Shown piece after piece: positions 1 to 64,000 of a stretch of DNA of 64,000 bases. Numbering within the stretch: position 1 is the stretch's first letter; each line of letters opens with the position of its first letter. The DNA comes from Candidatus Poribacteria bacterium (GTDB taxonomy: Bacteria > Poribacteria > WGA-4E > PCPOR2b): NCBI GenBank assembly GCA_965116925.1, contig OZ220744.1:4352001-4416000 (forward strand). The letters are read 5' to 3'. The position numbers and the translations under genes are program-made. A model generated the notes under the pieces. The model made no database searches and was not told the origin of the DNA. It saw only the letters and a program-made list of their open reading frames with translations.

Positions 1-55
1 CCCCCAGCCTTCCTCGTTCTCTCGCTTTCTCGCCTGTTCGTTTTCCCGTTTTCAC

Positions 56-3000
56 TCAGGCTGATGCTATGAATGCTTTCCGCAGAAACCGTCCCGTATG
101 AGATTCCTCTGTAGCCATGATCTCCTCTGGTGTCCCCATGGCGACGACTTTCCCACCTTCAGCCCCGCCATCGGGACCTAGATCAATGATCCAATCGGCG
201 GATTTGATCACGTCCATGTTGTGTTCAATGATGACAATTGTGTTGCCTTTGTCTACCAAGCGGTTGAGTACCATCAGTAGCTTCTGTACATCATCGAAAT
301 GTAAACCTGTTGTCGGCTCGTCCATGATGTAGATAGTTTTACCGGTGCTCCGCTTTGAGAGCTCACGCGCCAGCTTGACCCGTTGAGATTCACCGCCAGA
401 GAGTGTTGTCGCCGCCTGACCGAGTTCAATGTAATCCAACCCAACGTCGTACAGCATCTGCAGCGGTCTATAGATAGTCGGTATGCTTTGGAAATGTTCT
501 AGTGCTTCCTGCACTGTCATCGCCAGAATATCAGCGATGTTTTTGCCCTTGTAGCGGATTTGTAACGTTTCGTGGTTATAGCCGGTTCCCCCACAGGTTT
601 CACATTTTACCCACACATCCGCGAGAAAGTGCATTTCAACCTTATTGAAGCCGTGCCCACGACATGTTTCGCACTGTCCTGTTTTCTGATTGAAGCTGAA
701 TCGACGGGAATCGAAACCGTGGACCTTAGCGTCCGGCAGATCGGCGAAGAGGTAGCGGATTTTGGTGAATAGGTCGGTGTAGGTGGCAGGATTTGACCGT
801 GGGGTATCCCCTATTGGCTGTTGATCGATGTTAATCACTTTGTCGAGATATTCCAACCCATAAATCGATCGATACTTTCCTGCCCGCATCCGCGTTCGGT
901 TCAGATTAGACACAAGCACAGGATACAGCGTCTCCTCAATCAATGAGCTCTTTCCTGAACCGGACACCCCCGTTACGCATGTCAGTGTCCCCAACGGGAT
1001 CTCGACATCAATATTCTGCAAGTTATTGGTTCGGACGCCTATCATCTCAATCCATTCGCCTTTGCCCTGACGTCTTTGCGGCGGGACTTCAATCTTGAGT
1101 TTCCCTGTGAGATAGCCACCCGTCAACGAATTTTCGCTCTGCTGGATTTCAGTCGGCGAACCGGCGGCGACAATCTCACCGCCAAACTTTCCTGCGCGGG
1201 GACCAAAATCGAGAATGTGATCCGATGCCAACATAGTTTCCAGGTCATGTTCAACAACTAGGACACTGTTACCGAGATCTCGAAGTCCTTTCAATGCGTT
1301 CAAGAGTCGTTCCTGATCTCGCTGGTGTAGTCCGATACTCGGTTCATCGAGGATGTACGTCACTCCTGTGAGTCCGCTGCCCAGTTGGCTTGCCAGACGG
1401 ATGCGCTGCATCTCTCCGCCTGAGAGACTAGGGGCGGGTCGATCTAGCGTCAGGTAGTGCAATCCAATATCGACGAGGAATCGGAGTCGTTGTTGGATCT
1501 CTTTGAGCAGTGTTCCGCCGATTTCCATCTGATGTGTTGATAGATCGAGGTGTTCAAAGAAGTCGGCAGTCCTACCAATCGGCATCGCTGTCGCTTCGGC
1601 GATGGTTTCCCCGCCCAACGTTACGCCTCTTGCTAGGGGTTGAATGCGCGTGCCCTCGCACTCCTGACAGGTATACAAACGTTGCCCGATTGTTCCAATA
1701 CCTTCGCACGCCGGACATTGACCGATAGAGCTGTTGAATGAGAAGTGACGGGGTGTCAGTTCAGGGAAACTCAAACCGCACGGGACACAGGCGAAGTGCT
1801 CGCTGAAGACATGATGTGTAATCTCCGATCTTCTACCCGCTCGCTTCCCTTCATTTATCACTCCCACCGCTACGGTGCCACCGCTCTGCTGTGTTGCTGT
1901 TTCAACCGCTTCTGCTAGGCGTCCCCGTTCATCGGGTTCAAGGGCGAGGCGATCGACGACAATTTTGACATCGTGTCGGATACTCTTTCCAATCTTCGGT
2001 GCCCGATCAATCGGGTGAACCTCCCCGTCAATTTCGACGCGAGCGTAGCCATCACGCTGTAAGCGCTGGAAAGCATCGGGATAATCCTCATTAGGTCGCA
2101 GCACCAGAGGGGACAAGACGTAAAGCCGAGCCCCACCTGCCAATGCCACGATTTTGTCAACGATTTGCTGTACGGATTGAACGCTGATTTCCGACCCGCA
2201 TTGCGGGCAGTGAGCCGTTCCGACTCGTGCATAAAGCACACGCAGATAGTCGTAAATTTCTGTGACTGTCCCGACCGTAGACCGTGGGTTTTTACTCGGA
2301 GCCTTCTGCTCAATCGCAATTGCTGGCGAGAGTCCCTCAATCTTCTCAACTTTTGGCTTCTCTAACTGTCCTAAAAATTGTCGTGCATACGCTGAAAGGG
2401 ATTCGACGTAGCGTCGTTGTCCTTCTGCATAGATTGTGTCCAATGCCAGCGACGATTTCCCAGAACCACTCACACCGGTGAATGTTGTGAACTTCCGGTG
2501 AGGAATATCTACGTTGATGTGCTTCAGATTGTGTTCATGCGCTCCGTGCACGGAGATGTATTTGGCATCTTCGGGCAGGTCATTACTCTGGGCAAGTTGA
2601 TAATTCCCTTCTGACTCATGAAGTTGGTTGGCAGGTTGGAAGATTGGAAGATTGGAAGATTGAGAGATTACCTTCCCAGCCTTCCCCCCTTCTCTCCTTT
2701 TCGGCTCTAGCACTGGTTGCAAAGCTATCCCTGTATACGATTCCTCAACGGCTGCTACCTCTTCCGGTGTCCCTGTTGCAACAACATAGCCCCCCTCTTC
2801 ACCCCCTTCGGGACCGAGGTCAATAAGATAGTCCGCTGTTTTTACTACCTCCAAGTTGTGCTCAATAACAATAACGGTATTACCCACACCGACAAGTTGG
2901 TGCAACACCTCTAGAAGTTTTTTCACATCGTCGAAGTGCAACCCGGTTGTTGGTTCATCGAGAATATAGAGGGTTTTGCCTGTGTTACGTTTAGCAAGCT

Positions 3001-5593
3001 CCCGTGCCAGTTTAATCCGTTGCGCTTCGCCACCAGAGAGCGTCGGTGCTGGCTGCCCAAGTTTTATGTAGTCCAAACCGACATCGTGCAGGGTTTGCAA
3101 AATCTTCGCAATTTTCGGAATGTTCACAAAGTGTTCTAACGCTTCTTGCACATCCATGTTGAGCACATCGGAAATATTGGCTCCCCGGTATTCAACTTGT
3201 AGCGTTTCGTCATTGTACCGTTTTCCTTGACAAATATTGCACTTTACCCAGACATCAGCGATGAAGTGCATTTCGATCCGCTTTGAGCCGTTGCCGTCGC
3301 AGGCTTCGCACCGACCACCCTTGACATTGAAACTGAAACGCCCCGGTTTATAACCACGCAGTTTCGCCTCAGCCATATCAGCGTAAAGCGCGCGGATCTG
3401 ATCAAACACTTTGGTGTATGTGGCAGGATTTGATCTCGGGGTGCGCCCAATCGGTGACTGATCAATGTCAATCACTTTATCGATGACTTCGTCAATTGGA
3501 GCTGAAGATGCACATTGTGTATGATCGCTCGAAGATTTTTCCTCTGTAGTGAACACCCGTATGAGATCATATTCTCCCGGTTGTGCATGTGCCTTCATCA
3601 GGTCGCGGGCAAGTGCTTCGTATAGAATATCGTTGATGAGCGAACTTTTGCCGGATCCACTGACACCGGTCACGCAGGTAAAAACTCCGAGTGGAACTCG
3701 CACATCAATATCTTTGAGGTTGTTGTGACGCGCGCCACAGACCTCGATCCATTGACTGCCAGTTGCACGACGTTCAATGGGAATTTCGATCTGTTGTTCC
3801 CCACGGAGATATTGTGCTGTCAGGGAGGTTGAATCCTTGGCAATCTCTTGCGGTGTGCCGATTGCCGCGATCTCACCGCCCTTGATTCCGGGTCCCGGTC
3901 CGAAGTCAACGATCATATCTCCCGCCCACATTGTATCTTCGTCATGTTCGACAACGATTACGGTGTTGCCTTGGTCTCGGAGATGCTTGAGCGTCGTGAG
4001 AAGGTGCTGATTATCGCGCGGATGCAAGCCGATACTCGGCTCGTCGAGGACGTAAACTACCCCTCGCAAGCCCGCTCCGATTTGACTGGCTAACCGAATC
4101 CGTTGCGATTCGCCGCCGGAAAGTGTGGGTGCGGTCCGATCTAAGGTGAGGTAGTGCAGCCCAACATTCATCAAGAACCAGAGGCGTCCCTGAATCTCTT
4201 TCAGCAGATCAGTCGCAATGAACGTCTCACGCTCCGGTAGTTGGAGTTTTTCAAAGAACTTGGAACAATCCCCTACTGCCATCTCAACGACATCAAGGAT
4301 GGATTGTCCGTCGATTGTCACGGCCTTGACCTCTGGCTTGAGTCGTGTCCCGTTGCAATCTGAGCATGTGCCGGACACCATGTATTTTCCGTAGTAACGT
4401 TTCACAAGTTCTGAGGTCGCTTGGAAATACTTCCGTTCTTCGGGGGGAATCACGCCTTCAAATGCGGCTTGGTATTTGTAGTGGCGATTGCGGCGGGAGC
4501 GATAGACGAAAGGAATCTGCTCTTTTCCAGTGCCATAAAGGATAGCGTGTTGGTGCTCCTCGCTCAACTGTTCCCACGGTGTATCAAGGCTAAAGCCGAA
4601 GTGTGCTGCCAAACTCTCGGCGTGATGTCGCGTCTGTAGGGTGCCGAGCTGCCCCCAAAAGACAATCGCCCCTTCCCGAATTGATTGCGTTGAATCAGGG
4701 ACAACCGTATCGGGATCCATCTTCGTTAGTGTTCCGAGTCCTTTACAGGTTGGGCACATCCCCGCAGGACTGTTGAAGGAGAAGTTTCGGGGGGCAGGGG
4801 GTTCGTAGCTGATGTTGCAGTGCACGCAGGTGTAATCCACCCCGAATAAGAGATCTCCCGCGTCCGGTTCTCCTTCGACAATGTTCACAATCAGGCGGCC
4901 CTCTCCCATACGCAGCGCGGTTTCAACCGCTTCTGCAACCCGGCTGCGAACATCAGGTTTGATGACGATTCGGTCAACGACGATTTCAATGTTATGTCGC
5001 TGGTTACGGTCAAGTTGAACTTCAGCCGGCAGGTCGTAGATCTGTCCATCAATTCGGGCCCGGACAAACCCCGCCTTGAGCGCGTCCTCAAGGTGCTCAC
5101 GATACTCTCCACGACGCCCACTGACAATTGGAGCAAGGATTAAGATGCGGGTCTGCGGTGGTAGGTTGACGATTTGGTCAATAATTGCTTCTGTGGTTTG
5201 GGCGCCCACCGGCGCGCCGCACTCTAGACAGTGCGGTGTGCCCACACGCGCAAACAGGACGCGCAGATAGTCATAAATCTCTGTGATCGTTGCGACCGTT
5301 GAGCGTGGGTTGTTCCCGCCTGACTTCTGATCAATCGAGATGGATGGGGAGAGACCACCGATGAAGTCAACGTCGGGTTTTTCCAATTGTCCAAGGAATT
5401 GGCGGGCGTAAGCGGAGAGCGATTCGATGTAGCGGCGTTGGCCTTCAGCGTAGACTGTATCGAATGCTAGCGATGATTTTCCGGAACCGCTGACACCGGT
5501 GAAAACGATGAGGTTGTCTTTAGGGAGTTTGAGATCGATGTTTCTGAGATTATGTTCGCGTGCGCCGCGGATATCAATGAATTCTTCCGGCAT
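56..5593 (-). CDS. uvrA: Excinuclease ABC subunit A, double-length (two UvrA units in one chain)
   Basis: Four Walker A motifs (GVSGSGKSS), four LSGGE signatures, two YAEGQRRY motifs, CxxC zinc fingers. Start placed at MPEEF (5593); the open frame extends to 5698. Confidence 0.95.
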
Positions 5594-5790
5594 AGATTTT
5601 CCTTTGGCTGAAGATCTCTCCGTAATTATAGGCGATTCGATTTGGATCGAGTAATCGATGAGTCCCATTTTACCATAGATCCGAGGTGTCAGCAACACCG
5701 TTTTTCATGGTAATTGGAAGGACTAGTCGCGGCCGGTGGGCAGCCAATCAAATAAGTCCAAAGACATATATTTGTAATTCCATGAGGTTT

Positions 5791-5819
5791 AATATAGCAC
5801 ATATACGTTAAGTGGTCAA
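5791..5819 (-). promoter_or_regulatory. Putative sigma70 promoter for uvrA
   Basis: Minus strand TTGACC-N17-TATATT with TGn extended -10. Confidence 0.5.
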
Positions 5820-5837
5820 TACAAAATTGGTCACTAA

Positions 5838-7159
5838 TAGGGTCATTTAGTTTTTCCCGTTGATTAAGTTAAAAGCGTGTAGTGGGTGTGCGGCGCAATA
5901 GCGCATTGTTTGTGTGATACTATTGTATCCAGCAAATCGCAACACCGCTAGTGCGGTATTGCGCAAAGCACTCATTACCTGCGGAATCACACCGGAGCGC
6001 ACTTGAGAGGCATCTTCGCCTAAAACCACATCACGCACCCAATGAGACTGATTTTCAATGGTCCAATGTCCGCGTCGCAAAGTGAGTAAGTCCTTTGCTG
6101 ATGCCTCGGTTGGAGTTAGACTCGTTATCCCGTATTGGGTCTTTTGCTTCACTTGACCGGTTGATATGTCAATCCGTTCGTAACAACACTCAAACACTTG
6201 CTCAACTCCAGGCCACTGTATGTAATCGTTCAGTGCGGTACTTGCTGTCAACGTTCGTGTCTCAATGCGCCCATGGCTTTTTTCAACGGTTTGATAGGTA
6301 TCAAGCGTTTGGTTCAATTCGGTGTGCATCTGCTGAAGCGCGTTGTCAGTCGGTTGAGTTGCACTTATATCTGTCGGTGGGTCAAACAAACAGCGAATAT
6401 CGTGATGTAACTGTTTGTGATTCAATCCCACCGGCACCACATAATCGGCGTCCAAAGCACATACTTTTTGACAAAAGTCACGCTGTGTCAGCAGCGCATC
6501 CGTCGTTACGATTTTGCCTTTGACGTCAAAGGCGGAAAGTATCTCAGTGGAGATAGGGATTTCATTGGTTTTGGTATCGACTGCCTTTTGGGTAATCGTT
6601 ACCCCCAGTTGATGACTGACGACCGAGAGCAGATGGCTCACTGAGGCGTTTTGCTTGGCACTGCCACGAAGCGTTTTGCCATCAATAGCCACAGCCATTG
6701 AGCCTGACGCACCGGACACGCTTTGAAGGGTTTGAGTCACCCATTGGCTCAACACTGCCTCCAACTTGCCGATGTCCAATCGCTTAAACAGGTTATGTAA
6801 CGTCGCCGCACAAGGCGTTTGAGCGCGCGTAAAGCCAAGGGCTTGGATTAACGCAGGTGAATAGGTACGTCCCCATTGGGCTATCGCACTATAACTCCGA
6901 TACCCACACATGATTGCAATCACCGACAAGGCAAGAATCGCACACAAAGGGTGCCGCTTCCCTTTGGCGTTGCGGGGATCCGTAACTTCTGCTAAAATAT
7001 CTATCAAGTGACCAGACTTTGTTTGGGTCATATTTCACCTCAAAGGTTGTGGGAGATTTTTAAGGTGAAGTATAGCAAGTGCGGCATCAAATGTCACGCC
7101 GCACTTTCACTAAAAACATGGACATACACAAACAAAAGGCCGAAAACTAAATGACCCTA
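5838..7159 (-). mobile_element. Complete ISAs1-family insertion sequence (1322 bp)
   Basis: Perfect 17-bp TIRs TAGGGTCATTTAGTTTT (5838-5854; reverse complement at 7143-7159), flanked by the 9-bp direct repeat GGTCACTAA (5829-5837, 7160-7168). Confidence 0.95.
5847..7031 (-). CDS. ISAs1 family (H-repeat) DDE transposase
   Basis: DPR..GKRH, AIDGKTLRGS, KTNEIP, TTDALLTQ, HGRIETR, RGHWTIEN..HWVRDVVLGED motifs. Confidence 0.95.
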   Translation of the reverse strand: MTQTKSGHLIDILAEVTDPRNAKGKRHPLCAILALSVIAIMCGYRSYSAIAQWGRTYSPALIQALGFTRAQTPCAATLHNLFKRLDIGKLEAVLSQWVTQTLQSVSGASGSMAVAIDGKTLRGSAKQNASVSHLLSVVSHQLGVTITQKAVDTKTNEIPISTEILSAFDVKGKIVTTDALLTQRDFCQKVCALDADYVVPVGLNHKQLHHDIRCLFDPPTDISATQPTDNALQQMHTELNQTLDTYQTVEKSHGRIETRTLTASTALNDYIQWPGVEQVFECCYERIDISTGQVKQKTQYGITSLTPTEASAKDLLTLRRGHWTIENQSHWVRDVVLGEDASQVRSGVIPQVMSALRNTALAVLRFAGYNSITQTMRYCAAHPLHAFNLINGKN

Positions 7160-7166
7160 GGTCACT

Positions 7167-7198
7167 AAAAAACCTTGTCCCGATTATGCGAGACAAGG
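7167..7198 (-). terminator. Probable intrinsic terminator of the mfd-foldase-lptD cluster
   Basis: CCTTGTC...GACAAGG hairpin followed on the minus strand by a T6 run. Confidence 0.6.
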
Positions 7199-7339
7199 CG
7201 TTATATTATGGCGTATCTCGGTGATTATGTTACGCAAACTCTTGATTCCTGAGTGAAAAAAGGAGAGCATCTCTCAAGAGACACGAGGGATCACCGCTAA
7301 GCCGGAGAATTAGTCGTTTTTCGCACTGCGGGTTTGGCA

Positions 7340-10300
7340 TTAGAAGTAAGAGCGTCCAAGTGAGTTTCCAACCCCGAAGGAGTCGTAAGGAACGCCAGCG
7401 GGCAGGGTGCGGAATCCCCACGTGTCTGTTGTGGCATCATAGCCAACTCCGACTGAAGCGGCGGGTTCTGCAATCAGGTTAATCTGAAAGGTGAAGTCTT
7501 GTCGTACATTATCGAAGGGAGGTTCTCGCTTAATCCCGATGCGGTGCCATCGAATCGTCATGTTCCAATTGTGCAAGTTTCGCCGTAGCATTATACTTTG
7601 CGAGTAGAACTGTTTTTCGATCCAGTCATAATTGACACTAAGGTTCAATTCAAGTAATTGGCTTGGACGAAATCGAAAGCTACCTGTGAGACTTCGAGAG
7701 GCGTATTGCGTCCTTTTGGTAAAGGAATTTCCGAACGATATATTCCATTTATCGCGGCGATAACTGACGTTGGACCGGAAACCAACCTGTTTGAGTCGTT
7801 TTCCATCGAGGCGCGATTCGTTCGGGTCATGTGTCGACCTGAACGTGATATTCAGGTTTCGGCTCGCTAGCGGAACTATCGTCATTCTACTTTCAATCGG
7901 TACATATCGACGTTCACCCAACGCCTCAAATTTGGTGAAATCCGCTGCGATTCGTGTGCTAAAATTAAGCACGCGGAGTGCAGATCTACTGCCACGGGTT
8001 TTAACCTCAATACTGGTATCGAAGTTATAGGCGAGGTTTTTTCGTTCAAAGAAGTAGACACTAGGACCAAAAGGATAGAGTTGGGGAGCATCTTCTCTGT
8101 CAACAGGCGGTGAGTAATCAAATGATACCCTTGAGTTGATTTGGTGGCGCATCCGACGCGCCCCCGGAATGAAACTGATGTCATAGATCCGAAACAGCAG
8201 GTTGCTGGCAGACAACCGCGTACTGTATATACCCCGAAAAATATTCGGATTTCCCTCTCGGTCTTTGTCATGCCAGATGAGGTTTGTGTCGAGATCCGCG
8301 TCGAAGCGCAATTCTCGATTCGGCATTATTTGCAGTACCGACTGCTTACGAAGATCAAAACCGAGATCCATGGTTTGCAAGTAGACATCCTCTTCGTCTC
8401 GAAACCGTTCACGGAAAAAATTACCGAGATTCACATCTAAGTCAAAACTGGTGCTCTCAAGTGTTGGAAAAGCGAACATCGAAAGAATTGGGAGATCTGT
8501 GTGCAGCGCATCAGCAACCTTGGTTAGCCTAGAATTAATAGTTTTGAAAACAGGCAGCCGATCTAAACGCATACGTGAGAGCGCAAGTTCGAGTACAGGT
8601 AATTTTTGCAAGTTTGTTGTTCCTTCGCCGGTGAAGTCTAAAGTATGATTAACCTGTAGTCGTCCCAAGAACTCCCCGATTGTCTTGCTTGAAAATCTTA
8701 GGTTTCCCTCCTCATCTCTATCTTCCTGATCCAGTGCAGAATAGGAGGTTCCCCATGTGAGCACACCAAAAGAATTAACCATAGATTCATTGATTCCAAA
8801 TCCCTCCTCTTCAAAATCTTTTGCTCGCCACGCGACACGTCCCACAAAACTCACGGGTCGTCGTTGCCTCACTCGGTTATCCCAAGGGGTATAGAAGGTG
8901 TGCCGGTGCCCCCACCGCATATTCCATCGTCTCCCAGTTTTGAATGGCTGTCGGCGATCGAAAGAAAATTCATCATTGGTATAGAAGTAAAAGTCTCCCC
9001 TATAAGTTCGTCTTTTATCGATCTTAATTAGACGATACCCTTTACGGGTCTTGATTATTCCGGTATGCTCACCGCTATAGAGTCGCTGGGCTTGTGTGTA
9101 GATTACGGTCGGCATCTCCCAGCGCCCCCGGTAATCGTATTGTTGGTAGATCTGCACCTTCTCCGATTCTTCTGAGGGATCTACCACTTCACCGTCCCCA
9201 ATTTGATCGGGGTTCAAAGGAATTTGTGCACTATCTTCTGGTGTGCCTATATGGCTCTGCGCTTCCATTCTTTCCTCGTGCCCATTTATCTCTTTATCAC
9301 CCTGTCCCTCCGTTCCTTCTTCCAACTGTTCAATTCCAGTTTCTTCTGTCGGTGCAGCTTTCCCGAATTGCGCTTCCATCACCGCCCACTCCGCTTCAAA
9401 TTGACGTGCAATTTCTTCAAAGGTCGGGGTCGGCTCCCTTTCGATTAACTCAAGGATATAGACGCCTCGCTCGGTATTTATGGGCCAGGTTACCTCTCCA
9501 GGGCCCTCTAGTCGGGTTACAGGGTGTTTCCAACGTCGATCCATTTCATTCAACAGAAACCCTGCGCCTTCATTGGCTTCAGACAGTTCAACTCCCTCAT
9601 ATTGCCCTACTAACTCTTGGAGAACCTCCCCTGCTTCTGCGCGCTCTTGAATTTCCTTAGCGGTGGTTTGGATTGCGTTACGGGTCTCCTCGCTTGGTTC
9701 AATTGCTATATCAATTCGACGGATCTGGAGTTCTCGTTCACCATATACATCAAGCACACGATCAACCATTAAAATGTGGAAACCAGATTCCGTTCTCAGA
9801 ATCGGCGTGATTTCGCCGGGTTCTAGTTGAAAGACTGCCTCTTCAAGGATAGGATCCAGCCGCAGTTCATCTTCCTCATCGCGCTCTCCGCGCACCAAAA
9901 ATCCCATGTCGCCCCCCTGATAGCGCGTGTCCTGATCGGTCGAGTCAGCTTTTGCAATCTCTGCAAAGTCCCCGTTTGCTTCCTGTAGTTGGGCATGGAT
10001 GTTTTCTACCTTTTCACGAGCAGCGGCGATATCTTCTTCAGAGATTTGATATTCCAGAAACAGTTGTCGCAGCTTATACCGGTCATACTCGCCCTCCAGC
10101 CGATCCGCTAACTCCTGTGCTTTTTCCTCTAGTTTCGTCCGTTCACTTGGCGTTGCATTGGGAGGAATAGGTACAATGATTTCTTGGAACTTGGCATCAT
10201 TTACACGGTATTTGCCGTCAGCACCGAGCCCACTTCCTCGACGAGCAGAATGATCAAACAGCAGGGCACTGTCATATCGAAATCGGCGTGCAAGTGGCAA

Positions 10301-11314
10301 AATTACGCTCAGGAATACCCCCTGATAGCTACTTGTTCCGATTTTGACGATTACCTTGGCGACTTTGTCTTCTTGGCGAAGATCGCGACGGTAGGCGGGA
10401 AAATAGAAGAGGGGAACACCACCAACTCTCAGAACAATATTCTTGGCGATCAACTCTCTGTTTATCCTGACGATAATCTGCGATGCACTGAAGTAATAAT
10501 GGGGATGCTTGAGAGAGCATGTTGTCAAAGCCCCACCCCGGATGTAAGACTCATCATCTTCAATCTTAAAGATTTCGGTGCCGCGGTAGTACCACGGGTC
10601 GCTGAAACTGAATCCCTCGCGAATAATTCCTTTTTTTGTTTCAATGTTGTAAAGGAGCTCGTTTGCATAGGTTTCTTCGTTTCCGACGAGAAGATGCACG
10701 TTTCCCGATGCCCGCATCATATTTTCATCGAAATCCGCCCAGATATGATCTGCGTAGAGCACAACCTCGTCGTATTTGATCAGTCCGTTGCCGTGAATCT
10801 GAATCAGGTTCTCGTGAAAGGTAAGATTGTCGCCTTTTGCAAGCAGGTCTCCTGCTTCAGGTAACATATTCTCTGGATCGAGTTTTCGACTGGCTTGGGT
10901 GGGTTCTTCAGGTGTAGGTGAACCTGCCGCTGGTGGGGTTTCTGACGTTTCTTCAGGAGGTTCTGTGGGTGGTTCTCCATCGTTGGGCACTTCGGGAGCA
11001 GGTGGATCTTCAGCTGTCGAAGTTTCTGATGACACCTCAGCCTGTTCGTCCGAAGCCGTTTGCTCGGCAGCGGGAGCAGGGTCGGTTTGGGCGGCTAATT
11101 CGCCCGCGGACAAAATTAAATTAAGCGTGAGAATCGTAGGTAATAGGAGATGAAGGGTAAAACGATATACCCAGGGAGCAAGACGTGAAACGTAAAGTAC
11201 GTCCCCCCAAAAACGATCAAGGGATCGGAAACAAGGTAGGTTGGGCAACCGGGGGTTTGATTTCTTCCCGTTGCCTACTGTTTTCTGCCAGTTCCGTTTT
11301 TCCCTCCTTGCCAT
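7340..11314 (-). CDS. lptD: LptD-like LPS-assembly outer-membrane protein with inserted parvulin (PpiC) domains
   Basis: Signal-like hydrophobic stretch, Pro/Glu linker, OstA-like jellyroll (ASGNV, TTC, GVPLFYFP), amphipathic beta-strand C-terminal half. Internal parvulin motif FAEIAK..S.D....GGDMG...GFHIL. RBS AGAGGAAAGG. Confidence 0.8.
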   Translation of the reverse strand: MARREKRNWQKTVGNGKKSNPRLPNLPCFRSLDRFWGDVLYVSRLAPWVYRFTLHLLLPTILTLNLILSAGELAAQTDPAPAAEQTASDEQAEVSSETSTAEDPPAPEVPNDGEPPTEPPEETSETPPAAGSPTPEEPTQASRKLDPENMLPEAGDLLAKGDNLTFHENLIQIHGNGLIKYDEVVLYADHIWADFDENMMRASGNVHLLVGNEETYANELLYNIETKKGIIREGFSFSDPWYYRGTEIFKIEDDESYIRGGALTTCSLKHPHYYFSASQIIVRINRELIAKNIVLRVGGVPLFYFPAYRRDLRQEDKVAKVIVKIGTSSYQGVFLSVILPLARRFRYDSALLFDHSARRGSGLGADGKYRVNDAKFQEIIVPIPPNATPSERTKLEEKAQELADRLEGEYDRYKLRQLFLEYQISEEDIAAAREKVENIHAQLQEANGDFAEIAKADSTDQDTRYQGGDMGFLVRGERDEEDELRLDPILEEAVFQLEPGEITPILRTESGFHILMVDRVLDVYGERELQIRRIDIAIEPSEETRNAIQTTAKEIQERAEAGEVLQELVGQYEGVELSEANEGAGFLLNEMDRRWKHPVTRLEGPGEVTWPINTERGVYILELIEREPTPTFEEIARQFEAEWAVMEAQFGKAAPTEETGIEQLEEGTEGQGDKEINGHEERMEAQSHIGTPEDSAQIPLNPDQIGDGEVVDPSEESEKVQIYQQYDYRGRWEMPTVIYTQAQRLYSGEHTGIIKTRKGYRLIKIDKRRTYRGDFYFYTNDEFSFDRRQPFKTGRRWNMRWGHRHTFYTPWDNRVRQRRPVSFVGRVAWRAKDFEEEGFGINESMVNSFGVLTWGTSYSALDQEDRDEEGNLRFSSKTIGEFLGRLQVNHTLDFTGEGTTNLQKLPVLELALSRMRLDRLPVFKTINSRLTKVADALHTDLPILSMFAFPTLESTSFDLDVNLGNFFRERFRDEEDVYLQTMDLGFDLRKQSVLQIMPNRELRFDADLDTNLIWHDKDREGNPNIFRGIYSTRLSASNLLFRIYDISFIPGARRMRHQINSRVSFDYSPPVDREDAPQLYPFGPSVYFFERKNLAYNFDTSIEVKTRGSRSALRVLNFSTRIAADFTKFEALGERRYVPIESRMTIVPLASRNLNITFRSTHDPNESRLDGKRLKQVGFRSNVSYRRDKWNISFGNSFTKRTQYASRSLTGSFRFRPSQLLELNLSVNYDWIEKQFYSQSIMLRRNLHNWNMTIRWHRIGIKREPPFDNVRQDFTFQINLIAEPAASVGVGYDATTDTWGFRTLPAGVPYDSFGVGNSLGRSYF

Positions 11315-11443
11315 ACTACCTTTCCTCTGCTACACTGCAAAATCGAGTCATCGAGAGCAGTAGAACTTATCCGAGAATCGCCTCCCTCTGCTTCAGTTTT
11401 CACTGTCAGTCAAGCGATTCTGATAGGAGGGTACAGCTTACTC

Positions 11444-12742
11444 CTATTTAAGTTCCTCTTTGATTTTTATAAAGGAATTTTCCTTGAGCAGATCCGTGTA
11501 AATTTGCCATTCCTCTTGGAATTTTTGCTGACGCAGCATCATCCGAATCTGGTCTTTTTCAGCGTCGCCCAATTCAGGAGCCGTGCGACTATCGATCTTG
11601 AAAATATGCACGCCATACGTTGTTTTAAGGGGCGTGCTATGTGCTCCGATGGAAAGTCCTTCGATAATTTTTCGGGTTTCGGGATTTAACTCGCTGAGCG
11701 AACGAATCCCGAGATCACCACTATTAGCTTTCGTCTGCGAATCGTCGGAGTATTGTTGTGCAAGCGCGTTGAAATCTTCACCTTGATTTAACCGCTGCAA
11801 GAGGCTATCTGCACGTTCATAAGCAGCTTCAATCGCTTGCTCACTCGGCTTCAAACTGACAACGAGATGACGAAACGCTATGGTCTGATCATCTTTACGT
11901 TCAACTTTGAAAAGGTAAAACCCATCATTGCCTTCAACCGGTTCACTGATCCCGCCGGTGTTGAGCCCTGAAAGTGTATTGCGGAAGGTAGCTGAAAGGT
12001 TGTCCATCTCTGCAATCGGCAGTTCGTTTAATGCCCCAATCCCTGCTTGTCTATACTCATCGTCAGCATAACGTTGCGCGAGTTCCTCAAAATTTTTTCC
12101 AGCCGCTAATTCCTGACGAATTGTATCGATCTTCTCAAGGGCTAGCTTGCGGTCTGACTCGCTTGGCTTGAAAGCGACGAAGATGTGTCGAAGATGGACT
12201 CTGTCTGTCTTAGTTGGCAATTGCGAGCGGTTTTCTTCAAAAAACTTCTGTATGTCCGAACCTCGAATTTGGAGTCTAGGGAGGATACGTTGCATGACAA
12301 GTCGTTCCGCCATCAGGTTACGTTTAGCTTGTTCACGGAAAGACATCAGGGTGTACCCCTCCTTTTTTAACGCTTGAGCAAGTTCCTCTTCAGTCTCAAT
12401 CTTGTACTGATCCTTGAAGTTTTGCATATACTGCTCCACTTCAGCCTCAGTGATTTCAATTTTTAGCGTTAATGCTGTTTCGACGAGAAGCATTTGGCGA
12501 ATCAACTGATCGAGGAGTGCAGCCCGTTCCTGTTCCGCCTTTTCCATCGCTTCGCGCTCACTGAACCGGTAGACTTGCTGCAGTTCTACTGCTTTTTGCT
12601 TCACAACACTGTCGAGCTCCCATTTGGTGATCACATCTTCGTTGACATAAGCGATGATCTGATCAAATCTTCGTGCAGCAACGGGATTGATTCCAAAATG
12701 AAGGATCAATAGAGCTAGGACGCAAAAACGCAATATCTTCAT
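11444..12742 (-). CDS. surA: SurA-like periplasmic chaperone / peptidyl-prolyl isomerase (two parvulin domains)
   Basis: Signal peptide, DQIIAYVNEDVIT SurA N-domain, two PpiC domains (RHIFV; FNALAQQYSDD...GDLG...GVHIF); adjacent to lptD. Confidence 0.8.
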   Translation of the reverse strand: MKILRFCVLALLILHFGINPVAARRFDQIIAYVNEDVITKWELDSVVKQKAVELQQVYRFSEREAMEKAEQERAALLDQLIRQMLLVETALTLKIEITEAEVEQYMQNFKDQYKIETEEELAQALKKEGYTLMSFREQAKRNLMAERLVMQRILPRLQIRGSDIQKFFEENRSQLPTKTDRVHLRHIFVAFKPSESDRKLALEKIDTIRQELAAGKNFEELAQRYADDEYRQAGIGALNELPIAEMDNLSATFRNTLSGLNTGGISEPVEGNDGFYLFKVERKDDQTIAFRHLVVSLKPSEQAIEAAYERADSLLQRLNQGEDFNALAQQYSDDSQTKANSGDLGIRSLSELNPETRKIIEGLSIGAHSTPLKTTYGVHIFKIDSRTAPELGDAEKDQIRMMLRQQKFQEEWQIYTDLLKENSFIKIKEELK

Positions 12743-12778
12743 TTAGAGGTATGCCTCCTTAATTCAAGGTTCGACGTT

Positions 12779-13822
12779 TTACGGTTCTGTTTCAGGTTCG
12801 GTGGGGGTGTCACCATCATCAGGCGATTCGCTTTCCCCTTCCGCTTCAGCAGGAGCGTCACCATCATCAGACGATTCGCTTCCCCCTTCCTCTTCGACCT
12901 CCTCCGGTGCATCGGGGATTCGATCTGAAAAGGTCTTGACCTTCGCCTGTTCGTGGAGTCGGATCAGCCAATCAGTCATAAGTTCTTCGCGTTTCTGATT
13001 CTCTACGTGTCTTTCCACATTGCGTCGTACACTTTGTTCTTCAAGCGTTTGTTGGCGTGCTGGCTGGGCTTCCTCCTTACGGAATATTAGGTAATAGTTT
13101 TCCCCGTCGAGTTCAATGTGGAGAATCTCTTCGTTCATTTGACCGACTTCCAGTTCAAACGCCGCATCGCTAAACGGTTTTGCGCGCCGCGAATACATCG
13201 TGTTATCGAAAAAGTCGGTGTCACCGGGGATTTCGTTATTTGATCCAGGACCGATTAATTCCCCGTTTGCGGATAATTCTGTAGCGAGGGCAGCGATGTC
13301 TTCCCCATCTTTAATTCGTTGAAAAATTTCTTTTGCTCGTTCCTCATTCATGAGGGTTATGCAGGTCAGCCGCACCTGTTCCAGCTCAACATAGTCTTCC
13401 TTATTTTCTTCATAATAAAGCTGGTAATCTTCCTCAGTTGGTTTAAGTTTCTGATCCACTTCGATATCTGTGATCTTATCAACGAGCAGTTCGTGGTAAT
13501 AGTCCTGCACTTTTTTAAGCACCGTAGGATCCTCGTCAAGTTTCCGATCCTTGGCGAGACAAAGTATGAGACGGCTTTCTGCCATTAGGTTCATGTATTC
13601 CTCATACCCGCCCTCTGCTTCTTGGTACTGTGGTTGTTTATACGAAGGGAGTTCACTTATCTCTTGTAGCATCTCCTCAAGCGTTATGTGGTGTTTTCCA
13701 TTCCATTCAAATTCAGCGATCACAGTGCCCTCAGCTCCGGCTTTTCCGCCACAACCATTCAACGAAACGCTAACAGCAACGGCACCAATTAAGATAAAGC
13801 TAATAATTCCCAATAATTTCAC
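12779..13822 (-). CDS. PrsA/PpiC-type foldase, probable lipoprotein
   Basis: Lipobox-like LNGC, YYEENK motif, parvulin-like core, acidic tail; GTG start with GGAGG RBS. Confidence 0.75.
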   Translation of the reverse strand: MKLLGIISFILIGAVAVSVSLNGCGGKAGAEGTVIAEFEWNGKHHITLEEMLQEISELPSYKQPQYQEAEGGYEEYMNLMAESRLILCLAKDRKLDEDPTVLKKVQDYYHELLVDKITDIEVDQKLKPTEEDYQLYYEENKEDYVELEQVRLTCITLMNEERAKEIFQRIKDGEDIAALATELSANGELIGPGSNNEIPGDTDFFDNTMYSRRAKPFSDAAFELEVGQMNEEILHIELDGENYYLIFRKEEAQPARQQTLEEQSVRRNVERHVENQKREELMTDWLIRLHEQAKVKTFSDRIPDAPEEVEEEGGSESSDDGDAPAEAEGESESPDDGDTPTEPETEP

Positions 13823-13926
13823 AGTAATACCTCCTTAAATTTTGTGTGATGTACAATTGTTCGACTGTTACAACCATTTCTCAGCGAATTTCTGAACGCG
13901 ATGACTCTAGCCTATGTTGTGTTCCC

Positions 13927-14889
13927 CTACTGCTCCGATTTCTCGTTTTCTGGATCTTCTTCCTCTTCGGGCATCACAGGTGGAGGGAGCAGTTCTGGAT
14001 ACGTTTTGAGTTTGCCCTCGGCAGTAAGCATTTCCAACCATTTTAGGATACGCTTCCGCTTCATCTCACGTTTTAGGGGATACTCAAGCCTTGGCTTGAC
14101 CTCTTCAAAGGTCTGCTGGCGCTCTGGCTGATGTTCTTCCTTTCGGAAAATCATATAATAGGTATCTTCCTCAACGTCTTGTTCAAAAACCTCATCAGTC
14201 ATTTCGCCGACCTCCATTGCAAAAACCGCGTCAACGAATGCTTGGGCTCGTGCAGAAACGTCTCGGGCAAAGAAGCCTGTATCACCGGGATCTCCCGGAT
14301 TTGAACCAGGTCCTGTCAATACCCCTTTTTCCGAAAGTTCTTTTACTGCATCAAAGATGTCCTTACCGGCTTGAATCTCCTCCAGTGTGGTCTGTGCGAG
14401 TTCTTTATCGAATACCGTGATGCAGGTTGCCCGCACTTTTTCCTCATCAACATACGTATCTTTATTTTCTTCGTAATACTGCCGAAGTGTTTCCTCGGTG
14501 ATGGCAATTTTTTCATCGACCTCAATTTCGGTCAAGCGTTCAACCATCAACTGATGCTTATAATCGTCCGCTTTTTTAAGGAACTCCTCATTTTTGTCGA
14601 ATCCTACCTCAGCAGCTGCGAGGAGCATTAGCCTTTGGTTGATGAGGTCTTCCAGAAATATGAGTTTACCAGCTTTGGACTGATAGCCCTTCTGTTTATA
14701 TTCTGATAGTGCTGCTATTTCCGCATTAAGTGTTGCAAGCGAAATTTCGTGTATGCCGTTCCATTCGTACCGCGCCACAATAATCTGGCTCTCATCCATT
14801 GGGCCGGCTACATCTTGCGATTGGACAATCTGCCAACTGCTTAAACCGATTGCCGCCGTCACGACGAAAATTATCAACTTTTTTTTCAT
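13927..14889 (-). CDS. PrsA/PpiC-type foldase, paralog of 12779-13822
   Basis: Signal peptide; shares EWNG.H.I, YYEENK, TCIT, GPGSN..PGDT and YY.IFRKEE motifs with its neighbour. Confidence 0.75.
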   Translation of the reverse strand: MKKKLIIFVVTAAIGLSSWQIVQSQDVAGPMDESQIIVARYEWNGIHEISLATLNAEIAALSEYKQKGYQSKAGKLIFLEDLINQRLMLLAAAEVGFDKNEEFLKKADDYKHQLMVERLTEIEVDEKIAITEETLRQYYEENKDTYVDEEKVRATCITVFDKELAQTTLEEIQAGKDIFDAVKELSEKGVLTGPGSNPGDPGDTGFFARDVSARAQAFVDAVFAMEVGEMTDEVFEQDVEEDTYYMIFRKEEHQPERQQTFEEVKPRLEYPLKREMKRKRILKWLEMLTAEGKLKTYPELLPPPVMPEEEEDPENEKSEQ

Positions 14890-15016
14890 TGGTGTATATC
14901 GTTCCTTTCAGATTGATAGGTAGATTGCAAAGACATCATCTTCGCAGTTAGTAATGTATTCGTACTGTTAAAGGATAAGTATGTCAAAAGCGCAGTTATG
15001 CAATACGCATCACGGT

Positions 15017-18000
15017 TCACATTAGTTTCCCTAAAACACGCTTGAGCTCAAACAAGAGAGCCTTTCCCTCCAATCCTTTCAAACGGATCGTCATACGTAC
15101 AGGGGGAGTAATTGAGATTCGCCGATCCTGCTCAATCAGCCGAATTAGCTTGCGGGGATCAAGGCTTGTTTTGGTTTCATCAAATGTGACCTTAATGCTT
15201 TCCTCGCCTGCGGCGATTCCATCAACCCCAAGCTGTTGACTGAGTTGTTTTAAGTCGGCTATTTCGAGGAGCATCTCAACAGGTTCGGGAATCTTGCCAT
15301 ACCGGTCGACCATCTCCTCTTCAAGTTCTTTCCGATCTACTACCGTTTCTAGGGCAGCGATCTTTTTATAAAGTGCGACCTTCTGCCTGCCGTCGGGGAC
15401 ATATTCATCAGGCAGATAGGCTTCAATGGGAAGGTTAATCCGGGTTTCGACCGTTTCTTCGACCTTCTCACCCTTGAGTTTTTGTACCGCTTCCTCAAGA
15501 AGTTTGCAGTACATGTCGTAACCCACGGCGATGATATGACCGTGCTGCTCTGAACCGAGAATATTGCCTGTTCCCCGAATTTCAAGGTCGCGGAGGGCAA
15601 TCTTAAACCCGGAACCGAGGTCAGTGAATTCTTCAATGACGCGTAGACGTTTTTGAGCACCTTCTGTAATTGCCCATCCTTGCGGGTAGAACAGATAGCC
15701 GTAAGCCTGATACTGATCGCGCCCGACTCGTCCGCGTAGCTGGTAAAGTTGGGCTAACCCAAACGCGTCTGCACGATTGATCAGAATCGTGTTGACGGTT
15801 GGAATATCTACGCCAGACTCAATAATCATGGTGCAAACCAGAACGTCATGTTTGTGGTTGACGAATTCCATCATCACTTTTTCGAGTTGACGTTCAGGCA
15901 TTTGCCCGTGTGCCATACAGACTCTAGCGTGCGGCACGAGATCTTGGATTGTGGCAGCAATGCTTGCGATACTCTGGACACGGTTGTGCACAAAAAAGAT
16001 CTGTCCACCCCGTTCCATCTCTCGCAAGATCGCATCTCGAACCACATCGGGATTATACTCCATGACGTAAGTTTCAATTGGCAGGCGATTTTCCGGGGGC
16101 GTATTGATTACGCTGAAGTCGCGGATGCCGACGAGGGACATATGAAGTGTACGCGGAATCGGTGTTGCTGTCAAGGTTAATACGTCAACCGTCTGCTTCA
16201 TCTGTTTAATCTTCTCTTTGTGCTTCACCCCGAAACGATGTTCCTCGTCAACGACGAGCAAACCGAGTTCCCGGAACTTAATATTTTTTGAGAGCAAGGC
16301 GTGGGTGCCGATAACGATATCAACTGTGCCATTTGCCAATCCCTCTACAACCCTTTTTGCTTCTTTATCCGTTCGGAAGCGATTCAACATTTCTACCTGA
16401 ACAGGAAAAGGGGCAAAACGCTGTTGGAATGTATTAAAATGTTGCAACGTGAGAATTGTTGTCGGGGCAAGCAGGGCGACCTGTTTTCCTGCCATCACCG
16501 ATTTGAACGCCGCACGGAGTGCTACTTCGGTCTTTCCGTATCCGACATCTCCGCAGATTAGCCGATCCATGGGTCGGAGGCGTTCCATGTCCTGTTTGAC
16601 CTCTTCGATTGCTTTCTGCTGGTCCGGAGTTTCTTCATAAGGGAACAGTACCTCAAACTCTTTCTGCCAAGGCGTATCTGTTGGGAAGGCATAACCCTCA
16701 CGAGATTCACGAATCGCATACAATTCCAGTAATTCCTCTGCCATCTGCTCTATGGAGGCTTTGGCTTTGGCTTTGACCCGTTCCCATGACGTTCCGCCGA
16801 GTTTGTCTAGACGTACCCTTCCCTCCTCTTGGCCGCCAATATACTTCTGCACGAAGTCAATTTGATAGGTCGGCACATATAACCTACCTGCGTCTGCATA
16901 GTCTAGTGCGAGGAAGTCCTGCGGTTTCCCATCAATGTCGAGGCGGCGAATCCCTGCGTAACGACCGATTCCGTGTGAGACATGCACCACATAATCCTTT
17001 TCCTTGAGGTCAATTAAACTCAGGATAGGAGTGCCTTCCTTAAAAGTGGTCTTGCGGTGCCGACGATGCTCGCGTCCAAACAACTCATCTTCAGATAGTG
17101 TGATGAGCTTGAGCGTTTCGCTGATAAATCCTTCGCTGATGCTACCAATATTCACTGCCGTCTGGGTTACAGGTAAATCCCTATCTGCTAAAATATCGTG
17201 TAGCCGATCTGTGCTCTTTAGGTTATCACAGAAGAAGTTGACGAAATAGCCCTCGTCGGTCCACCCTTTGATCTGATCCATAATCATCTGATAATTGCTG
17301 CGTGGAAGACCGAGCGGACGCATACCGAACGCAATCTCTTCAACCGGTTCCTCTGTATTGAGTGTTGGCGGAGTCAACGAGGTGCGAACGAAGGGACAGG
17401 TCTGCAAATCAGAGATTACCCGTTCAAACGACACAAACGTCTCATTGGGTGACACCATAAACTGATCAAATGCTAGTTTTCGTTCATAAAGATCTTTCGT
17501 ATTTTCAATAAGTTGAGTCGCCTCACGCGCCATCCAAGCAGACTCAATCATGAGAACCACAGTCTGCGGGGATAGATAATCCATGAGGGTACTACTATCT
17601 TCGTATAACATCGGAAGTAAGGCTTCTAGCCCTTCCGGATTTGTCTCTGTTTCGAGGCGGTGCGTAATCTCGTTGACTGCGTTTCGATACTTGGGCGATT
17701 CGTTGTTTTGAATCAGTGTTTCTGCTCGAATTTTCCATAGATTGAGGGTTTCGGGGGACAGGATGATTTCTCGAACTGGACACAGCGTAATTGCTTCGGT
17801 GTCGTCATCAATTCCATCGGGAACAGAGCGTTGTGAAGCCGGATCAAACAACCGAATAGCGTCGATTTCGTCGCCGAAGAACTCAATCCGGATGGGCGCA
17901 TCGGTAGTCAACGGGTAAACGTCGAGTATGTCACCACGACGCGCTAATTCGCCCTTGGCCTCTACGAGATCTACGTGCTGATAACCGTTGTGCAGCAGTT

Positions 18001-18505
18001 GGTCAACCACTTTGTCGGGGGCAATCTCATCGCCGATGCGGAGGGTCAGGAAGGCAGATTCTACAACGGATTGGGGCAGAATCTTATGCATCAGCGCCTG
18101 GATCGATGTAACAATGAACGTGCGGTCTCCCTGCAACAGCTGATACAAACAGATTAGCCGCTCTGCGACAACATTTTTTGTTGGGGAAATACCGTCATAA
18201 AGGAAATTTTGCCATTGCGGAAAGAGATAGGGATCTTCAAAATGATAGGCGGGTAGATCTTGGATGATTTTCTCGGCTTCGTGCTGCGTGGGCACAACAA
18301 CGAGAAACGATTTGTCGGCGAAATCGGCTGCCAATGCACTGAGCAGGTAAGCAGTAGACGCGCCATGCAGACCGCGTAACCACGGTTTGGGACGATCTAT
18401 TTGCTGATTTAACGAGGTTGGGGCACACTCCCCCCCTGAAAACTGAGCGGTCAGGGTTTCAACAAGCGATTGATAGGTATTTGACTGCTGCAGAAGATCT
18501 ATCAC
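15017..18505 (-). CDS. mfd: Transcription-repair coupling factor
   Basis: RGDILDVYP UvrB-like module, CarD-like domain, GDVGYGKTEVA, DEEHRFG, TATPIPRT, QLRGRVGR, TRCF C-terminus. Confidence 0.97.
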   Translation of the reverse strand: MIDLLQQSNTYQSLVETLTAQFSGGECAPTSLNQQIDRPKPWLRGLHGASTAYLLSALAADFADKSFLVVVPTQHEAEKIIQDLPAYHFEDPYLFPQWQNFLYDGISPTKNVVAERLICLYQLLQGDRTFIVTSIQALMHKILPQSVVESAFLTLRIGDEIAPDKVVDQLLHNGYQHVDLVEAKGELARRGDILDVYPLTTDAPIRIEFFGDEIDAIRLFDPASQRSVPDGIDDDTEAITLCPVREIILSPETLNLWKIRAETLIQNNESPKYRNAVNEITHRLETETNPEGLEALLPMLYEDSSTLMDYLSPQTVVLMIESAWMAREATQLIENTKDLYERKLAFDQFMVSPNETFVSFERVISDLQTCPFVRTSLTPPTLNTEEPVEEIAFGMRPLGLPRSNYQMIMDQIKGWTDEGYFVNFFCDNLKSTDRLHDILADRDLPVTQTAVNIGSISEGFISETLKLITLSEDELFGREHRRHRKTTFKEGTPILSLIDLKEKDYVVHVSHGIGRYAGIRRLDIDGKPQDFLALDYADAGRLYVPTYQIDFVQKYIGGQEEGRVRLDKLGGTSWERVKAKAKASIEQMAEELLELYAIRESREGYAFPTDTPWQKEFEVLFPYEETPDQQKAIEEVKQDMERLRPMDRLICGDVGYGKTEVALRAAFKSVMAGKQVALLAPTTILTLQHFNTFQQRFAPFPVQVEMLNRFRTDKEAKRVVEGLANGTVDIVIGTHALLSKNIKFRELGLLVVDEEHRFGVKHKEKIKQMKQTVDVLTLTATPIPRTLHMSLVGIRDFSVINTPPENRLPIETYVMEYNPDVVRDAILREMERGGQIFFVHNRVQSIASIAATIQDLVPHARVCMAHGQMPERQLEKVMMEFVNHKHDVLVCTMIIESGVDIPTVNTILINRADAFGLAQLYQLRGRVGRDQYQAYGYLFYPQGWAITEGAQKRLRVIEEFTDLGSGFKIALRDLEIRGTGNILGSEQHGHIIAVGYDMYCKLLEEAVQKLKGEKVEETVETRINLPIEAYLPDEYVPDGRQKVALYKKIAALETVVDRKELEEEMVDRYGKIPEPVEMLLEIADLKQLSQQLGVDGIAAGEESIKVTFDETKTSLDPRKLIRLIEQDRRISITPPVRMTIRLKGLEGKALLFELKRVLGKLM

Positions 18506-18514
18506 TTTTCTTCT

Positions 18515-19309
18515 CTAATCCAAAAAATCAACTTTCTCCAATACACCAACTAGCTTACCGATACGCGGGGTCTTGGCTTCGATCTTAACGGGAATACGGC
18601 GCTCATCGTTCGTGAGCCACATCAGATAGCCGTGTGAGGTGCGTAGCATCAGTGTTTCCACACGACCCAATGCTTTGGTTTTTATCACTTCGCGACGGAG
18701 GATTTCAAGGGTCACATGCTCACACTTATCCTTGACTATCACTGGAAATGCGTAGGTGTGACCGACCTGCAACTCCTTTGAACGCAGAAAGTAAATCATC
18801 GACAGATCATCCTGTGTCCCGATTGGGATGTCCAAAGCCTTGTTAGCTGAGTTTTTGGTGTATTGAGCCGTTCCCTCGCCATGATCAAAATCAATTTCAA
18901 CGCGTGCTCGATATTTCTGATCCTCTAAATTCCTAACATATTTTAGTGGGTATAGCTGATCCGTTGTGACGTAACTTTCTGTCTGGTCGTGGAAATGGTA
19001 CAACTTTCCAAGAAGACTTCCGGTCTGCCTTTCCGATCTGAAACGATAGACGTGCCGATCCGCCAGCCTCGTTTTTTCAACGACCTTTGTAACTTGTGTT
19101 CCAGCAGGCAATCCTTTAATTTTAACGCTGTAGGTCAGTACCTCGCCGATCTGAATAGGCACCTGATCGAGATTCTTGATGTCAAGCAGCGAATAGGTTG
19201 CTGAAATAGCCAGAGAGAAGGTCAGAAAGATGAAACAACTAACAAACAGAATTTGGATGACTCGCACGGTGTAGATTTCCTTGTCTAATGAAACCTTCGG
19301 GAGGTTCAT
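18515..19309 (-). CDS. DUF3108-like exported protein
   Basis: GEVLTYSV, DDLSMIYFLR and WLTNDERRIPVKIE motifs; N-terminal hydrophobic segment. Confidence 0.7.
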   Translation of the reverse strand: MNLPKVSLDKEIYTVRVIQILFVSCFIFLTFSLAISATYSLLDIKNLDQVPIQIGEVLTYSVKIKGLPAGTQVTKVVEKTRLADRHVYRFRSERQTGSLLGKLYHFHDQTESYVTTDQLYPLKYVRNLEDQKYRARVEIDFDHGEGTAQYTKNSANKALDIPIGTQDDLSMIYFLRSKELQVGHTYAFPVIVKDKCEHVTLEILRREVIKTKALGRVETLMLRTSHGYLMWLTNDERRIPVKIEAKTPRIGKLVGVLEKVDFLD

Positions 19310-19416
19310 TTGGGGTCTGAGATGCGCAACAAGCGGCTGGTTTCACATCAAAAAATTATAAGTTATCAGGTGGATTCCTCTCCGAGGGCTATCACCTGAC
19401 CACTTTGATACACCCG

Positions 19417-20079
19417 CTAAAAGCGGCGGTTAATTGTTAAATAAGGTTCTCCATATATACTTTGTTGCGCCTGCACTGGAAATCTTCGGTCATTATACTC
19501 GTCGACTGTTTTGGCTGCATCAAAAATATTCCAAATGTAGATACCAATTCCGCTTGCCAGAAAGAGCGCCCCAAATTGGGCATGACCTCGCGCCTTGACA
19601 CGCCCTTGATCCGCTGTCAGCAAGCTGTCGCCATGCGGGTCGTCAAATCCTGTGTTGAAACGATCTGATCGGTCACTATAAGTTATGGCACGGTCCAAAT
19701 GGAATCCCCCTGCTGCGATCAATCCAATCCCGGCCGCGAGAAAGGCTACGCCTCTCGCGGGACGACCGGAGTAGGCTTGTCCTAAACCGGGCAACGTCGC
19801 CGATAGAAGTATAGCTGTTCGGGCGGTTTTCTGAGGATAATACTTGGGCGCGTGTGGTCGAAAGAGGGCATAATTTGGCGAATCCGTTTGGCGATTTGGA
19901 TCGCGGGGGATGACGGTTCCTCCTAGAGTTAGAGAGGTTGGTGATTCCCCGGTCTTTGCGTTCGCTTGTGTCTCTGCTGGGACCGTAGGCGTCTCATCAG
20001 CAGTTGATTCAGCCGATATAGTATTCCAAGCTGTCGCGAAACTGAGAAAGACAATAAGCGCGAAAAGGCACTTTTTCAT
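19417..20079 (-). CDS. Hypothetical membrane/secreted protein (DUF5683-like)
   Basis: Signal peptide, AILLSATLPGLGQAY and YIWNIFDA motifs. Confidence 0.6.
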   Translation of the reverse strand: MKKCLFALIVFLSFATAWNTISAESTADETPTVPAETQANAKTGESPTSLTLGGTVIPRDPNRQTDSPNYALFRPHAPKYYPQKTARTAILLSATLPGLGQAYSGRPARGVAFLAAGIGLIAAGGFHLDRAITYSDRSDRFNTGFDDPHGDSLLTADQGRVKARGHAQFGALFLASGIGIYIWNIFDAAKTVDEYNDRRFPVQAQQSIYGEPYLTINRRF

Positions 20080-20093
20080 TTTTGTAAGACTCC

Positions 20094-20918
20094 TTATCTG
20101 CTTGGTTCGCTAATTGCGCGGGCAGCGGGGGCAAGCTGTGGGTTACCCGGATCTATTTGGTACGCCCAATCAAAAGTGACCGCCGCATTGGAAACAGCAA
20201 TGATGTGAATCTTGGCGAAGTGTCCGTCAGGAGTCAATAGTACATACACATGTCCCTCAATAAGTTCAACGAATTCAGTTGTGAAACCTCGCACAGGTGA
20301 AACATCGACCTCATCGAAGTATTCATGGTAGCCCATGTCCTGCATTTCTGTCAAATTATCCGAATAGAGGTACGGAACGTTGACCACGGTATCAAATCCA
20401 AAATAGACATCGGTTGCAGACAAATCCCAAGTAATGGCACCCCTTGCCGGCTGCGAAAAATCAAATCCGCTTCGGTTAGGAGCTAGGTTAAAGTCATTCA
20501 AGATTGTGTTGTTTCCCGATGGACGGGGCGTATCAAGGACCTGTTCTGGGCTCAAGTCGCTTTCATTGCCATCGTAATCAACGGCAGAGATTGCATAAGA
20601 GTATGTACGTCCATTGATGACCTCCTCATCCACAAAGGCAGAGGAATCTGCTGAAACCTCCGCAAGCAGGTCAAATTCTTCATCACCATTGTCGTCACGC
20701 CAGATGTCATACCCAGCGAGATCGGCTTCGCCATTCGGGAACCATTCAACTATCACTTGACCGTCACCGGTGATGCTTTTCACGCCTCTTGGTGTCGCCG
20801 GTGGTTCGGTGTCCGCTTGAACTGGAGTTTCATCTTCAGAACCACAACCTAAAATTAAGCAGAACAGTGTTATGATACAAAGAAATGCTGTGATGGATCG
20901 GTATATTTGCGTAAACAT
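20094..20918 (-). CDS. Lipoprotein with fibronectin type III-like domain
   Basis: Lipobox ILGC; PPATP..., DLAGYDIWR, YSYAISAVDYDGNES. Confidence 0.7.
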   Translation of the reverse strand: MFTQIYRSITAFLCIITLFCLILGCGSEDETPVQADTEPPATPRGVKSITGDGQVIVEWFPNGEADLAGYDIWRDDNGDEEFDLLAEVSADSSAFVDEEVINGRTYSYAISAVDYDGNESDLSPEQVLDTPRPSGNNTILNDFNLAPNRSGFDFSQPARGAITWDLSATDVYFGFDTVVNVPYLYSDNLTEMQDMGYHEYFDEVDVSPVRGFTTEFVELIEGHVYVLLTPDGHFAKIHIIAVSNAAVTFDWAYQIDPGNPQLAPAARAISEPSR

Positions 20919-21386
20919 GAACTTTCTCCTTCCAAATTATCAGTTGTTATCAAAACCGCTCAATCTAACGAAACTGATTATAAGATTCCTGAAGTTAAAA
21001 ACCATTAGGCTAATAGTCCGCAGCAAACTTTGTGCCAGCTTTAGAAGAGAGAAAGTCAGTTAATTATGGAAAGCGTAGAGCATACCTACAAAATAACCGT
21101 GCTATCGTAACATTTGACCATCATCCGGGGCTTTCATTTACCTTTGAATATCTAGAGCATTCAAAAAGTTTTAGACGCTGTTACTCCGGTTCAGTTGAGT
21201 TGTTTTTGATACTCGATTGTTGTAATTCTGCAACAACGACGTCAGGTTCTTCTCGTATTTCAGAACAAAACCGCAAAATAATATCACAAATGGTTGCGTT
21301 CTTCAAGGATGAATTTCGTTCTATTTCGAGTAGCACACGATGTGATAGCAGCTGCAGTTCACATAAATTGGGTTCTGTATTTGGGC

Positions 21387-21415
21387 TTGACAAACATTCC
21401 CTTCAAAGGTATCAT
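21387..21415 (+). promoter_or_regulatory. Putative sigma70 promoter for accD-arsM
   Basis: TTGACA-N17-TATCAT. Confidence 0.6.
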
Positions 21416-21460
21416 GTGCATACAAATTAGCAACTCCATAAAACCTTTTCCTACACACAG

Positions 21461-22258
21461 ATGGAGCGTACAGACATGGCGACTTCAGCGGTAATCACCT
21501 GTCAAAGTTGCAGCACAGAGATTCCTGAGGAAACATTTTTAGATGCACATAAGGTTTGTCCAAAATGCGGCTATCACTACCCGATGACCGCCTATGAGCG
21601 GCTTGACCTGCTGGTTGATGGGAACAGTTTTGATGAACATGACGCCGGTCTGTATTCAACTAACCCTTTAGATTTCCCAGACTACGAAGAGCAGCTTGCA
21701 CGAGATTACGCAAAAACGGGTCTCAAGTCGGAGATCCTTACCGGTGAAGCGAAAATCGGTGGACAGCCTGTCGCGATTACGATTAGCGATTTTGGGGTTA
21801 GAGGCGGTACAATGGGAGCGGTTGTGGGAGAAAAGGTTACTCGTAATATTGAATATGCCACCCAGAACAAATTGCCCTTAATCATCGTCTCGCGGAGCGG
21901 CGGGATGCGAATGCAAGAAGGCACGCTATCGCTGATGCAGATGGCGAAGACTTCAGCGGTTTGTGTGAAACACGCAGAAGCAGGACTCCCCTATATCTCC
22001 GTGATGGCAGACCCAACCTTTGGCGGATCTACTGCGAGTTACGCCTCGTTGGCGCATATTATTCTCGCAGAACCGGGTGCCCGGATTGGCTTCGCCGGTC
22101 CCCTCGCTACTGCAAGCATCAAACAGCAACTCCCTGACAATTTCCAAAAGGCAGAGTTCCTGTTAGAACACGGGATGATCGACCGAATTGTTCAACGGAG
22201 CGAGATGCGCTCCCTGTTGATTGATCTGTTGGATTTTTGCGTGGATTTGCGGCACTGA
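21461..22258 (+). CDS. accD: Acetyl-CoA carboxylase carboxyltransferase beta subunit
   Basis: C4 zinc finger (CQSC..CPKC), SGGMRMQEG, DPTFGG.TAS, AEPGARIGFAG, FQKAEFLLEHG. Confidence 0.93.
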   Translation: MERTDMATSAVITCQSCSTEIPEETFLDAHKVCPKCGYHYPMTAYERLDLLVDGNSFDEHDAGLYSTNPLDFPDYEEQLARDYAKTGLKSEILTGEAKIGGQPVAITISDFGVRGGTMGAVVGEKVTRNIEYATQNKLPLIIVSRSGGMRMQEGTLSLMQMAKTSAVCVKHAEAGLPYISVMADPTFGGSTASYASLAHIILAEPGARIGFAGPLATASIKQQLPDNFQKAEFLLEHGMIDRIVQRSEMRSLLIDLLDFCVDLRH

Positions 22259-22306
22259 CCATCATGATCGCGAGGCGTTCACTCATTCAATACAGAGAGA
22301 CATAAT

Positions 22307-23104
22307 ATGACAACCCACAATGCAGAGCAGATTAAAGCAATCGTCCGTGAACATTACGCAGATCTGGTAAAAAGCGGTGAATCTTGTTGTACATCTTCTA
22401 ATTGCTGCGATACAGAAATCGATATTGAAGCCTCTCTCACAGGGGAATCCGCAAATCCGAACGGATATACCGACGCGCAGCTTTGCAGTATCCCCCCCGA
22501 TGCGGTTGAAAATTCCTTCGGTTGTGGCAATCCGCTGATGTACGCTGATATTTGTGAGGGTGATGTTGTCCTAGACCTCGGCTCAGGGGCGGGCATTGAT
22601 GTGTTGCTTGCGGCATCCCTCGTCGGTGAAAGCGGGAGAGCGATTGGCGTTGATATGACGCCGGAAATGATCGAAAAGGCACGAAATAATGCGGAGGAAG
22701 CGGGCGCAAAAAATGTTGAGTTCCGATTAGGCGAGATTGAGTCGATGCCGGTCGAAAATGAAAGCGTTGATTGGATTATCTCTAACTGCGTGATTAACCT
22801 CGCACCGGATAAGGATATAGTTTTTAGGGAAGCGTATCGCGTCCTGAAGCCGGGCGGGAAGTTATTGGTGTCGGACATTGTCGCAAACCATCTGCCCAAG
22901 TGGTTGAGATCAACGATTAGCAATTGGGCGAATTGTATTTCCGGGGCACTGCCTGAAGACCAATATCTGGACTCAATCCGTCGGGCAGGCTTAGAGGAAG
23001 TTCAGGTATTCAGCAAATCCCCTTATGCCAAAATTGGGAAGGTAGAGGTTGCGAGTATTAAGGTAGGCGCACTTAAACCAAATAGGACTTACGCCCTTCA
23101 GTAA
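22307..23104 (+). CDS. arsM: Arsenite S-adenosylmethionine methyltransferase
   Basis: N-terminal CC pairs, SFGCGNP, VLDLGSGAGID, ISNCVINLAPDK, WANCISGA. Confidence 0.85.
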   Translation: MTTHNAEQIKAIVREHYADLVKSGESCCTSSNCCDTEIDIEASLTGESANPNGYTDAQLCSIPPDAVENSFGCGNPLMYADICEGDVVLDLGSGAGIDVLLAASLVGESGRAIGVDMTPEMIEKARNNAEEAGAKNVEFRLGEIESMPVENESVDWIISNCVINLAPDKDIVFREAYRVLKPGGKLLVSDIVANHLPKWLRSTISNWANCISGALPEDQYLDSIRRAGLEEVQVFSKSPYAKIGKVEVASIKVGALKPNRTYALQ

Positions 23105-23127
23105 ATCCGTCTGCTAAGGAAAAAACT

Positions 23128-23460
23128 ATGACCACCGAACAGGAACGCCAAGCCGCATTGCTCTTGAAGGACCAGATTCTCGCTGGAACGGATCAGCCGA
23201 TACGCCAGATTATCCTATATGGCTCACGGGCGCGAGGGCGAGGACGCCCCGACAGCGATTTTGATTTGTTGGTGGTGGCAGCCGATCCGGTGGCCAAGCG
23301 CGACGAAAGGCAGCGACTGCGAGCGTGTTTAACGGACGTACCATACGAGGTGGATATATGGGTCATGGGGGAGATGGAGTTCGAGGAAACCAAAGCGGTC
23401 ATCGGAGGATTGGCTTTTCCGGCGCACAAATACGGAGTGGTTTTGCATGAGGCATCCTGA
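23128..23460 (+). CDS. Minimal nucleotidyltransferase (MNT), antitoxin-like
   Basis: LYGSRARG....DSDFDLLVV; overlaps the HEPN gene. Confidence 0.88.
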   Translation: MTTEQERQAALLLKDQILAGTDQPIRQIILYGSRARGRGRPDSDFDLLVVAADPVAKRDERQRLRACLTDVPYEVDIWVMGEMEFEETKAVIGGLAFPAHKYGVVLHEAS

Positions 23461-23848
23461 GCAGGTAGTGGCGGATTTTGTACAACAGTGGTTGAAAAAA
23501 GCTAACTTGGATCTTCAGGCGGCGAGACTTCTTTGTGCAGGCGAGCTAGACGACTATTTCGTCAGTGGATTCCACGCCCAGCAAGCTGTTGAGAAATATA
23601 TCAAAGCATTTTTGGTGCGCTATCAGATTGAATTTCCCCAAACCCACGATATTAGACGATTGCGGCAGTTAGTAGCGCGTCAAAATGCCACTTTGGCCGA
23701 ACGATTGGAGAGTGCCGATGTATTAACGCCATACGGGGTGGATATGCGCTATCCTGAAGAGTTCGAGGTAGTTTCACAAAAACGTGCAGAGCAAGCAGTA
23801 GCCCTGGCCGAATGGGTCAAGGCAGAGATACTCGCAGAAATCATCTAA
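23447..23848 (+). CDS. HEPN domain protein (MNT-HEPN partner)
   Basis: WLKKA..DL, FHAQQAVEKYIKA, THDI..L, RYP motifs. Confidence 0.88.
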   Translation: MRHPEQVVADFVQQWLKKANLDLQAARLLCAGELDDYFVSGFHAQQAVEKYIKAFLVRYQIEFPQTHDIRRLRQLVARQNATLAERLESADVLTPYGVDMRYPEEFEVVSQKRAEQAVALAEWVKAEILAEII

Positions 23849-23920
23849 TGGGGCACAACATCGTGGATTCACGATCTCCATAGAAGCATAATCAATTACA
23901 CTACGCCCAAAGGTAGAAAA

Positions 23921-24730
23921 ATGTCAGAGTGCCAAAACACGTCGGTTAGAATCGAGGAACGCTTTCTCTTTGATCTCAACGGCTTTCTGATCCTCCGAAA
24001 TGTCCTCTCTTCTGAGGAGTGTGCGGAGTACTTGGAAACCTTGAGCAAACTTGAAAGCCAGACCTATGAAGATAAGTGGATGGAAACTGTCGGACCGGGG
24101 CGACCCACTCGCGAAACTCGGCGAATCCATCAGATTCGGCTCAACGGTCTGCCCCGACTGCACAGCATCTTCGATCGACTTATTGACCATCCGCGTATCC
24201 TGCCCTATCTGTATGAATTTGTGGGAGAACCGCAACTTATCAACACTTGGTCCATCTCTAAATTCTGTGGGGCGGAACAGGGTGGCTGGCATCGCGGCGT
24301 TCCTACCACAGATTATTCGTATAGCAACGGTGTTATCCGAAGCCGTATGTTCAACGTCGTGTTCTTTCTCACAGATAATGGTGCACAGGACGGGTGCATC
24401 GTTGCACTACCCGGCTCCCACAAAAGTAACTTCGATCTGACTTGGAAGGACTACCAAGGCTTAGAGATGCCCGGTGCTATCGCTGTCACCGGGAAAGCGG
24501 GCGATGTCCTGATGTTCTCTGAAACTGTCATCCACGATGGCTTACCTAAAACCACACAGCCCGTTAGAGCGAACCTCTACTATAACTACGTCCACGCGCA
24601 TTACAACGTGATGACTCGTGAGCGTGGAAACTGCCATCATTTCTATTTTCCGCCGGAGATTCGAGAACGCCTTACACCGACGCAGCGCGAACTTACCGCT
24701 TGGATGGAGCTGGCTCGGTGGGATTATTGA
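23921..24730 (+). CDS. PhyH-like Fe(II)/2-oxoglutarate oxygenase with H-x-G motif
   Basis: FDLNGFLILRNVL, LIDHP, WHRG, LPGSHKSN, AGDVLMFSE..IHDG. Confidence 0.85.
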   Translation: MSECQNTSVRIEERFLFDLNGFLILRNVLSSEECAEYLETLSKLESQTYEDKWMETVGPGRPTRETRRIHQIRLNGLPRLHSIFDRLIDHPRILPYLYEFVGEPQLINTWSISKFCGAEQGGWHRGVPTTDYSYSNGVIRSRMFNVVFFLTDNGAQDGCIVALPGSHKSNFDLTWKDYQGLEMPGAIAVTGKAGDVLMFSETVIHDGLPKTTQPVRANLYYNYVHAHYNVMTRERGNCHHFYFPPEIRERLTPTQRELTAWMELARWDY

Positions 24731-24792
24731 TAACGCAAGTTGCTCCCTATCGTTTTGAGTCGTGGTGATGCGTTCTAGTTGTACACATTGCG

Positions 24793-24855
24793 CTCCTCTG
24801 GAGCGCGGAGATTGGACGTATTGCTTTCTATAGACATATCGCTCCGCTGGAGCGA
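24793..24855. repeat. Pair of REP-like palindromes
   Basis: GCGCTCCTCTGGAGCGC and CGCTCCGCTGGAGCG between convergent genes. Confidence 0.55.
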
Positions 24856-24948
24856 AAGATAAAGGCCTTCACCTTTAGCAGAAAATTGATGACCTTTCAA
24901 CGACTAGTAACTTAGGTTATTAATAACGCAGATGAGATGTGAAAATTC

Positions 24949-26535
24949 TCACATTTCTTGTGCTACGCTTTCGACTAGCGCAAGCGGCTGTGGGAAATCA
25001 GGCATTTCCATAATCCCCATCGCATCCTCAACGTATTCTTCGCGTTTCATTCCGTTCAGGACAACGGACACCCCCGGCGATGAAGCCACGAAGTTTAAGG
25101 CTCGCTGAGAGAGGCTTAACGTCCCCTGTTCATCGGAGAGGTGTTGGTTCAAAGCCTGAGAGATTGGTTCAACCTTCTCCGCCTCCATACGGTTAAAGAT
25201 TTCCGTTATGATTACGAACAGGGTGTTGAGTGCCTGTACATATTCAGCGAGTAAGCCTTCCCACTCCGTTTGATGTTGATTCATACAAGCGACTCCGGTT
25301 TGGCGCAGATAGGCATTAATCTGTGGAATCAGGTGCTGCTGTAAAATTTGTTCCCAGTGATTGCGATCTTGGACACGCGGCATAAATCCACCGAGTTGTT
25401 GGGCGACATCGAAAAAGAGCTGAACATTCACCTGATTTTGTACCGAATCGAAAATCCCCCAACCTTTCAGTGTGCTCTCCAACCTTGTTTCGATTTGGGT
25501 TAATGCGCCTTCTGCTAGGGACATCATTTGAGGATAATCGGCGTTTGGACGGTGATCATACTGTGCCAAACGGGTCATCTGATTGTCCTTGAAAGCGTTC
25601 AGGGGACGATTCACGAGAACGCCAAGTCCAAGCGACTGTGCTGCTTCAAGGACAGTCGTGCGTTTTCCGTCGATTTCGTTGTTTGCTTCGGTCAACGCCT
25701 CGGATTCAAGCAGATTGTACGGAAGTTGGATGACCTTGAAATGGTTCACTGCATGGTCTCCGTACACAGTTTCTGCTGCTTTGGTAGCCGCTTGGTAAAC
25801 GCGAGTGAGGGAGACGTACTCAAAGTCGGTTTGTGAGGAAGGGAAGGTGTTTGACGAAACACCGTAGTAGCGGATCTTTCCATCGGCTACGAACTGTTCC
25901 ATTTGGACAAATGCGCGATAGATACGGTCATAGAAGGTATCTCGAATTGTGTCCCAACTAGATAGAGAAGATCGGTTTTTGGCGTCGGACAGGAAGTATT
26001 CCGGATTGTGTAGTAGATAAATATCAATAGTCTCCAATCCCAGTCGATCTGTGCTACGCTTCCACTGGTCGGTCAGAAAATCAGGGTGGATACAGTGCCA
26101 GCAGCCCTCCATATATTTAACCACATCCTCCCACGGGTTGCCTGACGCCTCCCGTTGTTGGGCTTGTTCGAGGTTTTGTCCTTGCATGTAGCCAACTTTG
26201 GAGGCAAGGATAATCTCTTCCCGTTGAATCTTGCTGGCGGAAATCATTTTTTGCAGGACATTGCCGATTAAGGTTTCGCTGCCGCCATCGGTGTAATTGC
26301 TGGAGGTATCAATCAGGTTACACCCCGCTTCGATTGCGGTTTCGAGCGTTTCAACTTGTGTTTCATTCTGGTCGTGCACGCGGTACGTGCCGTAACCGAT
26401 TTTGGACGTTATCAGATCTGTGCCGGTGAGTCGGCGATACGCATTTGCCTCGAAGGAGGAATTTTGTGCGTTCATCCGATCGGCGAAGGCTTGTGTCGCT
26501 TGTGATGTTGCATGTCCGGTGATCTTGGAATTCAT
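24949..26535 (-). CDS. Aldo/keto reductase family protein with long helical insertion
   Basis: IGYGTYR, NLIDTSSNYTDG.SE, SKVG, DIYLLHNPE, GKIRYYGVSSN, QLPYNLLE. Confidence 0.85.
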   Translation of the reverse strand: MNSKITGHATSQATQAFADRMNAQNSSFEANAYRRLTGTDLITSKIGYGTYRVHDQNETQVETLETAIEAGCNLIDTSSNYTDGGSETLIGNVLQKMISASKIQREEIILASKVGYMQGQNLEQAQQREASGNPWEDVVKYMEGCWHCIHPDFLTDQWKRSTDRLGLETIDIYLLHNPEYFLSDAKNRSSLSSWDTIRDTFYDRIYRAFVQMEQFVADGKIRYYGVSSNTFPSSQTDFEYVSLTRVYQAATKAAETVYGDHAVNHFKVIQLPYNLLESEALTEANNEIDGKRTTVLEAAQSLGLGVLVNRPLNAFKDNQMTRLAQYDHRPNADYPQMMSLAEGALTQIETRLESTLKGWGIFDSVQNQVNVQLFFDVAQQLGGFMPRVQDRNHWEQILQQHLIPQINAYLRQTGVACMNQHQTEWEGLLAEYVQALNTLFVIITEIFNRMEAEKVEPISQALNQHLSDEQGTLSLSQRALNFVASSPGVSVVLNGMKREEYVEDAMGIMEMPDFPQPLALVESVAQEM

Positions 26536-26601
26536 AGAAGTTCCTTATTTGTTGAGGCTCATATAAAAAGAGAGCAAAGCACAAAGAGAGTCTAATACGA
26601 T

Positions 26602-26627
26602 GGGCAACCACGGGGGTTGCCCCTACA
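26602..26627 (-). repeat. Single GTAG-type REP palindrome
   Basis: Minus strand TGTAGGGGCAACCCCCGTGGTTGCCC. Confidence 0.7.
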
Positions 26628-26647
26628 GGAATCAGTTGGGATCCTAT

Positions 26648-27856
26648 ATGATTTTACGTGCAAAGTATGTAATGCCAGATAGCCGCACGGTTATTGAGAA
26701 CGGTGCTGTCGCCATTCAAGGTTCAAAGATAGTCGATGTTGGACTTTATCCGACGGTTCGGAGCAGCGGCATTTCTCCGACACACGACCTCGGCGAAGCG
26801 GTGCTCACCCCCGGCTTGGTAAATGCACATACCCACCTTGATCTAACAAGCAGTGCCGATTCAGTTCAGCGTACCCCCAAATTTACCGATTGGGTATTTC
26901 AAATCGTTGGGAAGCGGACCCCTTCAGCAATAGGACCATCTGTTCGTCAAGGAGTGCAGCAAAGTCTAGCCGGTGGTGTGACGACAGTGGGAGATATCGA
27001 CGGAACCGGGAGATCCGCACAGGTTCTACGGGAGACTCCGATTCGGAAGGTGGTTTTCTTTGAGGTACTCGGTTTTTCCGGCGAACACGCTGCCACGGGG
27101 CTCGCTCGACTTGCGACGTATTTGGGTGCTCCCCCTGTTTCAGATTCGCTGTTTACGGCTGCATTGTCCCCACACGCCCCCTATTCTACATCGGCTGAGG
27201 TTTATCGTCAATGTGTCGCATCTGGCTTGTCGGTTTGCACGCATATCGCGGAAACCAAGGATGAACTTGAATTTCTCTCCAGCGGTACGGGTGCGTTTGT
27301 GGGCTACCTAGAAGCGTTTGGCATTTCAACGGCTGGGTGGCACCCTCCGCAAGCAACACCAATGCAGTATATGAAAACGTTGGATGTCTTGCACAAAAAT
27401 TCGCTCTTAGCCCACTGCAACTATCTGACTGACACAGATGTGACAACCCTCGCTGAAAGTGGTGCATCTGTGGTGTTCTGCCCGCGGAGCCACCACTACT
27501 TCTATCATGCCGATCATCCTGTCGTGCAACTGATTGAAAGCGGAATCAATGTCGCCATCGGGACGGATAGTCTAGCGAGTAATTGGTCTCTGAGTCTACT
27601 CGATGAGTTGAGGTTCCTCGCAAGTACCCAACCGTATATCCGGCCTGAAATGTTATTCGACATGGTGACCTGTAACGGCCCAAAGGCACTTGGCTTGACA
27701 CAGGTCGGACGATTGGAAAAGGATTGGCAGGCGGATATCATTGCAGTGAAAATTCCAAACGATAGTCGCCCGGCTATTGAACAGATTCTTGATAGCTCTT
27801 CTGAAAACCTATTGACGGTTGTTGGTGGACAAGTCTGTTATACATCAGATCACTAG
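26648..27856 (+). CDS. Metal-dependent amidohydrolase (nucleoside deaminase-like; MTA/SAH or aminofutalosine deaminase family)
   Basis: PGLVNAHTHL, SPHAPYS, THIAET, LAHCN, GTDSLASN. The upstream ORF extension (26600) runs through a REP. Confidence 0.85.
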   Translation: MILRAKYVMPDSRTVIENGAVAIQGSKIVDVGLYPTVRSSGISPTHDLGEAVLTPGLVNAHTHLDLTSSADSVQRTPKFTDWVFQIVGKRTPSAIGPSVRQGVQQSLAGGVTTVGDIDGTGRSAQVLRETPIRKVVFFEVLGFSGEHAATGLARLATYLGAPPVSDSLFTAALSPHAPYSTSAEVYRQCVASGLSVCTHIAETKDELEFLSSGTGAFVGYLEAFGISTAGWHPPQATPMQYMKTLDVLHKNSLLAHCNYLTDTDVTTLAESGASVVFCPRSHHYFYHADHPVVQLIESGINVAIGTDSLASNWSLSLLDELRFLASTQPYIRPEMLFDMVTCNGPKALGLTQVGRLEKDWQADIIAVKIPNDSRPAIEQILDSSSENLLTVVGGQVCYTSDH

Positions 27857-27858
27857 AA

Positions 27859-28012
27859 TAGGACTTACGCAGTTGAATGCTGAGTTTGTAGTTCAATGCT
27901 TTATCCCCAATGCGGGGCAAGATGCCCCGCCTACGATGGGTGTGGGTTCTGCCGATGCCCCGATACGCCCGATGAATCGGGCGACTACAATATGAGGTGC
28001 GTGTAAGTCCTG
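27859..28012. mobile_element. MITE with TAGGACTTACGCA-type ends carrying REP palindromes
   Basis: Left end TAGGACTTACGCA, degenerate right end TGCGTGTAAGTCCTG; internal GCGGGGC..GCCCCGCCTAC and CGCCCGATGAATCGGGCGACTAC. Confidence 0.7.
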
Positions 28013-28072
28013 TGGCAGTGTGTAAGCCTTCCCGCTAATTCATACACAAATCACAAAAAATGGAGGAAATTG

Positions 28073-28414
28073 ATGAAAGTAAATTGGATGTTTTTTAGAA
28101 ATAGCTGAACGTCTTGTCGAAAAGCGCAAGAGTTTCTTGACGCAAACAACATTCAGGTAGACAGTCGAACGGATGCCCGTAAGCAGAAGTTGAATTCGAC
28201 CGAGGTTTGGGAGCGTATCAAAACCGCCCAATCCATTCATGTTGCTAAGGGCAAAAAGGTTGATGTTTTCGACCCAAATGCCGATTCACAAGACACCATC
28301 CTCAAGGCGATTATGGGACGAAGCGGCAATCTACGTGCACCCACGCTACAGATCGGAGATAGGTTTTTCGTTGGATTCAATGCGTCGTTATACGATGCGA
28401 TTCCAACGGCATAA
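28073..28414 (+). CDS. ArsC/Spx-like thioredoxin-fold selenoprotein (UxxC), in-frame UGA at 28106-28108
   Basis: GGAGG RBS + ATG at 28073 gives MKVNWMFFRNS-UGA-TSCRKAQEFL, in frame with the ORF-track 28190-28414 ORF (GRSGNLRAPT...FFVGFN). Confidence 0.85.
28124..28143 (+). promoter_or_regulatory. Candidate bacterial SECIS hairpin
   Basis: GCG-CAAGA-GTT-TCTTG-A-CGC; G-containing loop 23 nt after the UGA. Confidence 0.5.
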
Positions 28415-28577
28415 ACGCTGCGTGATACAAACCCACGAGAACGATGGATTTCAACGAAATTGAGCGTCCAAGAGACAATTGTATCATCCGTCCCACCTGA
28501 ATACCAGCAATTTTGTGATAAAAAATCCTGACCATATCGTCTTACGTTGTTGAATCTTAAAAGGATGGATATCCACC

Positions 28578-30254
28578 ATGAAGATTGAACCTTTCAATGA
28601 GATTGACCTTGTCCGACAGACGTTAGAGGGCGATACGTCGGCGTTTGATCGGTTGGTCAAGATACACCGAACAACAATCTATGCGCTGGTCATTTCATAT
28701 ATCAAAGATCCGGCGGATGCCGAAGATCTCACACAACAGATATTTATTCGGGCATACGAGCGGTTGGCAACCTTGCGGGAGTTAGATCGCTTTCGACCGT
28801 GGCTTCAACAGATTGCACACAACACCTGCAAGGATTGGTTCCGGCGGCGAAGCGATTCGACAACCCACTTTGAGGCGGCTAACGACACAGATTTCGCTGA
28901 AGCCGCTCCATCCCCTGAAGATATTGTACTGAAGGCTGAAATTGAAACTGTTGTTCGACAGGCAATCAGTACCCTACAGGAAACCGACCGTCGACTGATG
29001 GAAGCCCGTTACATTGAAGGGGTAAGTTACGATCAGCTGCGGGTCGAATCCGGTTTATCGTATGCAGCGGTTGCCAACCGCCTCAAGCGTGCGAAGCAGG
29101 AGGTTCGCGGCCGAATCGAAAAACTGTTGGGTGGTGTCGTGATATTGCCGGGTCGAACATTTATTTTGGGGGGTATAGAAGCCGTGAAATTCTCAATGAA
29201 AGCAAAATTCGCAGCAGTCGGGGTTGCGGCGGTTATCGGAGTGAGTGGGGGTGGTGTGTTGTACCACCAGGCATTTGAATCAAATCCCGCTGCAGTAAAC
29301 GAACAGGCAATTTTAACAGCAAACGCTGTTACAGGGGATTCATCCACGAAGGGTGTACATTGGACAGATACAGTGTCGGGTAATAGTTTCCCAATGAATG
29401 GTACATCTATGCTTGAAAAGGGTGGGGCGAATCGTTCTGAAGTTTCAACAGATAGCGAAGTCGTTAATATCAAGGATATACGCAAACTGTCGAAAGGGGA
29501 TTTGCGAGAATTACCAGCGGAGGTTCTTCAACGCATAATAGAAGCCCTAGAAAACCATACTGGCAAGCCAATGACTTGGACGTTTGAAGATAGACTCGGA
29601 AAAACCATTTTCATAGAGAAGGGGTTAGAGCAGGAAATCGCGAGTAACGAACTTATTATCCCACCTCCATTGACAGAGGAGGAGTTAAAGCAGAAAATCG
29701 CAAATGGAGAAGTTACCCAGGTCACAATTAAGGGTGAGAACGGAGAAGTCACGCAGAGTTTGTTCATGCCAAAGTCCACACAACTGACAGATGAGGAAGT
29801 AGAGCAGAGAATCGCAAGTGGAGAATTAATCCGCCTACCCACCGCGGGCACTACGCCATCTACATCAACAGAGTCACAGCCAAATTCCACTCATTCTGTA
29901 TTAACCCCGTCCGATCCATCGGTTGAGTCTGTGACTACCTACCCTGAAATACCGACCCAATTTTCATCAGATGACGAGTGGGCAGAATTTGAGGAACTGT
30001 TAAACGAATTCTCAGATGAAGATTGGGCAGAATTGGAGAGACTGCTGAGAACCGCCTCGGAAGGGGAAGTGCTACAACGGGAAGAGCGGGCACCGCTCAA
30101 TGTTCAACCGCAGCAGCAGATTGAAGAAACTATCGAGGAGCCGCCTGTTGATCCATCCGTGCGACAAAAGATACAGCACCAACGGCGTCTCCCCCTTGAA
30201 AACGATACCCACGCGCTGCCCCCGAAGACAGATAGGAACATGGGGCGAAAGTAG
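28578..30254 (+). CDS. ECF sigma-70 factor fused to a TM helix and a long extracytoplasmic tail
   Basis: Region 2 (DAEDLTQQIFIRAY, F.PWL..IAHN), region 4 HTH (NRLKRAK), TM segment FAAVGVAAVIGVSGGGVLY. Confidence 0.85.
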   Translation: MKIEPFNEIDLVRQTLEGDTSAFDRLVKIHRTTIYALVISYIKDPADAEDLTQQIFIRAYERLATLRELDRFRPWLQQIAHNTCKDWFRRRSDSTTHFEAANDTDFAEAAPSPEDIVLKAEIETVVRQAISTLQETDRRLMEARYIEGVSYDQLRVESGLSYAAVANRLKRAKQEVRGRIEKLLGGVVILPGRTFILGGIEAVKFSMKAKFAAVGVAAVIGVSGGGVLYHQAFESNPAAVNEQAILTANAVTGDSSTKGVHWTDTVSGNSFPMNGTSMLEKGGANRSEVSTDSEVVNIKDIRKLSKGDLRELPAEVLQRIIEALENHTGKPMTWTFEDRLGKTIFIEKGLEQEIASNELIIPPPLTEEELKQKIANGEVTQVTIKGENGEVTQSLFMPKSTQLTDEEVEQRIASGELIRLPTAGTTPSTSTESQPNSTHSVLTPSDPSVESVTTYPEIPTQFSSDDEWAEFEELLNEFSDEDWAELERLLRTASEGEVLQREERAPLNVQPQQQIEETIEEPPVDPSVRQKIQHQRRLPLENDTHALPPKTDRNMGRK

Positions 30255-30403
30255 GTGAGAATGTCATCTTTTACCATTTTAGGGGCAAAACCAACCGATT
30301 TTGAGGACATTTACTCGTAAAATGATAACTTTCAGAGATTAATTTGGATTTTTCAAACAGGTTCTTAGTGAAAATTCTCAAAATTGCTATAAAGGAGGAA
30401 ACA

Positions 30404-31309
30404 ATGCGATTTGTAATTGTTAGTATGCTCGGTTTAATCCTGCTTGGGTTAGGATTTCTTCTTCCCATCCAGTCTCATGCCAGCCAGTCTCATAAATTGG
30501 AGAAAACTATACCGCAGAACCAGTCTGACGTGCATAGTCCTCCTGAACCATCCCACTCTAGTACTCAGGTTACTATGAAAAAGATGTTCACTGCATTTAG
30601 GTCACCCCTTGAGAAGATAGCTCCGGACGCGGCGCGTTCCGAAATTCTTACCATTGCGAAACACCTATTCGGAGACCATCCGCTCGTTGATGAATGGGTT
30701 CTACTTTGTTTCCAACTAAGGCGCGATGGAAAAGGATCGTTTTTGGAATTGAAACGTTTTGCTGAATTGCAAATTCAAATGCTGTCAGACCTTGACGCTG
30801 AAAAACATATCCAAGAAATTGAGGCTTATCAAGTTGCCTTGGAAGAGCTAGATCGGGTCTCTCAAATTTACAAACAGGCCAAAGGAGTAAACCTCCCATT
30901 ACGTTCTCCTGAGGAACTAACTGCCTCAACTCACGGCTGGGATTCGGAAGCATTAAAGCAGCTCGTTAAATTCAACTCACTTAAGAAGACAAATCCGGAG
31001 GCAGCACGTGCCAAACTTTCGGAAATTGCCAAAATCCGGTTCGGAACTCATGACCTTATTGATGAATGGATATCACTCTATTTCCGTTTAAGTCGTGAAA
31101 AAAAAGGGGTGATTTCAGATGTGAAACGTGTGTCTGAATTGGAAATTCAAATGTTTACTGACGCTTCTGCCGAAAAGCATGCGGAACCGATAGAACAGCA
31201 TCGAAAAGCACTGAAACAATACGATGAACTTGTGAAAATACTCAAAGAACAGGGTCAAAATCCTGAAAAGGTCAAAGTGGATTTTAAATCAATCCTTAGC
31301 TATCATTGA
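30404..31309 (+). CDS. Secreted hypothetical protein with a duplicated helical domain
   Basis: AAGGAGG RBS, signal peptide, two copies of P.AAR...IAK..FG.H.L.DEW..L.F.L.R...QM..D..AEKH. Confidence 0.7.
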   Translation: MRFVIVSMLGLILLGLGFLLPIQSHASQSHKLEKTIPQNQSDVHSPPEPSHSSTQVTMKKMFTAFRSPLEKIAPDAARSEILTIAKHLFGDHPLVDEWVLLCFQLRRDGKGSFLELKRFAELQIQMLSDLDAEKHIQEIEAYQVALEELDRVSQIYKQAKGVNLPLRSPEELTASTHGWDSEALKQLVKFNSLKKTNPEAARAKLSEIAKIRFGTHDLIDEWISLYFRLSREKKGVISDVKRVSELEIQMFTDASAEKHAEPIEQHRKALKQYDELVKILKEQGQNPEKVKVDFKSILSYH

Positions 31310-31615
31310 CAGTCAATCAGTCGAAACGACCAAACTAGCAGCTAGTAGAGGCAGGGTTATTAACAGAAGTCTTTAGTTGGCATATAATCTGTGCTGATGC
31401 TGGCTATCGCGGAGAATTAGGCGGCTGGTTATATATGATGCATCAGTGTCGATTGGAATCCCGATATATCGGGACAGGATTTGTCGTCGTCCCCTTACGT
31501 TGGATTGTGGAGCGCACCTTTTCTTGATTCGGTTGCTTTCGCCGATTGACTGTGGACTATGAACGTTCTGCTGAAACCGCTGAAGTAATGGTGTACATTT
31601 TGAAACACCAGTCAT

Positions 31616-32386
31616 TTAAATATTCGATTTTGACTGACAACCATCGACGTTGAGACACGCACCGGTGACGAGGCCTGCACGGTCAGAGGCGAGGAACACC
31701 ACCACATCCGCTACCTCTTCAGGTTTTCCAAACCGACCTAGCGGCATATCGCTTTCGACGAATGCAGCGATCCCTTCTGGATCTTCGTTTTGCCGCCGCT
31801 CCCAGCCGCCGCCGGGGAATAGAATTGAACCGGGGGCAACGCTGTTGACGCGGATGTTATCCTTGGCAAGCTCACCCGCGAGAGACTTCGACATGCTGAT
31901 CTCTGCTGCCTTTGCCGCATTATAGGTGATATGTCCACCGCCCTCTCGTCCGTAAATTGATGAGATGGTGATGATAACGCCGCCTCCTTGCGCCTGCATT
32001 GTTGGGATAACGCCTCGACTCATGCGGGCGGCGGAAACGAGGTTCAGATCGATGATTTCGTGCCACTCCTCATCGGAAATCTCAGGGGTCGGGGTCCACT
32101 TGCTCCCGCCGACATTGTTAATCAGCACATCAACCCGTCCGTATTGTTCTAGTGTCGCTGCTACAAATGCGTCGGCGTCCTCGCCTTTTGTGACATCGGC
32201 AAGCTTGGCAAATACCTCCGCTCCAAGTGCCTGAACCTCGTCGGCAGCTGCGTTGAGTGTCTCCTGTGTTCTGCCACAGATGCTCAATTTCGCGCCTTCC
32301 GCTGCGAAACCGAGCGTGATCGCTTTCCCGATGCCTCGACTGGCACCGGTGACAATGACAACTTTATCTTTAAGGTTTAAATCCAC
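31616..32386 (-). CDS. SDR family oxidoreductase
   Basis: TGASRGIG, NNVG, YNAAK, NSVAPG. Confidence 0.92.
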   Translation of the reverse strand: MDLNLKDKVVIVTGASRGIGKAITLGFAAEGAKLSICGRTQETLNAAADEVQALGAEVFAKLADVTKGEDADAFVAATLEQYGRVDVLINNVGGSKWTPTPEISDEEWHEIIDLNLVSAARMSRGVIPTMQAQGGGVIITISSIYGREGGGHITYNAAKAAEISMSKSLAGELAKDNIRVNSVAPGSILFPGGGWERRQNEDPEGIAAFVESDMPLGRFGKPEEVADVVVFLASDRAGLVTGACLNVDGCQSKSNI

Positions 32387-32400
32387 TTCGTTTTCTCCTA

Positions 32401-33915
32401 TTACGATATAAGCGAAATCAATTTAGGAATTACATTCCGAATGATTGTCAACGTTCCGAAGATTGAGTAGAACCCTGCACAGGCAATGAGTCCAATCTGC
32501 CGCCAAATCGAGGGTTGAATCTCTTTCGGTAGGAATTTTCGATTCACGTAGAGGGTGTGCAGCGCGGTAATCACGAGCAAGTACCCGCCGATTGTCGCAG
32601 AGACCAAGATCATAAAAAACGGCTTTGCCAGATAGAGTGCGACAACACCCCAGAGGATATAGATGACAAGAATTGGATAATAGATCCATTTCGCATTATG
32701 CTCTTCCATTTTCCGCGCACTTGCAAATCCGGTCCAAATAATGTCTGTGTAACGACGTGGGACTCCGTCCACACCGCCCAACTGGGTTGAAAAGAGCACC
32801 CAGAATCCACACAGCAGCGTGAGATACCAGAAGATTCGTCCGCCTTTTGCGGCAAGCCCATCTGCCTGAAACGCTGCTGCTGACCATTGATCGATCTCCT
32901 GTCCTGCGGGAACGAATTCAATTGTCAACATGGCGGGCAGTGCCAGACCAAAGAAACATCCGATGACCCAGATGTAATACTGCTCGAAGCGGTTATATTT
33001 CCACCATTCGCGAAAGCGTTCCAAATTTTCAGGGGTTATCCGAAAGACTTTGCCGATATGCGTCAGCGTCACCTGCTGTCCACCAATCAGAGAGGGGATT
33101 GCACCGACGAGGCTGCTCATACCCCACCCCTTGTCGCGGACATAGTTGCTGATACCGACGTTGCCTAGCCCACCGCTTCCCGCGTAGGCAGCAAACGCAC
33201 CGAGTAACAGCCAATCAATATTACCGCCCTCTGCTGATGGCAACGCCCCAAAACTAAAAAATCCTTTGATCACGGTCCACCACACCTTGGGGGGCACCAT
33301 AAACAGATCGATCAGGAGCAGGTAGCCGATAATCCAGATGACCATTGCTAGTTGGACTTTTTCAAGGGCGTTGTATATTTTTTTGCCAAATAGGACGATT
33401 CCCAAACATAGAAAGAACGCCAGATACGCAAAGAGTCGTACTGTACCTTGATCCGCCTCCCCCGGCATATATCCCAACCATGCCGCTGCGATAGCTGTGG
33501 CAGCGGTCGCTGCCCAGCCGGGCCAGATGCCGAAGAAGTCTATACCTGAATAGAAAAATGCCCAGAACCGTGAGCCCGGTTTGCAGCGCATATAACCGCT
33601 GAACATCGGTTCTCCTGTATAAATCGTGTAGCGTATTGACTCTGTGTTGATGAAAGATTGGAGTAGGATGGCGATTGTCGCTATCCATAGGAGTCGTCCA
33701 CCGTACTGTGCGGTGATTGCCGGCCCGAGTAGCCATTCGCCGCTGCCAATTGAGCCGCCTAGTGCGATAATCCCCGGGCCCAAAACGGTGCGAAACGCGC
33801 GACTGAAGCGGTAGGGTGGCGGAGCGGGTAGGTCTGCAACCTCCCAATCGGGCAAACAACCGCCATCGACCTTCTCCGATGAAGAATCACTGACATTTGT
33901 GTTGGACTGTTCCAT
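32401..33915 (-). CDS. Nramp/APC-superfamily membrane transporter
   Basis: LGPGII..GGSIGSGEW, RYT.YTGE, about 11 hydrophobic segments; start at MEQSN with GGAG RBS. Confidence 0.8.
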   Translation of the reverse strand: MEQSNTNVSDSSSEKVDGGCLPDWEVADLPAPPPYRFSRAFRTVLGPGIIALGGSIGSGEWLLGPAITAQYGGRLLWIATIAILLQSFINTESIRYTIYTGEPMFSGYMRCKPGSRFWAFFYSGIDFFGIWPGWAATAATAIAAAWLGYMPGEADQGTVRLFAYLAFFLCLGIVLFGKKIYNALEKVQLAMVIWIIGYLLLIDLFMVPPKVWWTVIKGFFSFGALPSAEGGNIDWLLLGAFAAYAGSGGLGNVGISNYVRDKGWGMSSLVGAIPSLIGGQQVTLTHIGKVFRITPENLERFREWWKYNRFEQYYIWVIGCFFGLALPAMLTIEFVPAGQEIDQWSAAAFQADGLAAKGGRIFWYLTLLCGFWVLFSTQLGGVDGVPRRYTDIIWTGFASARKMEEHNAKWIYYPILVIYILWGVVALYLAKPFFMILVSATIGGYLLVITALHTLYVNRKFLPKEIQPSIWRQIGLIACAGFYSIFGTLTIIRNVIPKLISLIS

Positions 33916-33938
33916 ATTCGCTCCTTTTTTGATTTTAG

Positions 33939-34101
33939 TAGGACTTACGCAGTTGAACACTCAGATACCTGTAGTTCGGCGATTTATCGCCGCAAGACAC
34001 TATCTCCAACGCCCGATGAATCGGGCAACTACAACAGAGATTCCATAAGGGATTCGTAGGGAACGCAGATCTGCGTTCCCTACTGAAGTGCGTAACTCCT
34101 A
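33939..34101. mobile_element. MITE (163 bp) with 13-bp TIRs carrying three REP palindromes
   Basis: TAGGACTTACGCA ... TGCGTAACTCCTA (12/13 inverted match). Internal GTAGTTCGGCGATTTATCGCCG, CGCCCGATGAATCGGGCAACTAC and GTAGGGAACGCAGATCTGCGTTCCCTAC. Confidence 0.8.
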
Positions 34102-34241
34102 TTTAGTACCTAAGATTCTATCCTACGTTTTCAGACGTTTAGTTGGATAAGAATTTGACCTATTTTAGCAGAAGTCGATCCCAATGTCACGTGGAAAATT
34201 GGTGGTTTAGAGGTATGCAAATATACAAATGACAAACGAGA

Positions 34242-34300
34242 TTGACGTACCCCCAAACCTAAAGGATTGGGATTTAGACCTAAAAGGGTTTTTCGTTAAA
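34242..34300 (-). mobile_element. Minimal IS200/IS605 derivative (fused left and right ends, PATE-like)
   Basis: Minus strand TTTAACGAAAAACCCTTTTAGGTCTAAATCCCAATCCTTTAGGTTTGGGGGTACGTCAA matches both ends of the 56952-57305 element. Confidence 0.7.
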
Positions 34301-34332
34301 GACTAGCAGCCCTGCTCTATTCTACCGAAATA

Positions 34333-35430
34333 TTATTCATCCCAAGAAGATGTTTCGGGCGGTTGGAGTTCCAAGATTTCGAGGACGCGGCGGATTGGAA
34401 TGCCATATCTAACGTTGCCGTCACGGCCGACAACCGTGTGTGCTTTGAGCAGCGAGTTGATGATCGATTCTTCGGTCGCTTCAATGACGGCGCGAAACAG
34501 AAGGCTTAACGCGCCCTCGTCGTGAAATGCTGGGGACGAAACCCCGATACGGTTGGTTGTTGAGAAGGCGATGACAAAATCACCGCTGCCGTGCGATGCG
34601 ATTGCCCCGGTTCGTGCGAGCCCAAACGTCGCCCGCCTGGCTACGCGGGTGAGTTGTCGGTGGGAAACCGGCGCATCCGTCGCAACGATGATCATGATCG
34701 ACCCCGGTCGCTCCTCTGAGATATCCTCTGGTGTTAAGTGCTCCCCAATCGGAAAGCCGTCTATCCTCAAATCAGAGGCACCTCCGGTATTAGTCAAGAC
34801 CAAAACACCAGTCGTATACGGAGTTCCGTCCACTTGAACCACACGCGAAGCGGTTCCAATTCCAGCTTTCCAGCCGAAACCGCTCATACCTACGCCGGCA
34901 CCAACGACGCCTTCCTCGACATTCGTGTGAGACGCAGTCTCCAACGCCTCAAAGACATGCTCCCGCTGGACATGACGCCCTAGAATATCGTTGAGAAAAC
35001 TGTCGTTACATTCACCGACGATTGGATTAAATGAATAGACGCCCGGATTCTGGGCTGAGACATAATCCACAAGCGCGTCGGCAGCAGTCCAGACGTTGAG
35101 TGTACCTGTTAGGAGAATAGGGGTTTCGATATTTCCGAGTTCAAGCAGTTGCGGCAAGCCGATTGATTTACCGAAGGCGTTGATGATATGCGCTGTCCCT
35201 GTCACTTTTTCAGAAAAAATATTGCCATCGTGCGGCAAGATAGCTGTCACGCCTGTGCGGATGGGACCGTTGCCGGGGGAGAGCGGTCCTTCTCCCGATA
35301 CGCGTGTGACATGCCCTACTTTGACACCGGGAACGTCGATCATTCCGTTGAGTTCGCCGGTCGGTAGAACCCCAATTTGGATGCCAATTTCGCGGGTACG
35401 AGGTCGATTTGGTTTAATAGGTGTTTGCAT
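34333..35430 (-). CDS. P1/S58 family peptidase (DmpA-like aminopeptidase)
   Basis: DVPGVKVGH, RTGVTAILP, GECNDS.LND, EGVVGAG.GM, GSGDFVIAFST. Confidence 0.92.
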   Translation of the reverse strand: MQTPIKPNRPRTREIGIQIGVLPTGELNGMIDVPGVKVGHVTRVSGEGPLSPGNGPIRTGVTAILPHDGNIFSEKVTGTAHIINAFGKSIGLPQLLELGNIETPILLTGTLNVWTAADALVDYVSAQNPGVYSFNPIVGECNDSFLNDILGRHVQREHVFEALETASHTNVEEGVVGAGVGMSGFGWKAGIGTASRVVQVDGTPYTTGVLVLTNTGGASDLRIDGFPIGEHLTPEDISEERPGSIMIIVATDAPVSHRQLTRVARRATFGLARTGAIASHGSGDFVIAFSTTNRIGVSSPAFHDEGALSLLFRAVIEATEESIINSLLKAHTVVGRDGNVRYGIPIRRVLEILELQPPETSSWDE

Positions 35431-35643
35431 AGGAAGGTCCGCCTTTTGAGGGTAGATATAAGAACGTAAAACGTGATACGTAAAAAAATTGGTTCATTAG
35501 TTCATTGGTGCCTGACTTGTGGGATATATAGAAAAAGAATGTGTAAAATGCGGTCGCTGTGGCACAATTTCTTAACATAAACCAATTTGATATACATTAT
35601 ATCAGAACACGCCAAAACATCAAGTGCGTTTGCAGATTTCCAC

Positions 35644-35673
35644 TTGACATCAACGCTGTATGCGTAATAGAAT
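35644..35673 (+). promoter_or_regulatory. Putative sigma70 promoter of the 35973-42697 cluster
   Basis: TTGACA-N18-TAGAAT. Confidence 0.55.
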
Positions 35674-35939
35674 AGCTCAAGTGTTGGGTTTCACTCTCGC
35701 TATCTATCGGAAGTCGTGTTGAGAGGCAGAAACTCGACTGTCCTTGATAGCGAGGTGCTTTCAACCGTTCAACCCAACCTACGATATGATACTGTATGCG
35801 TAATAGAATAGCTCAAGTGTTGGGTTTCACTCTCGCTATCTATCGGAAGTCGTGTTGAGAGGCAGAAACTCGGCTGTCCTTGATAGTGAGGTGCTTTCAA
35901 CCGTTCAACCCAACCTACGATATGATACTGTATGCGTAA
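35656..35939 (+). repeat. Tandem duplication of a 136-bp structured unit (2 copies + 12 bp)
   Basis: Units start at 35656, 35792 and 35928; 2 mismatches between full copies. Each unit is a nested hairpin with outer arms TGTTGGGTT / AACCCAACCTAC. Confidence 0.9.
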
Positions 35940-35972
35940 GGGATATTCAGAATTGAATCAAGGAGCCCAAAC

Positions 35973-37028
35973 ATGACGAAACGATACAGTGCCTGCCTCA
36001 TCGGCTGCGGCCGGATGGGGGCGACAATCGATGACGAGGTTCGAGACCATCCCCAAAGTTTTCGATGGATTCCGTACTCGCACGCCGCCGGACATATTGC
36101 TTCAGCACACACGGATTTGATTGCTGTTTCGGATGTCCTGCCGGAAAAGGTGAAAACGATCCAAGAGCGGTACAACGTTCCAGAGGGCTACACCGACTAT
36201 CGTGAGATGATTCGGAAGGAGAAGCCGGATATTGTGAGTATCGCCACCCGTCCGGCGACACATGCCGAAATCACGGTTTTTGCGGCGGAAAATGGGGTCA
36301 AAGGCATCTACTGCGAGAAACCGCTCTGCTGCTCAATGGAAGAAGCAGACGCGATGTTAGAGGCGTGCGAAAAGCACGATGTCAAATTCAATTACGGTAC
36401 GCAACGCCGCTATATGCCCCTCTTTCAAAAAATGCGAGAACTGATAGATCAGGGAGAGTTGGGTGATATTCAAGCTGTGATTGGTCATGCCGGTGTCGGT
36501 GCGGCGCAGTGGGGACACACACATACCTCTGATATGCTGCTCTATCTGGCAAGCGATTCTGAAATCGAGTATGTGCAGGGCGACGTGAATGTAGATTTAG
36601 CGGATTTTGTCGGGAATCGTGTGGACGACGATCCGGGGATTCCGATGGGATATGTAACGTTCAAGAACGGTGTCCGCGGCTATCTGCTAGCGAGTGGCGG
36701 TTTTGAGTTTGAGGTAAGTGGTTCAAAGGGTAAGCTCCGCACGTTTAACGACAGCGTGGCGTGTCAATGGCGCAAGATACAGGAGGAGTGGAACATCCTC
36801 GAAGAGGTCCCATTCCCTGAACCGCCGCGTAAGAGCGGAACTGTTGGGGCAATCGACGATATAGTTGCTGCGATTGAGGAGGGACGCGAAACGACGGGCA
36901 ATATTCAAATCGCTTGCCGCAGTCAGGAGATGATTCTCGGTTTCGTTGAATCGCAACGGCATGGCGGCGCGAAGGTATCGCTGCCGTTGACGGATCGTGG
37001 GCTTTACGTTGGTAGACAGAATTGGTAG
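35973..37028 (+). CDS. Gfo/Idh/MocA family oxidoreductase
   Basis: IGCGRMG, DIVSIAT...H, YCEKP, THTSD. Confidence 0.9.
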   Translation: MTKRYSACLIGCGRMGATIDDEVRDHPQSFRWIPYSHAAGHIASAHTDLIAVSDVLPEKVKTIQERYNVPEGYTDYREMIRKEKPDIVSIATRPATHAEITVFAAENGVKGIYCEKPLCCSMEEADAMLEACEKHDVKFNYGTQRRYMPLFQKMRELIDQGELGDIQAVIGHAGVGAAQWGHTHTSDMLLYLASDSEIEYVQGDVNVDLADFVGNRVDDDPGIPMGYVTFKNGVRGYLLASGGFEFEVSGSKGKLRTFNDSVACQWRKIQEEWNILEEVPFPEPPRKSGTVGAIDDIVAAIEEGRETTGNIQIACRSQEMILGFVESQRHGGAKVSLPLTDRGLYVGRQNW

Positions 37029-37041
37029 AAAGGGGCCTTAA

Positions 37042-38172
37042 ATGAAAATTACACAGATCGATGTTTGGACGGTTGTTGTTCCAGTATACCCCGAAGCGGT
37101 GCACAGCGAGGAATACGGCGGTTATCCCGATTGGGCAAGGGTGCCCAAGCAGATTATTCGGATGCATACTGACGAAGGTATCACTGGAATCGGTGAAACT
37201 GGGAGAGGGCAATCCACACAAGCGGTAGCTCAAGCGGCTGAACAGTTGAAGGGCAGGGATGTGATGCAGATGTGTTTGCAGAACGTCTTTCGCACAGATC
37301 CACTCAAGCCAAATCCTGAATCGCCAGAGGATTGGGAGATTGACCCCGGTCCCTATCCCACCGGATACGAGGCGTTTGAAATGGCGGTTTTTGACCTCAT
37401 TGGCAAACGGCTTGATGTGCCTGTTCATACCCTTCTGGGTGGTGCCTGTCGGGATAAGGTGCGAGCGGATTTTTGGATCGGGCATCAGACGCCGGAGCAT
37501 ACGGGACGCAGTACAGAAATTGCCATTGAGCGAGGGTTCACTGGACTGAAAACAAAATGCCGAATCCAAGAGCCGATGGCGGAACGGATACGAGCGGTCT
37601 GGGAGGTTGGCGGATCGGACTTCAAAATGACGGTCGATCCGAATGAGCGTTTTTATACCGTCGAGCAGACGCTTGAGCTTGCCGACCAGATAAAGGAACT
37701 TGAAAATGTCGAGGTGTTTGAGGATCCTATCCCGAAGAAGGGCTTGCGGGACGATGTGCTAGCGCAGTATCGCTATATGCGCGGGGAATTACCGTTCCCG
37801 TTAGCACTCCATCTCGGCGGTGCGTCGGATGTGATTAAAGCGATTCGTGCGGACGCAGTAGATTATCTCAACCTCGGTGGCTCGATGGTCAACTTTGTCA
37901 AAGCGGCTGCGATTGCACAGGCAGCAGGCATCCCTGTGTGGCACGGATCCGGGAACGATCTTGGGATTATGGAGCGGTCTTATCTTCACGCCGCCGCTGT
38001 CGCGCCAAACTGTGTCCTCGCCAGTGATTTCGTCGGGAGCTGGACCCGCATTGATGATCTGATTACGGAAGGGTTTACCTTTGAGAAGGGGTATACGCCC
38101 GTGCCGCAATCGCCCGGGTTGGGCTGTGAATTGGATCTAGATGCGTTGGAGAAGTATCGGGTGGATAAGTAG
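37042..38172 (+). CDS. Enolase superfamily enzyme (mandelate racemase/muconate lactonizing)
   Basis: TDEGITGIGE, EMAVFDLIGK, KTK, VDPN, FEDP, PGLG.ELD. Confidence 0.88.
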   Translation: MKITQIDVWTVVVPVYPEAVHSEEYGGYPDWARVPKQIIRMHTDEGITGIGETGRGQSTQAVAQAAEQLKGRDVMQMCLQNVFRTDPLKPNPESPEDWEIDPGPYPTGYEAFEMAVFDLIGKRLDVPVHTLLGGACRDKVRADFWIGHQTPEHTGRSTEIAIERGFTGLKTKCRIQEPMAERIRAVWEVGGSDFKMTVDPNERFYTVEQTLELADQIKELENVEVFEDPIPKKGLRDDVLAQYRYMRGELPFPLALHLGGASDVIKAIRADAVDYLNLGGSMVNFVKAAAIAQAAGIPVWHGSGNDLGIMERSYLHAAAVAPNCVLASDFVGSWTRIDDLITEGFTFEKGYTPVPQSPGLGCELDLDALEKYRVDK

Positions 38173-38200
38173 AAACGACAACGGAATGGAGGTCAACAAA

Positions 38201-38395
38201 ATGCCAGTTATCAAACTTCCCGAAGCAGATTGGGGAGAAGCGTGGCGATTACTGATTCAGGAGGGTGGAACAACACGAATTTCTAAAGACCACGTTTATA
38301 TCGTTTCGGGGCGTCAAATCGGATTATTGCAAGACAAACAGCTACCTTTTGAGGTGCTTGATGAGTCAGACCGTCATTCCGTAAGCGATCTATAA
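38201..38395 (+). CDS. Small hypothetical protein
   Basis: GGAGG RBS + ATG, fits the gap in a co-directional cluster. Confidence 0.6.
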   Translation: MPVIKLPEADWGEAWRLLIQEGGTTRISKDHVYIVSGRQIGLLQDKQLPFEVLDESDRHSVSDL

Positions 38396-38473
38396 GAGAC
38401 TTAGATTACAAGTGTTGAAGTAACCGTTTTTTAAGAAAGTATGGGTGTGCCAAACTGTGCATGGAGGCATAAT

Positions 38474-39328
38474 ATGTTCAAAAATCTGAGCCCGGGTGCT
38501 ATTGGCATTCAGGCGAATATTGAAGAAGGGCTGGCATTGGCAAAATCGACGGGCTTTGAGGGGCTAGACTTGAATATCAGTGAAGCGAATGCGCTAGCAA
38601 GTGAGCAGTCTGTTGATTATGTCAAAAATCTTTGGGTGGAGGCGGGCTTGAAGATGGGCGGTTGGGGATTGGCGGTCAACTATCGTGGGAGCGACCCGGA
38701 GTTCGACGAAAGCCTATCGCAGTTGCCCGACCTAGCGAAACTCGCCGCAGATCTCGGTTGCCATCGCACAACAACCGTTGTGTCACCGAGTTCAAATGAC
38801 CGCACCTTCCAAGAGAACTGGGATTTTCACATCAAGCGGCTGCGTCCGGTTGCGGAGATCCTAAAGGATTATGGACATTCGCTCGGTCTTGAGTTTATCG
38901 GTCCTGCAACGAGCCGTCAGTCAGCGAAACATCTGTTCACCTATACGATGGACGCTGTGCTCGGACTCGCCGCTGGAATTGGGACGGGCAACGTCGGACT
39001 GCTATTCGATATGTGGCACTGGTATACCTGCCGTTCCACGCTCGACGACGTCAGAAAACTCTCCAAAGCAGATGTGGTGTACGTTCACATCAACGATGCC
39101 CCTGCGGGAATTGACCCGGACGATCAGATTGACAGTGTGCGCTGCATCCCGGCTGAGACGGGTGTGATTCCGCTCGCCGAATTGATGCAGATTCTCAACG
39201 GTATTGGCTATGATGGTCCCGTGACGGTTGAGCCTTTTAGCGCGAAAATCAATGCGATGGAACCGCAGGAGGCTGCAAAAACCGCTGCGGAGTCGTTGGA
39301 TACCGTGTGGGCGCAAGCGGGTCTATAG
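38474..39328 (+). CDS. Sugar phosphate isomerase/epimerase (xylose isomerase-like TIM barrel)
   Basis: LGLEF, LLFDMWHW, VHINDA, GYDGPVTVEPF; GGAGG RBS before 38474. Confidence 0.88.
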   Translation: MFKNLSPGAIGIQANIEEGLALAKSTGFEGLDLNISEANALASEQSVDYVKNLWVEAGLKMGGWGLAVNYRGSDPEFDESLSQLPDLAKLAADLGCHRTTTVVSPSSNDRTFQENWDFHIKRLRPVAEILKDYGHSLGLEFIGPATSRQSAKHLFTYTMDAVLGLAAGIGTGNVGLLFDMWHWYTCRSTLDDVRKLSKADVVYVHINDAPAGIDPDDQIDSVRCIPAETGVIPLAELMQILNGIGYDGPVTVEPFSAKINAMEPQEAAKTAAESLDTVWAQAGL

Positions 39329-39349
39329 TAGAATACTGATTCAACAAAG

Positions 39350-39377
39350 GTAGGGAACGCAGATCTGCGCTCCCTAC
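39350..39377. repeat. Stand-alone GTAG-type REP palindrome
   Basis: GTAGGGAACGCAGATCTGCGCTCCCTAC, one mismatch to the copy at 34056-34083. Confidence 0.75.
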
Positions 39378-39416
39378 GTGCATACCTCGAAGTCAAAGGA
39401 AGGATAATTAATAACT

Positions 39417-40226
39417 GTGCAACTTGTTAACAAGGAAAATATACTCGAAATTACGAGAGAATGGGAAGGGGAGCGGTTCCCTGACGGGAGACCCCGCGTG
39501 TCGGACGACATCGTTGAACGGATGAAAAAGGTGACGATCGAAGAGGCGTGGGGTGTACTTCAAGGGCACGGCTACCGTTTTCAGTTTGATGGGGATTGGA
39601 TGAACCTACATCCGGATCTCGTCTTGGTCGGAAGGGCGGTGACGTGTATGTTTGTTCCGCTGCGTCCAGACTTCCAAAACGTCGTTGCAGAACAGGGAGA
39701 GAAGGATAAGCGCATCGGCGGACAAAACTCGTGGGTGATTGATACGCTCCTCGAAAATGACACTATCGTTGTCGATCTATTCGGCAAGGTGAAGAATGGC
39801 ACTTTTGCGGGGGACAACCTCGGCAATGCGATTTTTGCGCGTAGCAGAACCGGTATGGTCATCGACGGAGGCATCCGTGACCTTGACGGCATTTATGCAC
39901 TCCCGGATTTTTCCACTTTTGTCCGTGGGGTGGATCCTAGTGCCATCGCTGATGTAACCTTGGCAGGAATCAATATTCCGGCTCGCATCGGTGAAACGAC
40001 AGTCCTACCGGGGGATATTGTGCTCGGAAGGCGTGAAGGGGTCATTTTTATTCCACCACACCTAGCACAGGAGGTCGTTGAACGCTCTGAGGACATCCGT
40101 ATGCGTGACCGTTTTGGGCACCAACGTTTGCAAGAGGGGAAATATACGCCCGGTGAAATTGATGGGGCATGGTCGGACGAAATCAATGCAGACTTTGCAG
40201 AGTGGGTAAAGACTCAGGAACTTTAG
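39417..40226 (+). CDS. RraA/HMG-CHA aldolase family protein
   Basis: DGRPRV, GRAVT, GDNL, VIDGGIRD, VLPGDIV...EGVIFIP. Confidence 0.85.
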   Translation: MQLVNKENILEITREWEGERFPDGRPRVSDDIVERMKKVTIEEAWGVLQGHGYRFQFDGDWMNLHPDLVLVGRAVTCMFVPLRPDFQNVVAEQGEKDKRIGGQNSWVIDTLLENDTIVVDLFGKVKNGTFAGDNLGNAIFARSRTGMVIDGGIRDLDGIYALPDFSTFVRGVDPSAIADVTLAGINIPARIGETTVLPGDIVLGRREGVIFIPPHLAQEVVERSEDIRMRDRFGHQRLQEGKYTPGEIDGAWSDEINADFAEWVKTQEL

Positions 40227-40242
40227 AGGAAGGGCACAAAAG

Positions 40243-40968
40243 GTGGTGCACCGAGATTATACCTGCTTCACAGAACGATTGACAGCCCTAAAATCGTCCC
40301 ACACGCGGATAGAAACCGTCGGTGTTGTGGACAACTATCCTATTCATCGCGTTTTGTTGGAGAGTGGTCTAGGTGTGCACAAAAACATCCTGATCACTGG
40401 TGGCATTCACGGTGATGAGCCCGCCGGGCCAGCATCGGTTCTGCGTTTCTTGGAGCGGGATAATACCCATCTATTGCAACGTTTCAAATTCCTGATTCTA
40501 CCGTGTATCAACCCTTACGGTTATGTGCATAACACGAGGGAAAACAAGCGGGGCGTAGATCTGAATCGCTTATTTGAAGAAACCGGTGTCGCTGAGGTAG
40601 ACCTCGTTAAAGAAACGATTGGAGGACAACGTTTCGATTTTTGTATTGACTTCCACGAAGATTGGGAAGCGAAGGGGGTATACTTCTACGAAGCCCAACG
40701 CAATGAGCGATGGATTGGGCCTGAAATAGCTCGCCAAATTGAAAAGATTGGTCCGATTGACGGAGAAGCGGGTGAAAACGATCTGCCGATTGCTGACGGT
40801 GTTTTTCGGGTAGATCCCGCTTGGGGCGATGCAGGACTGGTCTCTTACCTTTTCCACTTTCACGCAGACCATGTCATGATTTGTGAGACACCAACAAGCT
40901 GGTCCCTTGACCAACGGACAGCGGCTCATTTGAAAGCATTGGACACTGCACTCAATATTCTGAGTTAA
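40243..40968 (+). CDS. M14 family metallocarboxypeptidase / desuccinylase-like
   Basis: GGIHGDEPAG, NPYGY...TREN..GVDLNR, DFHED, ETP. Confidence 0.85.
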   Translation: MVHRDYTCFTERLTALKSSHTRIETVGVVDNYPIHRVLLESGLGVHKNILITGGIHGDEPAGPASVLRFLERDNTHLLQRFKFLILPCINPYGYVHNTRENKRGVDLNRLFEETGVAEVDLVKETIGGQRFDFCIDFHEDWEAKGVYFYEAQRNERWIGPEIARQIEKIGPIDGEAGENDLPIADGVFRVDPAWGDAGLVSYLFHFHADHVMICETPTSWSLDQRTAAHLKALDTALNILS

Positions 40969-40987
40969 AGAATCAATAGGAGATTTA

Positions 40988-42247
40988 ATGACATCTACAG
41001 AAATTTCATCAAATGTGAACACAAATTCTCGTCCATCTCAACTGAAAATTACCGATATGCGGCTCACTCAGACAAGAACGGGCGGTCCGATTCTCAAGTT
41101 GGACACGAATCAGGGAATCTATGGACTCGGCGAAGTGCGTGACGGAGCGAGCAAAACATACGCACTGTTGCTCAAAAGCCGGATATTGGGGGAGAACCCC
41201 TGCAACGTCGATAAGATCTTTCGCCAGATTAAGCAGTTTGGGCACCATGCGCGTCAGGGCGGCGGTGTATGTGGAATCGAGATGGCACTGATGGATCTCG
41301 CCGGTAAAGCCTATGGCGTTCCCTGCTATCAACTTGCGGGTGGAAAATTCCGCGACAAGATTCGCTGCTACGCGGACACGCCATCGCTTAAAGATCCGGA
41401 GGAGATGGGAAACAAACTCAAGGAACGGATGGATCGCGGGTTTACCTTCTTGAAGATGGACGTTGGTATTGGACTCGTTAGAGATATTCCGGGTACTCTC
41501 TGTGCACCGTCAGGACATCTTGATACAGGCAACTTGATGCATCCGTTCACCGGCATCCGTCTGACGGACAAAGGGATCGCGCTTTTATGTGAGTATGTCG
41601 AAACTGTGCGAGAAATTATCGGCTACGAGATTCCGCTTGCGACCGATCACTTTGGTCATATTGGAATCGAGGACTGTATCCGTCTCGGTAGGGCTTTGGA
41701 GAGGTACAACCTTGCGTGGTTAGAGGATATGGTGCCGTGGCAATTTACGGATCAGTACGTCCGACTTTCAAATGCATGTGCAACACCAATCTGCACGGGT
41801 GAGGATATCTATTGCAAGGAAGATTTTAAGCCCCTATTTGAGGCGAAAGCCATCTCTATATGTCATCCGGATATCGCGACATCGGGCGGGATTCTGGAGA
41901 CCAAGAAGATTGGCGATCTCGCTCAAGAGCACGGCGTCGCTATGGCGTTACACATGGCGGGGACACCGGTATGTGCGATGGCGAGCATTCATTGCGCCGC
42001 AGCGACAGAGAATTTCCTTGTTTTAGAAAACCATTCCGTCGATGATCCGGAGTGGAATGATTTGGTGACTGGGCTTCCTAATCCAATTATCCAAGACGGA
42101 TTTATGGAGGTGCCGGATACACCGGGACTCGGTATTGAGCTCAATCCGGACGCCATAAAGCGGAATCTCCATCCGGACGAGTCAGAGTACTTTGGATCGA
42201 CAACAGAGTGGGATAAAGAGCGGTCGCACGATAGGCTTTGGAGTTGA
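40988..42247 (+). CDS. Mandelate racemase family enzyme (sugar-acid dehydratase/cycloisomerase-like)
   Basis: GLGEVRDG, EMALMDLAGK, KMD, DHFGH, WLED, TGED, PGLGIELN. Confidence 0.9.
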   Translation: MTSTEISSNVNTNSRPSQLKITDMRLTQTRTGGPILKLDTNQGIYGLGEVRDGASKTYALLLKSRILGENPCNVDKIFRQIKQFGHHARQGGGVCGIEMALMDLAGKAYGVPCYQLAGGKFRDKIRCYADTPSLKDPEEMGNKLKERMDRGFTFLKMDVGIGLVRDIPGTLCAPSGHLDTGNLMHPFTGIRLTDKGIALLCEYVETVREIIGYEIPLATDHFGHIGIEDCIRLGRALERYNLAWLEDMVPWQFTDQYVRLSNACATPICTGEDIYCKEDFKPLFEAKAISICHPDIATSGGILETKKIGDLAQEHGVAMALHMAGTPVCAMASIHCAAATENFLVLENHSVDDPEWNDLVTGLPNPIIQDGFMEVPDTPGLGIELNPDAIKRNLHPDESEYFGSTTEWDKERSHDRLWS

Positions 42248-42292
42248 TGCGTGAAACGTAAAACGTGAAGATAGGGAAAAGGACTCTCAGCT

Positions 42293-42697
42293 ATGCCGGT
42301 TTTTGAGACTGCGGGGGAACTCTACACCTGTATCGGTGGATTGTTTGAGCGGCTGAAATCTCAGGCACAAGTGCAGCGAGAATTGGTATTGCTGAAATTA
42401 ACGGTAAGATTTACCTACACAGAACCGGAGGCTTCCATTACGCTTGTTGCACATAAGGGTGAGGGTGTGATTCACTATGGTGAGTGCGATGAAAAACCGG
42501 ACGTTGAACTTGCCATGACTGGAGATATTGCCCACCATTTCTGGATGGGAGAAGTTAATGTTATGGGTGCAATCACCAAGCGGCAGATTGTGCCCACAGG
42601 CTCACTCTCGAAAATTATGGCACTCACTCCTCTGATTAAGGCGGGCATCCAGATCTATCCACAGCATTATCAGGAATATTTGGAAAAAGACAAATGA
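42293..42697 (+). CDS. SCP2 sterol/lipid-binding domain protein
   Basis: PDVEL.MTGD.AH.FW.GEVN...AI....I...G pattern. Confidence 0.75.
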   Translation: MPVFETAGELYTCIGGLFERLKSQAQVQRELVLLKLTVRFTYTEPEASITLVAHKGEGVIHYGECDEKPDVELAMTGDIAHHFWMGEVNVMGAITKRQIVPTGSLSKIMALTPLIKAGIQIYPQHYQEYLEKDK

Positions 42698-42720
42698 TAT
42701 GCCACGATGAGAGTCTAGGA

Positions 42721-44397
42721 TTACCGGCGTCGCCACCAGACTGCCACGCCGGTTAGAAAGATGACTAATGGAATCAGGAAGATTGCCATCATCTGCACGA
42801 AGGCGACTTCGCTCGGTGTCATCATGCGTAGGCTTCGCTCGCTTGGGTCAACCGGGCGGATGGCTATCAGATCCTCCTCCAGCGTCAACCAGTTGACTGC
42901 ATTGAGAAAGAAATCACCGCCACCGGTGCCGTGAAAGAAGAAATTGTTTGCAAAATCGGAATCTCCGACCACAACGATTCGCGTTCTACTTTCTTCCTGT
43001 GTATCTGTGGATGGATCCTCACCTGTGGTTGGTTCGCGCCCTTCACGCTGGATAGCAACAGCGAGAGACACCGGCGGCGGTGTATCCTCACCTTCAGTAT
43101 ACGAAAGATCTGGTTCAAAAGTGCCATCAGTCCTCCGTTTTGTCTCTCCCCAACTGCCGCCGATCTCATCGGTGGTCTTTACGAGCGATTTAACATTGAG
43201 GTTGCTTCCTGCATTCGTCTTCGGAGTAACAGACCGGGCGAGCTGAAATGTCACTGGTCGATACACCTCCTGTGTGATTTGATGGAACTCAAAGTCACTA
43301 AGCGTTGGTGCTTCCGGCTGACTGCCACCGACTAGAAAGAAAGCAGGGCGGATGCGGTCCAAAACGAGATCGTTGCCAATTGTAACTCCCCAGCTGTCCA
43401 TCAATTTAACCAACCCTTGATTTGGGTCTTTCGTCGAGTTCACCGAGGAATCAAGCATCAGGAACAGCTTGCCGTTTTTATCCAAGTATTTGGAAATCGC
43501 ATTGACTTCGTGTGTCATCAGTGGTGCTTTGGGACCGGGAATGATGAGTGCTGCACAATCGGTGGGGACTTCTGGCTGGGTTGCCAGAGAGAGTGTCTCG
43601 ACCCTATAATTCTGCTTTTCTAATTCCTCTTTGGTCTGGCTGTAGCCTTTCTGTTCAAAATCGTCAATCGCTTGTTCTTCATGCCCCGTCAAGAAATAGA
43701 TTTTAAGCGATTCATCACGAACCACTTTAAGAATCGCGCTGGTAAACTTCTGCTCATCGACAGTTGTGATCTGTTCCCGGATGCCCCCGCTCTCGAACAC
43801 GGTTGTCCCATCAAACTGAATGTCATATTCTTGGCTCTTCATCGCCCCTGAATAGGGATCCACGAACTCGACCGTGAGTTTGTCGGTTTCGCGTTGATAC
43901 ATGTCCAATAAAGCCTGTGCGCGTTGATGATCGCGCGCCAATTGATCACTAGTGGGATTAAGGCTGAAGAAGGCAATCACCTGAACCTCTCGATCTAGTC
44001 CGTGCAGAATGTTTTTCGTCTGATCCGACAGGGTGTATATCTTATCGCTAGTCCAATCTGCGGAGGTATCGAACCTTTGCACGACGATAACATTGGCAAT
44101 GACAGCAATCCCGGTCACTAGCAAAATGGTAACACCAACATTTGCGCCGTAGCGAACTTGACGACTCACAAAGAAGCGGGATACCGCTTGGCGTCTCAGA
44201 ACCACAAAAGCGATCAGGGCCGCGATTCCAAGCACAAGGAAAATCCATACAACGAGGCGTTGACGCAGAAAGACACTCGACAATGTTGCAAACAGAAGAA
44301 TAAGTGTGAGAAAACCGAGCAGCGGTGCCCACTTATCGCCTGTTTGTGATTTTGTATCTTCCGGGCGTGGCGTTTCGTGCATCGGCATTACCTCCAT
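42721..44397 (-). CDS. GldG-family ABC transporter auxiliary component
   Basis: DWTSDKIYTLS.QT, FVDP, YFLTGHEE, VVGDSDF, NAVNWL; N- and C-terminal TM helices. Confidence 0.88.
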   Translation of the reverse strand: MEVMPMHETPRPEDTKSQTGDKWAPLLGFLTLILLFATLSSVFLRQRLVVWIFLVLGIAALIAFVVLRRQAVSRFFVSRQVRYGANVGVTILLVTGIAVIANVIVVQRFDTSADWTSDKIYTLSDQTKNILHGLDREVQVIAFFSLNPTSDQLARDHQRAQALLDMYQRETDKLTVEFVDPYSGAMKSQEYDIQFDGTTVFESGGIREQITTVDEQKFTSAILKVVRDESLKIYFLTGHEEQAIDDFEQKGYSQTKEELEKQNYRVETLSLATQPEVPTDCAALIIPGPKAPLMTHEVNAISKYLDKNGKLFLMLDSSVNSTKDPNQGLVKLMDSWGVTIGNDLVLDRIRPAFFLVGGSQPEAPTLSDFEFHQITQEVYRPVTFQLARSVTPKTNAGSNLNVKSLVKTTDEIGGSWGETKRRTDGTFEPDLSYTEGEDTPPPVSLAVAIQREGREPTTGEDPSTDTQEESRTRIVVVGDSDFANNFFFHGTGGGDFFLNAVNWLTLEEDLIAIRPVDPSERSLRMMTPSEVAFVQMMAIFLIPLVIFLTGVAVWWRRR

Positions 44398-45113
44398 TTT
44401 GATGATTCAAATGATTTAACCGTAAAGAAAAGACAGACGATGGTGAAACTCAGATAGTAAACGGTATGCTTGAAGGATACAGTACCCCGTGAAAAATCGC
44501 TGAAGTGTTCGGTGAGAGACAGATAGCCCAAGAAATCCCCAATCTTTCCACCACGATTCGATAAGAAACCGATAATCCAAAGAGAAAGCAGCAAACCGAA
44601 ACTAGTCAAAGCAGAAACGATCTGGTTTTTGGTCATTGAAGATATCATCACACCGAGCGCGAGAAAGGTCGAACCGAGCAGTAATAACCCCAAATATCCA
44701 CTAATAACTGGTCCGATGTCTAAGCTACCAAACCGAGCCGTTATCAACGGAAAAATCAGGGTTAACAGCAGCATCACGAACAACATGATCCAACTCGCCA
44801 CGAATTTCCCAAGGACGACTTCGGTATCTTTGAGCGGAGAGGTCATTAACAGTTCAATTGTACCTGTTTTCTTTTCTTCTGCGAAAAGTTTCATTGTCAA
44901 AGCTGGGGTGAAAAAGAGGAGGGTGACACTGATGTTGTTAAACAGGGTCTGGATCACGTCGGTCGTTGAGTACTGATAAGCGGCGAAACTCCCCAGAATT
45001 ACATAGAATAGGAACCCGGAAACCGCTGTAAAAATAAAGAATACGAAGTAAGCGATGGGTGAAACAAAATAGGTATACAGTTCTTTGGTGACGATTACAG
45101 CGATGTTTTTCAT
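44388..45113 (-). CDS. GldF-like ABC-2 transporter permease
   Basis: KELYTYFVSPIAY, TMKLFAEEKK.GTIELL.TSP, VLGKF. Confidence 0.9.
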   Translation of the reverse strand: MKNIAVIVTKELYTYFVSPIAYFVFFIFTAVSGFLFYVILGSFAAYQYSTTDVIQTLFNNISVTLLFFTPALTMKLFAEEKKTGTIELLMTSPLKDTEVVLGKFVASWIMLFVMLLLTLIFPLITARFGSLDIGPVISGYLGLLLLGSTFLALGVMISSMTKNQIVSALTSFGLLLSLWIIGFLSNRGGKIGDFLGYLSLTEHFSDFSRGTVSFKHTVYYLSFTIVCLFFTVKSFESSKWR

Positions 45114-45121
45114 TTTTTCCC

Positions 45122-45907
45122 TCAGATAATATCACAAGGACTCTGCCAGCAAACTTTGCCTACAAAGAATGGGCCGAGTGATTCGAGATATTGAGCGGTC
45201 TGTTGTGATTTTCTCATCTCACCCACAAGGTGCGACAAGGGATGAAGCGTCGTACCCATCAATCCGATTACGAAATCGTTATCGTGTGCATCCAACCCAA
45301 AACACGCTAGTCGAATGTCATGCGCGTATCCTGCCTCCACGTATGTTCTGCCAATCATCGCATGTTCCATCAGGATCTTTCCCTGCTCCTGTTGAGGCAG
45401 TCGATAGAATTCCGGTTTCCGACGGAGCGGATACCAGATTGCCCACGAGAGCTCAGGGTTAAGTGTATTGCGGCGCGGTTTAACGAGCAGCCAATCTTCC
45501 AAGTCCGGCTCCCGTCCAGAGGCATAGGTCCTACCGACCATGGTGAACTCAGGTTTTGGGTAAAGAGCATCGAATGGCTCACTTGTGAGAATTCGTCTCG
45601 TCTCAACCACAAGGGCATCCGCATCTTCTGTCATAAAAAGCACGCCGACGCCTTTCGGATCATTCAGATCGTGATAGAGAACAACTTCTAAGTCACTCGC
45701 TTTTAGCGGTTCGATCAGCTCATGCGGCTGAGAGCAGCCTGTGAACACCTGAAGCTGTAAAAATAGGCGGCGTGTACTGTATTGGAGTTCACCGTTGATA
45801 GGTGCACCGATTTCACGAATTTCCGGGGCATCGATCGGTTGAGCAGGCCTTTGAGGTCGCTCTGAATCTTGGCGATGTTGGGGAGTAGCAGCATTTTGAG
45901 AACGCAT
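45122..45907 (-). CDS. Chlorite dismutase family heme protein, probably coproheme decarboxylase (ChdC/HemQ)
   Basis: WYPLRR..EFYRL, MEHAMIG (proximal His), GLDAHDNDFV, GPFFVG. Confidence 0.8.
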   Translation of the reverse strand: MRSQNAATPQHRQDSERPQRPAQPIDAPEIREIGAPINGELQYSTRRLFLQLQVFTGCSQPHELIEPLKASDLEVVLYHDLNDPKGVGVLFMTEDADALVVETRRILTSEPFDALYPKPEFTMVGRTYASGREPDLEDWLLVKPRRNTLNPELSWAIWYPLRRKPEFYRLPQQEQGKILMEHAMIGRTYVEAGYAHDIRLACFGLDAHDNDFVIGLMGTTLHPLSHLVGEMRKSQQTAQYLESLGPFFVGKVCWQSPCDII

Positions 45908-46006
45908 GGATTTATTTTCCTCGTTGTTACTTTTAATTTTTCCGACAGATTCGATTCACAGTATACTACACGGTCTTCCCCAATTTCAATATGAATTGCG
46001 TTATCC

Positions 46007-46423
46007 TCAAAGATGGTAGAGCATCCAATAGACGATGATTCCAGTTACGGAGACATATAGCCATATCGGAAGCGTCCAACGGGCGATACGCCGATGTTTG
46101 GTGAATCGTTTCCGCAAAGCGAAATAGAGCGTTATTAAAGCGAGCGGGAGGATCGAAGCAGCGAGGATAATATGAGGGATAAGAACGGCAAAGTAGACGT
46201 AACGAATCCACCCGCTCCCTTCAAAGGGGGTTGATCCAGCGTGGTAGTGATAGATGAGGTAGGAGGTCAGGAAGAGTCCCGACACTACAAACGCCGCAAT
46301 CATACAGTTTCTGTGGGCAACAATTTTTCGCCGCCGGATCATCAAGAAGCCGATAGTCAGTAGAATGGTGCTGATTGTATTCAGGCTGGCATTCACTGTG
46401 GGCAGATCGGAGAGAGTAATCAT
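46007..46423 (-). CDS. DUF420 membrane protein
   Basis: LPTVNASLN, HRNCM, FLTSYL.YH, HIILA, HRRIAR.T.PIWLYVS.TG. Confidence 0.88.
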   Translation of the reverse strand: MITLSDLPTVNASLNTISTILLTIGFLMIRRRKIVAHRNCMIAAFVVSGLFLTSYLIYHYHAGSTPFEGSGWIRYVYFAVLIPHIILAASILPLALITLYFALRKRFTKHRRIARWTLPIWLYVSVTGIIVYWMLYHL

Positions 46424-46854
46424 TGTTCACTCACCATTTCAAGTCGTTCGATTGCAGTCTTTGCCCCTTCTCGCGCCAAAGTTGCAGCATCCTCTCGTGC
46501 GACCTGTTTCAGTTTCGGCAGCGCACGCTTATCTCCAAGCTGTCCCAGCGCAACGGTTGCAAAATAGCGGACATCGTCATCCGCATCGTCGAGGGCTTCG
46601 ATCAGAGGCGTTAGGTCATCACTCGTTGCGAGATGGCGTTCAAAATCACCGATATTGATCAATGCCTGTGCTGCCTCTCGCCGTGCCTCCTTATCGCCGT
46701 GCCGCAGGGTGGAAATCAGTGAATCCATCTCGCCGGTGACAGTGGACAGATTATCCCAATCACAGTCGAGGCAAAACCAGCCATCTTTACCAACTACTTG
46801 CACGTTCTTGCTATGACAGCTTGGGCATTCTGTAAGCGTTAGCTGAGAATTCAT
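46420..46854 (-). CDS. HEAT/PBS-lyase repeat protein with N-terminal zinc ribbon
   Basis: CPSC...CLDC followed by RREAAQAL and VRYFATVALGQLGD repeats. Confidence 0.75.
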   Translation of the reverse strand: MNSQLTLTECPSCHSKNVQVVGKDGWFCLDCDWDNLSTVTGEMDSLISTLRHGDKEARREAAQALINIGDFERHLATSDDLTPLIEALDDADDDVRYFATVALGQLGDKRALPKLKQVAREDAATLAREGAKTAIERLEMVSEQ

Positions 46855-47225
46855 TGTATCTTTGATTCCTCTAACTCCGGCAAATCACGCCAGATTTCAG
46901 GACCTTCCGGCTTAAAGTTTATTGTTGCAATGAACTGCATCCCCTGATAGAAGTTGATTTTGAACTTCCCACCGCCGAAATTATCCTTTATGTAGCCCAT
47001 CGGATCATCAACTAGCGGTCCCATTTCGTCGGCGTGATAGAAGGCAAGCAGCTTGAATCTCACCGTGTTGCCCACCGGTTCCTGCACCAAAAGACGTGCG
47101 GTCGTTGTGGGAAACAAGACCTTAAAGACGTCCCATAGCTGGTCGATTGTTGGCTTTGGAACGCCGAGGCGTTTCTTGAAATCGTTTTCGAGATATTCGG
47201 AGAAAAGATTTAGTACCCATTCCAT
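46851..47225 (-). CDS. Hypothetical protein
   Basis: 124-aa ORF overlapping the next gene by 4 bp (ATGA coupling). Confidence 0.7.
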   Translation of the reverse strand: MEWVLNLFSEYLENDFKKRLGVPKPTIDQLWDVFKVLFPTTTARLLVQEPVGNTVRFKLLAFYHADEMGPLVDDPMGYIKDNFGGGKFKINFYQGMQFIATINFKPEGPEIWRDLPELEESKIQ

Positions 47226-47326
47226 AGTGTAATTGCCTTAGTGTGAAACGTGATGCGTGAAACGTGAAAATTATTTGTTCATTGGTTTAATCGTATTACA
47301 AATAATTACAAACAATGACACTGTTT

Positions 47327-48295
47327 CTAGCCATGTAGGATGCGATTAAAAAAATGCTGAAGGAAGGTTTCAGCGTTTACCCCCACGCAGACACGGGCAT
47401 TCGGTTTTGGGCGTGGTCTTTCTGGGCGTAGATCAGCGACGGTCATGCCCTGCGTCAGATCGCTTGAGGTCTCTACCTGCACGAAAGCCTCCACAGTCTC
47501 AAAAAGATCGGGATGGGTAAGTAAACCGATGGGAAGTGCGTCGTGAATATAAGTTCCATAAAATCCTTCGTGCGATTGATGATAGTCCATCGTGGCGCGT
47601 GTAGTATCTCGGAGAAACTGCGATAATCTATCGTCCCGTTTACCGATTTCAGCGTCTAAGCGTTTTCCTGTCAGAATCACTTGGTGCGTTACGTCAAGCG
47701 GCACTACGGTGAGTTGCACACCAAAGTCGAGAACAAGTTGCGCTGCGTGTGGGTCGGCGAAGATGTTAAATTCGGCCGTCGTTGTGACGTTTCCGTAAGT
47801 TTCAAAGGCACCTCCCATTAACACAATCTCCCGAATCCTTCGCATCCGCGCGGGATGTTTGATTATTGCTTTGGCGATATTTGTCAGCGGGCCAACCGGC
47901 ACGAGAACCAGTTCATCGGGATACTGTCCCGCGAGGTCTATAATGAGGTCAACGGCGGGCAGCGCTGCCAACTGCGGTTGGGGGTCTGGGTAGAGGCGTG
48001 AACCATCAGGCTTCAACAACCGTGTCACATCTCCAAGTCCATCCGAGCCGTGGACATGTGCTGCTGTCACAAGCGGTTTAATCAGCGGCTGCGACTCGCC
48101 CTTGGCGCAGATTGGATATTCACTCAATCCTATCGCCTCTAGCGTCATCAGCAAATTGCGTGTGCAGAGATCGACATGGACATTGCCGCTAACGGAGGTG
48201 ATTGCTTCCACCTTCAACTCCGGCGAGTTGAGCGCGAGGATGATTGCTAAGGCATCGTCCACGCCGGTATCGGTATCTAACAGAATGCGCTGCAT
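47327..48295 (-). CDS. Inosine/uridine-preferring nucleoside hydrolase
   Basis: DTDTGVDDA, HGSDGLG, GPLTN, MGG, AEFN..ADP, IHDAL. Confidence 0.93.
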   Translation of the reverse strand: MQRILLDTDTGVDDALAIILALNSPELKVEAITSVSGNVHVDLCTRNLLMTLEAIGLSEYPICAKGESQPLIKPLVTAAHVHGSDGLGDVTRLLKPDGSRLYPDPQPQLAALPAVDLIIDLAGQYPDELVLVPVGPLTNIAKAIIKHPARMRRIREIVLMGGAFETYGNVTTTAEFNIFADPHAAQLVLDFGVQLTVVPLDVTHQVILTGKRLDAEIGKRDDRLSQFLRDTTRATMDYHQSHEGFYGTYIHDALPIGLLTHPDLFETVEAFVQVETSSDLTQGMTVADLRPERPRPKPNARVCVGVNAETFLQHFFNRILHG

Positions 48296-48502
48296 TGGTT
48301 TGATCTCTTGTGGGATATTAATTACCTTTCAATTATCAGGTATCGGAAAATTTTGATGATTCGGAAGATTCTATCATAGATTGGTCGGATTGGCAAGTTC
48401 GGATTTTGATGTTGCATAATTTCTATGCCTGATATATCATAGATTGCGCCATGATCCGCGGGGGGTCTGGCAGCCATTTTCAATAGGCCATGGGGAGGGT
48501 GT

Positions 48503-49300
48503 ATGAAAATTACTGTTCTCGGTTCAGGCACTTCGACAGGTGTTCCCGAATATAAATGCGAGTGTGAAACCTGTGAAGATGCCCGAAAGTTTGGGTCCAA
48601 AAATTACCGGACGCGCCCATCAATTCATATCGAAAGGGATGATAAGCACTTACAATTCGATCTCGGTCCCAATTTCATCGACCAGATTGACCGAAACGAA
48701 ATCGATTGGATTGATGCTGTTGTCTTTACCCACTGTCACGCAGACCATGTGAGCGGTACAAATGACATTGTTATGCCGTGCCGTAAACAACAGATGGATA
48801 TGCCCATCTACGGTCCAGAGGAGACCATTCGCCTCCTGCAGCGCAATTTTGATTATATGTTTAGCAAAGAAACTTTCCAAGGTGGTGGCGTGGGTCATCT
48901 GCTACCTAACATTGTGCAAGAACCGTTCCAATTGCATGGATTTGAACTCATCCCAATTCCGGTTGAACACGCTGCTGTACAAACCTACGGCTATCGAATT
49001 GATAACTTCGGTTACGTGCCCGATGTAAAGCGGCTGCCCGATTCTTCTAGAGCCTTACTACAAGGTATTGATTTGCTGATCATTGATGCACTCAGTTTTA
49101 ATCCTCGCCATCCAACCCACTTCTCGGTCGGAGAAGCACTAGAGGTTGTTGAGACACTACAGCCTAAAGAGACCTACTTTACGCATATCATGCACCGGCT
49201 CGATCATCGGTACTTCGCGGATCAATGCACAGAACAGGACATCGATCTGCCCGAAAATGTTTATCTGTCGTATGATGGGCAGGTACTTGAACTTTCTTGA
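48503..49300 (+). CDS. MBL-fold metallo-hydrolase (PhnP-like phosphodiesterase)
   Basis: LGSGTSTGVP...C.C..C, THCHADH, HPTHF, THIMH, YDG. Confidence 0.9.
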   Translation: MKITVLGSGTSTGVPEYKCECETCEDARKFGSKNYRTRPSIHIERDDKHLQFDLGPNFIDQIDRNEIDWIDAVVFTHCHADHVSGTNDIVMPCRKQQMDMPIYGPEETIRLLQRNFDYMFSKETFQGGGVGHLLPNIVQEPFQLHGFELIPIPVEHAAVQTYGYRIDNFGYVPDVKRLPDSSRALLQGIDLLIIDALSFNPRHPTHFSVGEALEVVETLQPKETYFTHIMHRLDHRYFADQCTEQDIDLPENVYLSYDGQVLELS

Positions 49301-49325
49301 CATTCAGTAAAGGAAAAAGAACCCA

Positions 49326-50456
49326 ATGCAAAAAACAAAGATTGAACGTGTAGAAACGATTCTCTGGGATCGCTGGCTTTTGATAAAGATTCACTGTGAA
49401 GATGGCACCGTTGGGATTGGAGAGGGTGGCGTTCACGGTTGGCAACGACCAACCAAGACGATGTTAGAGGTTATGTCGCCGTATCTGGTCGGCAAGGATC
49501 CGTCGCTCATCGAACATCATTACCAGTGGCTGTACCGGTCATCGCACTTTATGGGGTCGGTCATTCAAGGTGCGCTTTCAGCTATTGACATCGCGCTATG
49601 GGATATCAAAGGGAAGCGACTTGGCGTGCCGATCTACGACCTGATGGGAGGTATGACGCGCCACCGTGTCCGCTGTTACATGCACGTGGGCGGCACAACC
49701 TTGGATGACTTAGCGGCGGATGCTGTGAAAAAGGCAGACCAAGGCTTCACTGCGCTCCGTTTCTCGCCGTTCCCGTCAGACTTTCATCTCCATAAATCGT
49801 ACGCAGAGTGGGCAGATGAGGCGGTACGTCGTGTGGGAGCGGTACGCGAGGCTGTTGGCAATTCAGTCGATATCTGCGTTGAGATTCACCGGCAGATGAA
49901 TCCCGCGGAGTCGATTTGGCTGGGGCGGCGTTTGGAACAGTTCAACCCCTATTTCTATGAAGACCCAATGCTACCCGACAGTCCGGCGATCATGGGGGAC
50001 GTACAGGAACAGTGTAACCTACCTATCGCGACAGGTGAGCGATTCGCAAGTATTTTTGAGTTCCAGCAGCTTCTTGAAGCCAAGGCTACCTCCTACATCC
50101 GTCCGGATTTATGCCTCTGCGGTGGACTTTCAGGGTGCAAGAAGGTAGCGGGGATGGCGGAGGCGCACCACGTCAAAGTTATTCCACACAACCCGCTTAG
50201 CCCGGTGAGCACAGCAGCGTGTGTACAGCTAGATGCGTCAATTCCCAACTTCGCACTTCAGGAGTATACCGGTGAAGCTGAGCCGCCGAAGAGCGATTTG
50301 CTTGTAGAACCGTTGGAATTGAAGGAAGGCTATTTGACGGTGCCCGAAGGCCCCGGATTGGGAATTGAGTTGAACGAAGCGGCTTTGAGCTATCCTGTTC
50401 AGGACAAGGTGCTGGATACACCGATTGGATTTGACGGATCTGTGCAGGACCGATAA
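49326..50456 (+). CDS. dgoD: Galactonate dehydratase-like enzyme (mandelate racemase family)
   Basis: SAIDIALWDIKGK, EIH, YEDP, ATGER, PHNPLSPV, PNFALQE; substrate not established. Confidence 0.7.
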   Translation: MQKTKIERVETILWDRWLLIKIHCEDGTVGIGEGGVHGWQRPTKTMLEVMSPYLVGKDPSLIEHHYQWLYRSSHFMGSVIQGALSAIDIALWDIKGKRLGVPIYDLMGGMTRHRVRCYMHVGGTTLDDLAADAVKKADQGFTALRFSPFPSDFHLHKSYAEWADEAVRRVGAVREAVGNSVDICVEIHRQMNPAESIWLGRRLEQFNPYFYEDPMLPDSPAIMGDVQEQCNLPIATGERFASIFEFQQLLEAKATSYIRPDLCLCGGLSGCKKVAGMAEAHHVKVIPHNPLSPVSTAACVQLDASIPNFALQEYTGEAEPPKSDLLVEPLELKEGYLTVPEGPGLGIELNEAALSYPVQDKVLDTPIGFDGSVQDR

Positions 50457-50536
50457 ATGAGATATGCCTCCACGTTACTGCCACAGTATTAGGTACATGT
50501 ACAACTGACGATTCGATCCAAGCTAGACGTGCGAAG

Positions 50537-51271
50537 ATGATGCAATCTTTCAACAGTGAATCTCCACCAGCCGACGAAGTTCTGCAGAACCACCTCCGGA
50601 ATCTGGAGGAGAATGGATTTACCATAGCCTTGAATGTTCTGACCGAAGATGAACTTCGATTTCTTCGGGGGGTGCTAGATAACATCTACGCAACCTTCGA
50701 TCCTGAACGGGATGGACTCCGGAAGGTTGAAGGCTACCATTTTGCCTCTAACCTTGTAAACAAGGGCCCCTTCTTTGAGTCGATATTTTTGCGAAGCCCT
50801 GTCTATGATCTCGCCCGCCATCTGCTCGGGGAAGATTGCATCCTCTCTAGCCTCAATTCTCTTGAACCGCTGAAGAATCAAGACAACCAGGGTCTTCACC
50901 GTGATGGGCCACCCGCGCCCGATTCGGGGCCCATCGTTGCCAATTCACTGTGGGCAATTGATGATATGAACAAAGATAACGGTGCGACCCGGCTGATTCC
51001 GGGCAGCCATCAGACCGATGAGCCACCGCCCGACGATGAAGCGGGTGTGGTCTATGCTGAAATCCCTGCCGGTAGTGTCGTCATTACTAACGCACATATC
51101 CTTCACGGGGCATCTGCCAACCCATCGGGGCGGCGGCGGCGGGTCATGCACGGCTATTTCACGCAGCGTGGATTGCCGCAGCAGCTTGAACAGAGGAAAT
51201 ATCTGTCGCTTGAAGTCCAAGCACGGCTGTCCCCGCTTGCTCGCAAGGTCTTGGCGTTGGATGGTGATTAA
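50537..51271 (+). CDS. PhyH-like Fe(II)/2OG dioxygenase (canonical HxD)
   Basis: QGLHRDG, NGATRLIPGSH, HILHG, RRR. Confidence 0.88.
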   Translation: MMQSFNSESPPADEVLQNHLRNLEENGFTIALNVLTEDELRFLRGVLDNIYATFDPERDGLRKVEGYHFASNLVNKGPFFESIFLRSPVYDLARHLLGEDCILSSLNSLEPLKNQDNQGLHRDGPPAPDSGPIVANSLWAIDDMNKDNGATRLIPGSHQTDEPPPDDEAGVVYAEIPAGSVVITNAHILHGASANPSGRRRRVMHGYFTQRGLPQQLEQRKYLSLEVQARLSPLARKVLALDGD

Positions 51272-51324
51272 ACCTAATAGGATTTATGTAGTGAGATAAC
51301 GAACACCGAACCGAAGGAGAATTT

Positions 51325-52158
51325 ATGGTTACCGATCTCGAAATCTATCTGTTTGACTTACGCGGCTATATCGTTTTACCAAATGCTTTAACCCCCGAAG
51401 AGGTCGCAGAGCTCAACGAATGCCTTGATGCAATACCACCGTTGGAGGCGGGTGAATGGTACGGTTATGTCCACGCGCACCGGTATGGTACGACCGACGG
51501 TTTTAATCTACAGCAAATCTATGAAGCGGGCGAACCCTTCGAGCGACTGATTGATCACCCTTCATGGATCGACAAAGTGAAACACTTTGTAGGAGGGGAG
51601 GGCAGCTTTGATTACCACCACGGTCCCCTGTTTATAGATGAGAATTTTGCTACTTTTCGAGGTCCGGGAGAGGCTATTGGATTGCACTCAGGGGGCTATC
51701 CCCCCATCCATCGCAACCAATTCCGGTATCATAACGGTCGCTTCATGTGCGGACAGATCGATATCCTCATCGCGCTGACGGACTTTGGACCTGGCGACGG
51801 CGGCACTATGATTATCCCCGGCAGTCACAAATCTAACTTTAGACACCCGCACTATGACGAACACAGAATGGCGGTGGGAGCAACAGTTGAAGGGATCGAA
51901 GGGGCTGTTGAAATCCACATCAAAGCCGGCGATGCACTGCTTTTCGTTGATGGAGCTGCACACGGTTCAGCGAAACGGGTAAACCCTGGTATCCGCCGAA
52001 CTATCGTCTACCGCTATGGACCGTCTTGGGGTAATTTTCGATACGGCTATCAACCCTCACCGGAACTGTTGGAGCGTCTGACCCCTGAACGCCGGCAGAT
52101 TGTTCAACCGCTGGAACTGATACCGAGAGAACCGAACAAAGGGACTGTGAAGAGCTAG
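51325..52158 (+). CDS. PhyH-like Fe(II)/2OG oxygenase with H-x-G motif
   Basis: YLFDLRGY, LIDHP, LHSGG, IPGSHKSN, AGDALLF..AAHGS, RRTIVYRY. Confidence 0.88.
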   Translation: MVTDLEIYLFDLRGYIVLPNALTPEEVAELNECLDAIPPLEAGEWYGYVHAHRYGTTDGFNLQQIYEAGEPFERLIDHPSWIDKVKHFVGGEGSFDYHHGPLFIDENFATFRGPGEAIGLHSGGYPPIHRNQFRYHNGRFMCGQIDILIALTDFGPGDGGTMIIPGSHKSNFRHPHYDEHRMAVGATVEGIEGAVEIHIKAGDALLFVDGAAHGSAKRVNPGIRRTIVYRYGPSWGNFRYGYQPSPELLERLTPERRQIVQPLELIPREPNKGTVKS

Positions 52159-52254
52159 GGCACATGCAAAAGGATAGTGCGAGACGATAAAGGCGTGAAA
52201 CGTGATGCGTGAAACGTGAAAAAATTAGTTCATTAGCTCATTGGGGTAATTGGA

Positions 52255-52430
52255 CTAGTGCTCTGTCAAATAAATCATGATAAGGCACTTACCGCTCGGT
52301 TGGGATAGCCATAGCCAAGCCGCTTTGTGGGGAAAGTATCTGAAGGAGGCTTTTGTACCACAATCTGTTAGATTGTGATCCGAGCCCGCAAACTAACAGT
52401 TTGCGCTACATTTATCTGACAATGTACTAG
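52255..52430. mobile_element. MITE (176 bp) with CTAG-terminated imperfect TIRs carrying an inverted REP pair
   Basis: CTAGTGCTCTGTCAAATAAAT vs reverse complement of the right end CTAGTACATTGTCAGATAAAT (17/21). Internal CACAATCTGTTAGATTGTG and CGCAAACTAACAGTTTGCGCTAC. Confidence 0.7.
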
Positions 52431-52492
52431 GCAGCTGGATCTATGGAGTTCATTGAAAACGAAAGTGCAAGCTGCAAAGGGTTACTGATCAG

Positions 52493-53272
52493 TTATGAAG
52501 CTGGTTTTCGCGCTTTAACGCAGTACATGGGCCATGAAAAGTACAATTCCTCTGGTTCTCGCTGAATGGCAAAGATCGGTTCCTCCGCCGGTGTTAGCTC
52601 ATCAAAAGCGGCACGAAGCTGCTGAACTAGCTCAGGCGAGTTACCGGGGCGATCAGCCCACCACGAAAATGGCTGAAGCGCATTATGTGTATGTACCTCT
52701 TTCTTGATCGTGAATCCGGTTTCCTCAATCATCTCTCGCCACTGTGAAGGGGGATATCCCCACACATGGGAATGGTCTCGCAATTTTTCGACGCGATTTT
52801 GCCATTCGATGAGTCGCTCTGACTCTGGGCAGACGGAGTCCACCATGCAGAACAATCCTCCCGGACGCAACACCCGATAGGTTTCCGACAAAAATTGCGG
52901 TACATCCTGAAAATGGTGGGGAGCGATCCGGCAGGTGACTAGATCGAAAGATTCCGCTTCAAAGGGCAAAGCCTCCGCGGGGGCGACTTGGAAATCTATG
53001 TTTTGTAACCCGCGTTCACTAGCGAGTGTTTTCGCCTGATCCAGCATCGCGGGGGTTAAATCCGTCGCTGTGATGTGCGAGACTTTTGGTGCGAAGGTAA
53101 AGGCGGTAAAGCCCGTTCCGGTAGCGATGTCGAGGACTTTTTCGGTGCCAGTCGGCTCTGCGAAATCGACAAGCACTCCCAGTGTTTCTCCCTCTGAGTG
53201 AACCTTGCTCTGGGCATAATATTTGGCGTGTTGACTAAACTGTTGACGCACAGCGTCGTGAATTTGATCCAT
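52493..53272 (-). CDS. Class I SAM-dependent methyltransferase
   Basis: VLDIATGTG, AEALPF..SFDLVTCRIAPHHF, RVLRPGG. Confidence 0.9.
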   Translation of the reverse strand: MDQIHDAVRQQFSQHAKYYAQSKVHSEGETLGVLVDFAEPTGTEKVLDIATGTGFTAFTFAPKVSHITATDLTPAMLDQAKTLASERGLQNIDFQVAPAEALPFEAESFDLVTCRIAPHHFQDVPQFLSETYRVLRPGGLFCMVDSVCPESERLIEWQNRVEKLRDHSHVWGYPPSQWREMIEETGFTIKKEVHTHNALQPFSWWADRPGNSPELVQQLRAAFDELTPAEEPIFAIQREPEELYFSWPMYCVKARKPAS

Positions 53273-53351
53273 TGTGCTCCTTTGAAATTAGTGTGGGTGA
53301 TTCATAACCGTTGTCTAAATGTCGAATTAAGGAGATTCAACTATCCTATAA

Positions 53352-55649
53352 TTATGATGGGGCTCCTTCAGTTAGGTGATGGTGTAGGAAGCGAAACGTC
53401 CCCTGCCCGTTAATCTCGTGTCCGCTGTTAAAGAACTCAATCTCTGTCCGATCGGGGATGCCGAGATTGGCGTAAAGGTGTCTTACGATTGCATATTCGT
53501 AAGCGACCCATTCGTCCGATGCCACACCATCGTGATGTCCACGCTCAACCATAAACGGCCTGGGTGCAATCAACCACGCCATCTCTGCGTAGTTAAAGGT
53601 GTTGCCGAGATTGAACTCTGGCATCTCGTATTCGCCGGTAAACATGTAGCTGTAGCGAGAATCGTATGTCGCATTTTTGACGATCCACTCGTTGAAATCC
53701 GCCGAACAGATGGACAACGCATAACGGTCGAGTAGGGCGGGAACGCGCATAGCAGTCTTGCCGCCGTAGGAGAGTCCGTAGAATCCAATCCGTTCAGCGT
53801 CCACAAAAGGTTGTTCCGCAAGCCATTCAAGCGTCTGCTCGTGCTGGCGGGTGATCAACGAAAAGAGCGACCACTTGACGGGGTTTGCTTTGCGTTGAAT
53901 GACGCGGAATGCGTCTTGACCGATGTAGGGATTTTGCGGCGCGTAGACGACGAACCCTTGGTCTGCCAACTCCGCACCGTAGGCGTTGTATGGGGATTCG
54001 ATTTTCGGATCGACGACGTCCTGTGATCTGCCCTCTAATCCATGTTGACAAACCACCACTGGACGACGCTCATCCGACTTAATTCCTTTGGGAACCAGCA
54101 GAATGCCGTATGCAAACGTTTCCTTCCAAACATCAAGGACAACTTCATACCCCTTAAAACCCGGTTCATCGTAAATCAGGCGGGTACGAGGATTGGCCGG
54201 AATGCTCGGCGGTGGGCATCTGCCGATAACCTCATCCCAGAGATAATCACGGTAGTATTGGCAGGTTTCCTGCCAGTGCTCAATTGACGAGCGATCCGCT
54301 TTTGACCAAAGTGCTTCACGTCGAGATGCGGCTTGACGCAGGGCATCTTGTGTGAATGCGATCAGTTGATGAAATTGGCGATGTTGCCGTGTTTCAGGTG
54401 AAAATCCTGTGCGTCTATCCTGTGGCGGCGTTCCCGGTGCGACGAGCGGTTGGTCCTGACCGAGTGCGTTTAGGAAACTCGTCAATACAGCATCAGATCC
54501 GGGCGAACCGATACCGTTGTCTGACGCCACAAGACTGAGATTTTGCCCAACTCCCAATCGCTCATACAACGCATGGGCTCGATCAAATTCCACTTTCACC
54601 GACTCCAGTGGCGGTGAAACTAATTTCCCCGGCGCAGCACCAGCGCGTCCGTCACGTACCGGTGGCGGTCCCTCAACCCCAACACCTTGACTAGCTTCGA
54701 TAATCAGTCTTCGTGGTGTAATGAGGCTTGCTATTTCCGCATCGCCAAATTCGTGCAACAGTGCCCAGATATTTCGATAAATCGGCTCTTTCCAGACCGC
54801 TTCCCGCGACTGAAAATAACCGCTCACAACCGCTGCATCGATCCGTGTGTCCACCGCAGCGGTGTAAAGGGTCAGTAGTCCTCCTTCGCCATAGCCGATG
54901 ACTCCAATCGGTGGATGATTTTCGGCATGGCTCATCCAATCCACCAATGCGAGGATCTTCTGTACCTCGTAACCGATGATGTGTCGTCCTAATTCAAACG
55001 CCATGCGATAGATAAATTCACGGTGGGTCTGGTTGGTCATGCGCCCGATCTTCGGATTGCCCGACCATCTATCGTCTCGGTCTATCAGCGTAGGTACGAC
55101 AACCCGGCAGCCCTGTTCAGCCAAACGTCGGGCAAACTGTGCCTCCTGTGGTATTCCGTCTGCCAATCCTACAAGCATCTCCGGTGTCCAGTCCGCATCA
55201 GGAAGTGCGATTACTTGGGCGACAGGCTCACCCTCCGGTTCTAGCAAGAGCCCTTCTCCATCCACACCGTCAAACACGTGCCACCTTACAGCGTACACGG
55301 TATAATCTTCTGCCTTTGCAATTTCGGATGTTTGTGCCGTTGTCGCAATATAGTGAATAGCATCAATTGGGGTTCTCTCATCCACGCAGCCGATATACCC
55401 CCTAAAGCGTTCACGATTTGGCGCGATCGAAGCAGTATAAGCCTCATGTGAGCGATAGTCCCGATTCCACAGTTGTTGACGCGATTCGACAGAGCTTGCT
55501 ACCGCTTGTGCCACAAACTCGTCCAAACTCGTTACCATTTGGGCGGCGAGATCGCCATCCATTGTTAGATGATCTGTTCCCGGTAGGGTGTTAGTCTCCG
55601 CCGATGATGCTGAAGCCAAAAACCAAAGACCAAGTGTAGAAGTATTCAT
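53352..55649 (-). CDS. Two-domain alpha/beta hydrolase (dienelactone hydrolase/esterase-like)
   Basis: VVCQHGLEG, GFYGLSYGG nucleophile elbow, ERGHHD and GHEI; N-terminal copy has GYGEGG. Confidence 0.75.
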   Translation of the reverse strand: MNTSTLGLWFLASASSAETNTLPGTDHLTMDGDLAAQMVTSLDEFVAQAVASSVESRQQLWNRDYRSHEAYTASIAPNRERFRGYIGCVDERTPIDAIHYIATTAQTSEIAKAEDYTVYAVRWHVFDGVDGEGLLLEPEGEPVAQVIALPDADWTPEMLVGLADGIPQEAQFARRLAEQGCRVVVPTLIDRDDRWSGNPKIGRMTNQTHREFIYRMAFELGRHIIGYEVQKILALVDWMSHAENHPPIGVIGYGEGGLLTLYTAAVDTRIDAAVVSGYFQSREAVWKEPIYRNIWALLHEFGDAEIASLITPRRLIIEASQGVGVEGPPPVRDGRAGAAPGKLVSPPLESVKVEFDRAHALYERLGVGQNLSLVASDNGIGSPGSDAVLTSFLNALGQDQPLVAPGTPPQDRRTGFSPETRQHRQFHQLIAFTQDALRQAASRREALWSKADRSSIEHWQETCQYYRDYLWDEVIGRCPPPSIPANPRTRLIYDEPGFKGYEVVLDVWKETFAYGILLVPKGIKSDERRPVVVCQHGLEGRSQDVVDPKIESPYNAYGAELADQGFVVYAPQNPYIGQDAFRVIQRKANPVKWSLFSLITRQHEQTLEWLAEQPFVDAERIGFYGLSYGGKTAMRVPALLDRYALSICSADFNEWIVKNATYDSRYSYMFTGEYEMPEFNLGNTFNYAEMAWLIAPRPFMVERGHHDGVASDEWVAYEYAIVRHLYANLGIPDRTEIEFFNSGHEINGQGTFRFLHHHLTEGAPS

Positions 55650-55669
55650 AGGGAAATTTCCTCCGCGTT

Positions 55670-56857
55670 TTACACGATTCCAGCCTGCTTCAATTGATTA
55701 ACTTCCTCCGATTCCAGCCCTAACAAGCCGGTCAAAATTTCTGATGTATGCTCTCCGAGATTTGGCGCGGGGGCATCGATCTGACCGGGCGTCTCTGAGA
55801 GTTTAATCGGCATCCCCGGAATCTGAACAGTGCCGGTTGTGTCGTGCTCGACTTCAGCGATCATGTCTCGTGCTAGCACTTGGGGATCGTTTGCCACCTT
55901 ATCAACGGTGTTTACTGGACCGCACGGTACACCGATCTCCTCCAAAGCCTCAACCCACGCATCGGTTGTGCGGCGGCGCATGATCTCAGCAAGGATTGGG
56001 AAAAGGGATTCATGGTTCTCTGTGCGCAGCGCATTTGTGTTAAACTGCTCATCGTCGATCAATTCAGGCTGACCGACATGTTCACAAAATTTCCGCCACA
56101 GTTCATTGTTTCCGATTGCGATAACCACATAGCCATCGGCGGATTCAAAGACCTCAAACGGCGTTATTGCTGGATGTCGCCTGCCCAACGGACGTGGAAC
56201 CTCGCCGGTAGAAAAATAGCGGACCATTGCGTTTTCCAAGATTGCTACCTGACAATCGAGCATCCCAACGTCAATGAATTGTCCTTCCCCAGTTTGATCT
56301 CGATGTCGAAGTGCGGAGAGGATCCCGATAGCGGTGAACAATGCGGATGTTATATCGCCAATCGAAGTCCCCACACGCACAGGCGGCCGATTTGGCTCGC
56401 CGGTTATACTGATAATTCCTCCCATTCCCTGAATAATCATATCGTATGCTCCCCGCATTGCATACGGTCCTGTCTGCCCGAATCCTGAGCAAGCAGCGTA
56501 GAGGAGAGACGGGTGGTATGTTTTGAGTGATTCGTAATCCAAGCCGAGTTTTTCCATCGTCCCGGGGCGAAAATTCTCGACAAGGATGTCCGAACCCTTG
56601 ACCAATTCCAAAAAGAGTTCCTTGCCACGCCGGGACTTCAGGTTCAAGGTGACACTTTTTTTGCCCCGATTGACGCTCATAAAGTAGAGACTAAAGTCAC
56701 TCTTGAAGGGACCGAAATCCCTTGCCTCATCTCCGGTTCCGGGCTGCTCGATCTTGATCACCTCCGCGCCAAGGTCTCGCAAGATCATCGTTGCGTAGGG
56801 ACCCGCTAAAATACGCGTAAGATCTAATACTCGTATTCCTTTTAATGGACCTACCAT
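55670..56857 (-). CDS. Family III CoA-transferase (CaiB/BaiF)
   Basis: PLKGIRVLDLTRILAGP, NRGKKS, ENFRPG, GFGQTGP, YD, APNLGEHT. Confidence 0.95.
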   Translation of the reverse strand: MVGPLKGIRVLDLTRILAGPYATMILRDLGAEVIKIEQPGTGDEARDFGPFKSDFSLYFMSVNRGKKSVTLNLKSRRGKELFLELVKGSDILVENFRPGTMEKLGLDYESLKTYHPSLLYAACSGFGQTGPYAMRGAYDMIIQGMGGIISITGEPNRPPVRVGTSIGDITSALFTAIGILSALRHRDQTGEGQFIDVGMLDCQVAILENAMVRYFSTGEVPRPLGRRHPAITPFEVFESADGYVVIAIGNNELWRKFCEHVGQPELIDDEQFNTNALRTENHESLFPILAEIMRRRTTDAWVEALEEIGVPCGPVNTVDKVANDPQVLARDMIAEVEHDTTGTVQIPGMPIKLSETPGQIDAPAPNLGEHTSEILTGLLGLESEEVNQLKQAGIV

Positions 56858-56951
56858 CTATCTTCCTTTCTCTTTCGAGGATAATATCGTTTCTTATTTT
56901 ACCATATTTTAGACTTCGTTTGTAGAAGACAACATCTTTCTCCTAATCATT

Positions 56952-57305
56952 TTTACCGAAACTCCCTTTAGGTCTAAAGCCCAAGCATTTATGCTTGGAG
57001 CAGTTGGGGCGCAGCCTATATAGATTGCTTTAGCACGTTTTTGGTTGATTTTGTAGGTCAAACATGGTATACTTTTTTTGTCTTTCGTAGGGGATTTCAA
57101 CCGTTAGCACCCTCGCTAACGTCCCCTACACCTCGTTGAAAAGGCATGAAAGACAGAAAGACAATTCCTAATGAAAACCTACAAGTTCAAGTTGTATTCT
57201 AATCACGGTAATCGTGAGTTGCACCAGACAATAGATAGTCATGCTCAAGTTACGCCTAACGGAATGGGTAAGAATTCCAATCCTTTAGGTTTAGGAGTAT
57301 GTCAA
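56952..57305 (+). mobile_element. Internally deleted IS200/IS605-family (TnpB) element
   Basis: Left-end hairpin CCAAGCAT-TT-ATGCTTGG region; right end AAGAATTCCAATCCTTTAGGTTTAGGAGTATGTCAA; TnpB-like N-terminal stub between them. Confidence 0.72.
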
Positions 57306-57314
57306 TCGGTTTAA
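57171..57314 (+). pseudogene. tnpB: TnpB N-terminal remnant fused to the element right end
   Basis: MKTYKFKLYSNHGNRELHQTIDSHAQV resembles the TnpB start (xYKFRLY), then runs into right-end sequence. Confidence 0.65.
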
Positions 57315-57333
57315 TTTGTGGTCGATTTTGGGG

Positions 57334-57363
57334 TTGACGGACACAATAGCAGTGTGTTAAGAT
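57334..57363 (+). promoter_or_regulatory. Putative promoter for coaD
   Basis: TTGACG-N18-TAAGAT with TGn extended -10. Confidence 0.5.
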
Positions 57364-57429
57364 TCCTTAAAGCAAAGGCATTGACTGAGCATCGTTAAAT
57401 GGAATTTTTGGAAGAAAGGAAAGATAGCC

Positions 57430-57948
57430 TTGCCGAAAAAAATTGCCGTTTACCCTGGCAGCTTTGATCCCCTCACCAATGGTCATGTGGATTTGATCAA
57501 TCGAGTTTCCGCGCTCTCCGTTTTCGATGAGTTGACTGTATTAATCGGTGTTAATCCCATTAAGAAGACGCGTTTCACACTGGCGGAACGGATCGAGATG
57601 TTGGAAGCTGTCATCCAACCTTATCCGTGCGTCACCATCGATCAGTATTCAGGGCTCACGGCGCAGTACGCACAGGAGCGCGGTGCCTCTGCGATTATTC
57701 GAGGACTTCGAGCATTCTCCGATTTTGAAAATGAGTTCCAGATGTCGCTGATGAATCGCCAAATCGCGCCACAAGTAGATACGTTGTTTATGATGGCAAA
57801 TACTAAGTATGCCCATCTGAGTTCGACGCTAGTCATGCAGGTGGCACAGATGGGGGGAATGCAGGTGAGTAATGAAAAGTTGTTAGAGATGGTGCCGCCG
57901 GTTGTTGTTGAAATGCTAGTCAAGAAATATGGTCCGCCGAAGGATTGA
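57430..57948 (+). CDS. coaD: Pantetheine-phosphate adenylyltransferase
   Basis: AVYPGSFDPLTNGH, IIRGLRAFSDFENE, LSSTLV; TTG start. Confidence 0.96.
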   Translation: MPKKIAVYPGSFDPLTNGHVDLINRVSALSVFDELTVLIGVNPIKKTRFTLAERIEMLEAVIQPYPCVTIDQYSGLTAQYAQERGASAIIRGLRAFSDFENEFQMSLMNRQIAPQVDTLFMMANTKYAHLSSTLVMQVAQMGGMQVSNEKLLEMVPPVVVEMLVKKYGPPKD

Positions 57949-57989
57949 AAATGCCAACCTAAATTAATAGAGTGAGGAAGACCGTACCA

Positions 57990-58280
57990 ATGCGATTGAT
58001 CCAATCTGGGCTATCTATTCTCGCTGTTGTTATGTTATTGATTAGTCTATATCGATTTGTGGAAGGGTTTCAGGATTGGCAGGAAGCCCGCCGGATCAAA
58101 CAGCGATCCTTGGACGAGGTGGCAGCACTCGAACGCGAACGCGATCGCTTAAAAGTTCGGGTGGAAAAATTGAAAACGGACGAACTCACCAAAGAGCGGT
58201 TGGCACGACGACTCAGCTATATTAAGCCCGGTGAAGTTGTATACAAGATTGTCCCCGCTTCCGATACCCCTCGTGAATAA
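57990..58280 (+). CDS. Septum formation initiator (FtsB/DivIC family)
   Basis: TM helix, coiled coil, ERLARRLSYIKPGEVVY. Confidence 0.8.
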   Translation: MRLIQSGLSILAVVMLLISLYRFVEGFQDWQEARRIKQRSLDEVAALERERDRLKVRVEKLKTDELTKERLARRLSYIKPGEVVYKIVPASDTPRE

Positions 58281-58293
58281 ATCCAACTTAGGA

Positions 58294-58402
58294 TAGGAGT
58301 TACGCACTTCAGATTGTAGTTGCCCGATTTATCGGGCGTTGGGAATAGTTGCCGGCGGCGATAAATCGCCGAACTACAAGGCGTTGAACGTTCAAAGTCT
58401 TA
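58294..58402. mobile_element. Inverted, partly degenerate copy of the TAGGA(C/G)TTACGCA MITE
   Basis: TAGGAGTTACGCACTTCAG is the exact reverse complement of 34083-34101; carries the same REP pair. Confidence 0.75.
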
Positions 58403-58449
58403 TGCTGCGTTGAACCGTCCCCCCTCTAACTCCTTCTCATTAGCCCTGC

Positions 58450-59598
58450 TCATTGACCAACCCGTCGCAACGGATAGAACAGACAGATAGATACCGCGAC
58501 AAGGATGCCTGCGGCAATCCAACAGGAGATTTGGAAGGTTTCAGGCGTGTACAGTTTCCCCGCAAAAGGAGGTCCCACGACCCGTCCAAGGCTGAGAAAA
58601 GCGTCCATCACGCCGATTGTGGCACCTTGACCGAACTTGGTTTGCTTAGAAATCCACGAGGCATTTGTTGGGCGGATAATCTGATTGCCAATTCCAGCAA
58701 TCGACAGATAAAGGGTGAGCATCACCAATGTTTTTGGCCAAGGGAGTAGTGCTAGTCCCACAGCGTTCAACATCAACCCGATGATAATCAGTTTGAACTC
58801 CCCACAAAAGTTAATCAGTTTTCCTAAAACACTGCCCTGCAGCAGGGCAATGAATGTTCCCATAATCACTAACATCACCCCTAGCTCTTTTGACCCGTAG
58901 TTCAGTCGATCTTTGATGGACAGTGGAAGAATTGTCTCCAATCCTGCAAAGATAAACGCTGAGAAAAAAGCAACGAGAAAGAGCGGTGTCAGTGGATGAT
59001 TCATTGCTGACCAAGGAGAGATAATTGCTTCCTGTGTATCGGGAAGTTCGGTAAGTTTGAGAGATTCTGGCAAAAGGGTCAGCGCGAAACAGAAAGTCGC
59101 CAAGGACAACCCACCGGCGAGGAAAAATGGTAGACTGTGGTTGCCGATAATTCCGCCGATACCGGGACCCGCAATAAAACCCAACCCCATCGCAGCACCC
59201 ATCAGCCCCATCCCCTTCCCCCGGTTCTCTTCTGTCGTGACATCCGCAACATAAGCCATTACCGTTGGTAGAATAGCTGCAGAAAATACGCCGGATAAAC
59301 CGCGCGCAATGAATAGCCAAGGCAAACTCCTCACTGCACCAAACAGAACTAGTGCCCCTGCGTTACCAACGAGCCCTATCAGGATTGCAGGTCTCCGGCC
59401 ATACTGATCTGAGAGACGGCCCCACATCGGCGCGAAAATTAATTTCATCGCTGAATAGATGCTTATCAAGAATCCGATCTGTGTAGCACTTGCACCCAAC
59501 TCCTCCGCATAATATGCTAGATGTGGGAGGATGACACCCAAGCTAAGCATGACCAGAAACATCGTCAGAAATAGAATTGTTAAGGCACTTTTCTTCAT
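58450..59598 (-). CDS. MFS transporter (DHA1/TetA-like)
   Basis: WGRLSDQYGRRP motif A, AYVADVT...RGKGMG, GFIAGPGIGG. Confidence 0.92.
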   Translation of the reverse strand: MKKSALTILFLTMFLVMLSLGVILPHLAYYAEELGASATQIGFLISIYSAMKLIFAPMWGRLSDQYGRRPAILIGLVGNAGALVLFGAVRSLPWLFIARGLSGVFSAAILPTVMAYVADVTTEENRGKGMGLMGAAMGLGFIAGPGIGGIIGNHSLPFFLAGGLSLATFCFALTLLPESLKLTELPDTQEAIISPWSAMNHPLTPLFLVAFFSAFIFAGLETILPLSIKDRLNYGSKELGVMLVIMGTFIALLQGSVLGKLINFCGEFKLIIIGLMLNAVGLALLPWPKTLVMLTLYLSIAGIGNQIIRPTNASWISKQTKFGQGATIGVMDAFLSLGRVVGPPFAGKLYTPETFQISCWIAAGILVAVSICLFYPLRRVGQ

Positions 59599-59641
59599 CC
59601 GCTATACCACTGTATAGGATATTGACAGGTCCTAACCAATA

Positions 59642-59742
59642 CGGGGAAACCAGATGCCCCGCCTACGATGGGTATGGAGCCTGAGCATGTCCCTCAACGC
59701 CCGATGAATCGGGCAACTACAATCTGAAGGGCGCGACTCCTA
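59642..59742. repeat. Right-half remnant of the 27859-type MITE
   Basis: AGATGCCCCGCCTACGATGGGT and CGCCCGATGAATCGGGCAACTACAA shared with 27859-28012. Confidence 0.7.
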
Positions 59743-59760
59743 AGGTGTTGGGAATTGCCG

Positions 59761-59789
59761 ATTGTAGAAGTTCGAGAAACGTATGTCAA
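59761..59789 (-). promoter_or_regulatory. Putative sigma70 promoter for the MFS gene
   Basis: Minus strand TTGACA-N17-TACAAT. Confidence 0.6.
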
Positions 59790-59857
59790 ATCCGATTGGA
59801 CTTTATTCTAGATCGTAGTGTACAATTAAACGTAAAACTTACCGTAAGGAGACAAAA

Positions 59858-61093
59858 ATGACTGTTAATCAATTAAAAGGCAAAACTGTTGGCGCAGCGG
59901 TTTCGGGTGGACTCGATAGCTGTACCATCACACGATGGCTAGTCGATAACGGGGTCAATGTGGTCTGCTTTACTGCTGATCTCGGACAACCCGATGAAAA
60001 GAACATGGACGAAATTTGCGAGCGAATGCTTGCATGTGGTGCCCAAGAGGCGGTTATCGTTGATGCGAAGGATGAACTGGCGATGGCGGGGCTCAAGGTC
60101 ATCCAATCCCAAGCGAAATATGAAGGGGGATATTGGAATACGACCGGTATCGCCCGGCATATCACTGTCGAGGCACTGTTGCCAGAAATGGAGAAGCGTG
60201 ACATCAATATATTGGGCCACGGCTGTACCGGTCGAGGCAACGATCAGGTGCGGTTTCAGATTGCGACCAATATGTTGAATCCCGATTTTGAGGTCTATGC
60301 CCCATGGCGCGATCCGGTGTTTCTTGAACAGTTTGGCGGCAGAAAAGAGATGATCGATTTCTGCAATGCACACAATTTACCAATCCGAGCGACCCATGAG
60401 AAACCGTACTCAACCGATGCGAACATGCTCGGTTTGACCCATGAAGCAGGCAGATTAGAATCCCTCAAAACACCTGCCGGCTTTATTACACCGGGTATGG
60501 GTGTCCACCCGATGGACGCTCCCGATGAAATTGAACACTTCACGGTCACCTTTGATAGAGGTATACCGCTGGAGGTCAACGGGAGTCCGGTAATTCCTTT
60601 CCAAGCCCTCGCAGAAGCCAATCGCATCGCCGGAAGAAACGGCGTTGGCATCGGGATTCACACCGTCGAAAATCGGTTCGTCGGGATTAAAAGCCGAGGG
60701 GTTTATGAATCGCCGGGGATGGAATTGCTCGGTCGGTGTTACGAGTTCCTACTTCAACTGATTTTGGATCGACGGGCGCGTCGGGTTTTCGATCGAGTAT
60801 CCGTTGATGTGGCTGAACAGATCTATCAAGGTTATTGGTTCGATACCGCTACCCAATCAATGCTCGCCTCCATTGAGCCCTTCACCCGCATGGCTTCTGG
60901 GGATATTACCGTTGCGCTGTATAAGGGAAATATCGCATTCCATTCTGCTGGCGGCGTGATTCACTCACTCTATTCGGAGGAGACCTCCTCAATGGAAGCA
61001 ATCGGCGACTTCAACCACGCGGATTCGGAGGGGTTCTTATCCGTTCTCGGCGTCAGTGCAAAGGCGTTATCTGCCGCGGGACAGACGAAGTAG
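59858..61093 (+). CDS. argG: Argininosuccinate synthase
   Basis: SGGLDS, ADLGQ, HGCTGRGNDQVRF, YSTDAN, VENRFVGIKSRGVYESPG. Confidence 0.96.
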   Translation: MTVNQLKGKTVGAAVSGGLDSCTITRWLVDNGVNVVCFTADLGQPDEKNMDEICERMLACGAQEAVIVDAKDELAMAGLKVIQSQAKYEGGYWNTTGIARHITVEALLPEMEKRDINILGHGCTGRGNDQVRFQIATNMLNPDFEVYAPWRDPVFLEQFGGRKEMIDFCNAHNLPIRATHEKPYSTDANMLGLTHEAGRLESLKTPAGFITPGMGVHPMDAPDEIEHFTVTFDRGIPLEVNGSPVIPFQALAEANRIAGRNGVGIGIHTVENRFVGIKSRGVYESPGMELLGRCYEFLLQLILDRRARRVFDRVSVDVAEQIYQGYWFDTATQSMLASIEPFTRMASGDITVALYKGNIAFHSAGGVIHSLYSEETSSMEAIGDFNHADSEGFLSVLGVSAKALSAAGQTK

Positions 61094-61213
61094 TATCAAG
61101 GGAGGGATAGTGCAGGTTCCCATCCCTCTCTTTCTTCTCTCAAATGTATCTCCACGACTTTCTTGCCGTTTTTACCCATTTTACCCGCAAATTTGTATAT
61201 ACCAAGAGACTAA

Positions 61214-61696
61214 ATGACAACTATTAGAACGAAAATCATTGACCTACTAGATGCACACAAAATCTCCTATCGACTGTTAAAGCACAGTGCACCTGTTTTC
61301 ACCGTCGAGGAAGCGGCAACCCAACGCGGCGTGTCCAAGGACGAGATGGTTAAATCTATCCTGCTCCGTGACAAAGATGAGCACTATGTCATGGCGTGCG
61401 TGCTGGGTTACGCACGCGTCAACCCGAAGGCTGTGCGTGCCTACGTTCCCCAAGCATGGAGACGCTTGAGTTTCGCTACAGCGGAAGAGATTCTGTCTGT
61501 GACCGGATGCGTCCAAGGTGCCGTTGCACCGTTAGGACTGCCTGATAGCGTGCTGGTCATTTTTGATGAAGCAATTACACAATGCCAAAAAGTCAATATC
61601 AGCAGCGGCGACCCCGCAGCAGGTCTGGAACTTAACACCCAAGATTTAATCAATGCTGCTGCCCCCCAAATTGCCGCTATTGCAGACAGCGAGTGA
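61214..61696 (+). CDS. YbaK/EbsC family aminoacyl-tRNA deacylase
   Basis: TVEEAA, MVKSILL, TGCVQGAVAPLG, FDE. Confidence 0.88.
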   Translation: MTTIRTKIIDLLDAHKISYRLLKHSAPVFTVEEAATQRGVSKDEMVKSILLRDKDEHYVMACVLGYARVNPKAVRAYVPQAWRRLSFATAEEILSVTGCVQGAVAPLGLPDSVLVIFDEAITQCQKVNISSGDPAAGLELNTQDLINAAAPQIAAIADSE

Positions 61697-61745
61697 AAAT
61701 CCGGACAGTCTAACAGAGGCACAATATTCTTAGAGCAACCCACCG

Positions 61746-62153
61746 CTACTCAACCGTAACTTTCACTTTCCGATCAGGTCTCTCGTGGAGATGCCCTCCT
61801 GTTCCGGGGAGTGCAATACCGAGACGCACGGATGGTTTGCCGCCCTTGGGAAAAATGTGATGGAAGGTCATTGCGGGTACATAAACAAAATCCCCAGCCT
61901 TTGCATGGACCGGTTTATCTTCTCGCCCTTCGATAACCCAGTCAATCTCCCCTTCAAGTACAATCCACCATTCGTCGTAGTTGTGGCAATGATTATCATT
62001 GATTTGACCTGAATTTTGATAAATCACTACCCCCGCTACATGGTCGGCGAGGACAACTGCATGGGACCAAGGGGGCGGTCCCATTTCCTTCTTAATCTCT
62101 TCGAGACTAATACTGTTAAGCGTTGCATCAAGAATTGGATTGTTCAGTGCCAT
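61746..62153 (-). CDS. Cupin domain protein
   Basis: HCHNYDEWWIVLEG and AGDFVYVPAMTFH; AAGGAG RBS before MALNN. Confidence 0.85.
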   Translation of the reverse strand: MALNNPILDATLNSISLEEIKKEMGPPPWSHAVVLADHVAGVVIYQNSGQINDNHCHNYDEWWIVLEGEIDWVIEGREDKPVHAKAGDFVYVPAMTFHHIFPKGGKPSVRLGIALPGTGGHLHERPDRKVKVTVE

Positions 62154-62376
62154 AGAGGTTCTCCTTAAATTGAAATGTTTGAAAAGGTCAACCGCCTTGT
62201 CACCTCTAACTTTGCGGCCACCTAGTGACAAATTGATTCATTTTATCAACAATGGTCTTCGTCTACATTTATGCGTCTAGTGCTGCAGTAAACGTGCGCT
62301 TCAGTGTAACACTAAGTTCCCGCTAAATCAAGCAAAAGTTTGGCTTGATTGCAGCTGTGAGCCTCCCCTTTTATCG

Positions 62377-62404
62377 TTGACAGCGGACTGTTAATGCGTA
62401 TAAT
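62377..62404 (+). promoter_or_regulatory. Consensus sigma70 promoter
   Basis: TTGACA-N16-TATAAT. Confidence 0.65.
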
Positions 62405-62463
62405 GAGGAAATCATCCACGATGACAAAAGCAAATTCTTTAATCAACAGAAGGAGATTAACAG

Positions 62464-63591
62464 ATGAAAATTGTTGATGTAGAAACATTCCTAGTTGAGA
62501 ACATTCCCCCTTATCAAGGCGGACGCCGCTGGCTGTTCGTGAAACTGATTACCGACGAAGGTATTGAGGGAATTGGAGAGTGGTCAACCGGTCAGACGGG
62601 CAGAGAGAAATCGTCGATTGAGGTCATCAAGGATTTGGCAACCCAGTTTGTCATTGGTGCCGACCCGTTCAAGATCGAGCTGTTGTGGCAAAAAATCTAT
62701 GCGACTGACCATGACTTTAGGCACCCTGGGTTGGCTCTGACGCCGGCGTTGAGTGCGATTGAGATGGCGTGCTGGGACATCGTTGGTAAAGCTTTGAACC
62801 AACCGGTCTATAATCTGCTCGGTGGCCAATACCATGAAAAGTTGAGAGCGTATGCTTACATGCCGCACGGGGGGATATGGGAGAACCCCGAGAAGGCGGG
62901 CGAAATTGCCGCCGACTTGATGGAGAAGGGTAACACCGCAATGAAGTTTGACCCATTCCCGATCTTTCCCGCACCACGCGATATTCAGTTGAAAGATATA
63001 GCGCGTGTGGGCGAAATCTTCAAGTGCATCCGGGATGCGGTCGGTTATGGGGTAGAAGTTGGACTTGGCACTCATGGACAATTGACGACTTCCAGTGCGA
63101 TTCGGATTGCACAGATGCTAGAGCCGTACTATCCCTTCTGGTTTGAGGAGCCGGTGTCGCTGGAAAATGTCGATGAGATGGCACGGGTGGCATCGCATAC
63201 CAGTATTCCGATTGCGACCGGTGAGCGTCTTTTGACCAAGTATGAGTTTGTCGAGGTTTTTCAGAAGCAGGCGGCGCAGATCATACAGTTAGATGTGGGG
63301 CACTGCGGAGGTATTTTGGAGTCTAAGAAGATTGCGAGCATGGCGGAGGCACACTATGCAAGCATCGCGCCTCACATGTACTGTGGTCCCGTCGCAGCCG
63401 CCGCCGCGGTTCAGGTCGCGACATGCAGTCCAAATTTCCTGATACTGGAGTTTAATCGGACAGATCTTCACGCCGACATATTTCAGGAGCCGCTCGTGTT
63501 TGACAACGGCTACATTGCCCCACCAACGGCACCGGGGCTAGGTGCTGAGCTAGATGAGGAGGTTCTCGCTCGGCAGATAGTTGAGGCTTGA
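62464..63591 (+). CDS. Mandelate racemase family enzyme (DgoD-like dehydratase)
   Basis: TDEGIEGIGE, EMACWDIVGK, KFDP, GTHGQ, WFEEP, ATGER, APHMY. Confidence 0.9.
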   Translation: MKIVDVETFLVENIPPYQGGRRWLFVKLITDEGIEGIGEWSTGQTGREKSSIEVIKDLATQFVIGADPFKIELLWQKIYATDHDFRHPGLALTPALSAIEMACWDIVGKALNQPVYNLLGGQYHEKLRAYAYMPHGGIWENPEKAGEIAADLMEKGNTAMKFDPFPIFPAPRDIQLKDIARVGEIFKCIRDAVGYGVEVGLGTHGQLTTSSAIRIAQMLEPYYPFWFEEPVSLENVDEMARVASHTSIPIATGERLLTKYEFVEVFQKQAAQIIQLDVGHCGGILESKKIASMAEAHYASIAPHMYCGPVAAAAAVQVATCSPNFLILEFNRTDLHADIFQEPLVFDNGYIAPPTAPGLGAELDEEVLARQIVEA

Positions 63592-63627
63592 TATGTCTGT
63601 CTGCGGAAGGGAGGTAAAGGAACTTCT

Positions 63628-64000
63628 ATGACAACTTTAGAAGCACTTTCGGAATCCGAGAAAAACCGTGTGCGGATTACAGATGTGAAAGCCATGCAGT
63701 TGAAAGACCAAGCGGGTCAATCCCTCGTAAAGGTTGAAACCGATGCCGACGTTTACGGCATCGGTGAGGCGGGGGCTTCTGGACCAATGGTAAGAGCACA
63801 TCTGCAACATCTGCGAGGGACGCTTATCGGTCAGGATGTGTTTGAAATTGATAAGTTGTACACCCACATGGTGAACATGCAGCATCCGTACAGATCAAAC
63901 ATCCCGACGGTTAGCGGTGTGGATATCGCACTCTGGGATGTAGTCGGTAAGTTATTGAATCGACCTGTCTCAACGTTGACTTCAGGCAGATTTAGAGACG
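63628..64000 (+). CDS. Mandelate racemase family enzyme, partial (runs off the window)
   Basis: ATG 63628: MTTLEALSESEKNRVRITDVK...VETDADVYGIGE...SGVDIALWDVVGK; absent from the ORF track because it has no stop in the window. Confidence 0.85.
   Translation, partial: MTTLEALSESEKNRVRITDVKAMQLKDQAGQSLVKVETDADVYGIGEAGASGPMVRAHLQHLRGTLIGQDVFEIDKLYTHMVNMQHPYRSNIPTVSGVDIALWDVVGKLLNRPVSTLTSGRFRD

Follow-up and report, generated by a model that had tools for sequence, protein, structure and literature searches.

The lptD gene in the window (the whole 64,000-nucleotide stretch analyzed here) encodes an outer-membrane barrel that is predicted to carry, at the periplasmic turn between strands beta4 and beta5, three parvulin domains nested one within another. 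This architecture is present in every Poribacteria genome examined. We favor, at a probability of about 40%, the reading that the insert is a non-catalytic peptide-binding and docking module, a counterpart of the SurA P1/P2 domains placed on the substrate, which may aid LptD assembly. LptD is an essential protein that folds with difficulty and serves as a target for antibiotics, and we found no published description of an LptD with a parvulin insert in the literature on LptD, parvulins and Poribacteria.

Identity of the protein and its locus

The open frame starts with an ATG preceded by a purine-rich RBS. The features of the protein and of the locus are as follows.

7340-11314, minus strand: lptD with inserted parvulin module (P0001, 1324 aa)
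11090-11314, minus: signal peptide with long basic n-region, residues 1-75; top hydrophobic 19-mer from residue 52
10865-11089, minus: variable Pro/Glu-rich linker, residues 76-150
10355-10864, minus: beta-jellyroll (beta-taco), residues 151-320, with lone C266; LptA-like in the model
10202-10354, minus: barrel beta1-beta4, residues 321-371 (model and profile alignment)
10091-10201, minus: parvulin A N-half (beta1-alpha1), residues 372-408; its beta1 prolongs barrel beta4
9974-10090, minus: parvulin B N-half, residues 409-447 (SurA P1 superposition)
9626-9973, minus: parvulin X, circularly permuted (alpha2..beta4, hairpin, beta1, alpha1), residues 448-563; hairpin at model 363-389
9434-9625, minus: parvulin B C-half, residues 564-627 (SurA P1 superposition)
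9368-9433, minus: parvulin A alpha2, residues 628-649 (model)
9155-9367, minus: acidic low-confidence linker within parvulin A, residues 650-720 (71 aa, 28% D/E)
9008-9154, minus: parvulin A C-half, residues 721-769; its beta4 runs into barrel beta5
8567-9007, minus: barrel beta5-beta10, residues 770-916 (model and profile alignment)
8456-8566, minus: helical insertion of about 33 aa at the beta10/beta11 turn, residues 917-953 (model)
7475-8455, minus: barrel beta11-beta26, residues 954-1280, including N1249 (model)
7343-7474, minus: conserved C-terminal hairpin and tail, last residue Phe, residues 1281-1324 (model)
11444-12742, minus: surA, 432 aa, SurA_N core and two parvulins, directly upstream of lptD
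12779-13822, minus: PrsA/PpiC-like parvulin protein, 347 aa
13927-14889, minus: PrsA/PpiC-like parvulin protein, 320 aa
15017-18505, minus: mfd-like gene at the cluster head, named from its translation

P0001 is confirmed as an LptD by its modeled fold, and it would act as the LPS-inserting outer-membrane pore of this cell. The predicted structure (pLDDT 85.7) comprises a jellyroll and a 26-strand barrel, the strand count being taken from the model's DSSP assignment. Foldseek returned 4q35 as the top match (E 2.6e-21), VIA aligned 619 residues over model 6-1168 with 9kn3 (Z 19.5, rmsd 5.3), and the modeled jellyroll aligned with LptA 2r1a over 112 residues (Z 13.1, rmsd 2.0). Moreover, hhalign against E. 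coli LptD gave a probability of 99.6%, with homology on either side of the insert, and NCBIfam LptD models matched residues 160-379 (E 9e-7 and 6e-4). The original prediction of an LptD whose C-terminal half forms the barrel is thus upheld. A75-Q76 is almost invariant, and the signal peptide is probably cleaved after A75. Proteins of this kind are labeled 'peptidylprolyl isomerase' or 'hypothetical' in databases, and Poribacteria may therefore seem to be without lptD.

A diverged paralog with the LptD fold, distinct from the LPS translocon, or an assembly chimera would agree with the lack of a P0001 match to Pfam LptD and LptD_2, profiles that match in only 2-3 of 14 control genomes, and with the missing interdomain disulfide. 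Both ideas are largely refuted and highly improbable. The genome (Poribacteria, 99% complete) contains lptE, lptF, lptG and lpxC, and a profile search, within the limits of profile sensitivity, found no second LptD candidate in it. In addition, 13 of the 14 nearest insert-less relatives scanned match LptD, LptD_2 or LptD_N, and a relative from the second protein class described below passes LptD_2 with 35.9 bits against a cut-off of 22.5. Chimeric assembly was rejected, and the architecture taken as real, on the basis of one open frame in 39/41 genomes and an independent contig that covers positions 7160-12808 in a single gapless piece, both junctions included. Contigs from RNA libraries also span lptD; such coverage cannot demonstrate transcription.

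surA lies directly upstream of lptD in 41/45 loci and is kept in 41/41 genomes searched, and the mfd-like gene holds the same position in relatives. The two genes are adjacent, as in E. coli, but their order is surA then lptD here and the reverse in E. coli.

The nested insert and its distribution

The insert spans residues 372-769 (398 aa, nt 10201-9008), as originally claimed, and occupies the place of what is otherwise a short periplasmic turn between beta4 and beta5. The stretch from anchor R358 to anchor residue 805 measures 42-70 residues in 68 LptD relatives that lack the insert, whereas in full-length Poribacteria-type rows it measures 363-562 (one fragment, 302). The predicted site and periplasmic orientation are supported by the model and the E. 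coli LptD alignment, in which the pre-insert strand falls on the E. coli segment originally named and the strands after the insert fall on those from E. coli beta6 onward.

A Pfam Rotamase match lies inside residues 410-520 (E 2e-30). The roughly 400 aa of parvulin-type sequence expected there were found; in detail, the model resolves them into three domains and the acidic linker, apparently nested like Russian dolls, with X within B within A, and A running on into barrel strands 4 and 5. Unbroken strands lead from barrel beta4 into parvulin A (model 212-234) and from parvulin A into barrel beta5 (model 611-635), and the continuity over both junctions is seen in two models; with this nesting, the two ends of the module meet in both models as one hairpin entering the barrel. 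SurA P1 (2pv1) aligns with parvulin B over 98/103 residues (model 263-479, rmsd 2.2) and with parvulin A at rmsd 1.4, and the nesting of A also appears in the class-2 model. A tandem, bead-on-string arrangement was rejected, as single parvulins align over discontinuous ranges in both models. The inner two domains share 27% identity (E 1e-10) with the two-parvulin module of the neighboring surA. No Pfam SurA_N match was found in P0001, and three parvulins and a linker make up the whole insert in the model; "SurA-like" therefore describes the parvulin part and not a SurA core.

The insert occurs in 8/8 deep-branching genomes, the phylum of the deep-branching library matches being assigned from similarity, and in both protein classes, and no loss of it was seen in any genome examined. 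The mean majority-residue fraction over 73 full-length rows, a figure dominated by one order, is 0.62-0.75 for the insert vs 0.65-0.71 for the barrel. Most of the invariant insert positions appear structural (Gly, Pro, Phe, Ala), and the acidic linker measures 50-192 aa in the window's order vs 11-12 aa in deep lineages. Elsewhere, no LptD-parvulin fusion was found: the combination is absent from 141/150 best library matches, mostly ordinary LptDs, and from all 120 listed entries of a set of 549 long E. coli-like LptDs, in a search that reached LptD subfamilies scoring above about 135 bits. A search at 1445-4125 aa gave no match, which is weak evidence. The best parvulin-only single-stretch matches of the insert are Poribacteria SurA proteins, and the inserts make one group in a tree (87/96). 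The match scores favor derivation from the adjacent surA; the tree leaves the donor at a fork.

Class 2 bears a fourth, circularly permuted parvulin at the beta10/beta11 turn, where the window's class has the 33-aa helix, and this permuted X-type unit stands alone in class-2 proteins. The idea that the helix is a decayed parvulin half was not supported (hhalign <=0.1%, vs 35-57% among the three true N-halves).

A jellyroll-to-barrel cysteine pair marks the disulfide-linked type of LptD and does not define the whole family. The pair is present in 61/68 insert-less relatives. C266 has no partner in P0001, with N1249 at the barrel site where most relatives have Cys; the barrel Cys is absent in 71/71 rows of the window's class and present in all 4 class-2-like rows that cover the site. 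Since class-2 proteins have both the insert and the Cys pair, compensation for a lost disulfide was rejected as the origin of the insert.

The catalytic parvulin motif comprises a His on beta1 and another on beta4 (Pin1/Par10). This His-His pair occurs in 0/76 sequences in any insert domain, under nested or tandem pairing alike, and none of the three domains keeps the beta1 His (E378, Q417 and R533 stand in its place). Domain X keeps the pocket residues S458 (77/77 filled rows), T508 (71) and H513 (64/80 rows), the last being Tyr/Phe in most deep lineages. The adjacent SurA retains H186 in 14/16, D334 in 16/16 and H379 in 14/16. In one family (f5), 4/4 SurA proteins consist of the core only, having lost both parvulins, probably in a single event, and LptD retains its three.

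Possible roles of the insert

In an assembly role, the rigid three-parvulin module would fold first, in the periplasm, would keep beta4 and beta5 in register, and would engage the BAM machine, the core of the SurA encoded upstream, or both, which would ease the late N-terminal steps in the assembly of LptD itself; in the finished protein, LPS would arrive on the jellyroll and then be inserted through the 26-strand barrel. For E. coli, the accessible parts of PMC3747590 and PMC13545206 describe LptD as strongly SurA-dependent, the SurA core as having the chaperone activity, and the parvulins as regulating the core, with P1/P2 contacting BamB/BamE; those of PMC6887485 describe LptD folding from C to N, with beta4 release from BamA as a limiting step. 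The LptD fold, the continuous strands, the conservation of the insert, the lack of a His-His pair, the adjacency of surA and the core-only SurA of f5 are points for docking. However, most of the best library matches are ordinary LptDs without the module, so LptD in general needs none, and because the E. coli SurA core works alone and the f5 loss was probably one event, compensation by LptD need not follow. A folded insert of 400 aa could also hinder BAM. More specifically, and doubtfully, the SurA core might dock on the parvulins displayed by LptD to give a complete SurA again at the translocon, overtly so in f5. If so, LPS assembly and protein assembly would be coupled at the LPS translocon, which would also serve as a folding station for outer-membrane proteins, and Poribacteria would have transferred the regulatory and docking half of SurA to the client that demands most of it.

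Because the module remains in the mature protein, a role after assembly fits the anatomy equally well. Possibly, though we lean against it, the insert is a platform on the mature translocon that tethers peptide-binding domains beneath the outer membrane. It could hold unfolded outer-membrane proteins, LptE, LptA, an Omp85 protein or other clients and partners, or it could take the place of accessory lipoproteins such as LptM/LptY in bracing the lateral gate on its beta1-beta5 side. The module stays in place permanently, with a rigid attachment four strands away from the lateral gate, and the fourth parvulin of class 2 suggests selection for more periplasmic binding surface and not for one folding step. 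The missing barrel-side Cys of the window's class agrees with bracing, but class 2 keeps the Cys pair alongside the insert, and all partner candidates are hypothetical. Omp85 was matched 8 times in the genome, whereas BamD gave no full-length match and BamE none above the cut-off; this absence is weak evidence since the BamD/BamE profiles match in only 3-4/14 control genomes. LptM and LptY stabilize this region in E. coli, according to the accessible text of PMC12644819.

The original prediction of an autonomous cis-acting chaperone, or an active prolyl isomerase, doing SurA's work alone is weakened and now looks unlikely. The pocket of domain X and the resemblance of the inner pair to the SurA module would suit it, and parvulin histidines are not always required for catalysis; but the replaced histidines, the substitution of H513 in most deep lineages and the retention of surA itself speak against it, and with the SurA core absent and the core being the chaperone in E. 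coli, a module for docking or regulation is the likelier option. It is similarly improbable that the insert is a tolerated passenger, inserted long ago, probably from the neighboring surA, and structurally locked in with no specific role. Periplasmic turns do accept other insertions (the helix, the acidic linkers), and the catalytic residues have decayed while mostly structural positions stay invariant; yet one in-frame deletion would remove the insert cleanly and none was seen, its conservation equals that of the barrel, and class 2 has kept a second insertion.

We retain docking during assembly as the preferred reading. In any case, a folded module of 400 residues between strands 4 and 5, and a second at 10-11 in one class, indicate that internal periplasmic turns can bear large folded domains without blocking BAM-type assembly, which limits models of N-terminal strands folding inside BamA. 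The insert also offers a natural test of the role of SurA parvulin domains apart from the core.

Comparison with known systems

The Poribacteria protein shares the signal peptide, jellyroll and 26-strand barrel of the LptD of LptDE (E. coli, Shigella, Klebsiella, Neisseria; 4q35, 9kn3, 5iv9, 7omm), with strands collinear on both sides of the insert and surA as the adjacent gene. It differs in the 398-aa three-parvulin insert at beta4/beta5, the 33-aa helical insert at beta10/beta11, the lack of a barrel-side cysteine, and surA upstream, not downstream. With E. coli SurA (1m5y, 2pv1, 2pv3) the insert has the parvulin fold in common, with its four-stranded sheet and flanking helices, P1 superposing on both B and A; unlike SurA, it has no N/C core and no His-His pair, its three domains are nested where SurA has two in tandem, and it is covalently part of a membrane barrel.

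Nesting itself has a solved precedent. In 8hm3/8hm4, which we take from the entry titles to be the periplasmic PPIase targeted by BfUbb, residues 174-398 align as one unit with 206 residues of the B(X) pair (Z 17.3, rmsd 3.6). That protein differs in being soluble, without a third outer parvulin and outside any barrel. The accessible text of PMC11467351 gives the BfUbb target as a periplasmic PPIase of Bacteroides fragilis. LptD is also joined to another envelope protein in the PagP-LptD fusions of Rhodocyclaceae, as described in the accessible part of PMC8346858. These are likewise natural LptD fusions restricted to one lineage; however, they join barrels end to end via a disordered loop, whereas the Poribacteria LptD holds a folded insertion inside its barrel.

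Architecture of the LptD-like protein

The gene under study closes a minus-strand cluster that runs mfd-like gene, two PrsA/PpiC-like genes, surA, lptD. Features of the window in this region are:

7340-11314, minus strand: lptD, encoding 1324 aa
11444-12742, minus strand: neighbouring surA
5847-7031, minus strand: DDE_Tnp_1 transposase (394 aa), immediately downstream of lptD
56-5698, minus strand: UvrA-like ORF of double length (1880 aa), named from its translation

In three other runs the contigs diverge from the window at ~7160, and thus the transposase element looks strain-variable.

NCBIfam LptD models match residues 160-379 with scores below their cut-offs, Pfam Rotamase matches the middle of the protein (E 2e-30), and the named homologues, from Candidatus Poribacteria (55-89% identity), carry the label 'hypothetical protein' or 'peptidylprolyl isomerase'. 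The AlphaFold model, which covers residues 149-1324 and was built from a 148-row alignment, gave a mean pLDDT of 85.7 and a pTM of 0.71, with pLDDT <50 solely in an acidic linker and the C-terminal tail. Its top Foldseek matches are LptD structures (4q35, E 2.6e-21), and the aligner VIA placed 619 residues on 9kn3 (Z 19.5, rmsd 5.3). The barrel has 26 strands, as counted from the DSSP strand list of the predicted model. The genome (99% complete, one contig) encodes lptE, lptF, lptG and lpxC; no second LptD was found with Pfam LptD profiles, which detect only 2-3 of 14 control genomes, and LptD-family Pfam matches occur in 13 of the 14 nearest insert-less relatives scanned. These results identify the protein as LptD, the C-terminal half modelling as an LptD barrel.

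Anchor-to-anchor distance is 42-70 residues in 68 insert-less relatives versus 363-562 in full-length Poribacteria-type rows, and the alignment indicates that a short turn has given way to the insert (residues 372-769). The preceding strand aligns with the E. coli strand containing W272-F276, named beta4 in PMC6887485. Since beta24-beta25 is a periplasmic turn according to PMC12644819, even-to-odd turns, including beta4-beta5, should be periplasmic. The original prediction of an insert at the periplasmic beta4/beta5 turn therefore agrees with the alignment and, for the side, with strand parity.

The insert comprises three parvulins arranged as A(B(X)), X being circularly permuted. SurA P1 aligns over model residues 263-479 (98/103 residues), indicating that B wraps X. 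In a second predicted model, of an other-class protein (pLDDT 87.3), single parvulins align ~100 residues across 154-486 (2pv3 rmsd 1.4), indicating that A wraps both. Both models run beta4 unbroken into the first strand of A and the last strand of A into beta5; this nesting is predicted to accommodate 400 residues in a tight turn. The acidic linker within A spans 50-192 aa in the window's order versus 11-12 aa in deep lineages. The proposed SurA-like insert held for its parvulin sequence and not for the SurA core, which is absent from it.

Distribution, variation and origin

The whole architecture is one open frame in 39 of 41 genomes, the window's own included, and the gene is split across contigs in the other two. 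Each of the 121 genomes sampled from the phylum has a match to the protein, in a listing that leaves aside 216 weaker matches, and the insert is present in 8/8 genomes outside the window's order (one split across contigs). A contig of an independent run spans 7160-12808 unbroken and free of gaps, differing at 56 letters. The gene is no artefact or chimera, and a non-LptD product or an artefact is highly improbable; the protein is a genuine variant form of LptD, new and present across the phylum.

surA lies directly upstream of lptD in 41/45 loci examined (some genomes counted twice). Further features in relatives' loci are:

L056 (genome G070) 4824-8138, minus strand: lptD apart from surA, which sits on another contig
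L054 5399-9334, minus strand: LptD with a fourth parvulin at residues ~803-914 (also in L055, L061 and library proteins P0125 and P0126)
L058 10350-11024, minus strand: core-only SurA
L059 7865-8539, plus strand: core-only SurA
L060 9972-10676, minus strand: core-only SurA
L057 up to 9421, plus strand: core-only SurA

The beta10/beta11 turn has 166-168 residues in the other class of the phylum, class 2 (L054, L055, P0125, P0126); the median is 55 for Poribacteria-type rows and 22 for LptDs without an insert. The extra part is the fourth parvulin, well folded in the model and circularly permuted. It shares 30% identity with the window's X and matches an X unit over its full length, better than SurA (46 versus 38 bits), which suggests duplication within lptD. 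The core-only SurA proteins (~200-225 aa) come from one family, f5, in which both parvulins are cleanly missing in 4/4 genomes. In f5, and also at two class-2 loci, the two upstream parvulin genes appear as a single ORF. A barrel-side Cys occurs in 63/68 insert-less relatives, all 4 class-2-like rows covering the site and 0/71 rows of the window's class.

A tree built from 34 two-parvulin modules gathers the inserts into a single group (87/96), with no donor standing out. The best-scoring single-stretch parvulin-only matches are Poribacteria SurA proteins; a copy from the adjacent surA is therefore favoured, though not proven.

Catalytic residues, possible role and precedents

We took the His-His pair as the parvulin catalytic motif. 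None of the domains in 76 sequences has it, whichever pairing, nested or tandem, is assumed; the beta1 His sites are E378, Q417 and R533. Pocket residues are partly kept in X. Judged from these sequences, an autonomous chaperone or isomerase would be unlikely. The insert is conserved to the same degree as the barrel (0.62-0.75 versus 0.65-0.71; acidic linker 0.40; 73 rows, mostly one order), and we consider a locked-in passenger equally improbable.

What the data support directly is the fold, the conservation, the insert's position and nested arrangement, the missing His pair and the lack of a SurA core. According to PMC3747590 and PMC13545206, E. coli LptD depends strongly on SurA, whose chaperone activity is located in its core, and P1/P2 regulate the core and contact BamB and BamE. 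LptD folding runs C to N, and beta4 release from BamA limits assembly (PMC6887485). We tentatively propose, at a probability of roughly 40%, that the module is the first part to fold, holds beta4 and beta5 clamped together and serves to dock the SurA core or BAM while LptD assembles. A platform on the mature translocon is nearly as likely as docking during assembly. The fourth parvulin of the other class leans towards such a platform, as does, weakly, the absence of clear matches to BamD and BamE: the window's genome has eight Omp85-family matches, no full-length BamD match was found in it, and BamE gave none over the cut-off.

Only 9 of the best 150 matches among 1.84 billion representatives join a parvulin stretch to the LptD N-terminal part; each scores at least 808 bits and is Poribacteria-type by similarity. 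In keeping with the expected novelty, none of the other 141 shows the fusion. Of 549 long E. coli-like LptDs, the 120 listed include none with a Rotamase domain, although distant LptD subfamilies may hold further fusions. Searches of the open-access literature gave no description of such an insert. PagP domains occur in 9 of these 120 (P0318, P0332, P0333, P0340, P0341, P0366, P0367, P0378 and P0389), a fusion already described (PMC8346858).

In the neighbouring SurA a very short link joins the two parvulins, and H186 is retained with D334/H379 (14/16, 16/16 and 14/16 full-length rows); H292 is variable (5/16). This pattern would agree with a nested pair such as that of PDB 8hm4. The same structure superposes on the insert's B(X) pair as a single unit (206 residues, rmsd 3.6), so that this part of the module has a solved precedent.
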